A stretch of 64,000 bases of DNA from Paramecium tetraurelia (Eukaryota). The stretch is taken from NCBI GenBank assembly GCA_000165425.1, contig CT868007.1, positions 186,001 through 250,000 of the forward strand, in the 5' to 3' direction. A program made the translations under genes and the position numbers. The notes under the pieces are model-generated. The model searched no databases. It worked only from the letters and a program-made list of their open reading frames with translations, and was not told the DNA's origin. Of this stretch, positions 1 to 64,000 are shown in pieces; the first letter of the stretch is position 1; every line of letters begins with the position of its first letter.

Positions 1-33
1 AAATGAACATGAATTAATTAATTATATATTATT

Positions 34-1036
34 TCAAAAGATCTAACATTAATTTGAAGGTAGAGTGCATTATACTAAATTAAAATCTGATTCTTATTAT
101 TTCTTTTTTATTCCCTAAACAGTCCATAAATCACAATTCATCATCTTATCACAAACTAATAAATAGAGAATGTAATAATACTGATTACTACGTGTGCAAT
201 AAGCAATTATCTATCTTATTCACTTTCAATATAAAAAGAATCTTTAAAATCTTGAACTTTTAATTTGTATTGACTTTACTCTTGATAAATCATATAGGCA
301 AAGTTGTCATATCCTGCCAATACAAAATTTGGATAATATTTAGATTGATTAATAGATTTTAACCATTCTTCCATATTTGGAATTTATTCCTAACAGTATT
401 CAATATTTAACAGTAAACCTTTTTTTGAAAATAAACCCATTTCTAAAGTTAATTAAATACAGAAATACCTTCATCTAATTTAGCCAAGATCCTTCTTTGA
501 TATCCTAATTTATCAATACCGTATTTGTTTAATAGAAATTTGCATTTATTTTGAGCTGGCAATGATTTCAAAAGACTTACATTATCATAAATGCCTAAGT
601 CTATAAAGTTTTATAAGTAGATATCATTCAATCTAATATCCATTAGAAATGTTGCAATTGGTTACTATCTGATGTTGGTGACTTAATTGATTTAGTTCAT
701 TGGAGTTTGAAATTCTTATGTGTTGATCGATTCATTTAATAAATGGTTAATTGAGGTGTTTTAAATAGGTAGATTCGTTTCCAAGGTCCTCGTTTCCACT
801 TATTGCATTTTTGGTTCATCTATGTAGGACTTCTTATTTTTGATTCTTGATTAGGCTTATAATAATGCATTCTTGACGTCTTCTTTTTGCTGTTGCATTT
901 CCTATATGTTTTGTTAGAGACTAGAGATCTTCTCTTGCCATTGTTCTGCAAAATTGGAATAGTTGGATTGTTGGGGGTCGTTATCAAAATTGACTTGAGA
1001 TTTGAAATCAAAACTAAGTTCTTAATTGATTGACAT
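34..1036 (-). CDS. Protein with two SAM-like domains and a C-terminal CaaX-like motif (CQIF)
   Basis: Open in ciliate code from ATG 1036 with two ~26-nt GT..AG introns. Contains IATFLMDIRLNDIYLQNFIDLG..GIDKLGYQRRILAKL and MEEWLKSINQSKYYPNFVLAGYD (SAM pattern WL..I....Y...F...GYD). Ends TGT TAG ATC TTT TGA. Confidence 0.6.
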
Positions 1037-1091
1037 TCTGTTATAAATTAAAATGAAATAATTATTCCTGAATTATAGGCACAATAATGAA

Positions 1092-4000
1092 ATGAGAAAA
1101 AATACATATCAAGTACTATTTATATAGTTAATAAGATTCAATTTAGAAATGGGGAGACTGTTTCATCTGATGGATTCCTAGAAAATGAAAATAAAATTTA
1201 GAGGGCTAATTATACTTTTCTCTTTCCTTGGAGAGTAATTAAGGATAACATCTTCTACTTTTTACTTCTTATATTATAAGCTTTTTCTGCTTAGCCCTTG
1301 TATTTTGTGGCGATTCCCTTAATATTACAAGGGTGGCTGGTTGATTTCCATAATTGTTTAAAAATACGAAAAATGGATTAATTGATAAAAGAGTAAGAGG
1401 CAAAAATTATTAAGTAGTGGGATGAATGTATTATTAATAAGGAAATTATTTCTAAAATAAAGGAAAGATTAGATTAGTAAGATTAAAGTGAGAGCAATTA
1501 AAAATTAAGGAGTAAGTCATAACTTGAGAAGAATTCGTAAAATAAGAAAATTGATTATGCACAGAGTTAAAAGAAAGGAATTTCCAGATCAATTCTATGT
1601 AATATACAATATCTATTTGTGTAGCAAATGATTCCATTCCATTTTAATAAATCCAATACAAATAACAATAAAGTAACAAAAATATCAAAGCCTCTGAAAA
1701 TGTTAAGAAATACAATTAAATGAGTCCATTAATTTATAAAGATATGGCTTTGAAATTATAGTAAATCTAAATCATGGAAACTGATCCATTGATCATTCAA
1801 TTTAAAAAGCTGGTTCCAAGCATATTTCCAAAAGATTTGATTTAAACTACAACTAAAATACCATTAAATGAGAAGTTGAAAAAAATGGAAAAGGATAAAA
1901 TGAATTTAATTAAATCCCAAAATGCTGAAGATATTAAAATAGGAGATGTCATTTTATTACAAAGAAATGAAATAGCACCATGTGATATAATTGTTTTGCA
2001 TTGTAACGATGAAAATTTCTGTGTTTAATAATAATTATGTGATTATTCATAATCAACTGTTAGAAAGCCAGTGGTCTAAAATAGATGTAAAATTTGAATC
2101 TATAATTGTAGCTGATTCATAAACCTTGGCTCAATTTAAAAAGTCTTTGACTGGAAATATCGTATTCCATGAGCAGAATTCTTAAATAAAAGGATTCTTT
2201 CAATTAAAGAAAGATCCATAATCTAAGATGCTTGGATATGAAAACTTTATATTTTGTCAAGAGAAATTATTGGCCACACCTTGGATTCTTGGGATTGTTG
2301 TAAAAGTGGGCAACAGTTGTTTTTGCTATACAAAATTATAAGGAAAATTGAGATTTGATAATCATTAATTCTTTGGATTTTACTTAGTAATTTGCCTAAT
2401 TATGATTGTAAATATTGATATATATCATTTCATAGATATAAATCATAGTCTTCAATCAGAACGTATATTTATATGAATTGAGATCAATAACACAAATTAT
2501 CTTGGATAATTGCATTTATTTAATTTTGATGGTTCCTCATTTCTTTAAGATCTATTATAATATTTGTGGATTGTTTTAATTGCAAATGATAGGAACTATT
2601 GATTAAAAATAAATTATGTCTTGTCATATAGATAAATATTTAGAAAAGTAATACCTCACACTTAGTGTAGAAGCCTTTATAGAATAGTCTTTTAAACTTA
2701 AAAGAATCATCTATAATAGTTAATATTGTGATTTTGAAGAATAGAAATTCTTACAATTTTTGGCGATTGCTGAGAAGGGTCTGAATAAATAAGATTAAGG
2801 TAAGTATATTTATTATATTAACTTAGAACCAATAAACAATTAACTAAATTCTTAAGTCTTAAATTATGATATGTAAAGGTCAAGTTCTGAGATCTTGTTC
2901 AGTTAAAGGGAATGTATAGTTAATTAACTTCCTAAATCAGTAGAATGTAGATTTACACACGATTATTAATAAGATTATAAAACTGAACTGAATGTGATTC
3001 AAGGACAACTGATTTTGTAAGAATAAACTTAACATGACAAGAATATATTTGAGAATTAAGAGATTGGAGATCATCTGACAGCTTAACGTTAATCTAATTA
3101 ATAAAAGAGTTCAAAAATATATCAATCATCTAAGGATTAATCAAGATAAGACAAATACTTAATTGATGAAAATACTCTATACAAATCCATGATTCAAAAC
3201 AATTCTAAAAATGATCTTAATCCTTTACTTTTATAATTGGCTATGAATCATCTTGCATTCTCAAAATTATTGATAACAGAAAAAAAAGAATAGAAAGTAA
3301 AGAATAAATATCTAGGTTTACTTGATTAAAAGTAAGTCAATATGGCCAAAATTATGGGTTATGAATTCATCTGTGTTAACAATGTTTAGTAATATTTTAA
3401 TCATATTTAATAGATAACAATAACATTATATTATATAAATCAACAAGGAACTTTATACATTTAAATTGGTTAATACTAAACTACACATCCAAAATCAAAG
3501 ACTCTACATGTTATTCGAAATGGATGACCAATTCCAAGAAGCTGATTATCAATTCATTTTATTTTTGAGAGAAGCTAATGTGAGAAAAAATGAAAGTATT
3601 GAGGATAAGGTTATGAAACATCAATCAGACTCATTACATTACATATACTATTATTATTGTTTTTTAAGTCAAAAAGAAGCTAATTTATATTTATCTTCTG
3701 CAGAGAGTAACACTTCAGAAAGCTAATTGTATACTCTAATGGAATAGTTACTTAAATTGAATATAATATTCGGGTTGAGTTATGAACTAAAATAGGATTG
3801 CCAAGATTTTATGAAAAACATAAGGAAATCAGACTATCAATTATTCATTTATACCTAAAATTAGGAAATTTCAGCTACATCTATTTTGTACTAATCTGAA
3901 TTATTGTAGTAAAATGATCTGATTTTTCATTTTAATCAATAAAACGAAGAAGATTTAAGAGCCTACTTTAAATAATGCTTGGAAGAGTTTGCTAACTAGT

Positions 4001-7000
4001 TTTCACATGCCAGCATAAGTAGTTCTCAATTTATAAAAATATCTAATCACAGTGCTCAGAAAGCTACTGAAACAGATCATGTTGATGAAAGATCAAGAAC
4101 AAAAAAAGTCGTTGTTATGTTGAACAATTCAACATGCTAATAAATCATGGAAAATACTTACTTTAAGAACCATTTAAAATTATTACTCAATTTTACTAAA
4201 GTGTTATTTTTGTATTAAGCAACCCAAGATTAATTGAATATTGTCTAAGAATTATGGTGTATACCTGGAAAAACTATTAATTTATTATATGAGAATTAGA
4301 GTTTGTTAAGGTGCATTAATGGATGTTAACTTTAAATTTTATAATTGCAAGAATTTAGTTTATTTAGAAATTAGTTATTTGGTGAAGTAAGCAGTAAGAA
4401 TTTCTTTAAAAAATTGAGTTTATCTTTAAGATAGAGATTAATTTATGAGAAATGTTATTTTAATGAATTGTAAATCAATTCAAATACAGATGTGATTATT
4501 CAAGGATTCAAAGAATTAGATAGATTACTATTTTTTTAGAGTCCTCTTTTAAAAATATTGTTTCGATCATTACAATAATAAACTGTCTATAAAACAATAA
4601 CGTTTATCTCTTATTTTACTTTTTCATCGATTCTTTATACATGGAACACTTTAGATTAATAGGATTATTCAGTAGAAATCATATTCTATTTTTACATTTA
4701 TCAACTCTTTTTATTTGGTATTTAACATTATTAGTTTCTTGATGATTCAAAATAACTATAATACAATAAGGATTAATCATTGTTGCTATAAAAATACTCT
4801 AAGCATTAATCTGAAACTGAAATACAGATAACAATTATAATCAAGAATATTTTGTAAGGGATTTTGGTTTCATGCATATTTCAATATGATATCTATTTTC
4901 AAGGATTTTACCTATATATCTTTATGTCAATAAGCATTAGTGATTGGCTCTACTTAATAATAAATTTTGGATTGAAATTTCGAGTATTAACTTCATGCAT
5001 TTTTCCACTGCTCTTTTACATCTACACTATTATAGACTCCTCAAAAGATGAAGAATGGCAGGTTCCGATTAACATATAAGAAGTGTTTTCCATTATTTTA
5101 GGCGTCTCATTTTTGTTAATAACAAACATTTTATCCGATTATCTATAAAATGATGGTTTAAATAATTTACCCACAAGTGAAGATGAGTTTTTATCATATT
5201 TAAATTATATTCATTTAATAAGTGCTCCAGCTTAAAAAAGGAAAACTGTGACTATATTATAGAATAAAGTAAATGATCTATTTGACAATATTGAGCAAGT
5301 TGATTTGAGCATTCAAAAACGTAATTAATTATCTAATACTATTAGTGTTACTTAATGAGCCTAATTATCAGAGTAGATTTGGTTAATGGACCTAAGAAAT
5401 ATTCCATAAAGCATAGACTATTTTATAATGGAAATAAAAATAAACAGCCCAATGTCTTTAATTACTATTTTATCATTGTTCATTTTTGTTAATAATGTAT
5501 TTCTACCAAGACAACAACAATTATTTTTTGGTAGATTATTTTATAATTTTTGGCCTCCAATCTATTGTATTCATTGTGTTTACATTTATTCAATTACCAA
5601 CCAATAGATAACATTATTTAGAGTACGCTAAATTTATAATTGCAACAGCTGCCACTGTGTCGATACTATTTACTTAAAATACATAAGAACACATTGGTTC
5701 TGCTTTAGTTATGTAGTATTTTATCACTTATAAATTGTCCATCAAATTTCATCCAATCTATGACTATAGAACTTATTTGGGCTCAGCTCTAATCACGATA
5801 ATTGGATACATAATTTGGTACATCATTGAGAATGAATCAAATGTTTCCTTCTTAATTTAAATATTGCAATTCATAGTCTTATTTTCAGCATCTCAATATT
5901 TTATTAAGAGTTATGTAAGAATAATATAGTAATCATAATTAGTATATACAATTAGAAGAAGATTAGGCTTAAAACAAATTAAATTTCATAGAGTAAAATA
6001 ATAAAATTAATGACATCCTTGGAATACTATTGCCAAAATTTATAAGAGATAGATTAAATGAAAGTATAGTATCTTATCAACATATTTTAGCTGATTAGTA
6101 CAATATTCATTAAAACTAAGGTTTAGTGGCAATAGTATTTTGTGATATTTGCAACTTCGATTAAATGGTCATAGAAGAGAAGGATAAAATTATCCCATTT
6201 TTAGATGACATTTTTAGAACCTTTGATAAATATTGCTAGATCTATGGAGTACAAAAGATAGAGACAGTTGGAAAGACTTATTTGGCTTCAGCTGGATTGA
6301 AGGCATGTGAACAAGAATTAACATATTTATCATAGGTTGATCCTGTTTAGAGAGCATTAAATTTGGCTGAATAGATGATGAACTACATTAGATCAAAATA
6401 GTAAATATTTTATTTATAGCATTAAGGTGGGGTACTCAAGGACAATAATTAGTTGGGAAGATAGGAATCCATTATGGAGGAGCCATTAGTGGAGTCATAG
6501 GATATCATAAGCCTTAATTCTCCTTAATTGGAGATACTGTAAATACTACGAGTAGAGTATGTTCTACAGGGTTGGAGGATACAATAACATTGTCAGAATA
6601 AGCATTTGATTAAATTAAAAATGAGAATATTGAATTTGAGATAAGAAATGTAGAAATGAAAGGATTAGGTATTAAACCGACTTATATATTTAAATGTAAA
6701 ATTCAAAATAAAGAGAATACTCACTCTGTGTTATATGATTAAGATTTGTAAAGTAGAGATGCAAGAAGCAATTATGTGGTAAGAAAGAATCCAGAATTAT
6801 TGAAAAAAAACTTGAAAAAAAGAAAGACAATATTGACATACATAGATACAATGAATCAAAAAAGGGAATCAATTTAAGATAATGGCAATCACAATGTTTT
6901 TGGCATCAAACCCACTGATCCTGCCTATTATTAGTCATATGATGAGAAGTCAGAATAATCTCTAGAAATTATATAGAAACAAAGTACCGATGAAAAATAG

Positions 7001-8525
7001 AAACTATTATAATAAAATTAATAGCCAAGTACTTTTAAAAGATTGGTGACTTTGTTTTAGAATAGATTTCAATTAGAAAATTATGAACCAGAGATTGATG
7101 AGATGATAGATTATGAGTAGTTATTGGTATTGTTTATTTAATTAATTAGAGAATGTAATTTTATTAAAGAATGAGTACACTCTAGAACATAACCTAATTA
7201 AAGAAACTTCATTCCTTTAGTTGTTAGAGATTTCATATTACAAGAAACAGATGAATTAGTTTATAAGTTATGATCAGTACATGGAGTTTGTAAGAATTTA
7301 ATCTAAGAGTTAAACAATTTACAATTTAAGATTATACGCCCTATATTATATGATAAAACAATTTTGCTAGATACAGTTCTACAGTGATTACATTATTGGC
7401 TTAATTGTATTACAATGGTTATGTTGCATATTGAACTTAATTCAATTTTTAATTAATAGAAAACCCTACTTTGATAAATGGAAGATCCTAATAAAAATCT
7501 TGTTATTTTTTTAGGTTATATTAGCAGGTGTAGTTGTAGTATTAGAAGATAGAGATGAATTGAAAAATGTTCATGTCTATGAGATCGTTTTCATTCAATG
7601 TATTTTTTGTAGTGTATAAATTCTTAGTTTTTGGGTAAAAGTATTATTTTGTTTTTTTACATACTTTTACTCAATAATCATAATTATCATTGATGGATCC
7701 TAATTGATTAGCATATTTTTCCTTTTCGTTAGTTCTATGTATAATTTGACTTTAATATTATTCATCGAACAACAATAAGTAGGTTGTTTTAATTAAAAAA
7801 ACATTTTTAAAACTCAATAACAAAAAGAATCATAATTACTTCAGTATTTATTGCCAAAACACATTCTAAATAAGTTTTTGGATGATAAAATCAACAACAT
7901 AGGAATTTGTGATAAATTGGATAAGTTGACAATCTTATTTGCTGACATTGCTGGTTTTACTGAATACTCTAGCAAAGTGAAACCTGAAGAAGTGTTGGTT
8001 ATGTTAAAGAATCTATTTGTGGAATTTGATAGAAAATGCTGTGAATTGAATGTCTACAAGTTATATACAATAGGAGATTGTTATGTTGCTATTGGAATGA
8101 TTGATTTTAATAATAGAAATCCTCATTAAGAAGCAAAGAATATTGTCGATTTGGCTTTTGAGATGATTAAAATAATTACCTAGGTTAGAAAGTAAATTAA
8201 CTTTGATGGATTAAACATGAGAATAGGAATTCACACAGGGTCTGTTTTTGGTGGAGTCATGGGTACAGATATTGTGAGATATGATATCTATGGACCAGAT
8301 GTGTTAATTGCAAATAAAATGGAATCAAATGGAGTTAAAGGGTTTGTGCATGTTAGTTAAGAAACAAAAGCATATTTAGAATAAGATTTTGATGATCTTT
8401 TTACTTTTGAATTGCACACAACTATAGATCTTAAAACAATTAAAAGATAGATTGAAGGATTTCTAGTACATAAGTTGGAGCAGGATCATTTTCCAGAAGA
8501 AGAAGATTAGTTTTTAAGTTCCTGA
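1092..8525 (+). CDS. Membrane guanylyl cyclase with N-terminal P4-type ATPase-like domain (alveolate type)
   Basis: N-terminal flippase-like motifs (NKIQRANYTFLFP, IGDVILLQRNEIAPCDIIVL, PWILGIVVKVG) and hydrophobic TM blocks. Cyclase domain 1: IVFCDICNF..KIETVGKTY..KIGIHYG..PQFSLIGDTVNTTSR. Cyclase domain 2: ILFADIAGFT..YTIGDCY..RIGIHTG..RYDIYGPDVLIANKMES. Many short introns; TGA at 8523-8525. Confidence 0.93.
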
Positions 8526-8749
8526 TACTGATTATTTTGTGATTATATATATATATAAATATTCTATGAACTTTTTTTTATTGGAATTCTTAAACAACAA
8601 TGATATAGCTTTAATTATAATAATAATTTATAGAGACCTTCATTTGATAAGATATTTGAATCAATCAGAATAATGAAAAAGATTTTAATGTTACTTTTTG
8701 TTTGATATTTGTTATTCTATTAAATATTTTTAAATGCCCCCTAAAATTG

Positions 8750-9535
8750 ATATTTTTATATATAACAAATGAGTAATAATAGTAAGTTTCAATTGAAATG
8801 CTTCTATATAGATTTAGATATTCTATTGTTTCTATTGTATAGCAATTTATATGATCGATCCCAAGGTATTTCCCAATCTAAGTCTGGTATTACATTATAT
8901 AACTGTCTTTAATTTATTTTGTTTCTCCTTAAGGTTGATTATTAATTAGCCGAACTAAGAGTGTTATAATCATTTTCTGGAGTTTTGGATAAATTTAGCA
9001 TTCTAATCCTTTTAGTTTGTGACTCCGATGACTTTTTCACTTCCAATTTATTTTAATCAATTGTCATCAATAGTTTTCTTCTCATTATTTAAACAGGTTT
9101 TATTTGAGGCTCTGTTGGTTTGACTTAATATCTATAATACTCGAGCAGCCACTTGATCATAAGTATGATGAAAGATTAATTCTTATGCATCTCATTCTCC
9201 AAGATTAATGAGATCTTTTAAGCTTTATCTTGAAATTGATTTTCTTGAAAAAATTCCATATACAGTTTAGCAATAAAATCATATACTTGCATAGGAAGTA
9301 AAGGTTGAATAGGTTTATTCATGAGTTGAGCTGATTGTTCATAGAAATTCAATCTGATTAAATTAAATCATAATTTCTCTTACTTTTCATCAATATGAAC
9401 TCTTTAGAAACGGTATAAGATCTAGAGTAATTAATTCTCTTAATTTATACGTTCCTTATCAATCTTTGGATCATAAGGCTAATGCTCACATAGCTGTTAT
9501 TGTCTCAATTTTATCAAATTAATTAACTATAACAT
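8750..9535 (-). CDS. Hypothetical protein (boundaries approximate)
   Basis: Long TGA-free frame in ciliate code with one ~30-nt intron near 9355-9384. No motif recognised; 3' end uncertain. Confidence 0.45.
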
Positions 9536-10344
9536 AAAATTAATAATAAATTTTTCTTCTCTCGTTTATTAACACATGAAATTAATTATTTTTATCCCAA
9601 AATCAAGAGACCGTATCTATATTTATGATATATTTAAGTCGCCAAAAGTTGAGACTAAAATTATGTTGATATAAATATATTATAAGTGTAGATCAGAATC
9701 ATTTAACTAAATTTTCTTTTTTGACTTTTCAAGAGTCCAGTATTTATTTTCTTAACTTATACTCTTAAATTTAATAAAAGATTAGGGATTTAACATAATT
9801 TTGATAAATTATAATATATTATAAATCATAAGGATTGTCTGAATGATATTTCAAATCATCCAGATAATTCATATCGGATATAACTGAAAAATAAACTTAT
9901 TGTTACTTAAATATTGTTTTTATCTTGATGTACACTTTATTATAATCTAGAAATAGTTTAGAATTCACTTCGTTATGTCGTAATGATGAGGTTTCAATAA
10001 ATTTAAAATTTAAACAATTTAGAACTAATTTTATCTCGCATCAACATATTTTGATTGGTGATTTAGCTACTTTTCATAAGGATTATCATGGAATTATTAT
10101 AGTCTATTTCTTAACTGGCGATAGGGAATTTTTATAATGAAATTCTCTTGAATTTAAAACACTTTTTAAAAATAAATCCCTCATAAATATATTAAACGTA
10201 TTAGTTTGTAGTTAGAAATGAAAATTTCACTTAATCAATTAAATATATGCAGGTGATATCAGTAAGAGTGATTTAATTAACACATTATAAAGAGTCTTCT
10301 TTAGTTTCAATTAATAAATAATTTAACAAAGATTTATTAAGTTG

Positions 10345-11223
10345 ATGAAAAGTTCTCATACGAATTCAAACCTGACATAATTTGAAGATAACTATAACAA
10401 AATGAATGTGTTAAGTGCAAGAACAAATAAATTAGGGTTAAAATCTTAAATGCCTCAAAAAGAAAGCCGATAATTTTCACACCATGTTGATGGAAAATAA
10501 AGAAAATAGATAAAAGTTAAAAACTTACTTGTGATAACTGATGATTAAGTAAAATTATACAATATTCTTAAGAAACTGTTTCATAAGGTTTAAGAGAGCA
10601 TACAATCTTATAGAAGTCCTAAGAACTGTCAAACAATTGATGAGGAATGCCCAAATCATTTGGATAAAGGGAATAAGAAAAATTCAAGAATGCTTTCGCC
10701 AAAGGAATAAAACGAAATGATTGAATATTTGTAAAGGAAGAATGAAGAATTAGTTCAAGAAAATAAAGAAAAGTAATAACTGATAAATAGATTATTGGGA
10801 TCAGGTAATGGAGCTTAGAAAATAAAGAAAATACAATCTCCTAAATCCTAGTTGACATTTTAATCAATACCCAAATCGGCTGATGCTAGAAATAGGATGG
10901 AGACTGACATTCGACTACCTGTAATTAGGACACCAGAACGAATTTTAGAGTAGAGATAAGACAAGTAGATAGTTTAGAATGAAAATTAAAGAAGTGACTT
11001 GCTAAATTTATATAACATGAGTTTTGGAAAATAAATTAATTTAAATGAAGATAAAAAGGAGTAGTTAGAATTAACTTCAAATTAGCATAGGCAAACAAAC
11101 CCAAGAGAAAAGATGTATTCATAACCAAATCAACCATTGAAGAAGAATCATTTTTCAAAGGTTCTTTTGAAATTGCCTTAAGAGTTTCATTTAGAGGTTG
11201 AAACTCAAAAAAGGCAGCTTTGA
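10345..11223 (+). CDS. Hypothetical protein with short coiled coil
   Basis: ATG 10345, one 24-nt intron (gtaaaattatacaatattcttaag), open to TGA 11221-11223. Contains EQNEMIEYLQRKNEELVQENKEKQQLINRLL. Confidence 0.6.
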
Positions 11224-11938
11224 AGATTTCAAATTGGTTTTTATTTATATAGATAGTGATTATAAATTATATATTACTTCATTATTGATTATCATTTACA
11301 TTTATTCATCTAAGTTTTGGTACATTCTAACCATGTTATTTATTTTACTCATTATTGTTCTATATATATCCATAATTTTTTATTATTTAGACTATCATCT
11401 GAATCTCAAATATTTCCATTAGCGATTGGATGCTGCAGATCTAATTAGTTGTAAATGCTTTTTATATCGTAGTACAAATAATTTAATAAACTAAGCATAT
11501 CAATATATTTTTTGTATAGATATCTAATAAATATAAAATTTGGATTTTGATTCATTACTATCTTCCGAGGATAATTTTTAGCTCCTTTCAAATACTCTAG
11601 AAAAAGAATGATATATGATAATATCAGAGGTATTGTTTTATCATTCTTTCAATATTTAATGAATTCTCATCAATCCTAGAATTATTCTCTTTTTTGATCA
11701 TAATTTGTAATAGATTGAAATACTAATGATGCTTATTTGATTTAATCCTAATAACATGTCTTTAATATCTTTTATTAATAATTATTTATTCAAAGAATTC
11801 AATATTCTAAATACAATAATATCAAGAAAACATTTCTTAATTAGCATTCAGATAAACAAAAATGAAATTAAACTTTTGAGTTGTAATAAATAATATTGTG
11901 AAATGTTTTAATATTTGATTTGTATATATATTGATTTA

Positions 11939-13290
<1,352 letters not shown>

Positions 13291-13346
13291 TTTTAAAGTG
13301 CTATGTGATGAAAACTCTCTAAAAAAATTATTTGAATTTCAGCAGT

Positions 13347-13389
13347 TACCCCCAGATTTAAATCTCCAAAATATCCTAATATGGGGGTA
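13347..13389. promoter_or_regulatory. Candidate regulatory cluster in the divergent promoter upstream of alpha-tubulin
   Basis: Inverted repeat TACCCCCA (13347-13354) / TGGGGGTA (13382-13389), palindrome AGATTTAAATCT (13354-13365) and CC(A/T)6GG box CCTAATATGG (13375-13384). Function is inferred only. Confidence 0.3.
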
Positions 13390-13450
13390 CATCAAATTTG
13401 AATTATAATTATTCATTACAATATTATAAAATCAATTATAAAATAAGTAT

Positions 13451-14418
13451 ATGCTTCATCTTCTAATTCTGACATTCATCTCTTTAACTCATCAATAAAC
13501 TCCCTAGCTTAATTTGTCCATGTTCAATAACCCATCAAAATTGCAATAAATCTATTTCCTTACTCAATTCATGGCTCTAGAAAAATCTTTGAATTTGACA
13601 GCTCAAAAAGCCCAAGAAAATGCCAATTTCGCCTTAGAATTGTGGGTTAATGCTGAAAAGTTTATTAATTAGACCTCAGATCAAAAGCAAAACAAATCTA
13701 TCCTAAACATTGTCAATAGTTATAAATTTTAAAACATTATTCCATAAGATTAAGAAGGTTGGCAAGCAACTCAAAATTATATTGATGAATGGAAAAACCA
13801 AACAGATGTAACACCTATTCTATCAATTTATAGGATAACAAAAGTATAATCTTATAATATGCCTTAATGAATATCAATCAAATGATAGAATCAGATCCTG
13901 CAAAGTTTAACCAAACCAATTTAATTGAACAAATGCACAATTAAACCTCTATTCTTGATAACAATCAGAAGAACAAAAATACTTCTAAATACATTTCTCC
14001 TTTCTCTTGGTAACATGCTAATGTTAGCGAGGAAGAAATGATTGTGGCACATTTTTTTGAAAATGCAAAAAGCTAAAATATTACCGTCTAAGAATATTTC
14101 AATAAGTTATCTTTTATAGAAGCTGCATCTTTATTAAATGCTTTAGAAAAATTTTATAATGTTTCTAGTAACAATGGAACACCTTCAAAAGCTATCAATT
14201 CAAAGGGAGAACAACCAACTGATGAACCTTAAGAATTACTCCCTGAAATTAAACCTAAAGATAGTGAAGATCATCCTATTTACTTGTATGTTGTATTTTC
14301 TTTAGTTTTGATCGTGTTTATTGTCGTTTTGTTTTTTTTGAGAAGATACTATATACAGTAAAGAATCATTTCGTTTTAAATGAATGAGGAATCAAACACT
14401 TAAGGATTATAGGTTTGA
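13451..14418 (+). CDS. Type I membrane protein (signal peptide and C-terminal TM), about 313 aa
   Basis: Starts MLHLLILTFISLT. One 26-nt intron restores the frame. TM IYLYVVFSLVLIVFIVVLFFL followed by RRYY; TGA 14416-14418. Confidence 0.75.
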
Positions 14419-14466
14419 TTAATTTAATTTGTTTGATTTTTAACTCTAATTTATAATTAATTTAGC

Positions 14467-15730
14467 ATGGATAAGAAAGTTTCTAAAAAGCTCAAAAATT
14501 TTGAAACAATGAATTGGTTGAAAAACCGATTTAAGAATTAGGTTAGGGAAAAATATATCCTAAATGACTAAGAACTCAAGGAACAAATCATGATGAAGGC
14601 TGTTTTCAAATCCATCGATAGAGACAAGTCAAGTTACATTTTATTTTTTCACCTTATGTTTAGAATTCTTAGATAGGTCAGAACTCTATGATATGTTCAA
14701 ACGATACGGCATCAACATCACTAAAACCAAGTTGAAGGAGTTTTTTAAAAGAATCGATCAAGACGAAGACGGTAAACTCATCATTTAATCTCAGACAAAC
14801 TCAATTGGAATGATTTCAAATAAGCCTTGCAAAACCAAGAAGCATTGTAAAGTAAGTTGTACCTGTTAAATCAATAGTGTTTGCCGAACTCATGAGAAAG
14901 GTAAGAGAATCCTCGGAAAAAAAAGGAAAAGTAGAAGAATTGAATTTCATCCCCTTGAGTTTTCCCAACATGATTCAATACATGAATTATTGTGTATTAA
15001 GAGAAGAACTTATTCAAAAGATCAACTCTAATTAGTTAAATGCTCAATAGAAGATTAAATAATGCAAGAATCTGTTATCTTTGGAGGATATATGCTATAA
15101 TAAGGTTGTTGAGTTAAAAGATGATAATGATGACGACTAGGAAGAGGCTGCCTTCATTAAGTCAGCTAAGAAATCTTATGATCATCAATAAGTTGCTATT
15201 TTACGAAGGTTGTAAGAAAAAGAATAAATTGAATAACGTCAAGTAAAAATTAATTTTAGGTATTAGAGTCGCTTACGAAGATTAAGTACATCATAGTATT
15301 ACAGAACTGATAATGAAAAAAATAATAGATCATTAAGATAAAAGAGCTGTCAATTCAACACTGATAAGAATTAAAATGCCCAATCAGAATTTAAGTAAAT
15401 TGACCAGTTAATTTCTGAAAATCGCAAAGATCTTCCTGCTATTAAAAATGACATCTAGTAAAAAGTACAGATTCCTATGTTAATGTCAGAAAGAATATAT
15501 GAAAGTGATACTCCTTACAAATACAATCAGAAAGGCAAGGATTCTTCTATTCCAGAGATTCCTAAAGGGCAGCACTTCATGACATAGAATCTTATTGTAA
15601 TTAATTAATATTAATCTTATAGAGTCTCAGAACACAATCCAAGTCATCTAATAGAAAACAATAGATTTCGAAAAGTAGAATTAAAATGCTGTCTTAAACA
15701 GAGTTACCCAAAAATTTAAATAAAAGATGA
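14467..15730 (+). CDS. EF-hand protein (one pair, N-terminal)
   Basis: VFKSIDRDKSKFLDRSELYDMF and FFKRIDQDEDDKLNWNDF after removing short introns. Long low-complexity tail; TGA 15728-15730. Confidence 0.75.
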
Positions 15731-15804
15731 TATGGAATATCTGAATTTCAAATTGATTTTTATAAGGATATTTAATTTTCAAATGATTTATTAGAATAAT
15801 CCAT

Positions 15805-16886
15805 TCATTTTCCTTACTTCGGTTAGATATTTATCAGCATGGATATCTAAATTCTATTTGCTTTTTGTAATATCTTTTTGTGTCTATTTGATATTTGGTT
15901 TGAATTTATTGAGAAATATCAATTAATTTTCTGAATAATTTAATTATGAATTCCAAAATTCCTAAAACTATTAATTAAAATTACAAATGTTTTATAATAA
16001 CTTTCAAGTTCTAATTTTCTTGCACTAAACTCTTTATCGATTCTATCAAATTCAGCGTATACAAGATCCCTTCTTCTTTAAGTATCCACGCCAGAAACAG
16101 CAAAAGAAATCTAATATATAATATACTTCAAAACCCAATCGGCAATATCTAAAAATGCTCTTGTGTATTTTGGATCCGAGAAGACCTTCTGGAATTAAGG
16201 ATCAGCTTTCATTTACAATAATAGGTTCTCTTTTTCTGAGCTGACCCCTTTAAATTAAAAATTGGCTAATCTGCTTTAAAAATCACCTCCTTTATCCTAA
16301 TCAAAACTATTAATTAATAATTAATTCTTACACTTTTTTCTTGAATTCAGTCCAATTAAATTTACCTTGATCCTCATTGTAAACAATTGAAAATAATTGT
16401 GCCATGAATTGATCCATCCCTTAAGGTAGCTGACCAATCTTATTTAACTCTTTAATGTCAATCTACCGTTATAGATATTTCAATACTTTCGAACAAGTTT
16501 CTTTCATAGCAGTTGAAACTGAGTCAATAGCCTTTTAGAAGGCAGATAATTCATCCTTCTTTCCTTTTTTATAAGTTTCCGCTTTTTTCATTTTGTCCTA
16601 TTTATAGAACTATCTAATACCTATTCTGATTATATCTTTTCGTTCAACTATTTCACAACCTTTTATATGGCTGTCTTATGCTCCAAGAGCAACTCTTCCA
16701 ACCCATCGCTTTCCTCTTCTACTCTATTGCTAGATAAATTGTTTACTTTTGAAAATCTTATAGTTCCTATTTTAAATATAAATCAGTCTAAGTAAGATGA
16801 TTGACTAGTGCTGGTGAATAAGTTTGCATCAAGTAATCGTGAAGAACTTGGCATTTTGTTTCATTTTGCTGGATTACAACTTACAT
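15805..16886 (-). CDS. Small coiled-coil protein with a dynein stalk/MTBD-like central region
   Basis: Five inferred 22-25 nt introns give one ~320-aa frame. Core: IDIKELNKIGQLPQGMDQFMAQLFSIVY..FNWTEFKKKVF..DFQSRLANFQFKGV..MKADPQF..AFLDIADWISFA, flanked by heptad-like helices. The gene is well supported; the domain call is inference. Confidence 0.6.
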
Positions 16887-17530
16887 ATTTAGAATTAAAA
16901 TAATGAAAGTTCTAATTTTAGAATCAATTATATATTGATAAAAGTTTTAATTCTGTTCACTCATAATTTCTCCCCAATAACAATATTCAATAAAAAAAAG
17001 AATCCCCATAAATAAAATTTGTTGTTTTCTTCTTTTCTTTCTAAATTACATAATTGACTTAGTAGTTAAAGTTAAAAGTTGATTCTACAATAGATATCCA
17101 TTTTTATTTGAAAAATATATTTTAAGAACTAAAAATGAGGAAGAACAATCGATTCAAGACATCCCAAACTTTAACATCATAACTAAATTTTCCTTTTATA
17201 TTGTCTTGAAAAGTATTAGAACATATACAATTATCTTGATTTTGATTCAATTAAGTGCATTGCAAGTAGATTAAGATATCCAAATAGGTTTAATAAATTA
17301 AAGAGTATTTGCAATATATCCTAAGATTCACACAGAATTGGTTGAAATACTTATATTAATAAAGAGACAAAACTAATATAGGTTTGATTCCAAAAAAAGG
17401 ATTCATAAATTTGTATATGAATCCTTTTAGTTAAATGATGGATATTTATAGGAAGTTGGAAATGTAGGTGAGAGGGAAAGAAGGAATTAATATATAAAAA
17501 TATTAATATATTTTAAATCTTTAATTTAAA

Positions 17531-17973
17531 ATGGTTAAGATGAATGTTCTCAATGATTGTCTTCGTTCAATTGTTAATGCTGAAAGGTATTATAAATTAT
17601 TTAATTTTAAAAGACAAGGAAGAAAATAAGTGTTAATTAGACCAACATCAAAATTAGTTGTGAAATTTTTGCAAGTGATGTAGAGACATGGATATATAGG
17701 TGAGTTTGAAATTGTTGATGATCACAGAAGTGGAAAAATTGTAGTCGAATTATTGGGTACAATATTACATTTATTTAAGGACGCATCAATAAATGTGGAG
17801 TCATCTCACCTCGTTATGATGTGACCTTAGGCGAGTTTGAGAGATGGGCAAATAACATATTACCAGCAAGACAATTTGGATGCGTTGTGTTAACCACTAA
17901 TGTTGGTATTCTTACTCATGAAGAGGCTAGATAAAGACATATCGGAGGTAAAATCCTTGGTTTCTTCTATTGA
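17531..17973 (+). CDS. RPS15A: 40S ribosomal protein S15a (uS8)
   Basis: [74 protein letters not shown], with two short introns. Confidence 0.97.
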
Positions 17974-18816
17974 TTTTATTACAATGTACATTCATAAACA
18001 TACAATATAAATAATTAAATAAGTAGTATTGTTCATAAGGGAGTATGTTAAAGCATAGTGAATTTAAGTTCTAGGTGTTGGAAAATGTATTAGAAGTAAT
18101 AAATATCTAAGAATACCTAAATGGAGAACAAGAAGAGTTAAGCTTTCAGATTAAACAATTAATAGATAATGGCTGTAAAATTGGTTTGAATCAGCTAATT
18201 TCACTTCCTTAAAATTAAAAATTATGGAGAATGTTGAATACAATAAAATCAATAGGCAAAAATTATCATTGAGAATATTGAGCAGAATATACGATCTTAT
18301 AAATTAATTACAATTATTTTTGGGAAGATGTTTCAAAAGATGTTTGAATAATCTGGCGAGAAGATCACACGAATTTACTAAGTGAAACTTTAAGTTGAAG
18401 CCATATTTTAATGTTAGAGAATTATTAAAATATATTATTAATTAGATAGATTGTATTATGATCAAAGCAAGTTAAAGATTAAGGAATTGTAAATTAGTAA
18501 AGATTCTGATAAAAATAATTAGTGAATCAATTATTAACTAACTAGAATGAAAGAAATTAGAAAATTCAACCATTTATTATTAAAATATTAATACTCTTAT
18601 GGCATAAATAATAGAGATTTATCTAAAGTTGCTAAAAACATATAAGAATTATAAGAAGTATATAAAGAATTCTAATACTAAACAATAGAATTAATAATAA
18701 GGAAGATTATTATAACCTTAATAATAATAATAAAAAGTGTTTAGTAGATAATCGCAATGAAATAAAGCTATAATGACTTATATATTTAACATTTTAAATA
18801 CTAAATTAGTTATTAA

Positions 18817-20547
18817 TCATTTAATTTATCCTCCATTAGAACCAGTTAGTCTGGTGGTACTTCCTTTTACTTTCTTTTTAAATAATTTATCATCCTCATC
18901 TTATTTATCATCATCCTAGTTCTAAGCGTAGACCATTTAATCCATATCTGCCATTTCCATGATTTCATCAACTTTTTCTCTAAAATAGTCATTCTAATAA
19001 TATAAAGTGCTGGATAATGATGGATCTGTATAACTTTCCCAATAGGCCTTATCCTTTTTCTCTAGACAACTATCCTTCCTAACTTTATACACTAAATCAT
19101 TCCCTTCGATTTACATCAATGAAAAGGGGAAAACACTTTTAGAGTTGAGTGGTTGCTATGGATGTTATATTTTATAGATTGGAAATGAATCTGATAGAAC
19201 CTAATCAAAAGTTAATTAATATTTTCTGGCTTCTAAATATAGGGTGGCTAAGAACCTAGCAACACTTTCCATTTTTTCATCAGGAGGTTCTTGAGGAATC
19301 ACAGGAGCAGGTGGAGGGACAACAGGAGGTTAAGGGATTGGAGGAGGTTATTATACAATGGGTTTTTCTTCATATTTTTGTTTTTCTATAATCAAATCTT
19401 CAATTTGTTTTTCATATCTAGCAATTTAATCTTCCTTTTTATATTTATCTCTTTTTTAGATTTCATTATGCTCCTTCCAACTCAAAATTTCCTTTGTAAT
19501 GTGATCAAACATCTCTTCAGCCTTTTCAACTATATTAATGTTGCTCTTTTCAGGACAATCTCTAACAAAACAATCTTTCGGCCATTGTTTGATTTCTGAA
19601 TTACCATCCTTTTCCCTTTTAGATTGATCCAAGAACTCCTTGATGAATTTACAAAAATTAAATCTCCTTTCAATTTCCATCGCCTTTTCTCTCTATATAC
19701 TTTGATCAATCAAATTGGAAACCATCAATAGATCCTTTTTCAATAGAACAATCTTCTATCCTAAATTCTCCATTTCTATAACTCCTCTTGTGTTTTGAAG
19801 ATTGCCCCTTCTCAATTTCATAGTTCTATCCATTGGTTGTGTACGAGGACGAAAGGCTAGATGAGGATTATTGTCTTCATAATAGGGATGCATAAGATGT
19901 CTGGTTAGAGGGCGAGAGAAGTGTTATCTCTATTTTTTAAAGTAGGCGTATAATTATTCCTAAATAGATTATGTTTGTATATTAATGGTCTTGGGTAAGG
20001 GCAGCCTTAACTTGAGAAATTCTGCGAAGTCAATTTCCACGTCTTTGCCACTCTTTGCGTCAAGGAGTGATAGATATTGCTCAAAGTCTTCAATGTGAAC
20101 AGGGTTGACTAGTTTTTCATTGATTGTTGAGAGGAAATGAATGTCCTCTTCGGTTAATTCGTAAGCTGTGCCATCAGGATAGACAGGAGCCTTGTAAGCG
20201 ATGTAATCTTCACGACATTTGGCAGGAAGCTGTGATTTCAATGTGGGCTCATCAAATTATTTAGGTCTAAATAATAATGAGTATAATATAAAAATAAATA
20301 TGGCGGGTATTGAGGAGCAAGTCGTTAAATACAACAATCAAGTAGTATGAAATTGTTCTACTTGCTCCTTATAGGTAATTGATTGAATATGTGCAATTTA
20401 CTTTTCTTTTAAGAGTTGATCAGGTGTGATGATTTATTCCGTGTTTTTTATGTCTGCTTCTTGTCCTTCTGCATTAGTGAATGCTTCTAGACTGTTGGAG
20501 ATCAGTACTGGTTTTGTTGGATCGATCTGTCTTGGTCTTGATTTCAT
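18817..20547 (-). CDS. EPL1: Enhancer of polycomb-like protein (NuA4 subunit)
   Basis: N-terminal SRPRQIDPTKPV, YELTEEDIHFLSTIN and IYAYFQKQR..EDNNPHLAFRPR match EPC/EPL1 motifs. TGA at 18817-18819. Confidence 0.75.
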
Positions 20548-22197
20548 TTCTTGGGTGCCCAATCGATTAATAATTAAAGAAACTTGAATATATAGGAAGA
20601 TACTATCCCAAGGAAAACCAAAAACATTACAAATCAAACTAAAAACCCTTCAAACCCCTTCAAAAATGAATTTCCCCTTCTTCTTTTCCACTCATCAGGT
20701 ATTCCCCATAAGTATGCCCAGACCCTATCAATCTCCCCTACTTTCCAAAGACTTCATCCTCAATCCTCTCTCAACTCATTCTGATACTCTCGAACATCAC
20801 ACACATTATACAGAGACTCTCATTATTATAATTATTAATCAACTTAATTGAAATTGTTGAAAAATTAGATGATTTTTTCAAACTCTCTTCAACAAAGGAA
20901 CCTCCAAAACACTCATTTATTTGTTCCTCAACGACTTTCAATAATTTTCACCTCGAAATCCACCCCTTTCATCCTAATTTACAACCAAAACTCTTTCTTC
21001 CAACTAGATATAACTCTTAAGTTTTTTCAATCGAGACAAAAGAACAAATTCTCTAAACCCAATTATACTTATATTTCCAAATTGTACTCGATCTCTTTAT
21101 GATGAAATTGAAATTGGTTTGCATCTTTAAATTTGCATCTCAAATGATGAAAATACAAACAATTATTCTAAATATTCATGTAAATTTTTCTTATTGAAAA
21201 CCTTATGACATTGGTTACACTCCCGATAATTAGCCATGATTAGTGTATTTAGCAACAATTCATTTACCTCCAAAATTTAATTACTTATATATCAGAAAAT
21301 TAACAAAATCATTTAACCCTTTTGAAGATTTAAAACTATGGGAAGAGTTTACTTCTCCACCGATAAAATTACTCTATACTTGAAAAAGGATTTCTAAGTT
21401 ATTAGGCATTTCCCCCTTAAATCAATCTTTTATACAATTTATTATTACTACACAAAAAAGTATTAAAATAAAAATCATATCAGAAAAATCAATAGATTTA
21501 TTGTTCAAGCGTTTTCATTGAACATATGTATAACTTAATATATACAAAAATAAAAGTGGTTTACCATCGACTTATTAATCTTATAGATATTAAAATTTGT
21601 TAGCATTTTTGATAAAATAATGAAACTATATTTATTTATTATTTCACTTTCATTTTGCTACAATATAACAATTAAGTTTATTCAACCATGAATTATTTTG
21701 ATTAAAAGAATTAAACCTGATATGATGTCCAATATATAATTTGTTTAATATGCCTCTCTTGGATATCCAAATTATCTAACATCCAATTCTTCTTAATTCA
21801 AAGTAGATTCTTTAAAACAAGTAAAGTTAATTCGTTCTATTTAAATAAGGACCCAGAAAGATTCCCATTCTTTAATCTAAATATATATAATGCTTCCTTT
21901 CTTTAATCTAAATTTTAATAGCAATCTCGAAATTAAAATACTCCATCATATACTTTTAAATAATCTTATACTATATTTATTAGACAATAGATGTTTCAGT
22001 CCTTTTTTACTTAAGGCAAAACAATTGTCTTCAAATTGGTCTAAGAATCAGGAATAGACAACTTTATTTTTAGTCATGCTATTAATGATGTCAAATATTT
22101 TTGAACCACTAACTATCTGACGATGCATTTTATTTCTAACAATAACACTATCTTCATCTTTACAACATTAAAACCATGTGTTTATGAATTAATAATA

Positions 22198-25100
22198 TCA
22201 TATATTTTCAAATTCAATTTTTATTGGATATATCTCTTCAGGTAAAACAGAATGGATGTACTTATTGGTAATTCCTACTCTTTTTGTTGATTGCTTTTAG
22301 ATAGCTTTTGGCTATTGTTGTTCTGGTTATTATTCAAGAGAAGCCTTATATTAAGAATTAGCTTCTTTAATAGCTTACAATTTCATTTTGCTGTTTACTG
22401 CTTAAATCTCTTTGATGTGATTGGACTATTCTTTGAATTATTATACCTGCTAATATGATATTTGTTATTGTTTCTTCTAATATAAACGAAGTAAATGTCT
22501 ATCACCTTATCTGCTAATAAGATTCTAGCCAATATTGAAATCCTGATAGAACGATCTTTCTTGTTGAATCTGTAGTTTTGCTTATCTTTTTTCTAGTGTT
22601 TACTTTTTAATGAGTTATCTTTATTGATTTTGTCTATCCTCCCAGTATTACATTTGTTTAGATAGATCAGGCTAATTGTTTTATCTTATGCCACTATTGC
22701 TCAGATTAAAGCTTTAAGATTGCAGGAATGTTGGCAATTCAACCAACATTGTTTATTTCTTGTTCATAACAGACTTAGTTCTGAGATGCTATCGAGTGGG
22801 ATTGGTAACTAATTTCAATCTTTATTGTTATCTGTCTACATTGCTGGGTTCTTATTCAAAACTATCCTATTGAAATAGATAAGTTTGAAGTGCAGTTTTA
22901 GGTTTGTCAGTTTAGGTAATAGTCCTAATGTTAGTGGAGGCAGTAGGACAGTTTTGTTTGATTTGAGTATGAGAATATTAATTGTATTGCTTTTTTATGG
23001 TACTGAAAAAAAGACAGGCTGAGATTTATTCACATCCTGGCAATTTAGAAATGTTTTTTTTCTTCTTTGTTTTTTGATCAATTCCATTTTTGTAAAATCT
23101 AACTTCAACTTCATTGGTTGTTTTATCAGATAAATATGTTGATAGCCATATCGATGGTTTGCAAGGGATATCACAATTATCAATTGGTTGAGTTTGCTAA
23201 TCAATTTGATAAGTTTTGATTAACAATTCATCGTTTTGTCTTATTATTTGAGTTTATTCTAACAATTCATTTTCTTAGTACAATTACACAAAACATTAGT
23301 GTTTAAAAGAATATGTATATAGAGCCAATAACAATAGTCTCAATTTTAATTAATCATTAATTGGGAATGTAATTTTCATCCATTTTTGATTGAATAATGT
23401 TTTGATTTCACTTTGAGTCTCAAAATGCAGTAGGTGATAGACATCGCAATTTTCAATAATAGCAAAAACTTCTTAGCCATCTTCTTCTTATTGAATAATC
23501 TGTTTCCTTAACCAAATAGGAATAATGTTCTTCTTGGGAAACTATTAGAGAATAGCTTGGAATTTATAATTAGTCAAACTCAAATTTGATTTTTATTCTA
23601 GAAACTGCAACTTTGAAGAACATTTTCTTAATTGTACATAGATGGAGTAATTTAGATATAATACGTTTTGTGTGATTTGTTTAAGTCTATAGCCGATGAT
23701 CTTATAGAAATTATTTCTATGATGCATTTTTAAATCCTTAATCCATTTCTGTAATATCAATAGAGATCTCTCTTTTACTAAAATGTTAATTATAGCTTGC
23801 AATGTTTTGCCATTCTTCTTCACATCCTGATATGCTCTAAATTATCTTTGTATCTTCAAAGCAGCCACTGCCTCTTTTAACTGTTTCTCGAAGAGTGTTA
23901 TAAACACTTGAGATGGTTCATCTTTATTATGCAGTATTATACACTTAATTACAGAAGAAAGTAGATCTTTACTTAAGTTTATGACATATAATTATCTATA
24001 TTCTCGTTGTTGGAATTTGTTGATTAGTTTTAAGCAGTTCTCATATTTGATCTTGTCTTGTTTTGGCAATTTGTACATAATAAAATACGGTTTTCGAGCA
24101 GGCATCAACTCGTCATACTTTTACAAATAGGAATAGGCATGGACTTCTTAGGTAAATTTAGTAACCTAAGTCCATTTCCTTATTATGCTCAATTTCAACT
24201 ATTATAAACAACAACTTATCTTAGACAAAGAAGCAGGGTAGGTGAGCATATTCTTGAAGTATATAGGATTGTTATATAAATTGATTTAGCTGGGTAGTCT
24301 ATAGGTGAAGACTTCGGATTCATAAACCTTATTAGGTTTTTGGAAATCCTCATACAAAAGAGGAGCCTAGTCTATTATGGCCTTGATTTCAGGTTTATTG
24401 GTAAGTCTGTGCAATATTTATTTGAACAGGTTTAACTGTTCCTTATAGAAGTAGAGTCTATGGATATTGCCGATAGATTCTAGCTGATGTTTTTGACTTT
24501 TATAGAAGGAGTTCAAGGATCTGTAGATGATCCTGGCACTCTTTTATTCTTTAATCGCCTTGCCTTTTCTTTGCCTGTAATTTTGAACCATCACTTTGAC
24601 TTTCTCAAATTGGGTGCTGTATTGATGTGCCATTAGTTGGTTAAGGTCTTTTTTGTTTTTGGTGAATGTTATCCAATGTTTAACTGCTTGTTTTATAAAT
24701 GCTCTAAATATGAATCATTATTTACTGTATTTTCATCTATTTCAAAACGATGTTCTTAAACTTCCTTCTGGTTATGAAACTTTTGATGTAACGTTGGATG
24801 GTCAGAATGACAGAACACTTTTGCCAAATCTTCCTGATCACGTCCAATTCTTGCCACACTAACATGACTATTTGGGATTGATCCTTTTACTCCTTTGGGA
24901 TGCTTATGACAGGCCATGGAAGACGACTCTTTTCGGTGGATGGCTTTAATTTCAATTCCTTGTGTTTCTCTTCATCGGTTATTGCATTGAAGTCGAATGC
25001 CCAAAGGGATTTCATGTAGGATATCACTTGTCTTCTGAGGGAACAATGAGCTGAAACTGGATTTAAGAAAAGAGTGAGATAATTTAAATGGTTGCACCCT

Positions 25101-25333
25101 AAGATTGGTTCCACGGAAAGGGTAGAGATCTGATTCTGGTGTAGGTAGAGAATCCTCAAATTCGTTAATTTTTTGAGATTTGGAATGAGTGTTAGATTGC
25201 AATTCGACAAATCCAATTTAAGTAGGTTAGTGCATTTATACACTTGATCTAATTGATTCCTATTCAGAGCAGTTCCACTTAATAACAAGACTTTGACATC
25301 AGCTGGGACTTGAATGTAAAAAAAATCTGTCAT
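22198..25333 (-). CDS. Leucine-rich repeat and IQ motif protein (LRRIQ3-like), about 1037 aa
   Basis: LRRs (LLKLDLSNCNL, LRILYLHQNQI) with LRR-cap (LFLNPV..RRQVISYMKSLWAFDFNAITDEE) and IQ motif AALKIQRQFRAY. One inferred 22-nt intron near 24703-24724; frame traced to TGA at 22198. Confidence 0.75.
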
Positions 25334-25406
25334 TTAAAATATATATATATATTAATAATCAATTTATGGATTATACTTTATAAAAAATAATTATATATAT
25401 ATATAA

Positions 25407-25916
25407 ATGGACACACAACAAGATCAATAATTAAAAAAGAATCAACTCAAATTCCCAGTTTCCAAAGTGAAGAAGATTGTGTAAGAAAATTAAGATGTGG
25501 GCAAAATCAACAATGTAGTTCCTTACGTTCTAAGTATTACTTTGAGTGTTATCGCAAGCAAAATCACTTGAATTGTTTTTATCAGACATCCTCTCAAAAT
25601 GCAAGGAAACATTAAAGGACAGGAAACTTAACAAGGCTACGCCTGGTTTATTGTAAAAAAGATATTAAATTGAAGGAAGATAGTCTTATAGGAGTCTCAA
25701 TACGATTTTATGAAGGATTACGCTTAAAAATTGCCTGATTTGGAGGAGAGCAAAAAGAAGAAGAAGGGGTTTCAGTAGGATGAATAGAGCGACGAATTGG
25801 GGAAGAAGCGTAAGGGGAATGATGAGTTTGAGAAGGTGGAGAAGAAGGCAGGAGGACGAAAATCGAAAAGAGTTCGAAGATAATAATCGGATGATGATTA
25901 TGATGAAGATGATTGA
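25407..25916 (+). CDS. DRAP1: Histone-fold protein, NC2-alpha/DRAP1-like
   Basis: KFPVSKVKKIVQENQDVGKINNVVPYVL..SLELFL followed by a basic/acidic tail; two short introns. Confidence 0.75.
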
Positions 25917-25931
25917 ATTTAAATTTATTTA

Positions 25932-27566
25932 ATGGGGGAGAAAAGAATCGACAAATATCTCTTCAATCCTAAAGATCTTATCGGAGAAGGTTCCTATGCT
26001 CAAGTGTACAGAGGACGAGAGGAGAAGACTGGAGTCAAAGTGGCCATCAAGGTATTGAACAAATCAGTCATCAACGCGTATTAATATTTGACGAATATTC
26101 AGTGACGATTATTTAAGAGAGGGGTTGATTTCAGAAATCAAGGTCATGCAGAAATTGAAGAGTCCCAACATCGTACAACTCATGGATGTGATGGAAACCA
26201 ATAACAATTATTATATAATTCAAGAATACTGTGATAGTGGAGATTTGGATAAATTGATAGAAAAGTATCCATACACCATAAACTAGTTATGTGTCACAAA
26301 AAAAGACTATGCCTGAAAAGGATGCGGTCAAATTTATGATTGATATTTTAAATGGATTCATCTAGCTAATTAAAAATGGAATCATTCACAGAGATCTCAA
26401 ACCTGCCAACATCCTAATAGATAAAGGAGTATTCTTATTAAAATCATGTAGACATTCAAATTGGCAGATTTTGGATTCGCAAAATGTGTTGACAATTTTA
26501 AAAAGGATATGTTGGCATCATTAGTAGGAACACCCCTCTATATGTCTCCTTAAATTTTGGATAACAAGAAATACACTTCAAAGACTGATATATGGAGCAT
26601 TGCATTTATATTTTATGAAGCATTGTTTGGCAAAAGTATTTCAATACTAATCTCATCCTTTAGCTCCCTGGACTGCTAGATCACCACAAGAGTTACTTAA
26701 AAATATTAGGAATTAACCACTCCAATTCAAAGGACCACAAATTTCTAAAGAGGCTCAGGAATTCTTGATTGGGTGTTTATAAACAGAGGAAAAAGATAGA
26801 TTGTCATGGGATGATATTTACAGACATCCACTCTTCAAAGGGCATTTCACAGACTTCATAAAAAATGTGAGTATTCTTGAAGATAAAGCTACTTATCTCA
26901 TTAATGATATCAGACAAATGATTATCAAAGAATAATTGGATATTGGAGAACTGTTTGCTGAATTAGACATGACTAAAGACAAAGCATTAAATGTCAATGA
27001 ACTGGGAAAATTCTTGTAAAGAGTTGATAAAAATTTAACAAGAGAAGAAATTGAATATATATTTAATAAATTTGATGATGATGGCAATAATTTAATTGAG
27101 TTTAACGAATTTAAAAAATGGTTAGAAGAAAACGATGTAAATATCAATTAATACTACATTATAGTGCAGAATGACTGCCTCAGAAGTTAGTCGAACAAAA
27201 AAGAAGGTCATTATCCTTACGAAGCCTTAGTAAGATATCTAAGCTGGGTCACTTGATGACAGAGTTAGAATTGTTATTGAAAAATTGAAGACTTCAATTG
27301 TTAAATACAACATCAATCTTTTGGATTTATTTAAGAAGGTAATTTTATCTTATTGATTCAAGTATGATAAATCAGCAAATCAGGAGCTAGACGTTCTAGA
27401 ATTGGGCAAATTGTTAAAACGTATAGATTCTTCTGTGACGGATGAAGAATGCAAATCCATTTTTAGCTTTTTTGATCACAATAAAGATGGGTCAGTTTCA
27501 TTCAATGAATTCGAATTTGTGCTGAAAGAATGCTTAGTTAAATAAAAGCTAAAATAACAGCAATGA
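25932..27566 (+). CDS. Ser/Thr protein kinase with four C-terminal EF-hand-like loops
   Basis: GEGSYAQV, VAIK, HRDLKPANIL, DFG, VGTPLYMSPQ, KTDIWS. EF loops DMTKDKALNVNE, DDDGNNLIEFNE, DKSANQELDVLE, DHNKDGSVSFNE. Confidence 0.9.
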
Positions 27567-28035
27567 TTTAACTATCTATCATAAAATATTAATATTAAGT
27601 AATTTAGAGTGACATTGAAGTTATACCTTTATTAATAACAATTGTTAAATGATCTTCTTTTTTCTTATATGTATGAGTATTTTATTACACCTAATAGATG
27701 AGTATTTATTTAAAAAAAAGGATTATTTTGAAAATATAATTGTTTTATTCCAAAATTTAATATAATCATTAGAGAAAGTGCTTAATCTAACTAGTTTGAA
27801 GAGATAGATTCTTAAAATAAACAGTCTGTTTTTTAAGAATTTAAAGAATTTTTGTTATTATTAATTATTAATCAATATGATTATTGAAAATATATAAATA
27901 CATTACAGAGCATATCAATTGAGTGAGTATGGGTTTGGAAAGAACAAGGAATGGTTGAGTATTTGTGTTTGTGTGTATATGTGTGTGTTTTATTTGCAAT
28001 TATTTATATTATCTTTTAATAAAATAATTAACGAA

Positions 28036-30083
28036 ATGAGTCAATCGACAGCAAAAAACTTGAGGGATTTGTTGATTAAGCAACAACTCAATAGCAAAAT
28101 CAAATTTAAAGGGGAACCTGTCAACAAAATACAACCAAATAGAAAATAATCTGGTAATTGGGATAAAAAAGTGGATATATCTCAATGCTCCTGCAATCAG
28201 AAGAATTGCACGATATGCATGAAGAAAAGAGTTGTGATAAATGCTTCTCCTCTTTTGAAAGTCAAGGTAGCAACCAAAAACCAAGCTTGTGATCAAGATA
28301 GTAGAAGGGAAATTAAGGTAACAAGTTCAGTTTCTGCTCATCAATCTCCTAACCGTGAGAAACAGTATTAAATGCAACAAATGTTCTTGTAAAAGCAATT
28401 GCAAAGTCATCTACAACAATTATAAGAGTCTCGTCCTTAGTCGAGACAAGCTCCCAAAGAACAAAGTAAAAAGCCATAATTTTATCATAACATGGAAAAC
28501 TTTTTAAATAACTATTATCAAAAGGGAAATCTCAGTAATTCATAGTTGTATGAGAACAGTTATAATGTTAAGTCCAAAGTCATTCCAAAAAGAATTGAAT
28601 CAAAAAGTCATGTCCTTAGCAACACTTAAACATCCTTCAAGTTGAAGCTCAATCAACAAGGACCCAAATTTTCAGCCGTATCTTTATTTCATAATTAAGT
28701 AGATTATCAATTCAGGATTAGTTGAATCAGCTCCAAATTCTCCCAATAATCATGAAAATTCTACAAAGAGCAAAATCACTCCAAATGATTCTATCTCGAA
28801 AAGTAAAATCAATTAAAATGACTCGAAATCTAGTGAAATCAGAAGAAAATCTACAGGAGAAATCTCAGAAAAAACTCAAATTCTCGGTTTGAAAATAGAT
28901 GAATAAGTTGGTAGATTGCATTTTAAATTTCTCTATGTAATTGGAAAAGGAGGCTTTGGAAGAGTTTGGAGAGTAGAAATGAAAAAGAACAAAAAATTAT
29001 TCGCCTTAAAAGAAATGTCCAAGGCTAAAGTCATCTAAAAAAGAAGTGTCAATTCAGTGTTGAATGAAAAATACCTTCTAGAACACTTGCATCATCCCTT
29101 TTTAGTTAACATGTGGTATGCATTCTAAGACAGAGAAAACCTATTTTTAATCATAGATCTATTAACTGGAGGTGATCTCAGATTTCATCTAGGTAAAATG
29201 AGAAGATTTAGTGAAGCATAAGCAAGTATATTCAAATAATAATAATTAAAGAATTTTTCGTTGCTTGTATTTTATTGGCTTTAACCTATCTACATTAAAA
29301 TGGAATTATTCACAGAGATCTCAAACCTGAAAATTTGGTATTGGATGAAGATGGTTACATGAGATTAACAGATTTGGGAATAGCTAGAATGAATAAGGGA
29401 AACAATGCTGGAGACACTTCAGGAACACCTGGATACATGGCTCCAGAGGTTATGTGTAGAATGGATCACTCTGTTGTGGCTGACTATTATGCTTTAGGTG
29501 TCATTGCATATGAATTAATGCTTGGAAGGAGACCATACAACGGAAGAACTCGATAAGATATAAGAGAGTAAATATTAGCTAAGCAAGTTCAAGTCAAAAA
29601 GGAGGAATTACCTCTTGGATGGAGTGAGAATTCCCTTGATTTTGTGAATTAGGTACTCACTTTTAACAATAATATAGTTAATTCTCAGAAAACCAGAGAG
29701 AAGATTGGGTAGCAATGGAATTGAAGAAATCTTACATCATCCTTGGTTAAAAGGTTACCCCTGGGATGATTTATTAAAGAAGAAAGTTTAGGCACTTTAT
29801 GTACCTGGAGTATTAATTCATTTTAATTAAAGGCCGTTGATGATAACTTTGATTTCTAAAATCAGATTTCAGAAGAAACACAATTAAATGATGAATAATA
29901 GCTAGAAAATTAAACACTCTTACGAAGAGATACTGTTCAATGTATATTAAATGACTAATTTAATTAGCGTTATTTGAAGGATATCATTATGACATAGAAC
30001 TAAAGAATATTTAACATCAACAGACTTAAAAGAATCATTCACAAAGAAAATCATAACCTGTTTCTCCAGAAAAAAAAGCATGA
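28036..30083 (+). CDS. AGC-group Ser/Thr kinase with long low-complexity N-terminus
   Basis: [70 protein letters not shown] and an AGC C-tail DDNFD. Confidence 0.9.
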
Positions 30084-31166
30084 TGTCAACAATATATAAT
30101 TATTGATATTAATTTTGACCAATTGTTAACAATTTTGTTAAATAATTAAAAATATAACCTAAAAATTTGATCCTAACAAGTAATTCAGAATTGTCAGAAT
30201 TCTGAAATCTTAAAACTAAATAATATATTCTTAATAATAGTTAATAGCATTGTTAAATCTTTTAAATGTCAAGTGATTAATTAAACACAGATTTATATGA
30301 AAACTTTTATGATTGAAAATAGCTAATTTGAAAATTATTTAAATTAATTCGATTATCATCGTTTTCATTTTTTTCTAAACTATTATCTCTTATTGTTTAA
30401 TTCATTTTTACACTCCAAGTGTTCTCTTAAACAAAATCTCTAAGAAATGCAGTTTGCCTTTAACTGTCTTGCCAATATTTTCAATCTTTTAAGTTGATTA
30501 GGATAGAATAACAATTAAATTTTAATTATCATTACTCGGATAAAATCAATTTTATTATTGCTTCTCCCATATTTTTTATATTATTATAAACCTTAATAGC
30601 CTTTATCCAATAATCATTTTAGAAAGCCTCATATTAACTATTCTTCTTAAATGTCCTGCCCAAGTTATAGAGATTCTAAGAAAAAAGCCAAAAAATCATA
30701 AATGCGTATAAATTAATATTAATTATTAAAATTTATTAATTTCTAAAAGAGGGTTTCATATTTTATTCAAGGCGTTGCATTTTACAATTTGATGTGTTTT
30801 ATCAAAAGTAGAACCTGAATAAGCATCATAAAGAAAACCTTTGATATTAATTTAATAGCCTTATAAAAATTAATCTTCTTTTAAATGTTAGCTGGCTCCT
30901 AATTATTAGATAATCAGTAAATAATTTTAATTTATCTTACATGAAACATGCCAAAGATTATAAGCAGGATTGATGAGATGTTTTTGGGTACTCTGTAATT
31001 ATTTGCACTTTGTTATGAATTCAATTTATCTTATATTAATTATAGATCACAAATTACCTTATTTGATAATCTCTTTGACATTTGCTTTGAGGATAAAGTG
31101 AATTGAAATCAATCGATGATTATTTATTAAGTTTTGATTTAATTATTAATATATATATTACAGTTA

Positions 31167-31889
31167 ATGAACAAGTCAAGGGATTGGAATATTGTAGATG
31201 ATGAATTAAATCGAAAATTAAAATAGTTACATGAAATAAAATCATAATTGGATGACTAATCGACTGAATAGCTACTTTAGAATAAGGATTAGAATTAGGG
31301 TATGCATAATCTAATTCAAATTTAGAGTATAATAGCGATGTTAATTATTATAAGGAATTTTGGAGATATTACATTCTAAATGAGATGGCTATAAAAAAAG
31401 TTAATGAACTTCATTCTTAAAATTAAAAATTGCTTGAGTTGTTAGGAGATATTGATGTAATCTAAGTGATATTATTAAGAAATTATAATAAGAATTGCAT
31501 ATTGCTTTAAGTTATCGTCATAAAAAGAAAAATAGAAGGACTTCGTAAGAGATTGAGAAGAGTTTTATTTGTCCTTACGAAAAATGCAATAAACAGTATG
31601 GAAGCGATGTTTCTTTGAATCTGCACATCAAATTGAAACACGATGGAGGCAATAAAACCGACAGAGAGAAGTTTGCTGTAAGAACATCTCCTATTCTTTT
31701 CATTAGAAGATGATCATTGAGGCTCAGTAGAATGGCGAAACCATCACAGACCTAAACATTAGTATCAAATTCCCTCCTGGCTATTTAGATGTAATTATTC
31801 AAATCATTCTATAGTAATTTAAGAATCAGTTTTTGAATACGCCATAAAATTAGTTAAGTTAAGAAGGAATGCCAATTGGATAAGATTGA
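31167..31889 (+). CDS. C2H2 zinc-finger protein (single finger with basic leader)
   Basis: KKKNRRTSQEIEKSFICPYEKCNKQYGSDVSLNLHIKLKH; four short introns; TGA 31887-31889. Confidence 0.8.
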
Positions 31890-32441
31890 AATTAAATATA
31901 TTTATTTTTGCTTTTAATTTAAAAATGTCCTTGTCTACTAATTATTGAGATTTTTCATAATGGTTTTATTTTACCTATTAAAAATGGTACCACAAAAACA
32001 ATATAGTAACAATAATCTACATATATTATTAAATTATGTTAAAATTGATTTTTTGGATTACTATTAAATAATAACTAATTCAGAGAATGAAAAATAACAT
32101 AATACAGAATGGATCACAAACCTAGTTAAAAAATCAAATCGTAAACCTGGTTTTATTTGAGGAATTTTATAATATCTTTGTTTACGAAAATAAAGAGAGT
32201 ATTATGAATTGATTGAATGGAAATTTAATAGAATTTATAAACCATTTTGACTTTTATTCTTTATTACTTTGAATATTAATGCACTTTGAAGAATCGCAAT
32301 TTCATAAAAAGTGATTTATGAAAATGGAAAATAAATAACTCCTAAATCAATGCTCTAGAAGAAACTTAATCTAGTATCATTTGGATGATTCTATATAAAT
32401 TTATCAAGCAATTATAATTATTTATATAATTATTTAGAATA

Positions 32442-33269
32442 ATGCTACTAAAATAAATTTTTTTGTAATGGAAAAGACTAACACAAATTTCAACACTAAT
32501 AAATTAAATGAAAATTGACTAAAGTTTAAAGTAAAAACACGATAAAGTAAAGCAACTTTTTCTACAAGTTCTTATGGTAAATGCGTAATAGAAAAGATAA
32601 CTAAAAGTGATTTCAATGAGAAATAACTATAGATTAATGAAAACATATATGTTTAATTGGCAACTTGCTAACGTGAGAAAGGTTAGAATGAAGGATATTA
32701 AGAACTATGTGAATAATTAATATCGATGTAAACAATAAAATAGAATATTGAAATTACTTATTGATAATGCTCTCTAGAGATAATCTAAGCGCAGGAAATT
32801 GATAAAAGCAGACAATTATTATAATAATAGAATATTAAGAAAATCATTCAAATCTCTTCGAATAAATGAAAAGTAAAGTAAATAAGAATTTTTACAGAAA
32901 ATACAAATGATTGATGAAAAAGAATAAAAATCTCTAACTAATCAAAAAGACCTACAAAAGAATTTAATGGCTGACGCATTTCGCTTTTCAAAATTACTCT
33001 TGAAATCATTTCTAAATTGGAAAAAATACATATTTTAACTAGATTAATAAGACCATTATTTTAGCTATATACAAAATGTTGACAATTTTGTAACCAAACC
33101 ATAGTAGCCTGAAAAAGTAACAATAGATAACAGTTCAGATAGTAAATCTGAATATTGCATTATGCTTGAATATAAGATTTAATTTTATCAAAAGCACTAA
33201 GATTAATTAACTAGGTTTCAAAAAGAGATTTTAAAAAAGGAAATTTGTTAACTAAAATAATATTTATGA
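32442..33269 (+). CDS. Sfi1-repeat (centrin-binding-like) protein; start uncertain
   Basis: ADAFRFSKLLLKSFLNWKK exactly fits the AX7LLX3(F/L)X2WK consensus. Degenerate copies: ADNYYNNRILRKSFKSLR, LLKQIFLQWKR, LMKTYMFNWQ. Confidence 0.6.
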
Positions 33270-33294
33270 ATAGGATATCAGCCAATTTAATATT

Positions 33295-36200
33295 TCACTA
33301 TTAATTATCAACATTTTTCTTTTTTAATAAATCTGCATTTTCATCCTCATCTGCATCAAGGTCATCAAGCATTGGTTTTTGAATATCAATTTCACCTTCT
33401 TGATTTTATTCATCATCCTCACTTTCCTCTTTCTTTTTGATTTCATCTAAATTTTAACAATATGAATATCCTAGAACCAATCGAACACATACAATCTATA
33501 TTAATATGATAGTGTACTCTATTTGGATAGTTGAAGATCTTTCCTGCTAGATTAAAAATGATCTTATTATCTCTTCTCATAAAAAAAGGATCCATATTTT
33601 CAACAATGACAGATCTTATTTTTTCAGACTGTTATACTAATTATTAAGATAAGTACTTCAGTATAATTAAATCTCATTGGTAATAGACACAAATGAGTAT
33701 TTAAAGGTAGCATTGCTTTGACTTCTTTTTTCCATTACTCAATGATTTCCTCATAACTTCTACTCTTATAGATATGATTCCATTTAGCAACCGCCTCATC
33801 ATCGTGCTTCTATTACACTACCTTAATAGTTCTATAAGTAGTTTTATATTCTAATATTTTCAAATATTATTCCATTTTCTTATTAATCCCATCTAAATCA
33901 TGTTTCCATTTAGTAAAAAGTGAACTTTTTCCTCTTGCTTTTTCTACTCCTTATTTAACTTCCATGAATATATCCTCTAATAGTCTCTTAATTCTATTCT
34001 TTTTAATTGGTTCTTTGAGAATTTGAGCTGAATAAAACGCTCCTACTTTTTGATTCCAAGTTTTTTATATGAATTCTTCGCTCTTTTATTTCATTTGATC
34101 TTAAAGTTCTTCTTCATCAATTTATATATTAGTATCATCATCTTCATCATCCTCTTCTTCTTCACTCTCTTCCTTATTTGGAACAGTCTCCTTAATGAAG
34201 GGGTACCATAACCTTTTGTCATGCAAATGATAGAAGATTTCCTAGGGTTTCTGATTAGCCATATTACCAAATCTATATTTCAATAATAAATAATTACATA
34301 TTTTTGTTATTAAAGATAATCTCAATGGTTTCATATGGCAATTGTCCAGGATCTGCAACTCTAATGATATAAGATAATTAAAATACTCCTTTCCATTTTT
34401 ATCAAAGAAACGATCAATCTTTGAAAATTTGGCAATAGGATTGGCTCTTAAGATTTCATCCTCGGCCTCCTACTTCTTAGCAATAGCAGTTTATTTCGCA
34501 GTCTCTCTATAAACAAACAAAGGGTTTGTAAATGTCTTTTTTTGTGGAACTGATCCTGCCCCTTTGACAGTAGACTTCTTGCCATCCTCCTCTTCTTGTT
34601 CACTCCGTCCTTTCTTTTGATTATTTCACTTCTCCCATTTATCTTGGATTTTTAAGTTTGATATTTCCATTCAACTTTTCCAACTGAATTGTTTCTATGA
34701 CTTATTCATCCTGATCTCCTCTGCCATCATCTTCAGGTTAGAAAGTAGCATTATTTCTAGCCTTCCTCCTCTTCTCCTCTGCTTCTTTTTATTATTACAT
34801 TAGCATTTCATTTTATTTCTACTTTTTCTAAGCCTATTCCATTTACGCTTTTTCTAATTCTTTCTTCTTCTACTCCATTAGTTATTTCCTCTTCGATAAT
34901 GGTTTCTTTTTGTCCTTTCCTAAATTACCTAGAGCTCCCAATCCAAATCCAACATCCTTCTTGACCACTGGTTTTTCAGCATACAAAAACTTTCTTAAAG
35001 CTGCTCTCTTATCCTTTCTCACTCTTCCATCCAAATGCATATGGAAATCTTCCTAAACATCCCAAAAGGTAATGCCAGATAAATCATGTGAAAAAACCAT
35101 AAGCCAAGCATGGAATTAGGAATTGTGCTTAAGAGTGCCTAAACAAACAAAAACTCTATGTTCGAATGGAATGTATTTATGAAAATCTTTTTCGTGTTCT
35201 CTCTTCTTATCTTCTCTCTCAAATCCCATAAACAAACAAGCTCCAAGGATGGCATGATCATGGATAAACCCTTTTCGTATTTTCAACAAGAAATCAGGTG
35301 ATCTCCAAACATCATTCCTTGAAAAGGAGTCTTAAATAAATGGGATATTTCTAACAAAATGACACATTTCATGTAAGTTTTTCATCCTAATATCTTTGGG
35401 ATTGGCAAACAATTCATTAGTGGCCTCTTCACTCTAAAATTTAATGTAGAACTTCTCCAAATACTTACAAACCAAATGATAATAATTAAATTGATCTCTA
35501 ACAAAGATATTCTTAAAAAATATGTTGTAAGCTGTCTTTTCCAAACCGAACTATGAAAAATTACCTCTCACATATTTGTCCCATGATTGATACTCCTCAT
35601 TATCTTCATGATCCTTTTTCACCGAGAGTTGATCTGAAATTTGATAAGGATATATATCATCAGGAACCTCACAAAATTCCTCCAAATTTAATTCTTCAGG
35701 CAAATCAGGAGCAAAGAAGGCCTAAAAGGTAATTTAAATGTGACTAACGTTGAAGAGTCCACTCTCAAACTTCTTAGTAAATGTAGCTTCACGAGTATCA
35801 AACTAATATCGTTTATTGTCATCAGTCAACAATGTCTTTTTGAATTTGCTTGCCTTTTGAATTTCAGATAGAAAAATTCTGCAGTATCCCAAAGATTCAT
35901 CACTCAAGATATCTTATCCATCTAACCACAATTGTATAGTGATGTCTGGTCTTGATTTTAATTCCTCACGTAAAGCATCTATAAGTAAATCCTTGTCTGT
36001 TTTTTAATTAATTATATCTTCGAAGGTCTTCTCTCTTCTCAGGATAGGTATCCTGAAGTACAGTTCCTCATTATAAGATGGATTAGGATCATTCTTAATC
36101 ATTCTGGTTGTTTTAGCCTGATCTCTCCAGGCCACAGTCAAATATGTGTTGATGACTCCTCTATCATCTGGACTCAATACACTGTTTAGTCTATTAATCG

Positions 36201-37634
36201 TAACTACAAGATAATATTATTCTGGAATGTAGGTATTGAGTTCCCCATTTTGAGAATATCGTGGTACCTTATTGAGATTTACTCTTCCTTCAATAATAGC
36301 TATATATGCTTCATCTCTTAAGGCATCTTCATCGTCTCCTAAATCCTCGTCATCATCTTCATCATTCCCATCCCACTTCTTTTTTTGTTTATTTTTCTTC
36401 TTTGGTTGCTTGGCTATTTTCACTCTCGGTGGAGGTATTTTAAGTTTCAATCTAAATTGCACTTTCAAGTAATTGGTATCTTGTATTCCTCTTAGTGAAA
36501 CCAATTTTTCAGCTTTATTAAAGTAAGCATCAAACAACAAGGTGACTTTCATCATTTATTATGTCAAATCCTCCATAGTTCCTCTAAAATGCATGTACCC
36601 TTTGAGATTTCTAAAATTTGGGTTCTTGGTCTTCTTAATTTGTTCTGATTCAACTTATGGTTAAATAAGTTCATCAGTCATCAAAGTCAATTGTATTTTA
36701 GGATCATGCTCTTTCCCTTGATCTGCTATGATGTTTGATCCCTTCCAAGCTTCAAATGTCAATTTGTAATCCCACACTTCCTAAAATAAGACATTGTAAT
36801 AGATCCTAGCAAACTACCTTCTTTCTCCAAATGCCTTCTTAATATCATCTTGTTTCTTAATATTTCCAGAGGCAATGTTTAGTAAGGACACTTGAATTTT
36901 ACCCAAAAACAAATTCAAGCGAAATCTTCTATATTCCCATACCTCAATCACGAAATATCGCTCCTTAAGCATTTAATAAGATAGATGCATTTCTGTTTCA
37001 AACATAACCTTAATAACCTTGACCTCACTTCTTTTTAGATCCTTGCAGATTTCAGATTTAAAAAAAACTTCACCACTTGACACATCTGCATACTTATTAG
37101 CCGTTTTCCCAATTTAACCAATTCGGAAATTCAAGAAAACTGATAATTATTCCTTTTGTAGATTCTCTAACCTTATTTCATTTATAAAAACCTTCCATCT
37201 CCTAACTTTATTATCCTCCCTCTCTATTAGTTCTTTCTAAAATCAATAGATAATGCTACATTGATTTCCAATTTAGTATCGTCAGGCACTATATAATAAG
37301 GCTTGCCAATCTCATTCTCCACCAATTGCTCTGGCCTCAAACTCTCCAATTGCTTATCATATTTATCCGCTTTCTTATCTAGCATCTTCTTCCTTTACTC
37401 CTTCTCTTTGGTATTTCTCTCCTCATCGATCTGTATTTTTATGCTTTTGTCATCCCTAGCGGATTTGTCCTTGTCCTTCGAATCACTGTCGATCTCCTCT
37501 TTGTCTTTAATCAACTTCTCCTACTCTTTTTGTCTCCTTGCCTCTTCCTCCTCCAATCTCTGCTATTCCTGTCGTTTTAGGTCCTCCTTTTTCTTCTCCT
37601 TCTCCAATACCCTGAAATAATCGTCTTATCTCAT
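33295..37634 (-). CDS. C2-domain and transglutaminase-like protein of the CC2D2A/CEP76 family
   Basis: N-terminal coiled coil; C2-like LVVTINRLNSV..TYLTVAW..KTTRMIKNDPNPSYNEELYF; TGase-like DVWRSPDFLLKIRKGFIHDHAILGACLFMGF..VFVCLGT..HAWLM..ITFWD. Confidence 0.75.
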
Positions 37635-37719
37635 TATAAATTTAATAATTGCAATTTCAGCAATTCCCTAAAAAAATCAATTAATAATCTTAATATAAAT
37701 TTATTTGATCTCAACCAAA

Positions 37720-38284
37720 ATGCATAAGAAAATGAAACACTCGGGATCCAGCACATTCAGAATGCACGAATCAAGTTTGATGGACTCAGCCTTGGATTCA
37801 ACCACTGCAAGATTGCCTCATTCCCTTTGTGAAGATTCAATCGCCTTCATTTTGATGGCTCAAAGTGCCACTGATCACATCAGAATCATAAGAGTATTGG
37901 CACATCATTTAAATAGAGGATATTATTCAATCGACCAAGGAAACCAGAAATCGACTTCATCTGAATATCCAAGAAATGAAGTTGAGTCTGAGCAATCTTG
38001 AACACACTCAACAGCGAGACATTCTCAATACTGAATACGAAATGACAGTCAATGCCAACAAATTGAAATCTGTAATTTTGATAAATATCTCCTCCAAGCA
38101 CTTATTTCATCAGATCCAGGATCAGCAGGAGTAAAATACCCAATTCCAACAGTAGATCCACTCCTTACAATAGGATTGTGAAGACATTGAAAACCAAAGA
38201 GACATCTTGGATTAGAAATTAAAATACATGTGTAGCAAAACGGGACAATATTAATATGCGGATTATGATAACTATATTCAATGA
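37720..38284 (+). CDS. Hypothetical coiled-coil protein
   Basis: ATG 37720; needs one ~25-nt intron near 37894 with an uncertain acceptor. Gln-rich heptads run to TGA 38282-38284. Confidence 0.5.
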
Positions 38285-38805
38285 CTTTATTATTTTATAA
38301 AACGCCTATAATGTTTGAGATTCAATAATCTACACGACATTTCTGAAATCCACTAAATCCACTGATAATCATATTTGCTGATAAACTGAAACTGTCCAGT
38401 CTAAACTTTTGAGGAGTAGAAATTTCACATCGAAAACTTATAATTATTTAATTATTTTAATAGTAGAGAATAGAAATTCATTCCAAAGTATAATAAAAAT
38501 GAATCATCAAAAGAACCTAAATTTTTAAATTTATCTATAAATTAAGATAAATTGGAACATTTCATATATTATTTTCTTCTATATTAATTAGTAATTAGTA
38601 TGATATTCAGAAAGAGATAAAAACAAACACAACTGATCATTTATTTATAAATATATAAATGAATTTGAATAGATTTCACTTTTATTAATGTTATCATCTT
38701 GAAATTCAATTAAGAACTGCATCCATTTATATAGAGCGAAATGTTCAATTATAAGTGAAATTATTTATACAATAATTTTATTAATAATTTTTGTCTGTTA
38801 TACTC

Positions 38806-39796
38806 ATGCGTTAACCATCATTGTTCTCACCATAGAAATAAGCAAGATTTGAGAAGTCAAGCAATCCAACTGGATTTGCAACATTTTAGACCACTACTCA
38901 AATGAATTCTAAATAATTGGCTGATTTTAGAAAAGACCTTCTTACCAATGTATCATCCAGAGAACCTTTTAGTTCACAATCAGAAAGATCCTCTACTTTA
39001 TTTGCTTCCTGGAGCAAAGCAGAAAGGATTGTTCTGTATTTTATTGTCCTTAACAAATTAGGGAAGAATAAAAAGTCAGCAGAAGATCACCTAAGAAGTC
39101 TAAGCTTCTCGGTGGATTAAACTATGATGAAATCTTTACTAACAGAGCACCTTAGTTGAAAACCAAAAATAATAATAAAATAGACTCATTATTTAAAAGA
39201 TCCCCATAAAAGGATTACTATGATAATTCCTTTACATCATTCCCAAAACCAGCGCGATAAAATATTACTTTAGGATCAAGTTATAAGGACTCTCCTTAAA
39301 AATCTTTGGAGAAACTAGAAAGATTTAAGAATTTGGATAATAGACTAGGAGTCTAGTTGAAACTCTAAAACCAATCCATTTCTAATAGGGTTTCCCCATA
39401 AGGCGACAAGCCTCTGTTTTATAAATACATAAACGAGGTATCAAAAGGGCTTTTTGATAAAAGCTCTCCTAGTCTATAGATAAATCAAATTCCAAAGAAG
39501 AACTTATTTGATCACAAAAAGCAAACCTTCTCTTTCAATGATAATGCCTTCAATGCTTAAAAATCGAATTCCTTTTAAAGAAACCATTCACCGGAACTTT
39601 CTAATAGATTCGTCGAAAAGATTGCTTTAACAGACATTGTAAGAATGACATCTCATTTTTAATCCTTGTCAACTTAAGAGATAGGATAAATTCCTAGAGG
39701 GTATTAATTGAAATTGATTTTAGTTATATATCAGAGCTAAGTAATTTAGCTGATATTTTAGTGCGAATAGTCAAGCGATCAAATAAAACTAGTTGA
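38806..39796 (+). CDS. Hypothetical Ser/Lys-rich protein
   Basis: Open in ciliate code from ATG 38806, with short introns, to TGA 39794-39796. No motif recognised. Confidence 0.55.
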
Positions 39797-39847
39797 GAAT
39801 TTCATATTTATCTTACTAACCTTATAAAAATATATATTCAGTTTCTA

Positions 39848-40978
39848 TCAAGTGTTTGACCAATGCATCAATTAATTAGTATCTTGTTGAACCAAATAAA
39901 TCTTATTTTGAAATCCAGTATAGGGTACTTGTAAGCACTGTGTGTAAACTATGGCTCCAGGCTAATAGAGGTAATATTATGGGTCTATAGAATAAATGAA
40001 GATTAATTACAAGAGAAGTTTCCAAGAAATAGAGGTTGTGGAATTTAACTATATGGATCAGACTAGAGAAGTGGTAATTAAGTTGACATTTCTTGAATAT
40101 CAGTATTTCTCTGGTTATTATGTTCCTTTTTTATTGGCTGGACTTAAGGCTCTTTCAGTTGTTTTTCATCTTTTTCCACTTTTAAATTTTGATTGATGCT
40201 TAAATTCTCGGTTTTGGACGGAATTGAATAGTAAGGGTTTTTAATGTTCAAAAATCTTTATCTGAGGTAGGAGTAAAAACGATTCTTAATCATGTTTTCC
40301 TAATAATCAGCGAATATACTTACAGGCCTACCAACCAAAAGGTCTTAGATTTTAGTCCACTTTGATCCGATTTCTTGATAAGCCTTTAAGATAATCTGAT
40401 CTTCTTCTTCAGTGAATGGCTCTTACTTATTTAGTGGATTAAGTTTATTAATATATCTCTCTCTAATTTATTTGTTGGTTCTTTCGGGGAACATTTGGGC
40501 AATTTTCCCCCAATTTTGTCGGTACTTAGTCACCAATTACAATATAAGTTGATCTTCCTCTACAGAGAAGGGCTTTCTCTTTCTTAACTAGACTTATTAG
40601 GAGAGATTACAGCTTAGGGTTTGATTCGTTTCCATCTCTGAGTGCATTAAGATGGATTTCGATTAACCATTGATGCGGCAATTTGAACCCAATTCGACCC
40701 ATATTATTAAATAGAACGCTGTAGCTATTAGTCCTCTTAGGCAGTCCAGGTTTTTCTGACTTTTTTATTGATGCAAATTTTATTTCGCTTCAACTTAGTT
40801 TTTTGGTTTTAGAGTATCATCTCAGTTTAATCTATGACGTTCCTTTTGCTTTTGCTTTCTGCTTGGTAAATTGTATCTTCTTACCTTTTTGATAGACGCC
40901 TTCTCCTAGTTTATCAGATGGCTGGTCAACAGTACTCTGGGAATGCATGAGGGATTAGGCACCTTCAGATCCGTTCAT
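39848..40978 (-). CDS. Three-repeat Myb transcription factor
   Basis: KTWTAQEDQQL..NWVQIA..QCTQRW; PFSVEEDQLI..NWGKIA..RTNKQIRERY; PFTEEEDQII..GSKWTKI..GRP(E)NMIKNRFY. Confidence 0.9.
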
Positions 40979-42581
40979 TTGTTATTATAATAATAAAAAC
41001 AGATAGCTTTGGTTATTTTAATATATATATAATGTTATGTCTTTGGAGATTATTGTGTTTTAACGAGTGAAATGAGCGCAGGGTGTTGAGTTATTATTCA
41101 TTATTTCCTGGATTATTGGGCTATCATTAGTGTAGCTAATACTTTTTGGCTTAAACATTAACCTGAAGAATACTACTTTGCCATGTTAGTTCCAAAGAAA
41201 AACGAAGTTCTATCCTCATCTGAACAATTATTGAGTTGCATTGAAAGGATCTTACAGAAATTTTAATAGATGACAAAACATACAATAAAATAAATAACGA
41301 AAAGTGTTAATTACAAAGTTTATAAGGAATTAAAAATAATGTTTTTGTTACCGAAATTCTGTTGACAGTAATAATAAGTTTAAGCTACACACTTGAATAG
41401 ATGATTAGTGATAATTTGATTTCTACCACTTGAAGAGTCTTCCTCTTATAGTACCTCTAAAATCATTAAATCTCCAAACCCATAATAAGCCAACTTCATG
41501 ACTTTTTCATCAATCAAATCAAAATATTTTCTCTATCTTGCTGTAATTATTCTACTCTTCTTTCCAAAATCCATTTATTTATTAAAATCAACTATACTGT
41601 ATCAATCAATGATGATCTCTCAGATCATTTTAGATTTCTTCCATAGTATCATAACATTTGTAGCCAAGGGTTTGATAGTCAATTACGTGATGTGTTTCAA
41701 AATGAATAAATCGCAATAGCTCATCGATATATTGGTTGTGAGTGTAAATGACTGAGAGAACAATAGCCTAATTTGGTATTTTAAATAATGTGGAATTTAA
41801 GTCTTATATCCTATTATAGGGTATATGATATTTTAAATAGGATGATGAAAATTTTAACTATAAATCTGCATAGAAGTTATTGAAAGGTAAAATTCTAAAA
41901 TGGACAAGAATCAAATTGATATTGCATTTTTGTATATTGTTAATGAGAATTGATCATCATTATTTTATTCGGATTTTTTTCATCCATCACAATTTCGCCT
42001 GCATAGAGATCTCACCTAATTCCGCTTAAGAAAATTAAAGTCATTCTCGAAGAACTCTACAATCATGATTCTATATGACAAATTTGAGCATAAACTTTAT
42101 TTACAATTTCATAATGGATATAGGGAGATTATTATATGTAATGTTAATAGGGAGATGGATTTAGAATGAATATATTTTTAAAACGATAGATATAGAGTTA
42201 TGTATATTTCTCATTTATGATTTTCCATTTTTTGTAACATATCCTCTAAACTAAACTATTTTAGGTATAAAATACTTATGAAGTTAATTAAATGAAATAA
42301 TTCTCAAAACATAAGAAAAATTAAGTGATTACATGATAGAAGAACGACTACTATATAGATTTGATATTTTTTGTGGCCTTAGATAGATAGGTAAATTAAA
42401 TTACAAGGCTAAAAGGTCAAGATCATTTGAAGGGTCATAATACAAATTTTGATTATACAGAAGAATCTTTTAAAGAATTCACTAATCTATACAATAACTA
42501 AGTTAATTGTCATGATTATATGAAAAATAAAAAGAATAATAGCGAATGATATCCGAATTATTGTTATTTTTAATATGTATT

Positions 42582-43960
42582 TCATCTGAAATACATTAAA
42601 CTTCTGGCTTTTAATCCTTCAACTTCAGAAACGTCTTCCTCTTATTTAACCCAATAGTCAACAAACAATTATTTTTAAGCAGCATTATTAACATCAACTT
42701 TGATGAATTCATGATAATCATAAGCAATATGATCTTTCTAAAATATAGCAATTTTTATATACCCATTCTTTTGGCACTTCTGTTCCTCTCCAAAGCCAAG
42801 CTCCTCTTAATTAGAGATTTGGTTCATCACCATAAACTCCGTGAATGGCAAAGGCATACTTTCTGAAATTTTGATCTAATCTTTAGTTGATGAATCCTTT
42901 CATTAAGTTGTTGGTGAGAATCAATTGCTTTCCTTCATTTTCTGATTTATTGTATCTGACCAACCATAAAGACCATCCATTCAAATCGATTGTTGCAAAG
43001 AGAGTTTCAATGTTTTTTTAAACATCTTTTTCTGCAAAGAATATTCTCTTATAATCATCGATGTTGAAAGTTGAAGGTGGTAATAAATCAAGTGGATTTG
43101 CTTCCTTCTTTTTAGGTGCATCATCTTCTTCTTCTTATTTTGGTTACTATTTGGGTTACTCCTTCTACTTAGGTTACTCCTTCTATTTAGGTTATTCTTA
43201 TTGTTCCTTTTATTTTGGTTATTCCTATTTTTTCTCTTTCTTTTCCTTTTTGTCTTTCTCCTAAGCTACTTCATTCACGACAAAGGCAGTCTTTGGGAAT
43301 CTTGGTCTACCGAATTCCTATGATAAAATTAACAAATGTCATTACTGCTCTCCATTCTGGAAGTGAGTTAATTTCATTCAACCATATTAATAAATGCTGA
43401 TATTTGTTTCTTTCTGTTTCCCCAACCAAGAGGGTGAATGCAAATGTGACAACTTAAGCCAAGGCAATATCTGCAACGGTCAAAGAGTCTCCACTGATGT
43501 ATTTCGATTTGCCCAATTGAGTATTTACGATAGACAATGTGTAATTAATTTAAGCGAAAGATTACTGGTATTCAGCAGGAATCACAGGGATGTGACCCAA
43601 TACTTAAATAGCAGCTGACACAACGTCGGTTTCCAATTCATTTGTTGTCACATCCAACCATTAATCAACTAATCCCTATTAATATGGTGTTTTTCTAAAT
43701 TTAATAATATTACAATACCCATATAATCCTTATGAGTGTCTTGCTATGTATCTGAGGATGGCATTGCTTTCGAAAAGATTGCCCTCTTGTGTTTCCAAGA
43801 CTGGCACTTTTCCAAATGGAAACTTGTTTTAGAATACTTAGAAATTCTTCTCGTTCAATTAGGTGTCAACAAATTCCAATTGGAGATTAGCCAATTTGGC
43901 TGCCACCAATATTTTGTGTGTTCTTCCTTATCCAGATGGTGAATGTAATTTTATGGACAT
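42582..43960 (-). CDS. EEF1G: Translation elongation factor 1B-gamma
   Basis: GST-like N-terminal domain, QPK-repeat linker and C-terminal domain NPLDLLPPSTFNIDDYKR..GWSLW..FRKYAFA..GAWLWRG. Confidence 0.93.
43135..43235 (-). repeat. 18-nt coding tandem repeat (QPKQKE/QPKQEQ) in the eEF1B-gamma linker
   Basis: Recurring ggttactcc/ggttattc units on the + strand, mostly at 18-nt spacing. Confidence 0.7.
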
Positions 43961-44034
43961 GAATTAAAGATTTAATTTAATTTTACTTTTTAATCGTCAC
44001 ATTCATTAACATATTTATATATATATATATACAA

Positions 44035-44781
44035 TCAATTCTTCCCCCAAAATTTAGCAAACATTCCTCTATAAGTCGTTTTCAAAGCCTTGGGCTAATC
44101 TAATCAGCATGTATTTTACATCATGTTAATAATAATAATGAATGATTGCCAATATCATTGCAAATACCAACACATCTCCTTTAGGAATAATTTTCATCCA
44201 ACCCTTTCTCTTCAATAGATTCAAGATAGTCTCAAAATATCGAGGCACTATACTCAGCATTATTTCCTAAGCCCTTTCAATTACATAGCACCCCTTACCT
44301 CGTTTTCGATTCCAACAACAAAGCAAAAGCTCCCATCAAACCACCAGATATTGGGATGAACGGGTCAACCGTATTACGAAATCTTACCTATTTGCACCAA
44401 TTGTATCTCATTATTTAAACCATAAGTGTTAAAAACAACACACTCTTTGTATATGAATACAACGATCTCGCAATCGTGCTAATCGGACTTAAGTATGAAA
44501 AGCTCAAAATTACTTTTTAAAAAAAGCTTTCCGCTTATAAATCAAGAAAGGCAGCAAATGAACTGGAAGATAGACTTTAGCGTTTTGAGAGAATAAGATC
44601 GGAAACCTTTTTATAAAAAGTAATTATACATGCGAAGTATTTGGGTTTCACATGTATATCCTGGATGAAAGCACTCACATTTATAAGGTAATCCTCAATC
44701 TACAAACATGTTGAATTTACCTTAAATGTAATTAAGTTGTTCCTCAACAGGAAAAGAGTAAATATCATTCATATTTTGCAT
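44035..44781 (-). CDS. TMEM135-like membrane protein
   Basis: CECFHPGYTC, GGLMGAFALLLESKTR..EIMLSIVPRYFET, KGDVLVFAMILAIIHYYY. Exon structure at the 5' end is uncertain. Confidence 0.6.
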
Positions 44782-45149
44782 ACAAATTAAATACTCATGA
44801 TGATTTAATTATTCAATTAATTGTTTGTAATAATGCATCATAATAGATATTAATTAAATTACTAAATTAGTCAATTTTTATAATTATTCTTATCATATTG
44901 TTGATTCTTAATTTTTTAAATAAATCATAGGTTCAATCAAAAATGAACATATAAATAGATCGTTTTTTCCACCTGAATAATCTTCTCCAAAATTCATTAA
45001 TAGCAATTTTATAAGAAATTGTTCTTGTTTAAAATTTGAATAACTTTAATGATATTATACATACTCTATAAATAATGAGCAAATTCTCAGTAATTCAACT
45101 TATATTAATGCTTAAAGAGTACATTCAAATTGAAATCTTAAATTGTTTA

Positions 45150-45830
45150 AATTCAAAAATTAATTAGAATCAGTCTGTTTCTGATAATATTTCTGTAATA
45201 AAATAATATTGTTAATTGGTATTTATTTGATCTATTACAGAATTATATGGCTAACTCTCTTATTGGATCTTTGAGTAAAGTAATTAATCCAAAATAATTA
45301 ACTTTAAAAATGGAATCCTTTAGATTTCTTAAGAATAAAAACATTAAAAGGTTTGCAATTTCAATGACAAATACCGTTAGTATGATAATACTCCAAATTA
45401 GCTATATTATATAAACACAATATACTATAGAATATTTCATGAGCATATACTAAAATATCTGATCCCATAATGAGATCAAACATAAATTCCTGACTCTCAT
45501 AACGTCTTGAAAAGTATTGTGATATTAAGAGTTTACAACTAGATAGAAGGTTCTTTTATCCTCAAGGTTATTGTAATTTAATAATAATTAGTGAATCTCT
45601 TTTTTCTGGATTTTGAATAGATCCAAGCTTTTGCCTTTATCTTTTGGAACGACTTTGACAAACCTTAACTCCCTTATTTGTAGTTTTGACAATTTTCCAT
45701 ACTTACCATATTCAATAACCGTTTTAGATTAATACAATAGTTATCATTTATTCCATGTGCATCATTAATCTAAGCCTCTTAATTGATTATGAAGTGTTTT
45801 TTGTTGAAAAACAAATGGTTGATTCATACA
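45150..45830 (-). pseudogene. Decayed CDPK/CAMK-type protein kinase
   Basis: Frameshifted fragments in kinase order: GKYGK, RFVKVVPKDK, LEDKRTFYLVV, LEYYHTNGICH*NCKPFN (TGA 45361-45363 at the HRD Arg), FLFL..DSIFKVNYFGL. Confidence 0.65.
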
Positions 45831-45888
45831 TCTTTGTTATTTTTTATAATATTTATTTTAAGCGAAAATGCTTAAATATATATCTATA

Positions 45889-47978
45889 TCATTCTTCATT
45901 TTTAGGATCATCATGCTTTTTGTAATATTCATTGACTTGATGATCTAGTTTGTTTTCTAGTTCTAAAGGTCCAATGTCATCAATAAGCGCTTCTTCATTT
46001 TAAATAATTTATGCAACTAAGCTATAGAATCAAGTATAATACCTTACTCTGGTTTGGTTTGGGGATCAGAAATCATTTCTTCAATTTATTCATCGATTAA
46101 TTCTTACTCCTCAGAACTTTATTTATGTCTAATAATGAAATAGAATTGTATACTTGGATACTACTTTAGATTCTTCTTATTGGATTTGCTGTAATTCTTG
46201 TAATTATTGTAATCGACCTTCCTCGTTGCAATCATAGAATTTCTCTTCTTGTTCTTGTTCTTATTCATGTTCTTATTCCTGCTCTTTTTCTTTTTCTTAT
46301 TCTTACTCTTATTCTTATTCCTACTCTTATTCTTACTCTTATTCTTTTTCGTAATCATCATTTTCATTTTCCTTATTATTATCATCCTCAGGTATGTCTT
46401 CTTCCTCTACTTCTTCATCTTCTTCTTTGTCGTCATTGTCCATTGGCGCTTCAATTGTGACTGATTCATGTATGTATTACTGAATTTGTCTTGGTCTAGG
46501 ATCAACGCCACATAACAATTTTTTCTCTACTGAATTAATTTTGCTGAGAGTGTCATTCACATATTGATCCCAAACTTCGCTGGTGAAATGATTCTCCACC
46601 AATAAGTTGGATATTTTGGTTAGGATGCCTTGGTATCCTGGTTTGATGGTGTTTTGCAATAATCCAACTTGTTTTTTCTCGTTCCTATTGTATTGAATAA
46701 TGATTGAGGCCAAGAACTCTGAGATGGATTCGTGAAAAAATTTAGGCAATTTCTGGAATATAAAGATGACTATCTTATCAAACCAAATGAGGGCTTGATT
46801 GTTGAATTCATGAGTCAATATGACATTGGTAACAACTTAGAAGGATTGATTGTTGATCAGTTCAAACAAAATCTCTTCTTTCTCACTGAGTAATAGTAAG
46901 TAAAATATTTGGAGTAATGTGAGTTTGTTTGAGGACAAAGGAGTGATGATCTACCCATAAGAAGTCTGATGAGGTATGGCATATAAATTGGAAGTGGTGA
47001 ATGCATTGGGGAGATGCTTAGCTACATTGATAAAGTAGAGAAAGTAATCTGTCTTGCCTGAATTATTAATATATTACAGTAGATTCGATACTAATTCATA
47101 GGCTGCAGTTCTCTGACTTTAGTACTAAAGAAATGAGCAAATAATATTTACACAAATGGTGAGAAAGTAATAAGGGTTCAATAAAATTTTGATCAACTCC
47201 TCCTAATCCGGATTGATTTGACTCTTTATTAAATTATTGATGATGAGCAAGCAATTGTCAAAAACCTAAATGTCTATGTGGAAGTATGTACTTCAGTTTC
47301 ATAGTAGCGATGCAATGAGATCTTCATTACTCTCTGTAAGATGGATTTCTGTTTATCAAGCAATTAATTCTCATCATTAGGGTCTGGAATGATGACCTTT
47401 TCAATTATTTCAGCAATATGGGGAATGTCAATATGTTTAAGAAGATTAGAGATGTCCTTGTCATTTAAGTATTGCAACACCTTCAGTTATTCTGAATGAG
47501 AATACCTTGAAATGCTTCCTCCTCAACAAAGTGAGGATAACTTTAGAGAAGTAACCTGCTTATGTAATGTTGAGGATATCCTCGTTCAGAAGGGAAAACA
47601 GTCTATTCAAAAAATGGAGATTTTGACCCTCAAAAAGGAAATCTTGAAAGAAATCATTCTCCTTGCTCAAGATCTCGCTCGCTAAAAAGGGATATCTAGT
47701 TTGTTCTTGAATAGACTCATACTTATATTATACTCTCTGGTAGTTAGTCTCATCTCCGACTTCTGTGATGTACTCGATGAGAGTCTCCAAATGCTCGGGA
47801 TGGTCCTTGACGCTATGAATCATGTCCATCATTACTAATTAAGCAATTTGTATTGTTATTAGGGCATCAAGAGATCCTACAATAGCGAAGACTCATCCAA
47901 TATTAATTTGATGTCTTTTCTCTCCTCAATGAATTCATCTATCCGCGAATTCATAAAGTTAAACATTCTGAAAATCAT
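45889..47978 (-). CDS. SIT4-associated protein / PP6 regulatory subunit (SAPS domain)
   Basis: LILDESSLLQDL, LETLIEYITE..YPFLASEILS, LNITQAGYFSKVILTLL, GYQGILTKISN, WDQYVNDTL, followed by an acidic tail. Confidence 0.85.
46240..46350 (-). repeat. Coding low-complexity repeat (EQEQEK-type hexanucleotides)
   Basis: ttattc/ttactc/ttgttc runs on the + strand, within the SAPS acidic tail. Confidence 0.75.
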
Positions 47979-48049
47979 GATTAAATTAAATTAATATTTT
48001 TAATGTAAAATTACTCTCTCAAATTCCCCTAACAACCACAACACATTCA

Positions 48050-48800
48050 ATGAACTTAATCTTTCAACGCCCTTAAACTAATAGATCAAAAATATTATAA
48101 GCAATCTATATTGAACATTAAATCAATTAAAGAGGGGACTTTGTTACAAGTCAATAGTAGAATATAAGTTGTCTCTATCATTAGATCGAGGAATCAATGG
48201 TCCTTCCTTTTTTGGGATATCATATCAATTCTCATTTCTAACAATCATTAGATGATCATAATTTTGCGATTGAATTCACATTACCCCTTCCTGTTCTTCT
48301 TGAATCGATAAATAGTATATTATAATTGCACCTTAAATTATATCATCTTATCTAAAATTGAACACTTTCGATAAGATGATATCTACATCTAATAAAGTTT
48401 ATACAATTCTTAAATTGGATCTATGACTCTAAAATTTCATATCATCAACTTCTATCGATAATCTGATAGCCGAATTAGATGTGATAAATTAGGATTTCTG
48501 TTTAATCTATATTTATGTAAAACTACACGAATATCATTTAATACCCTTTCGAAATTTCTGTAATTTAATGTCACAATCATGTCGTACCAAATAAAAAATA
48601 GGATTTAACACTTTATAAGTACCTGTAACTTATATCTTTTCTTTATTTTTCTTAAAATAATATATAAATACTCTACTTATGTTATAAGAAATACTGTCAG
48701 CTAGAAATGCTATTATAAACGTAGTAGATTTATACATCAATACATTACATAGCGATTCAATAATCAAATGATAATATTGAATATCCTTTATTTATTCTCA
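48050..48800 (+). pseudogene. Possible disrupted RAD1-like (9-1-1 clamp) gene
   Basis: From ATG 48050: KILQAIYI..HFQQS..IEFTLPLPVLLESINSI resembles the Rad1 N-terminus. TGA at 48359-48361 has no plausible short intron; 3' limit approximate. Confidence 0.3.
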
Positions 48801-49066
48801 TTCTTAGAAATCTACATTGAAGTTTCTAATTTAAGCTATTGATTTAGTTAGATTAGAAACTAGGAAATTAAATTTATTTGTTATGAAATTCATTGATTAT
48901 TTGGTATTCTATTGTAAAATTAATACTGCCTTATCAACAATTTTGTGTAACCTATATATTATTTTATATAAATTAAGGTTTCATTTAATAATAATTATAA
49001 GTTGTACAACATGGAATTATTTTGATTTTTAAGTACCCAATGAAAATACTAAATCAATAATAAATT

Positions 49067-52000
49067 ATGTTTTTGCTACTTCTCATTGCTAAAGCTATTT
49101 GCTTGTAATGTAGTAAGTATAACGAAGACTATTTGAAATTAGTTGCACACAACAACGAATATTTAAGCTACCCAATAGCTTACGCTTTTGATAATTGGAG
49201 AGATTTTTCTGATTATGAATTAATTGATCCCAATAATAAACTTTAATTAATTTAACCAATTCAATTATTAGAAAGCGGGATAGTTGATGAAACGCAATGT
49301 AAATTCTTTATTATATTTTTATAGAGAATTACAAAATTATCAAATTTGGTGGAGTTTAAAAGAAAGATAGATACTATCCGAACTAATTTGGTATACTAAG
49401 AATCCTTAACAACTAATATCAACTAATATATAATTTTAAATAATGGCACAGCAACGAAGACAGAATACCAAAATTTGATAAATCAATTAATATTGGATCC
49501 ACTGATTAGAATGTATGCTATGATTTTGTTTGGATGACAAGTACATCTTTAATAATTGATTGCGTTGAAATGATAAATGAAGAAGAAACCAACTATTTTT
49601 ACATTTTTCAAATTGGAGATTAAATTACAAGGAAAAAAGTCCTAACTGATTATCCATACTCTAAAAACTAAGAAAGAAAATTATATATTCAAAGTGATTA
49701 CTTATACAGAGTTACAAAGAAGAATGAATATAACAATTAAAACTAAGTGGAAATGTTTCAATATGATTCTCAAACCCTTGAATTGACTAAATTTACAACA
49801 ATAAATAGCTAATTTTTTGTAGATAACGATTTCACTTTATAATATTAAGATTACTAAAATATTTAAATTTTGGATTTCAAATGCAGCGACACAAATTAAC
49901 TTAGTTTCTTAGACGAATTGCAAAATATTGTATAACTATAACGTGATAGTAACGAATGGACATTAAAAGTAGACAAGTGTAAGTATAAAATTCATTCCTA
50001 CGATATTGATTTCATCTCTAACAAATACATGGGAGTTGGAACAACATTTCTCTATTATTCTTATTGGGATTCCAAAGAAGAGTTCTCCTTTGATATCAGT
50101 AAATACACTCCATATTTTAATGATTACGGTACCAATCTGGCTTCCTCTGAATCCTTAAAAAAAGTGCTTGATGAAGAAATTACATTTAGTAAACAAGGTG
50201 ATTTTTCATAAGTCTTGATTGATAAAAAACTTAATGAATTATTTTCAATCTAAGGAAATCGAGTTTTACGCTTCAAAAACAATTACATGGTTGATTTAGT
50301 CTACCATCCTACTGATGAGGCAGACCTGAATGTCTACTAAGCATGGGTAAAATATAAAGGTTGCACTTTGAATATTGAATATTAAACTATAGCCTCTGAT
50401 AGCGAATAATTGATATAAGTACGAAAAGAGGAATTTATGTTTTACCATCCATTCTTTGCTTCTACATTTTTTAAATCCAATCGCTTTAATAGCCCGGTTT
50501 TGGGACCAAACATAAGTATTGCTATTTTAGACGAAAAAGAGATGATGTCGGATAATTTTTATTAACAACATTCTGAAAAAGTTAAGATAGATATCGAACT
50601 TATAACAAATTATGTATTCTTAGAAATGGTTGACTACACTTAAAATTTTTATACGAAATTTATAGTGATATCCTAAGATGATAAAATGAAACTCACGTTC
50701 TAATTATGTCAATAGAAAGAATATAATTATTATTCATGTTCAAAAGTTTTAGAAAGTTAACTAGATTATAAATTAACAAAAGAAAGCACGTGCATCTCAA
50801 GCTATAAGTAATAAATTTCCATTTCTACTTTGATATCATCAGAATAATTATAATACATTATTTATCAGGATCCTAATCATTTTACAACTTATTCATATAC
50901 TTTGGATAAAGAACAAGAAATAGATACAATTGCATATTTTACATTTACTTTAGTGCTATCCTCATCGAAATAATAGGTCGTATATTTCTACTCACTAAAT
51001 GTGGAGATGAACTTTTTATACTCATTTTCATCCAAAGATTATGAATTTATTAAGCCTAGTAAGCTATTTTATTAGTAGTAAGATATTGAAAAGGATGTTG
51101 TTCATTTGCTTTACTTGTTTAATAAATAAGATTAATTATTAGTTATTCTTTATTTAAACTTTAACTTACATTATGTTGTCAATTAGATTTAATTAAAAGA
51201 TGTTGAAAACATCTCAGTTTTCGTTGGATACTATTAATTTGTGGTTGTTTAGGAGAGAAAAAATACCAATCATGAGATTTCAATCTATCAATTTTAGGAC
51301 GAATGTAATATAATCTTTGAAAAGTCTATACCCCTATATTCGTTTGCTATTGAAAACATAATTGAGAATACTTTATTCAGTTCATATATAAAAAGTGTCT
51401 TTGTTAAAAGTAAAGATAGATTGTTGATGTATCTAATTAACAATCCTAGTCATAATACTTTTTTTAATGAAATTAGGATTGATAAAGATGTGAATGATAT
51501 ATTTACTATCGGGAGGTATTTATTATTTGCTTAAGATTAAGAAGTCATAATGTATGATATTTATCCCTAGTTCTCCTTTAATTATAAGGTTAATATGAAC
51601 AATGATATATTTGTTCAATATAACCAAACTCAAGTGTTATTTTCAAATGATAAAAGCAAACTGAATATAAAATAGATGTTCAAGTATCTCAACATGAATA
51701 CCAAAATCGATGTTTACCCTGAAAAACTCAAAATAGTGACCAAACTTGATGAGGCGTACTAAGACAATTTTGTTCAAGATATGGGATCTGATTGGTACTC
51801 AGGATAAGTTGTTCTATTCCATTTCCTAAATAACGAAGTTGTCGAGAATATATAGATCATTTAACCTATCAATGAGACTGAACATATATTTTATTATGCT
51901 TCAAGATCAATTAAGCACTATGATGATACTACATTTTTCATTCTTTTTGAACAAAACTATAGTTTGGTAGACAAAGCAAATGGAAATCTGATTAAAGAGT

Positions 52001-53183
52001 TCAAATTCTTAGATAAAGATTTAAAGTGCAAATCAATTCTTTATGGGTAGGATTAAAATTTTATAGTTTCTTGTAGCAAAGGTAGGTAAGAAATTGTATT
52101 TGGAATCAGTTGCAAGAATCAAGATTGCTAGAATAGTAAAGGCCTTCTAGTTGATAATTCTTTGAATAAAGCATTCTATATTGAAAACAATATGTTTTTG
52201 GTAGGTTAATACAATTTATTCGTTTTTTGGGTTAAAGAATCGTTATTAAAAATCGAAGCAGCTCAACTTATTGGTGAAATAAAGATTGATTCAGATTATT
52301 ATTCAAACACAATAGTGAAGATTAAGCCCAACCATTATCATTTCTATTAATTTAATACATTTAGGACATTAAAGGTAAAAGAGTTGAAGATATAAGATGA
52401 TAGGTTGATTATATTTAATACATTTGCGATTAATGTTGAAGAATATTTAAATCGCGAGTATTTTATGAATAAAGAGCTTGTTGAAATTGAAGTATTATCA
52501 ACTAGTCTAGAGGGTGAGCTATTACAAGGGAAATATTTGTTTTTTGCCTAAGAGGGTGCTCATTATGGAATGAATTATAACTTCACTTGCAACGATCTAG
52601 GATGTCAAGTAAAAGATCAAGAAGTTTTTGCAGTTATCTAAGGTTATGAGGGCTTTTGGTTGTTTGAGAAAAATACTCCCACTATAAGTTTATAGAATGA
52701 CTTGCTATTAATTTTATATCAGAGTATTGTAGGAAATAGTAAAATTTTGGCTGCATATCGCCTTCCATAGAAGTATCAGAAAAATGTTCCCATTATATTT
52801 TTTGGAGCACTAGAATTTTTTGCTCAATTATATAAAATAGAAAAATAATTGACATCGTATAAATTAAATAATAAGGTACATATCATTCTAATTAATAGGA
52901 ATATATATTGTTTAATAATTATGACATTAGTATACTGACAAGGTATGAAGTTAATCCTTCTCCGAAGATAGTTTACAACGGAATCATGAAGGAAAATTTC
53001 TTATGTCTTTCAGTTTAAAATCATTTCAGTAAGGAACTGTTATATTTGGATATTGATATTAAGCCATCAGAGAAATCTTACCTTTGGCTTTGGATATTGT
53101 TGGGCGTTTTAGGAGGGCTGTTGTGTGTTGGAATAGGAGTCTATTTTTATAAGAATAAGAAAAAGGTTGATACATTAATCTGA
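49067..53183 (+). CDS. Large type I membrane / surface protein (about 1350 aa)
   Basis: Signal-like MFLLLLIAKAIC, long Tyr/Phe/Ile-rich ectodomain, TM YLWLWILLGVLGGLLCVGIGVYFY then KNKKK; TGA 53181-53183. An in-frame ATG also lies at 49040. Confidence 0.75.
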
Positions 53184-53249
53184 GTTGATATATAATCAAA
53201 TATGGTAATAATAAGAAAAGATTTACAATAATAAATGAGCAAAAATATT

Positions 53250-55747
53250 TCAAAATTCCTAATCCCAATCTACTGTCACTGTGCAGATCATTTCTGGACA
53301 TGTATCTCTTTTTATCATTTCCAGGAAAGGAATTTCTTAATAATTCGGTTGTTAAAGTTTCGGAATGTGTGGAGGCTTAATTTCCATCATTTCTAATTCT
53401 TCCTTTTAATTTATAGAATCAATCATTTACCCATTAAAATCCATCAAACCAAGAATGAACTTTGAGAGCATCATATGATCCACCTAATCTTAGTTCGGGT
53501 GTCCTATTCATCAATTGATCCATCAGTTTAATGGCTTTAAAGTCTTTCAAAAACTAAGGATACTCGACTCGCCCATTGAGAATGGCTTCTTAGATTATGT
53601 ATCTAAATAAGAATAATTGATACGGGTCATCATCTTCATTGCCTGCAAAGGGAACCTCTCCGCACATTAATTCGAAAAAGCAAATTCCCAAAGACCACAA
53701 ATCAGTGGAGAATGTGTAACCTTTGCCTTTCAGAATTTCAGGAGACATGTAATGAGGTGTGCCAACAATAGTGTAAGTCTTAGATGCTCTGGACTTCAAG
53801 ACTTTGGCTGTACCCATATCTATAAGTTTTAAGTACCCGTTTTCCATTACGATAAAGTTCTCTGGCTTTATATCTCTGTATATAATGTGATAGGAGTGAA
53901 GCTTTTCTAAAATATTAATCATCTAAGCAACATAGAATTGAGTCTCGTAAGAATTGAGCAAACCGAGATCTCTGATAACATCGAATAGTTCTTTGCCCTT
54001 GACATACTCTGTCAATAAGTATATATAATTTTAATCTTTAAATGATCTATGAAAACAGACCAGACTGGGATGATTCAATAATTCCAAAACTTGTTTCTCA
54101 TTTTTCCTATGTCTTTCAGTATTGTTTGCAATAATGTTTACTTTTGGAATACATTTCATGACATGCAAATTTTGTTGAGGGATGTCCTTAACCAAATAAG
54201 CATTTCCAAAAGTGCCTTCTCCTAAAAGTTGCAATCCAATGAAATCTTCTAAGGTAAGCAGAGAATAATTGCTTTTCTAACGTTTCTCTAACAGGCTTGA
54301 AGAACCAGCCCTGTCCTTGTTTTTCTTAACGACAGTTTCCAATTCTCCTCCGATACATTCAAAGAACTATTTAAAAGGGAGTACAGATAACGTAGTTTTA
54401 CGAGTGGTTAAGATATCTGAACTAATTTTTCTCTTGGACTCCTCAACTTGGAGGAATGTGTCCCCAAATAATTGACCATTATTATATAGTTACCCATCAA
54501 ACTCTAATTAACCATCAAGAATAATAATAAGTTTATCTATCATTTAGTTTTTCGAGAATAAGTACTCTTTACTTTCATAAGTCTTAATTTTAAAGTTTGA
54601 CACTATCTTTTAAATTTGCATCTTAGTCAGATCCCTTAATTAATGGTGTTTTTCAAATGCCCATTTCTGCATATTTGTATAAATGATCAACTATGCAACT
54701 AAATAAATGCAATTTTGGTACCTGAATCTTCTCTCCCAGAATAGTTGTAATATCTTCTCTACTCAACGATAACAGATTCACATCCTCCTCATTGGCTTTC
54801 ACAGTTGCTCCTCTTACACAATTGCCAAAAAGAGCTTATTCTCCAAAAGAATCTCCTTAATTCATGTATCTCAAGAACTATCCCTACTTTGTGACCGAAA
54901 CAATCCCTTTTTGTATAATATAGAATGAGTTAGCCATGTCTCCTTCATTAACAATTATCTCTCCCTGCTTAAATTTCAATGTTATCAACACATTTGCTAT
55001 GCTGTCTCTTTATTCCTCAGTCATGAAGTCTAAACACTTAATTCACAACACAATACCAAAAAATTTAACTTGATCCAAGAATTTCCTATTTGTCTCGTAC
55101 GCTTTTTATTGAATGTCCTCAACAGCTTTTCTAAATTTCTTTCTTTCCAATGACCAAAATCCACAATCACCTAATGCCTATACTGATGCAGATCTTGGTG
55201 CATGATACATTAAAGCCAATTCTCCAAAAAACGCCGGAGTTTTCAATACTCTCTTTACTTCATCATTTATGATAATTTTACAATCTCCTCTTTCTTACTT
55301 ATTAATCATGAAGTTCTACCAATTATAAAAAATAATGTAGCTTTATCCCCCTATTTAAAAATGTAATCTGTATTCTTGGCCGTAACGTAATACATATCAT
55401 CAATTAATTTAGCTCTACTCATACTGTTTATCTTTACTTATCATTATTATCGAGTTGAGCAAACATAAAATGGTTTCCAAAGGCATTCAAAATCATCTGA
55501 AAATCAAAAGGAGATTTTTCTTTCGGCTGCTTTACAACATTCTCATGTATCTATTCTTCCAGCACTTCTATTTTAGCCTAACGTTTCTTTTCCCCTCTTC
55601 TTGGCTTAATTGATATTTTTGCATTTGGCATACTTCAGCTGGCAAACTGCTCATCAAGTGGTTTCCCTTTTGAGGTTAAACTATAGGCATGGGATCCATG
55701 GTAATTTCAGGTTGAGGCTCCGTAATTTTACTAATACAAACTCCCAT
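53250..55747 (-). CDS. PKG: cGMP-dependent protein kinase (PKG)-like
   Basis: MGVCISK start; CNB cassettes FGELALMYHAPRSASV and FGEQALFGNCVRGATV plus a degenerate third. Kinase motifs GEGTFG, YRDIKPEN, DMG, VGTPHYMSPE; ends WDQEF*. Confidence 0.88.
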
Positions 55748-56408
55748 ATTATAAATAATTATTAAATACACATTCTAAATTTAAAGAAAATATTATTTTA
55801 ATAATGTGATTTATAACAAGATATTTATTTATATAATAATAAACCAATACATAACAATGCTCAACGTATCTTTTTAATAAAGCACCCTCCATCTCCATTT
55901 CTTTATGATAATTAACTGAATTCAACATTCTTTGAATTTTTTTGTTGATTCTCACAAGCAATATTGCTCCCCTTAAATACTTTTGTATCAAGCAAAAATA
56001 CATTCCACTATTATAGAACACATTAACTAAACTTCATTTCTTTAATTATTACATATACTATTCTTGTATCTTTCTCCGATGCTACATTCATTCAATAGTT
56101 TTATTCTGAATAATCATTAGATTCCTATGTACTTGTCATTATACTTAACCACCCATAACAATTTTAATGTGAAAGATTTATTCGAATCTATTTAAAATGT
56201 TTTTTATTTTCTAAATTGAAGGATATATTATTATAAAAATTAAAGTTTAATATGAATGCATCCTTGAAATTAGTAGACTCTTAAAGTTGTTTAACTGGCT
56301 AGAATATTATAAAAGGTTCTATTTCATAATGATTTTGACAATAAATAATTTTATAAATGTGTATGTTACTTTTGTAAACTAGGAAGAAAATATAATGCAT
56401 CATCATAA

Positions 56409-57070
56409 TCAAGAGTCGAATTTTCTTTTCTAGTACGGTCTTCGTTATTTAAATGCCACTCTTTTGTCCTGTTCTGCTTTCTTCACAGAGTTTTCATTTT
56501 CCAAATTCGTCTTGATAAATGATTCCAATGTCCCTTTCCTGATATTGAGATTTTGTGCTGGCAAAATCACAAATTTTTCTTAGGTCTTTAAGTATAAGGG
56601 AAAGTGCGCAGTTTGATATGGCATATCAAAATCTTTTAAGTTACTTCTTGCAGCATTCATAGTCTAAAAATCATCTTTAAAATCATTACGTTCTAAAACT
56701 CTTTGAATTGATCCTTGAGTTACTTCCTTTAGTTCATTATTTTTTCATTTATTCTGGATGCCTACTCCATGCAGGATTTAACAGTTTCCTCGTCTTCCGC
56801 AGTTTTAGGTGGGTTTGCTTAAGAAATCTACTTACTTGAAGGAGATTCCTAACGCTAATGTGAATCATTTTCTTCTGACTTACGAACATAATTTACTAGA
56901 AAACATCAAATAACACTTTTAAGTATACCTTCATCATCTTGCACTTTCTCATAAACATCATCATGTGATTCCTAATAAGGCTGTTGACTTGACTTATCAC
57001 TAGTGTAATTACTAGTGTAATCATGGATGATATCATCCTATACATCGCTCTCCTCGCTTTAACTAGACAT
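56409..57070 (-). CDS. Hypothetical protein with acidic N-terminus
   Basis: ATG 57070 (MSSQSEESDV), short introns, ends RRPYQKRKFDS* at 56409. Confidence 0.55.
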
Positions 57071-57179
57071 AAATCTATTTTAATATCAATTTAAAAATTA
57101 TATATAGAAATACACACTTGATTCAAAATGCAAATAAATCTGTACATGTATGTTATAAATAATTGAAAATAATAAGAAT

Positions 57180-57841
57180 TCACTATTTACCTTGCAGCTG
57201 ATTGATCAATCCTTAAATTTTATTATCTTTGATTTATAAAAGTTATTCAAGTTTCTTGACTTTTAATTATAAAATTTCTACAGTTTCCTTCAACTCTGTT
57301 ATAGCTTAATTTTTTTCAGCCAAAATCAATCTTAAATCTTAGTTTTGTAGAGGATCATCCTACATCTACTATTTTTGTTGCGATTATTATTACTATTGTT
57401 TTTATTATTCAAGGGCTCTCCTTTCCAATTCTTTCTATTGTTCTAAATATTTTTCAATCTTAATTTGTAACAACTTTAACACCCTTTCAACAGCTTCAGG
57501 TGAACAAGCAATGACACTATCAATATCATTTTTTGATAACTGAAATCCAAGTTTTTTGAATACCTAATGATTGCACATATAAATATACTTTCAAATTGAG
57601 AGTGCTCCAATTATACTACTTTTATTAAATGCTATGTGCTTGAGGGTAATTATGCTTTTCCACCAATTTTGGGAGATAATGATAAACAACTTCAGCCACC
57701 ATGGCTCCATCAGCAAAATCTCTTTGGATGTTCTTTTTTGGTCTTGAGAGTGGAATTTTATCGAGCTGAAATTAGTTTATTCTTATTTACCCAAGAGTAG
57801 ATATTCTACAATTCTAGTTCAGAAAGCGGAGGTAAATCCAT
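57180..57841 (-). CDS. SPEF1: SPEF1/CLAMP-like calponin-homology ciliary protein
   Basis: IYSWLDKIPLSRPKKNIQRDFADGAMVAEVVYHYLPKLVEKHNY..KQYNWSTLN and a C-terminal coiled coil. Confidence 0.88.
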
Positions 57842-58026
57842 CAAGATGCACAACTTATTTAAGAAAATTTAAATAATCTCAAAAATTATTTTTATTCTCA
57901 CTTAAAGAATTACTTCTAGGTTTACTTTTCAATTATATGAAACAATCGAAATCGGCTCTCCATAGATTTGCTTTATTCTTAATCAAAATATTGCAATTTT
58001 ATAATTTAATTTTATAGTAATAATAA

Positions 58027-59028
58027 ATGCTATTATTATCTTAGCGCTAATCAACTTAATTAGAGGAATTAGAAACCTTAAAGGCATCCATTTTAGGTCA
58101 ATAGTCCTCACGTTCTAGAAATCTTTCAAATGAAAGGCCGCAAACCTATTAGAGATAATTGCAGTTTTCTATTGAAAATCCAAGACATAGAAATAAAGCA
58201 CAATCATTTTCTGTTGAAAAACAGGTAAAGAATGAAAAATATCCTATAAGTTGAATTTAAGTTCGCAAAACCAAAAGGTTGAAAATTTAATTACGACTTG
58301 GTAGCATCAAAAAAATTCATCATCTTTGCATTCGAGTTCAAATGTAAATGCACCTTGTAAGTTAATTAATGATGTGCGTTCAGCCCAGTAATTGGATATC
58401 CAAAACAAGGATTCCAATAAACCTCATATCATCATAGAGGAAGACGTCTTGTTTACTGAAGAAACAGAACCATTTGTTTAAAACAATAAATCCAAGCAGG
58501 TCAAGACTCCTATGCATCTTATTGCTCCTACCAAGAGTTACAAAGATCAATGTATTAAATTTTTAATGAAGAAAGCCAAGAAGTGAAGAAACATAACAAG
58601 GGAAAGAAATAAAATAATTATAATTACCAAAGACCATAAACGACTAAAATCAATGCAGGAACCTATGCGAAATCTTCACCTCTTGTTTTTAAAGAACAGT
58701 CTCTACAGAACCCAATGAAAATATCACAAATTGATTAAACCAAACTCAGTAATTAATAGAATGGAGCAAATAATTAGAACAATAAGAGTAAGCAATATTC
58801 TTCAAAATTAATCAAAAAGAGCAGCATAAGTATCCATGAAGAAAATCAGTAGGAAATTTAATTCATCCCTGAGTTAGTAAGATTAAAAGAGTAGATTTTA
58901 TCAACATACTTAAAATAAAATCGAGCTCTTATAGGTTCTTAAAATTAAATCGTTAAGTATTTGAGTCTAATAAAATTAGAAATTTTGATGAAATTCTCTC
59001 AATTTTAAAGCAGGACTTCCCCAAGTGA
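58027..59028 (+). CDS. Hypothetical Gln/Ser-rich protein
   Basis: Open in ciliate code with short introns to TGA 59026-59028. Alternative in-frame start at 57937. Confidence 0.55.
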
Positions 59029-59488
59029 AAATCTATCTATATAGAATAGCAAATATTAATATTCATCATATTTTAAAGTGTTGGTCTAAAATTATTTAGT
59101 TCTTTTGTTTTTTCTCTTCTCATCATTGAAAGGTATGTCTAACTCCTAAGATAATATTCTCATTTGCTAAGTATGAATGAAGCTCACTACTGCCTTTAGC
59201 CTCAATTAACAATGGACTAAAATAAAACTTTTACAGTTATACGACTGTACTTCAAAATAATTAGAAACATTATTTCTAATATTAGGTTTGTTGTGCATAA
59301 AAAAACTTTATCTTTCTTTCTATGTATATTCCTCAAATGTTGTCCCGTCATTGGTCGAGTTTGAGATTCCCATGATATCTCGTATCATTTATATCTAATA
59401 TAAGTCCTTTAAAGTAGACAATTAATGAAAATACACAAGTATTAAATCGAAAATGACAAATAAAATAACATATTTATAAAATATTATT

Positions 59489-61036
<1,548 letters not shown>

Positions 61037-61109
61037 ATTAAAGTCTGTATAAAGATTAATTAATTCTAATATTTAATACATTTAACAAATATTGACTTTG
61101 TGATTATAT

Positions 61110-61809
61110 TCAACAACAAACACTTCTTTTTTTTTAGTTAGGAATTTCTGTAACTCTTTCATTTTCTCGAATCTTTCCTATTTTGATTCCGTGATTGGGA
61201 TCAAGAGGATCAATCTTATTTGATTTAATATTCTCATAAATTTTCTTAGTTAAAGTTTCAAATATAAATTCTACATTTTCTCCAGTTTTGGCTGAAGTCT
61301 CCTAGAATTCACACCCTAATTGGATTGACAATTGTCTCCCTTCATCATAACTAACTTTTCGATCTTTTAAATCACATTTGTTGCCTACCAAAAAATATTC
61401 AATTTGATTATTGGTGTCTTATTACACATCCTTTACCCATGTTTAAATTCTATCGAATGTTATTCTCCTCGAGATATCATAGACCAAGAAACAACCAATA
61501 GATCTAAACATATAAATAACACTTAAATACCCCCTGTAATATGCCCTAGTTATAGAACGAAAGGACTCTTAGCCTGCCTGAATAGAATTAAATTATACCG
61601 TATCCCACAATTATAACTTGATGAGTTTATCATCATAGATGAATTCTTTAGATCCATATTCTACGCCAATGGTAGTATCATATCCCACTCGGAATCTGCC
61701 TTCTGTATATTGCAATAATAAGCAACTCTTTCCAACAGCTAACCTTAGTAATGCAATTACTTGATTCTCCCACAATAATGAACTTGAATAAATAATGATA
61801 ATTATTCAT
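61110..61809 (-). CDS. Rab GTPase, Rab2-like
   Basis: YLFKFIIVGESTVGKSCLLLQY..TIGVEYG..WDTAGQESFRSITRAYYRG..GNKCD..ETSAK; ends CC*. Three short introns. Confidence 0.92.
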
Positions 61810-61819
61810 TTTTATAATA

Positions 61820-63425
61820 TCACTCAATTTCTAATTTTCTATACAATAGATAATAACCCATTTGCCAATCCCCACCTCCTCTCCATTCCAAAATATGTTC
61901 TATTTTTCCTCTCTGCTGTCTTTTCATCATCATACTAGATCTAATCCTCCCTGAATGATGAACCCATACCATATACTGTCCATAGTCGGCCTCTCTTCCA
62001 GTATGAGCTATAAAATATAATTACTTAGAACTCCAATCAACTAGTAATCTCTTGTATCTAAACCATTCCATGTTTCCAATATAACTAATCATCATGATTC
62101 TTGATATCCACTTGTTATTTTTTCACCTTAAATTACTTGTAAATTTCTCTGGTATCACCATTTTTCCAGATGCCTCTAAATCTTATTTGAAAATATTCCA
62201 ACTAGTGTGTTTCTTTTTTCGTACTCTCTTCCAGCTTGCAACAATTCTTGTAATTCAGAAGCGCAAAAGTCATGTATATCTATTATTTTAAGGAATGCCA
62301 CATTTCACAATATTTTGACCTTCCCTCCTTCCTTGCCTTTACACTCAATTTCCAATTAAATCTAACCATTTAACATAATAAATTAATTGGCTTTTTAATG
62401 TATATACATACATCTTACCAATTTACAATTTTGTTGTGTCTTTTATACGCATGGATTTATTGATCTATCTCAGATGCTTTCTCTAATTATCTTTCCAAAC
62501 TCACTGTAATTCCTTCCAATAAGATATTGACTGGTTTGCTCTGATTATCAATTATATACTTCAACTTTTTCCCTTATCGATGCTGACTTGTCTGGAAGAT
62601 CCTAATTCCCAAGTGTTGATTTCAATTAGATTTAAACAAATCTTTAACAAAGTTATGTTGTTGCCCTTCTTCATTCTCATTTGAAGTCAAAGGCTAGATT
62701 GTTTAATGTATATTATAAAACATTCATCTAGCATCATATCATTTGACTGCCATTTGATTTTCTCTTTAATCTAATTCAAGATATAACTAAAATTGGGTCT
62801 AGAATTAAATTGGAATTTGATTGCGCTTATTAAATTAGAGGTTGAAATGCTTCACCCTTGAGTTCAAGATTTTAGAAGTCATCATTAAATGAATAAAAAA
62901 CTTTATATTTTATCCTATTTTTTGTTATTCTTTGCTCATTCATTAAACAAGTTGACTCCCCTGAAAATTAAATTGAGGCATGCTTATAAAATGCATTTCC
63001 TAATTTGAACAATCATATTTGTAGAACAATCTGAAATTTTTAGAGATTATAGTAGTACCCCTGCATTCTATTTCGATAGTATTTCCTTTTCTTCTGGACT
63101 GAGATCTTCTTCAAATATTGTTTGCCCAATTTCAAATTTAAAAGATGCTCTTATTGTTCACACATGCCCATAATTTATTACCGCTTAGATTAAAATGCCT
63201 AGTAGGCTTTTGAGATTCGATTTCGATAGATCTTAGTTAGCTTTCAAAAGAGATCCCTTTATCATATTCTTTCATTTTTCAATCGGAAACCTGAAAAATT
63301 CTTGAAGGGTCTCCTAGAATTTGAGCATAGTTTCATTCAGATCAATGGGTATGTGTTTAAGGATTTCTGTAGTATACTTGATTTCAAATAATATAATCTT
63401 TTGTTCTTCTATTTGAGCAATTCTT
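61820..63425 (-). pseudogene. USP14: USP14/UBP6 (proteasome-associated deubiquitinase) pseudogene
   Basis: UBL-like N-terminus PIEK*KNMIKGSLLK, TIFEEDL, degraded Cys box LGNAFYKHASIQ, His box LIGVLTHTGREADYGQYMVWV and C-terminal GGGDWQMGYYLLY. Multiple TGA and frameshifts; no start ATG found. Confidence 0.82.
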
Positions 63426-63461
63426 GATTAAATATTATTTTTAAATTAATTTGTTATTAAA

Positions 63462-64000
63462 ATGAATCCAAATACACCTTTCAATGAACGCTTCCATAAG
63501 ATTCAAGAGAAATTGAATTCAATCCCATTACAACATGATCACTCAAAGGCTCATCGTATTGATACGATATGTGGAAGAATTACAGCAGTTGAAGAGAGAA
63601 CTCAAGATACAATTACATCTTACAATAGAAAGCTTGTAAGTTTGATGAAATATGAATCGATTAGCACTCATTAAAAGATGAGATAGTTCGTTTTTAAAAA
63701 CAAATTGAAGAAGAAAACAATGCATTTGAAACTCAATTTGAACAAAGAGTAAGAGAGATTGCAGCATTTGAAAGTCGCATCACAACCAAATTGGAATAGG
63801 AAATAGCATTGAGAAGAGATGGAAATCTAAAATTACAAGGATACTTGGATGAGAAGGTTTCAGATAAATCTTAATATTATAGGTTGTATACTTGAAATCT
63901 GATATCCAGACTGAAGGCAAAATCAGATAAGAATAAATAGAGAACATTACTACATCCTTAGAGAACGATCTACCAAAATTATATGACATGGTGAAAACAG
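63462..64000 (+). CDS. SF-assemblin / striated rootlet (kinetodesmal fibre) protein, truncated by the window end
   Basis: MNPNTPFNERFHKIQEKLNSI followed by segmented coiled coil ..RITTKLEQEIALRRD..SLENDLPKLYDMVK; short introns. Confidence 0.7.

Follow-up and report, generated by a model that had tools for sequence, protein, structure and literature searches.

A 64,000-nucleotide stretch of Paramecium tetraurelia DNA (the window; positions are counted from its first letter) contains a gene whose product is probably an excised dynein heavy-chain stalk without the AAA+ ring, likely serving as a passive microtubule tether or spacer, or else filling the dynein site. We assign this reading a probability of about 0.6. 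Four features together favor a protein that derives from the dynein stalk and its microtubule-binding domain (MTBD), stands free, and is maintained in ciliates: the predicted fold, a size of about 320 to 350 amino acids throughout the family (close to the 344 positions of the Pfam dynein stalk family, PF12777), the concentration of conservation in the head, and the lack of any longer relative.

To our knowledge, the dynein stalk and MTBD have been described only within the giant motor chain, and isolated forms only as laboratory chimeras. In a full-text search of the literature, covering main texts, no account of a naturally occurring dynein stalk/MTBD protein that stands alone was found. Nor did we find a main-text mention of the Tetrahymena ortholog (TTHERM_00766510, I7LXQ8, XP_001025411, EAS05166).

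RESULTS

A seven-exon gene encodes a 321-residue protein

Several features of the window indicate a Paramecium-type nuclear genome: it is AT rich (24 to 38% GC), introns are tiny and bounded by GT..AG, and TAA and TAG occur in frame, pointing to NCBI translation table 6. Read with this table, the minus strand contains a coding region of seven exons (15779..16886; 966 nt, 321 codons plus the stop) that begins with an ATG at 16886-16884 and ends with a TGA at 15781-15779. Removal of six introns yields a product of 321 aa and ~38 kDa, in line with the ~320-aa reading frame proposed from the sequence alone. The frame includes 22 in-frame TAA or TAG codons (15 TAA and 7 TAG) and zero in-frame TGA codons. 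All of the peptides that the sequence-only reading had quoted (IDIKELNKIGQLPQGMDQFMAQLFSIV, FNWTEFKKKVF, DFQSRLANFQFKGV, KADPQF, and AFLDIADWISFA) occur in the minus-strand table 6 translation.

The introns, all on the minus strand, are short. Introns 1 (16724..16746) and 2 (16598..16620) are 23 nt each and run GTA..TAG. Intron 3 (16463..16486; 24 nt, GT..AG) lies at the boundary between the first long helix and the head, intron 4 (16307..16331; 25 nt, GTA..TAG) within the head, and intron 5 (16111..16134; 24 nt, GTT..TAG) within the last head helix; intron 6 (15962..15984; 23 nt, GTA..TAG) follows. Introns 3 and 5 are in phase 0 and lack an in-frame TGA, and retention of either keeps the frame and adds 8 residues. 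In a 25-sequence alignment the transcript-derived homologs of Furgasonia and Pseudomicrothorax have no insertion at either site, and both 24-nt stretches are therefore genuine introns. Intron 6 and the actual stop, at 15779, were recognized from the C-terminal frame of the orthologs, with which the frame downstream of intron 6 agrees. The sequence-only reading had five introns of 22 to 25 nt and placed the 3' end of the gene at 15805. Its tiny introns stand, with the number corrected to six and the sizes to 23 to 25 nt, and its 3' end does not, as position 15805 is reached in a frame other than that of the orthologs. Intron 6 is probably the one that was overlooked.

The spliced product aligns without gaps to the 321-aa annotated proteins of four other species, with identities of 95.3% (306/321) in P. 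octaurelia, 83.8% in P. primaurelia, 72.0% in P. sonneborni, and 66.0% in P. pentaurelia. The P. bursaria ortholog is 320 aa long and aligns with one gap at 51.4% identity. When a query of one exon plus read-through was compared with longer proteins only, 4 of 67 candidates matched, all of them 321-aa Paramecium proteins. Given the intact frame, the lack of an internal TGA, and the gapless ortholog alignment, the gene model, as judged from these sequence comparisons, exceeds what chance would be expected to produce.

RNA evidence at the locus is sparse. Two oligo-dT raw-read runs (X21 and X22) place one read pair and zero splice joints in the gene body, and the neighboring gene has only 1 to 5 reads. 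In runs X4 and X5, contig sets guessed to be RNA, contigs cover the 3' end of the neighbor only. Across twelve runs also guessed to be RNA (X3 to X14), 0.43 to 0.56 of the sampled words of 15600-17100 were found, roughly the exon share; such a half-share is the expectation for a spliced transcript, yet X4 and X5 did not show one.

Gene surroundings and absence of a motor

Pfam searches detected no AAA or dynein domain in the protein and no AAA or dynein family in 24 stretches of the window, comprising 6 neighboring stretches and 18 further long-ORF stretches. The six AAA+ modules in one polypeptide by which a dynein heavy chain is recognized are absent from the 321-aa protein. Together with family matches of at most 392 aa (see below), these scans bear out the earlier view that the gene has no AAA ring and stands among unrelated neighbors. 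A tblastn search with the protein revealed no second copy of the gene within the window (best other match, E=0.98).

The convergent neighbor, on the plus strand, carries an EF-hand match and ends with a TGA at 15728-15730. This stop is only 48 nt from that of the stalk-like gene, and the two 3' ends almost meet. The last intron of the neighbor (15597-15622; 26 nt, GT..AG, plus strand) is passed over in one contig of run X4 and in one of run X5. On the other side, the next gene recognized by Pfam encodes ribosomal protein uS8. An alpha-tubulin gene (11939-13338, minus strand; Pfam Tubulin, E=5e-52) lies ~2.4 kb away, with no functional link implied; it occupies two overlapping frames, which implies one short intron. 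Further long ORFs in the window match guanylate cyclase, LRR, protein kinase, C2, and Myb domains. The segment 5304-8522 (plus strand) encodes two tandem adenylate/guanylate cyclase catalytic domains (E=1.6e-12 and 4.2e-47), and such paired domains are a feature of large ciliate cyclase genes.

The predicted fold resembles a dynein stalk

An AlphaFold2 model was built for the ortholog P0001, which is 95.3% identical to the window protein, from a 25-sequence alignment (pLDDT 90.9, pTM 0.64); the AlphaFold2 training set includes dynein stalks. The model consists of a long helix (residues 2-117), six short helices (121-125, 134-146, 155-165, 169-176, 185-195, and 198-203), and a second long helix (207-317). 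Transferred to the gene, on the minus strand, residues 1-117 would form an outgoing CC1-like arm (16490..16886), residues 118-226, identified from the model, from conservation, and from the match of MTBD-only structures to model residues 88-244, a globular MTBD-like head of short helices that also takes in the start of helix 207-317 (16090..16489), and residues 227-321 a returning CC2-like arm (15782..16089).

Foldseek searches of the PDB with the P0001 model returned 43 matches at E<=1e-3 (best, 3.9e-6). All 31 matches listed of these 43 are dynein or chains of 2,730 to 4,591 residues from axoneme entries that contain dynein, and among the matches listed the alignments span 265 to 344 columns. 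The crystal structure of an entire stalk, 3wuq, was matched with TMq 0.59, TMt 0.69, and rmsd 4.8.

A search independent of Foldseek, using VIA-align against 48,161 representative PDB chains, also ranked dynein stalks at the top. The stalk and MTBD of a human inner-arm dynein (8i3j_A) came first (Z 15.5, 261/277 residues aligned), followed by an entire dynein stalk (5ayh_A; Z 14.8, 249/254 aligned); 3wuq, when realigned, reached Z 15.2 and covered residues 31-297 of the model. These scores have to be read against the Z of ~13 to 14 that helical models attain from arrangement alone. An SMC arm (Z 12.9) and chemoreceptors (Z 11.4 to 11.8) rank after the dynein stalks, so that the margin of dynein over generic hairpins is only 2 to 3 Z units.

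Chains consisting of the MTBD only superpose on the P0001 model within residues 82-253. These are 6rzb_C (Z 11.8, rmsd 3.0 Å, 145/149 residues aligned), 6rza_X (Z 11.0, rmsd 3.5 Å, 144/163), 6kio_M (Z 10.3, rmsd 3.2 Å, 125/130), and 3j1t_A (Z 9.8, rmsd 4.0 Å, 162/164). For 6rzb_C and 6kio_M, 96 to 97% of the chain is aligned at an rmsd of 3.0 to 3.2 Å. We also noted that residues 434-610 of 7jtk_C, from a Chlamydomonas radial spoke 1 structure, align to residues 78-254 of the model (Z 10.3, rmsd 3.0, 171 residues). This segment covers the head and flanking coils, and its match is comparable to those of the MTBD-only dynein chains.

A second model, of the environmental protein P0013, was computed from a six-sequence alignment without Paramecium (pLDDT 83.4) and has an identical helix pattern. 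All 29 Foldseek matches listed for it are dynein, at a higher rmsd than for P0001. A two-copy (homodimer) complex prediction gave a score of 0.00 and no answer, and is uninformative on oligomeric state.

From these models, the predicted fold, a CC1/CC2-like antiparallel hairpin whose tip carries six short helices as a compact head, is well supported. The proposal of a stand-alone dynein stalk/MTBD-like protein, which had been made from the letters of the sequence, is borne out at the level of fold by AlphaFold2, Foldseek, and VIA-align. The comparison suggested at the time, prediction of the structure followed by Foldseek, recovered a six-helix head on a coiled-coil hairpin, and dynein was the best match in two independent searches. 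The sequence-only reading would have been abandoned had a Pfam stalk match and the fold both been lacking; the fold is present, though the Pfam match is missing.

Relatives of similar size occur in other ciliates

An HMMER profile of four Paramecium proteins was searched against 1.84 billion representative proteins of any length. There were 51 matches at E<=1e-3 (17 at <=1e-10 and 3 at <=1e-30), with E values from 5e-112 to 1e-3. The longest of these 51 matches is 392 aa, and no dynein heavy chain is among them. Family members of about 260 to 400 aa occur in Paramecium, Tetrahymena, Furgasonia, and Pseudomicrothorax and in environmental records; a search for same-sized orthologs in other ciliates had been among the checks proposed with the sequence-only reading. 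Beyond the four query species, the named members are from P. bursaria, Tetrahymena utriculariae, T. thermophila (TTHERM_00766510, 406 aa), Pseudomicrothorax dubius, and Furgasonia blochmanni, those of the last two species being derived from transcript assemblies. The remaining full-length members come from Logan, JGI, or ENA records, on contigs of ~1 to 5 kb and one of 93.6 kb. Additional word-indexed protein searches with alignments gave 7 and 8 matches and no further named taxa, and scans of metagenome contigs with the six-sequence alignment and with the P0013 query gave zero confirmed loci. The family dates back at least to the divergence of oligohymenophorean from nassophorean ciliates.

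The window protein shares full-length colinear similarity with this family and has the conserved head, including Y146 and W155, in addition to its 95.3% identity to P0001. Both residues are invariant (25/25) in the family alignment, and F158, D166, and D170 are nearly so. The head is the best-conserved region within Paramecium as well as family-wide: Paramecium identities over residues 118-226 are 92, 87, 86, and 59%, versus 82, 69, 62, and 56% for CC1 and 79, 59, 46, and 39% for CC2. A basic residue is kept at K122 in 20/25 members, at K159 in 23/25, at R174 in 24/25, and at K195 in 20/25. The net charge of the head is 0 in the window protein and ranges from -7 to +4 across the family, being mostly negative in relatives.

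Two further motifs were observed outside the head. A C-terminal [VI]Px[NST][IL]Y-like motif is found in 13/25 members, and a GDxFY-like motif lies ~35 to 45 residues from the N terminus in many members; both are degenerate in Paramecium and map to the hairpin's open end.

Profile searches give a marginal link to dynein

The stalk family PF12777 was not detected at E<=10 in any of the four Paramecium proteins (P0001 to P0004) or in the exon pieces of the window, so that the Pfam match foreseen in the sequence-only reading did not materialize. Among 55 family members scanned, one matched: Furgasonia P0017 (E=1.5e-4), at 21.4 bits, which is below the gathering cutoff of 24 bits. Residues 105-280 of this protein align to positions 74-254 of the 344 in the profile.

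A profile of 25 family sequences was compared with PDB sequences and gave 48 matches at E<=10, of which three are dynein heavy chains of 9y6s. The best of these is the IDAa heavy chain 9y6s_6k (E=0.0016, residues 3215-3349 of 4511); in the 9y6s alignment, the family 'DFxxRLxNFD' segment and the last head helix fall on the stalk-tip region of the heavy chain. The top match of the search was a myosin coiled-coil fusion, and a coiled-coil bias is therefore present. No dynein was found in the PDB with a Paramecium-only profile, and a 4-sequence nassophorean profile matched 3err at E=0.96 only, ranked under spurious recombinase matches. Taken alone, these matches make a weak case, and sequence homology to dynein is not statistically established by them.

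Language-model neighbors from the ESM Atlas serve only as leads. Of the 30 neighbors of the whole protein, 29 are clusters that carry PF12777. At the top stands a 324-aa 'hypothetical protein' cluster (score 0.94) with PF12777 on 25% of its members; its few taxon-labeled members, again only a lead, are mostly haptophytes. For the head alone (residues 112-232), 28 of 30 neighbors bear PF12777, with a top score of 0.93. Evidence at the level of the head comes from this query and from the MTBD-only PDB chains aligned to the complete model.

DISCUSSION

Proposed origin and role

Homology of the protein to dynein is probable, and we infer both its descent from dynein and its binding to microtubules. 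The gene would most likely have originated when part of a dynein heavy-chain gene was duplicated, and selection would since have kept it. Its product is predicted to be a hairpin with arms of ~115 and ~110 residues and a head that would be the counterpart of the dynein MTBD, docking on the microtubule lattice in the manner of dynein's foot. Lacking an ATPase ring that could shift its arms, a stand-alone hairpin is expected to have a fixed registry and to bind constitutively. The hairpin would project from the lattice and offer its open end to a partner; docking of the open end on a partner is suggested by the extra length of the hairpin and by the C-terminal motif conserved in many relatives. 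On ciliary or cortical microtubules, the protein would most likely serve as a passive tether or spacer or keep the dynein site occupied. Pointers on microtubule binding conflict: the conserved basic positions K122, K159, R174, and K195 stand against a net-neutral head. As calculated from the sequence, a net charge of 0 is not obviously favorable to binding of acidic tubulin.

Alternative explanations

The protein may instead represent a dynein-derived fold that has been repurposed, with a head that no longer binds microtubules and has another partner, in a coiled-coil adaptor unrelated to the lattice. The head charge of 0 here and its mostly negative values in relatives would fit such a history, as would identities to dynein MTBDs of only 9 to 16% in structural alignments and the failure of the Paramecium proteins to match PF12777. 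Set against these points, conservation is highest in the head, its basic positions are kept in most members, and structures of microtubule-bound MTBDs superpose over 96 to 97% of their length; we consider repurposing a plausible but unlikely account. The same resemblance could in principle be convergent, the protein being an unrelated ciliate coiled-coil hairpin with a helical cap and with neither ancestry nor function in common with dynein. The HMM-level matches to dynein are marginal and many unrelated hairpins score Z 10 to 13 against the model, yet dynein stalks come first in VIA-align, which is independent of Foldseek, and MTBD-only chains, despite having little coiled coil, align over 125/130 to 145/149 residues. 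The head alone draws clusters with PF12777 (28/30 Atlas neighbors), and the HMMER alignments to PF12777 and to the heavy chain land on the expected part of the stalk, which makes convergence, in our judgment, decidedly unlikely.

That the locus holds no working gene, only the decayed remains of a dynein heavy-chain gene or an artifact of annotation, we regard as highly improbable. A single read pair in the gene body from two oligo-dT RNA runs would suit that explanation, but coverage of the neighbor is likewise low (1 to 5 reads) in the identical runs, the reading frame is unbroken and has an ATG and a TGA of its own, a length of 320 to 321 aa is kept in five further Paramecium species, conservation peaks in the head, and assembled transcripts exist in Furgasonia and Pseudomicrothorax. 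More speculative, and quite improbable, is a pair of ideas that depart from a duplicated stalk with a passive role. Instead of being a recent branch of a ciliate dynein gene, the family could descend from a free-standing type of microtubule-binding hairpin that was later inserted into AAA4 to form the dynein stalk, and it could then be a living relative of dynein's foot that predates its motorization. This is compatible with the 9 to 16% identity to dynein MTBDs, the age of the family relative to the ciliate split, and the haptophyte-leaning Atlas cluster, the last being a lead. In a milder version the protein would be a natural constitutive foot, which could occupy the dynein/kinesin site on selected microtubules and so gate motor traffic or dynein-driven sliding.

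Significance

If the excised-stalk reading is true, dynein's foot has been recruited as a passive microtubule-associated protein, in parallel to 'dead' kinesin-like proteins. The protein would then provide a small native system for understanding how coiled-coil registry sets affinity without an ATPase ring. On the microtubule arrays of ciliates it could serve to mark the dynein site or to compete for it, and it would also bear on the origin of dynein's stalk insertion. The question is directly testable in two genetically tractable ciliates, Paramecium and Tetrahymena.

Comparison with known systems

In the published description, the dynein MTBD comprises six short helices (H1 to H6) carried by an antiparallel stalk of CC1 and CC2; the tubulin intradimer interface is its binding site, and a ring-controlled shift of CC1 by half a heptad switches its affinity (PMC6629372). 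Compared with the dynein stalk and MTBD (PF12777; 3wuq, 5ayh, and 8i3j), the modeled protein would have in common an antiparallel hairpin of ~100 residues per arm and a head of short helices. The whole model superposes on entire stalks (Z 14.8 to 15.5, 249 to 261 residues), and its head superposes on the microtubule-bound MTBDs 6rzb, 6rza, and 6kio at an rmsd of 3.0 to 3.5 Å. The differences are also clear. The dynein stalk is an insertion in an AAA+ heavy chain of >4,000 aa, whereas the Paramecium protein is free-standing, 321 aa long, and, unlike dynein, without an ATPase to shift the coiled-coil registry; identity between the two is 9 to 16% in structural alignments, and the Pfam threshold is not reached. 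The predicted hairpin extends past the entire stalk 3wuq by ~30 residues N-terminally and ~24 C-terminally. In comparison with the flap-bearing MTBD of axonemal dyneins, which has an insertion (the flap) between H2 and H3, the modeled head has only an 8-residue loop (147-154) after its second short helix, and a flap seems to be absent.

Among generic hairpins, SMC arms (5xg2 and 5nnv) and the cytoplasmic domains of chemoreceptors (3g67 and 2ch7) also have a long antiparallel hairpin (Z 11 to 13), but they lack a helical head and score 2 to 3 Z units under the dynein stalks. Among dynein-based systems, the engineered seryl-tRNA-synthetase-MTBD chimeras (the 3err and 6rzb constructs) have a dynein MTBD carried by a fragment of stalk and separated from the motor, the arrangement predicted for the Paramecium protein. 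Synthetase-MTBD constructs bind microtubules with the registry fixed in the high-affinity form (PMC6629372). The chimeras are laboratory-made, with a chosen fixed registry and a foreign base, whereas the Paramecium protein is the product of a natural gene. The converse case, with no known link to the present family, is DNAH12, described as a mammalian dynein heavy chain without a microtubule-binding domain (PMC11949491). On that description DNAH12 is a motor without a foot and, as the stalk-like gene would be, a natural instance of the uncoupling of motor and foot.
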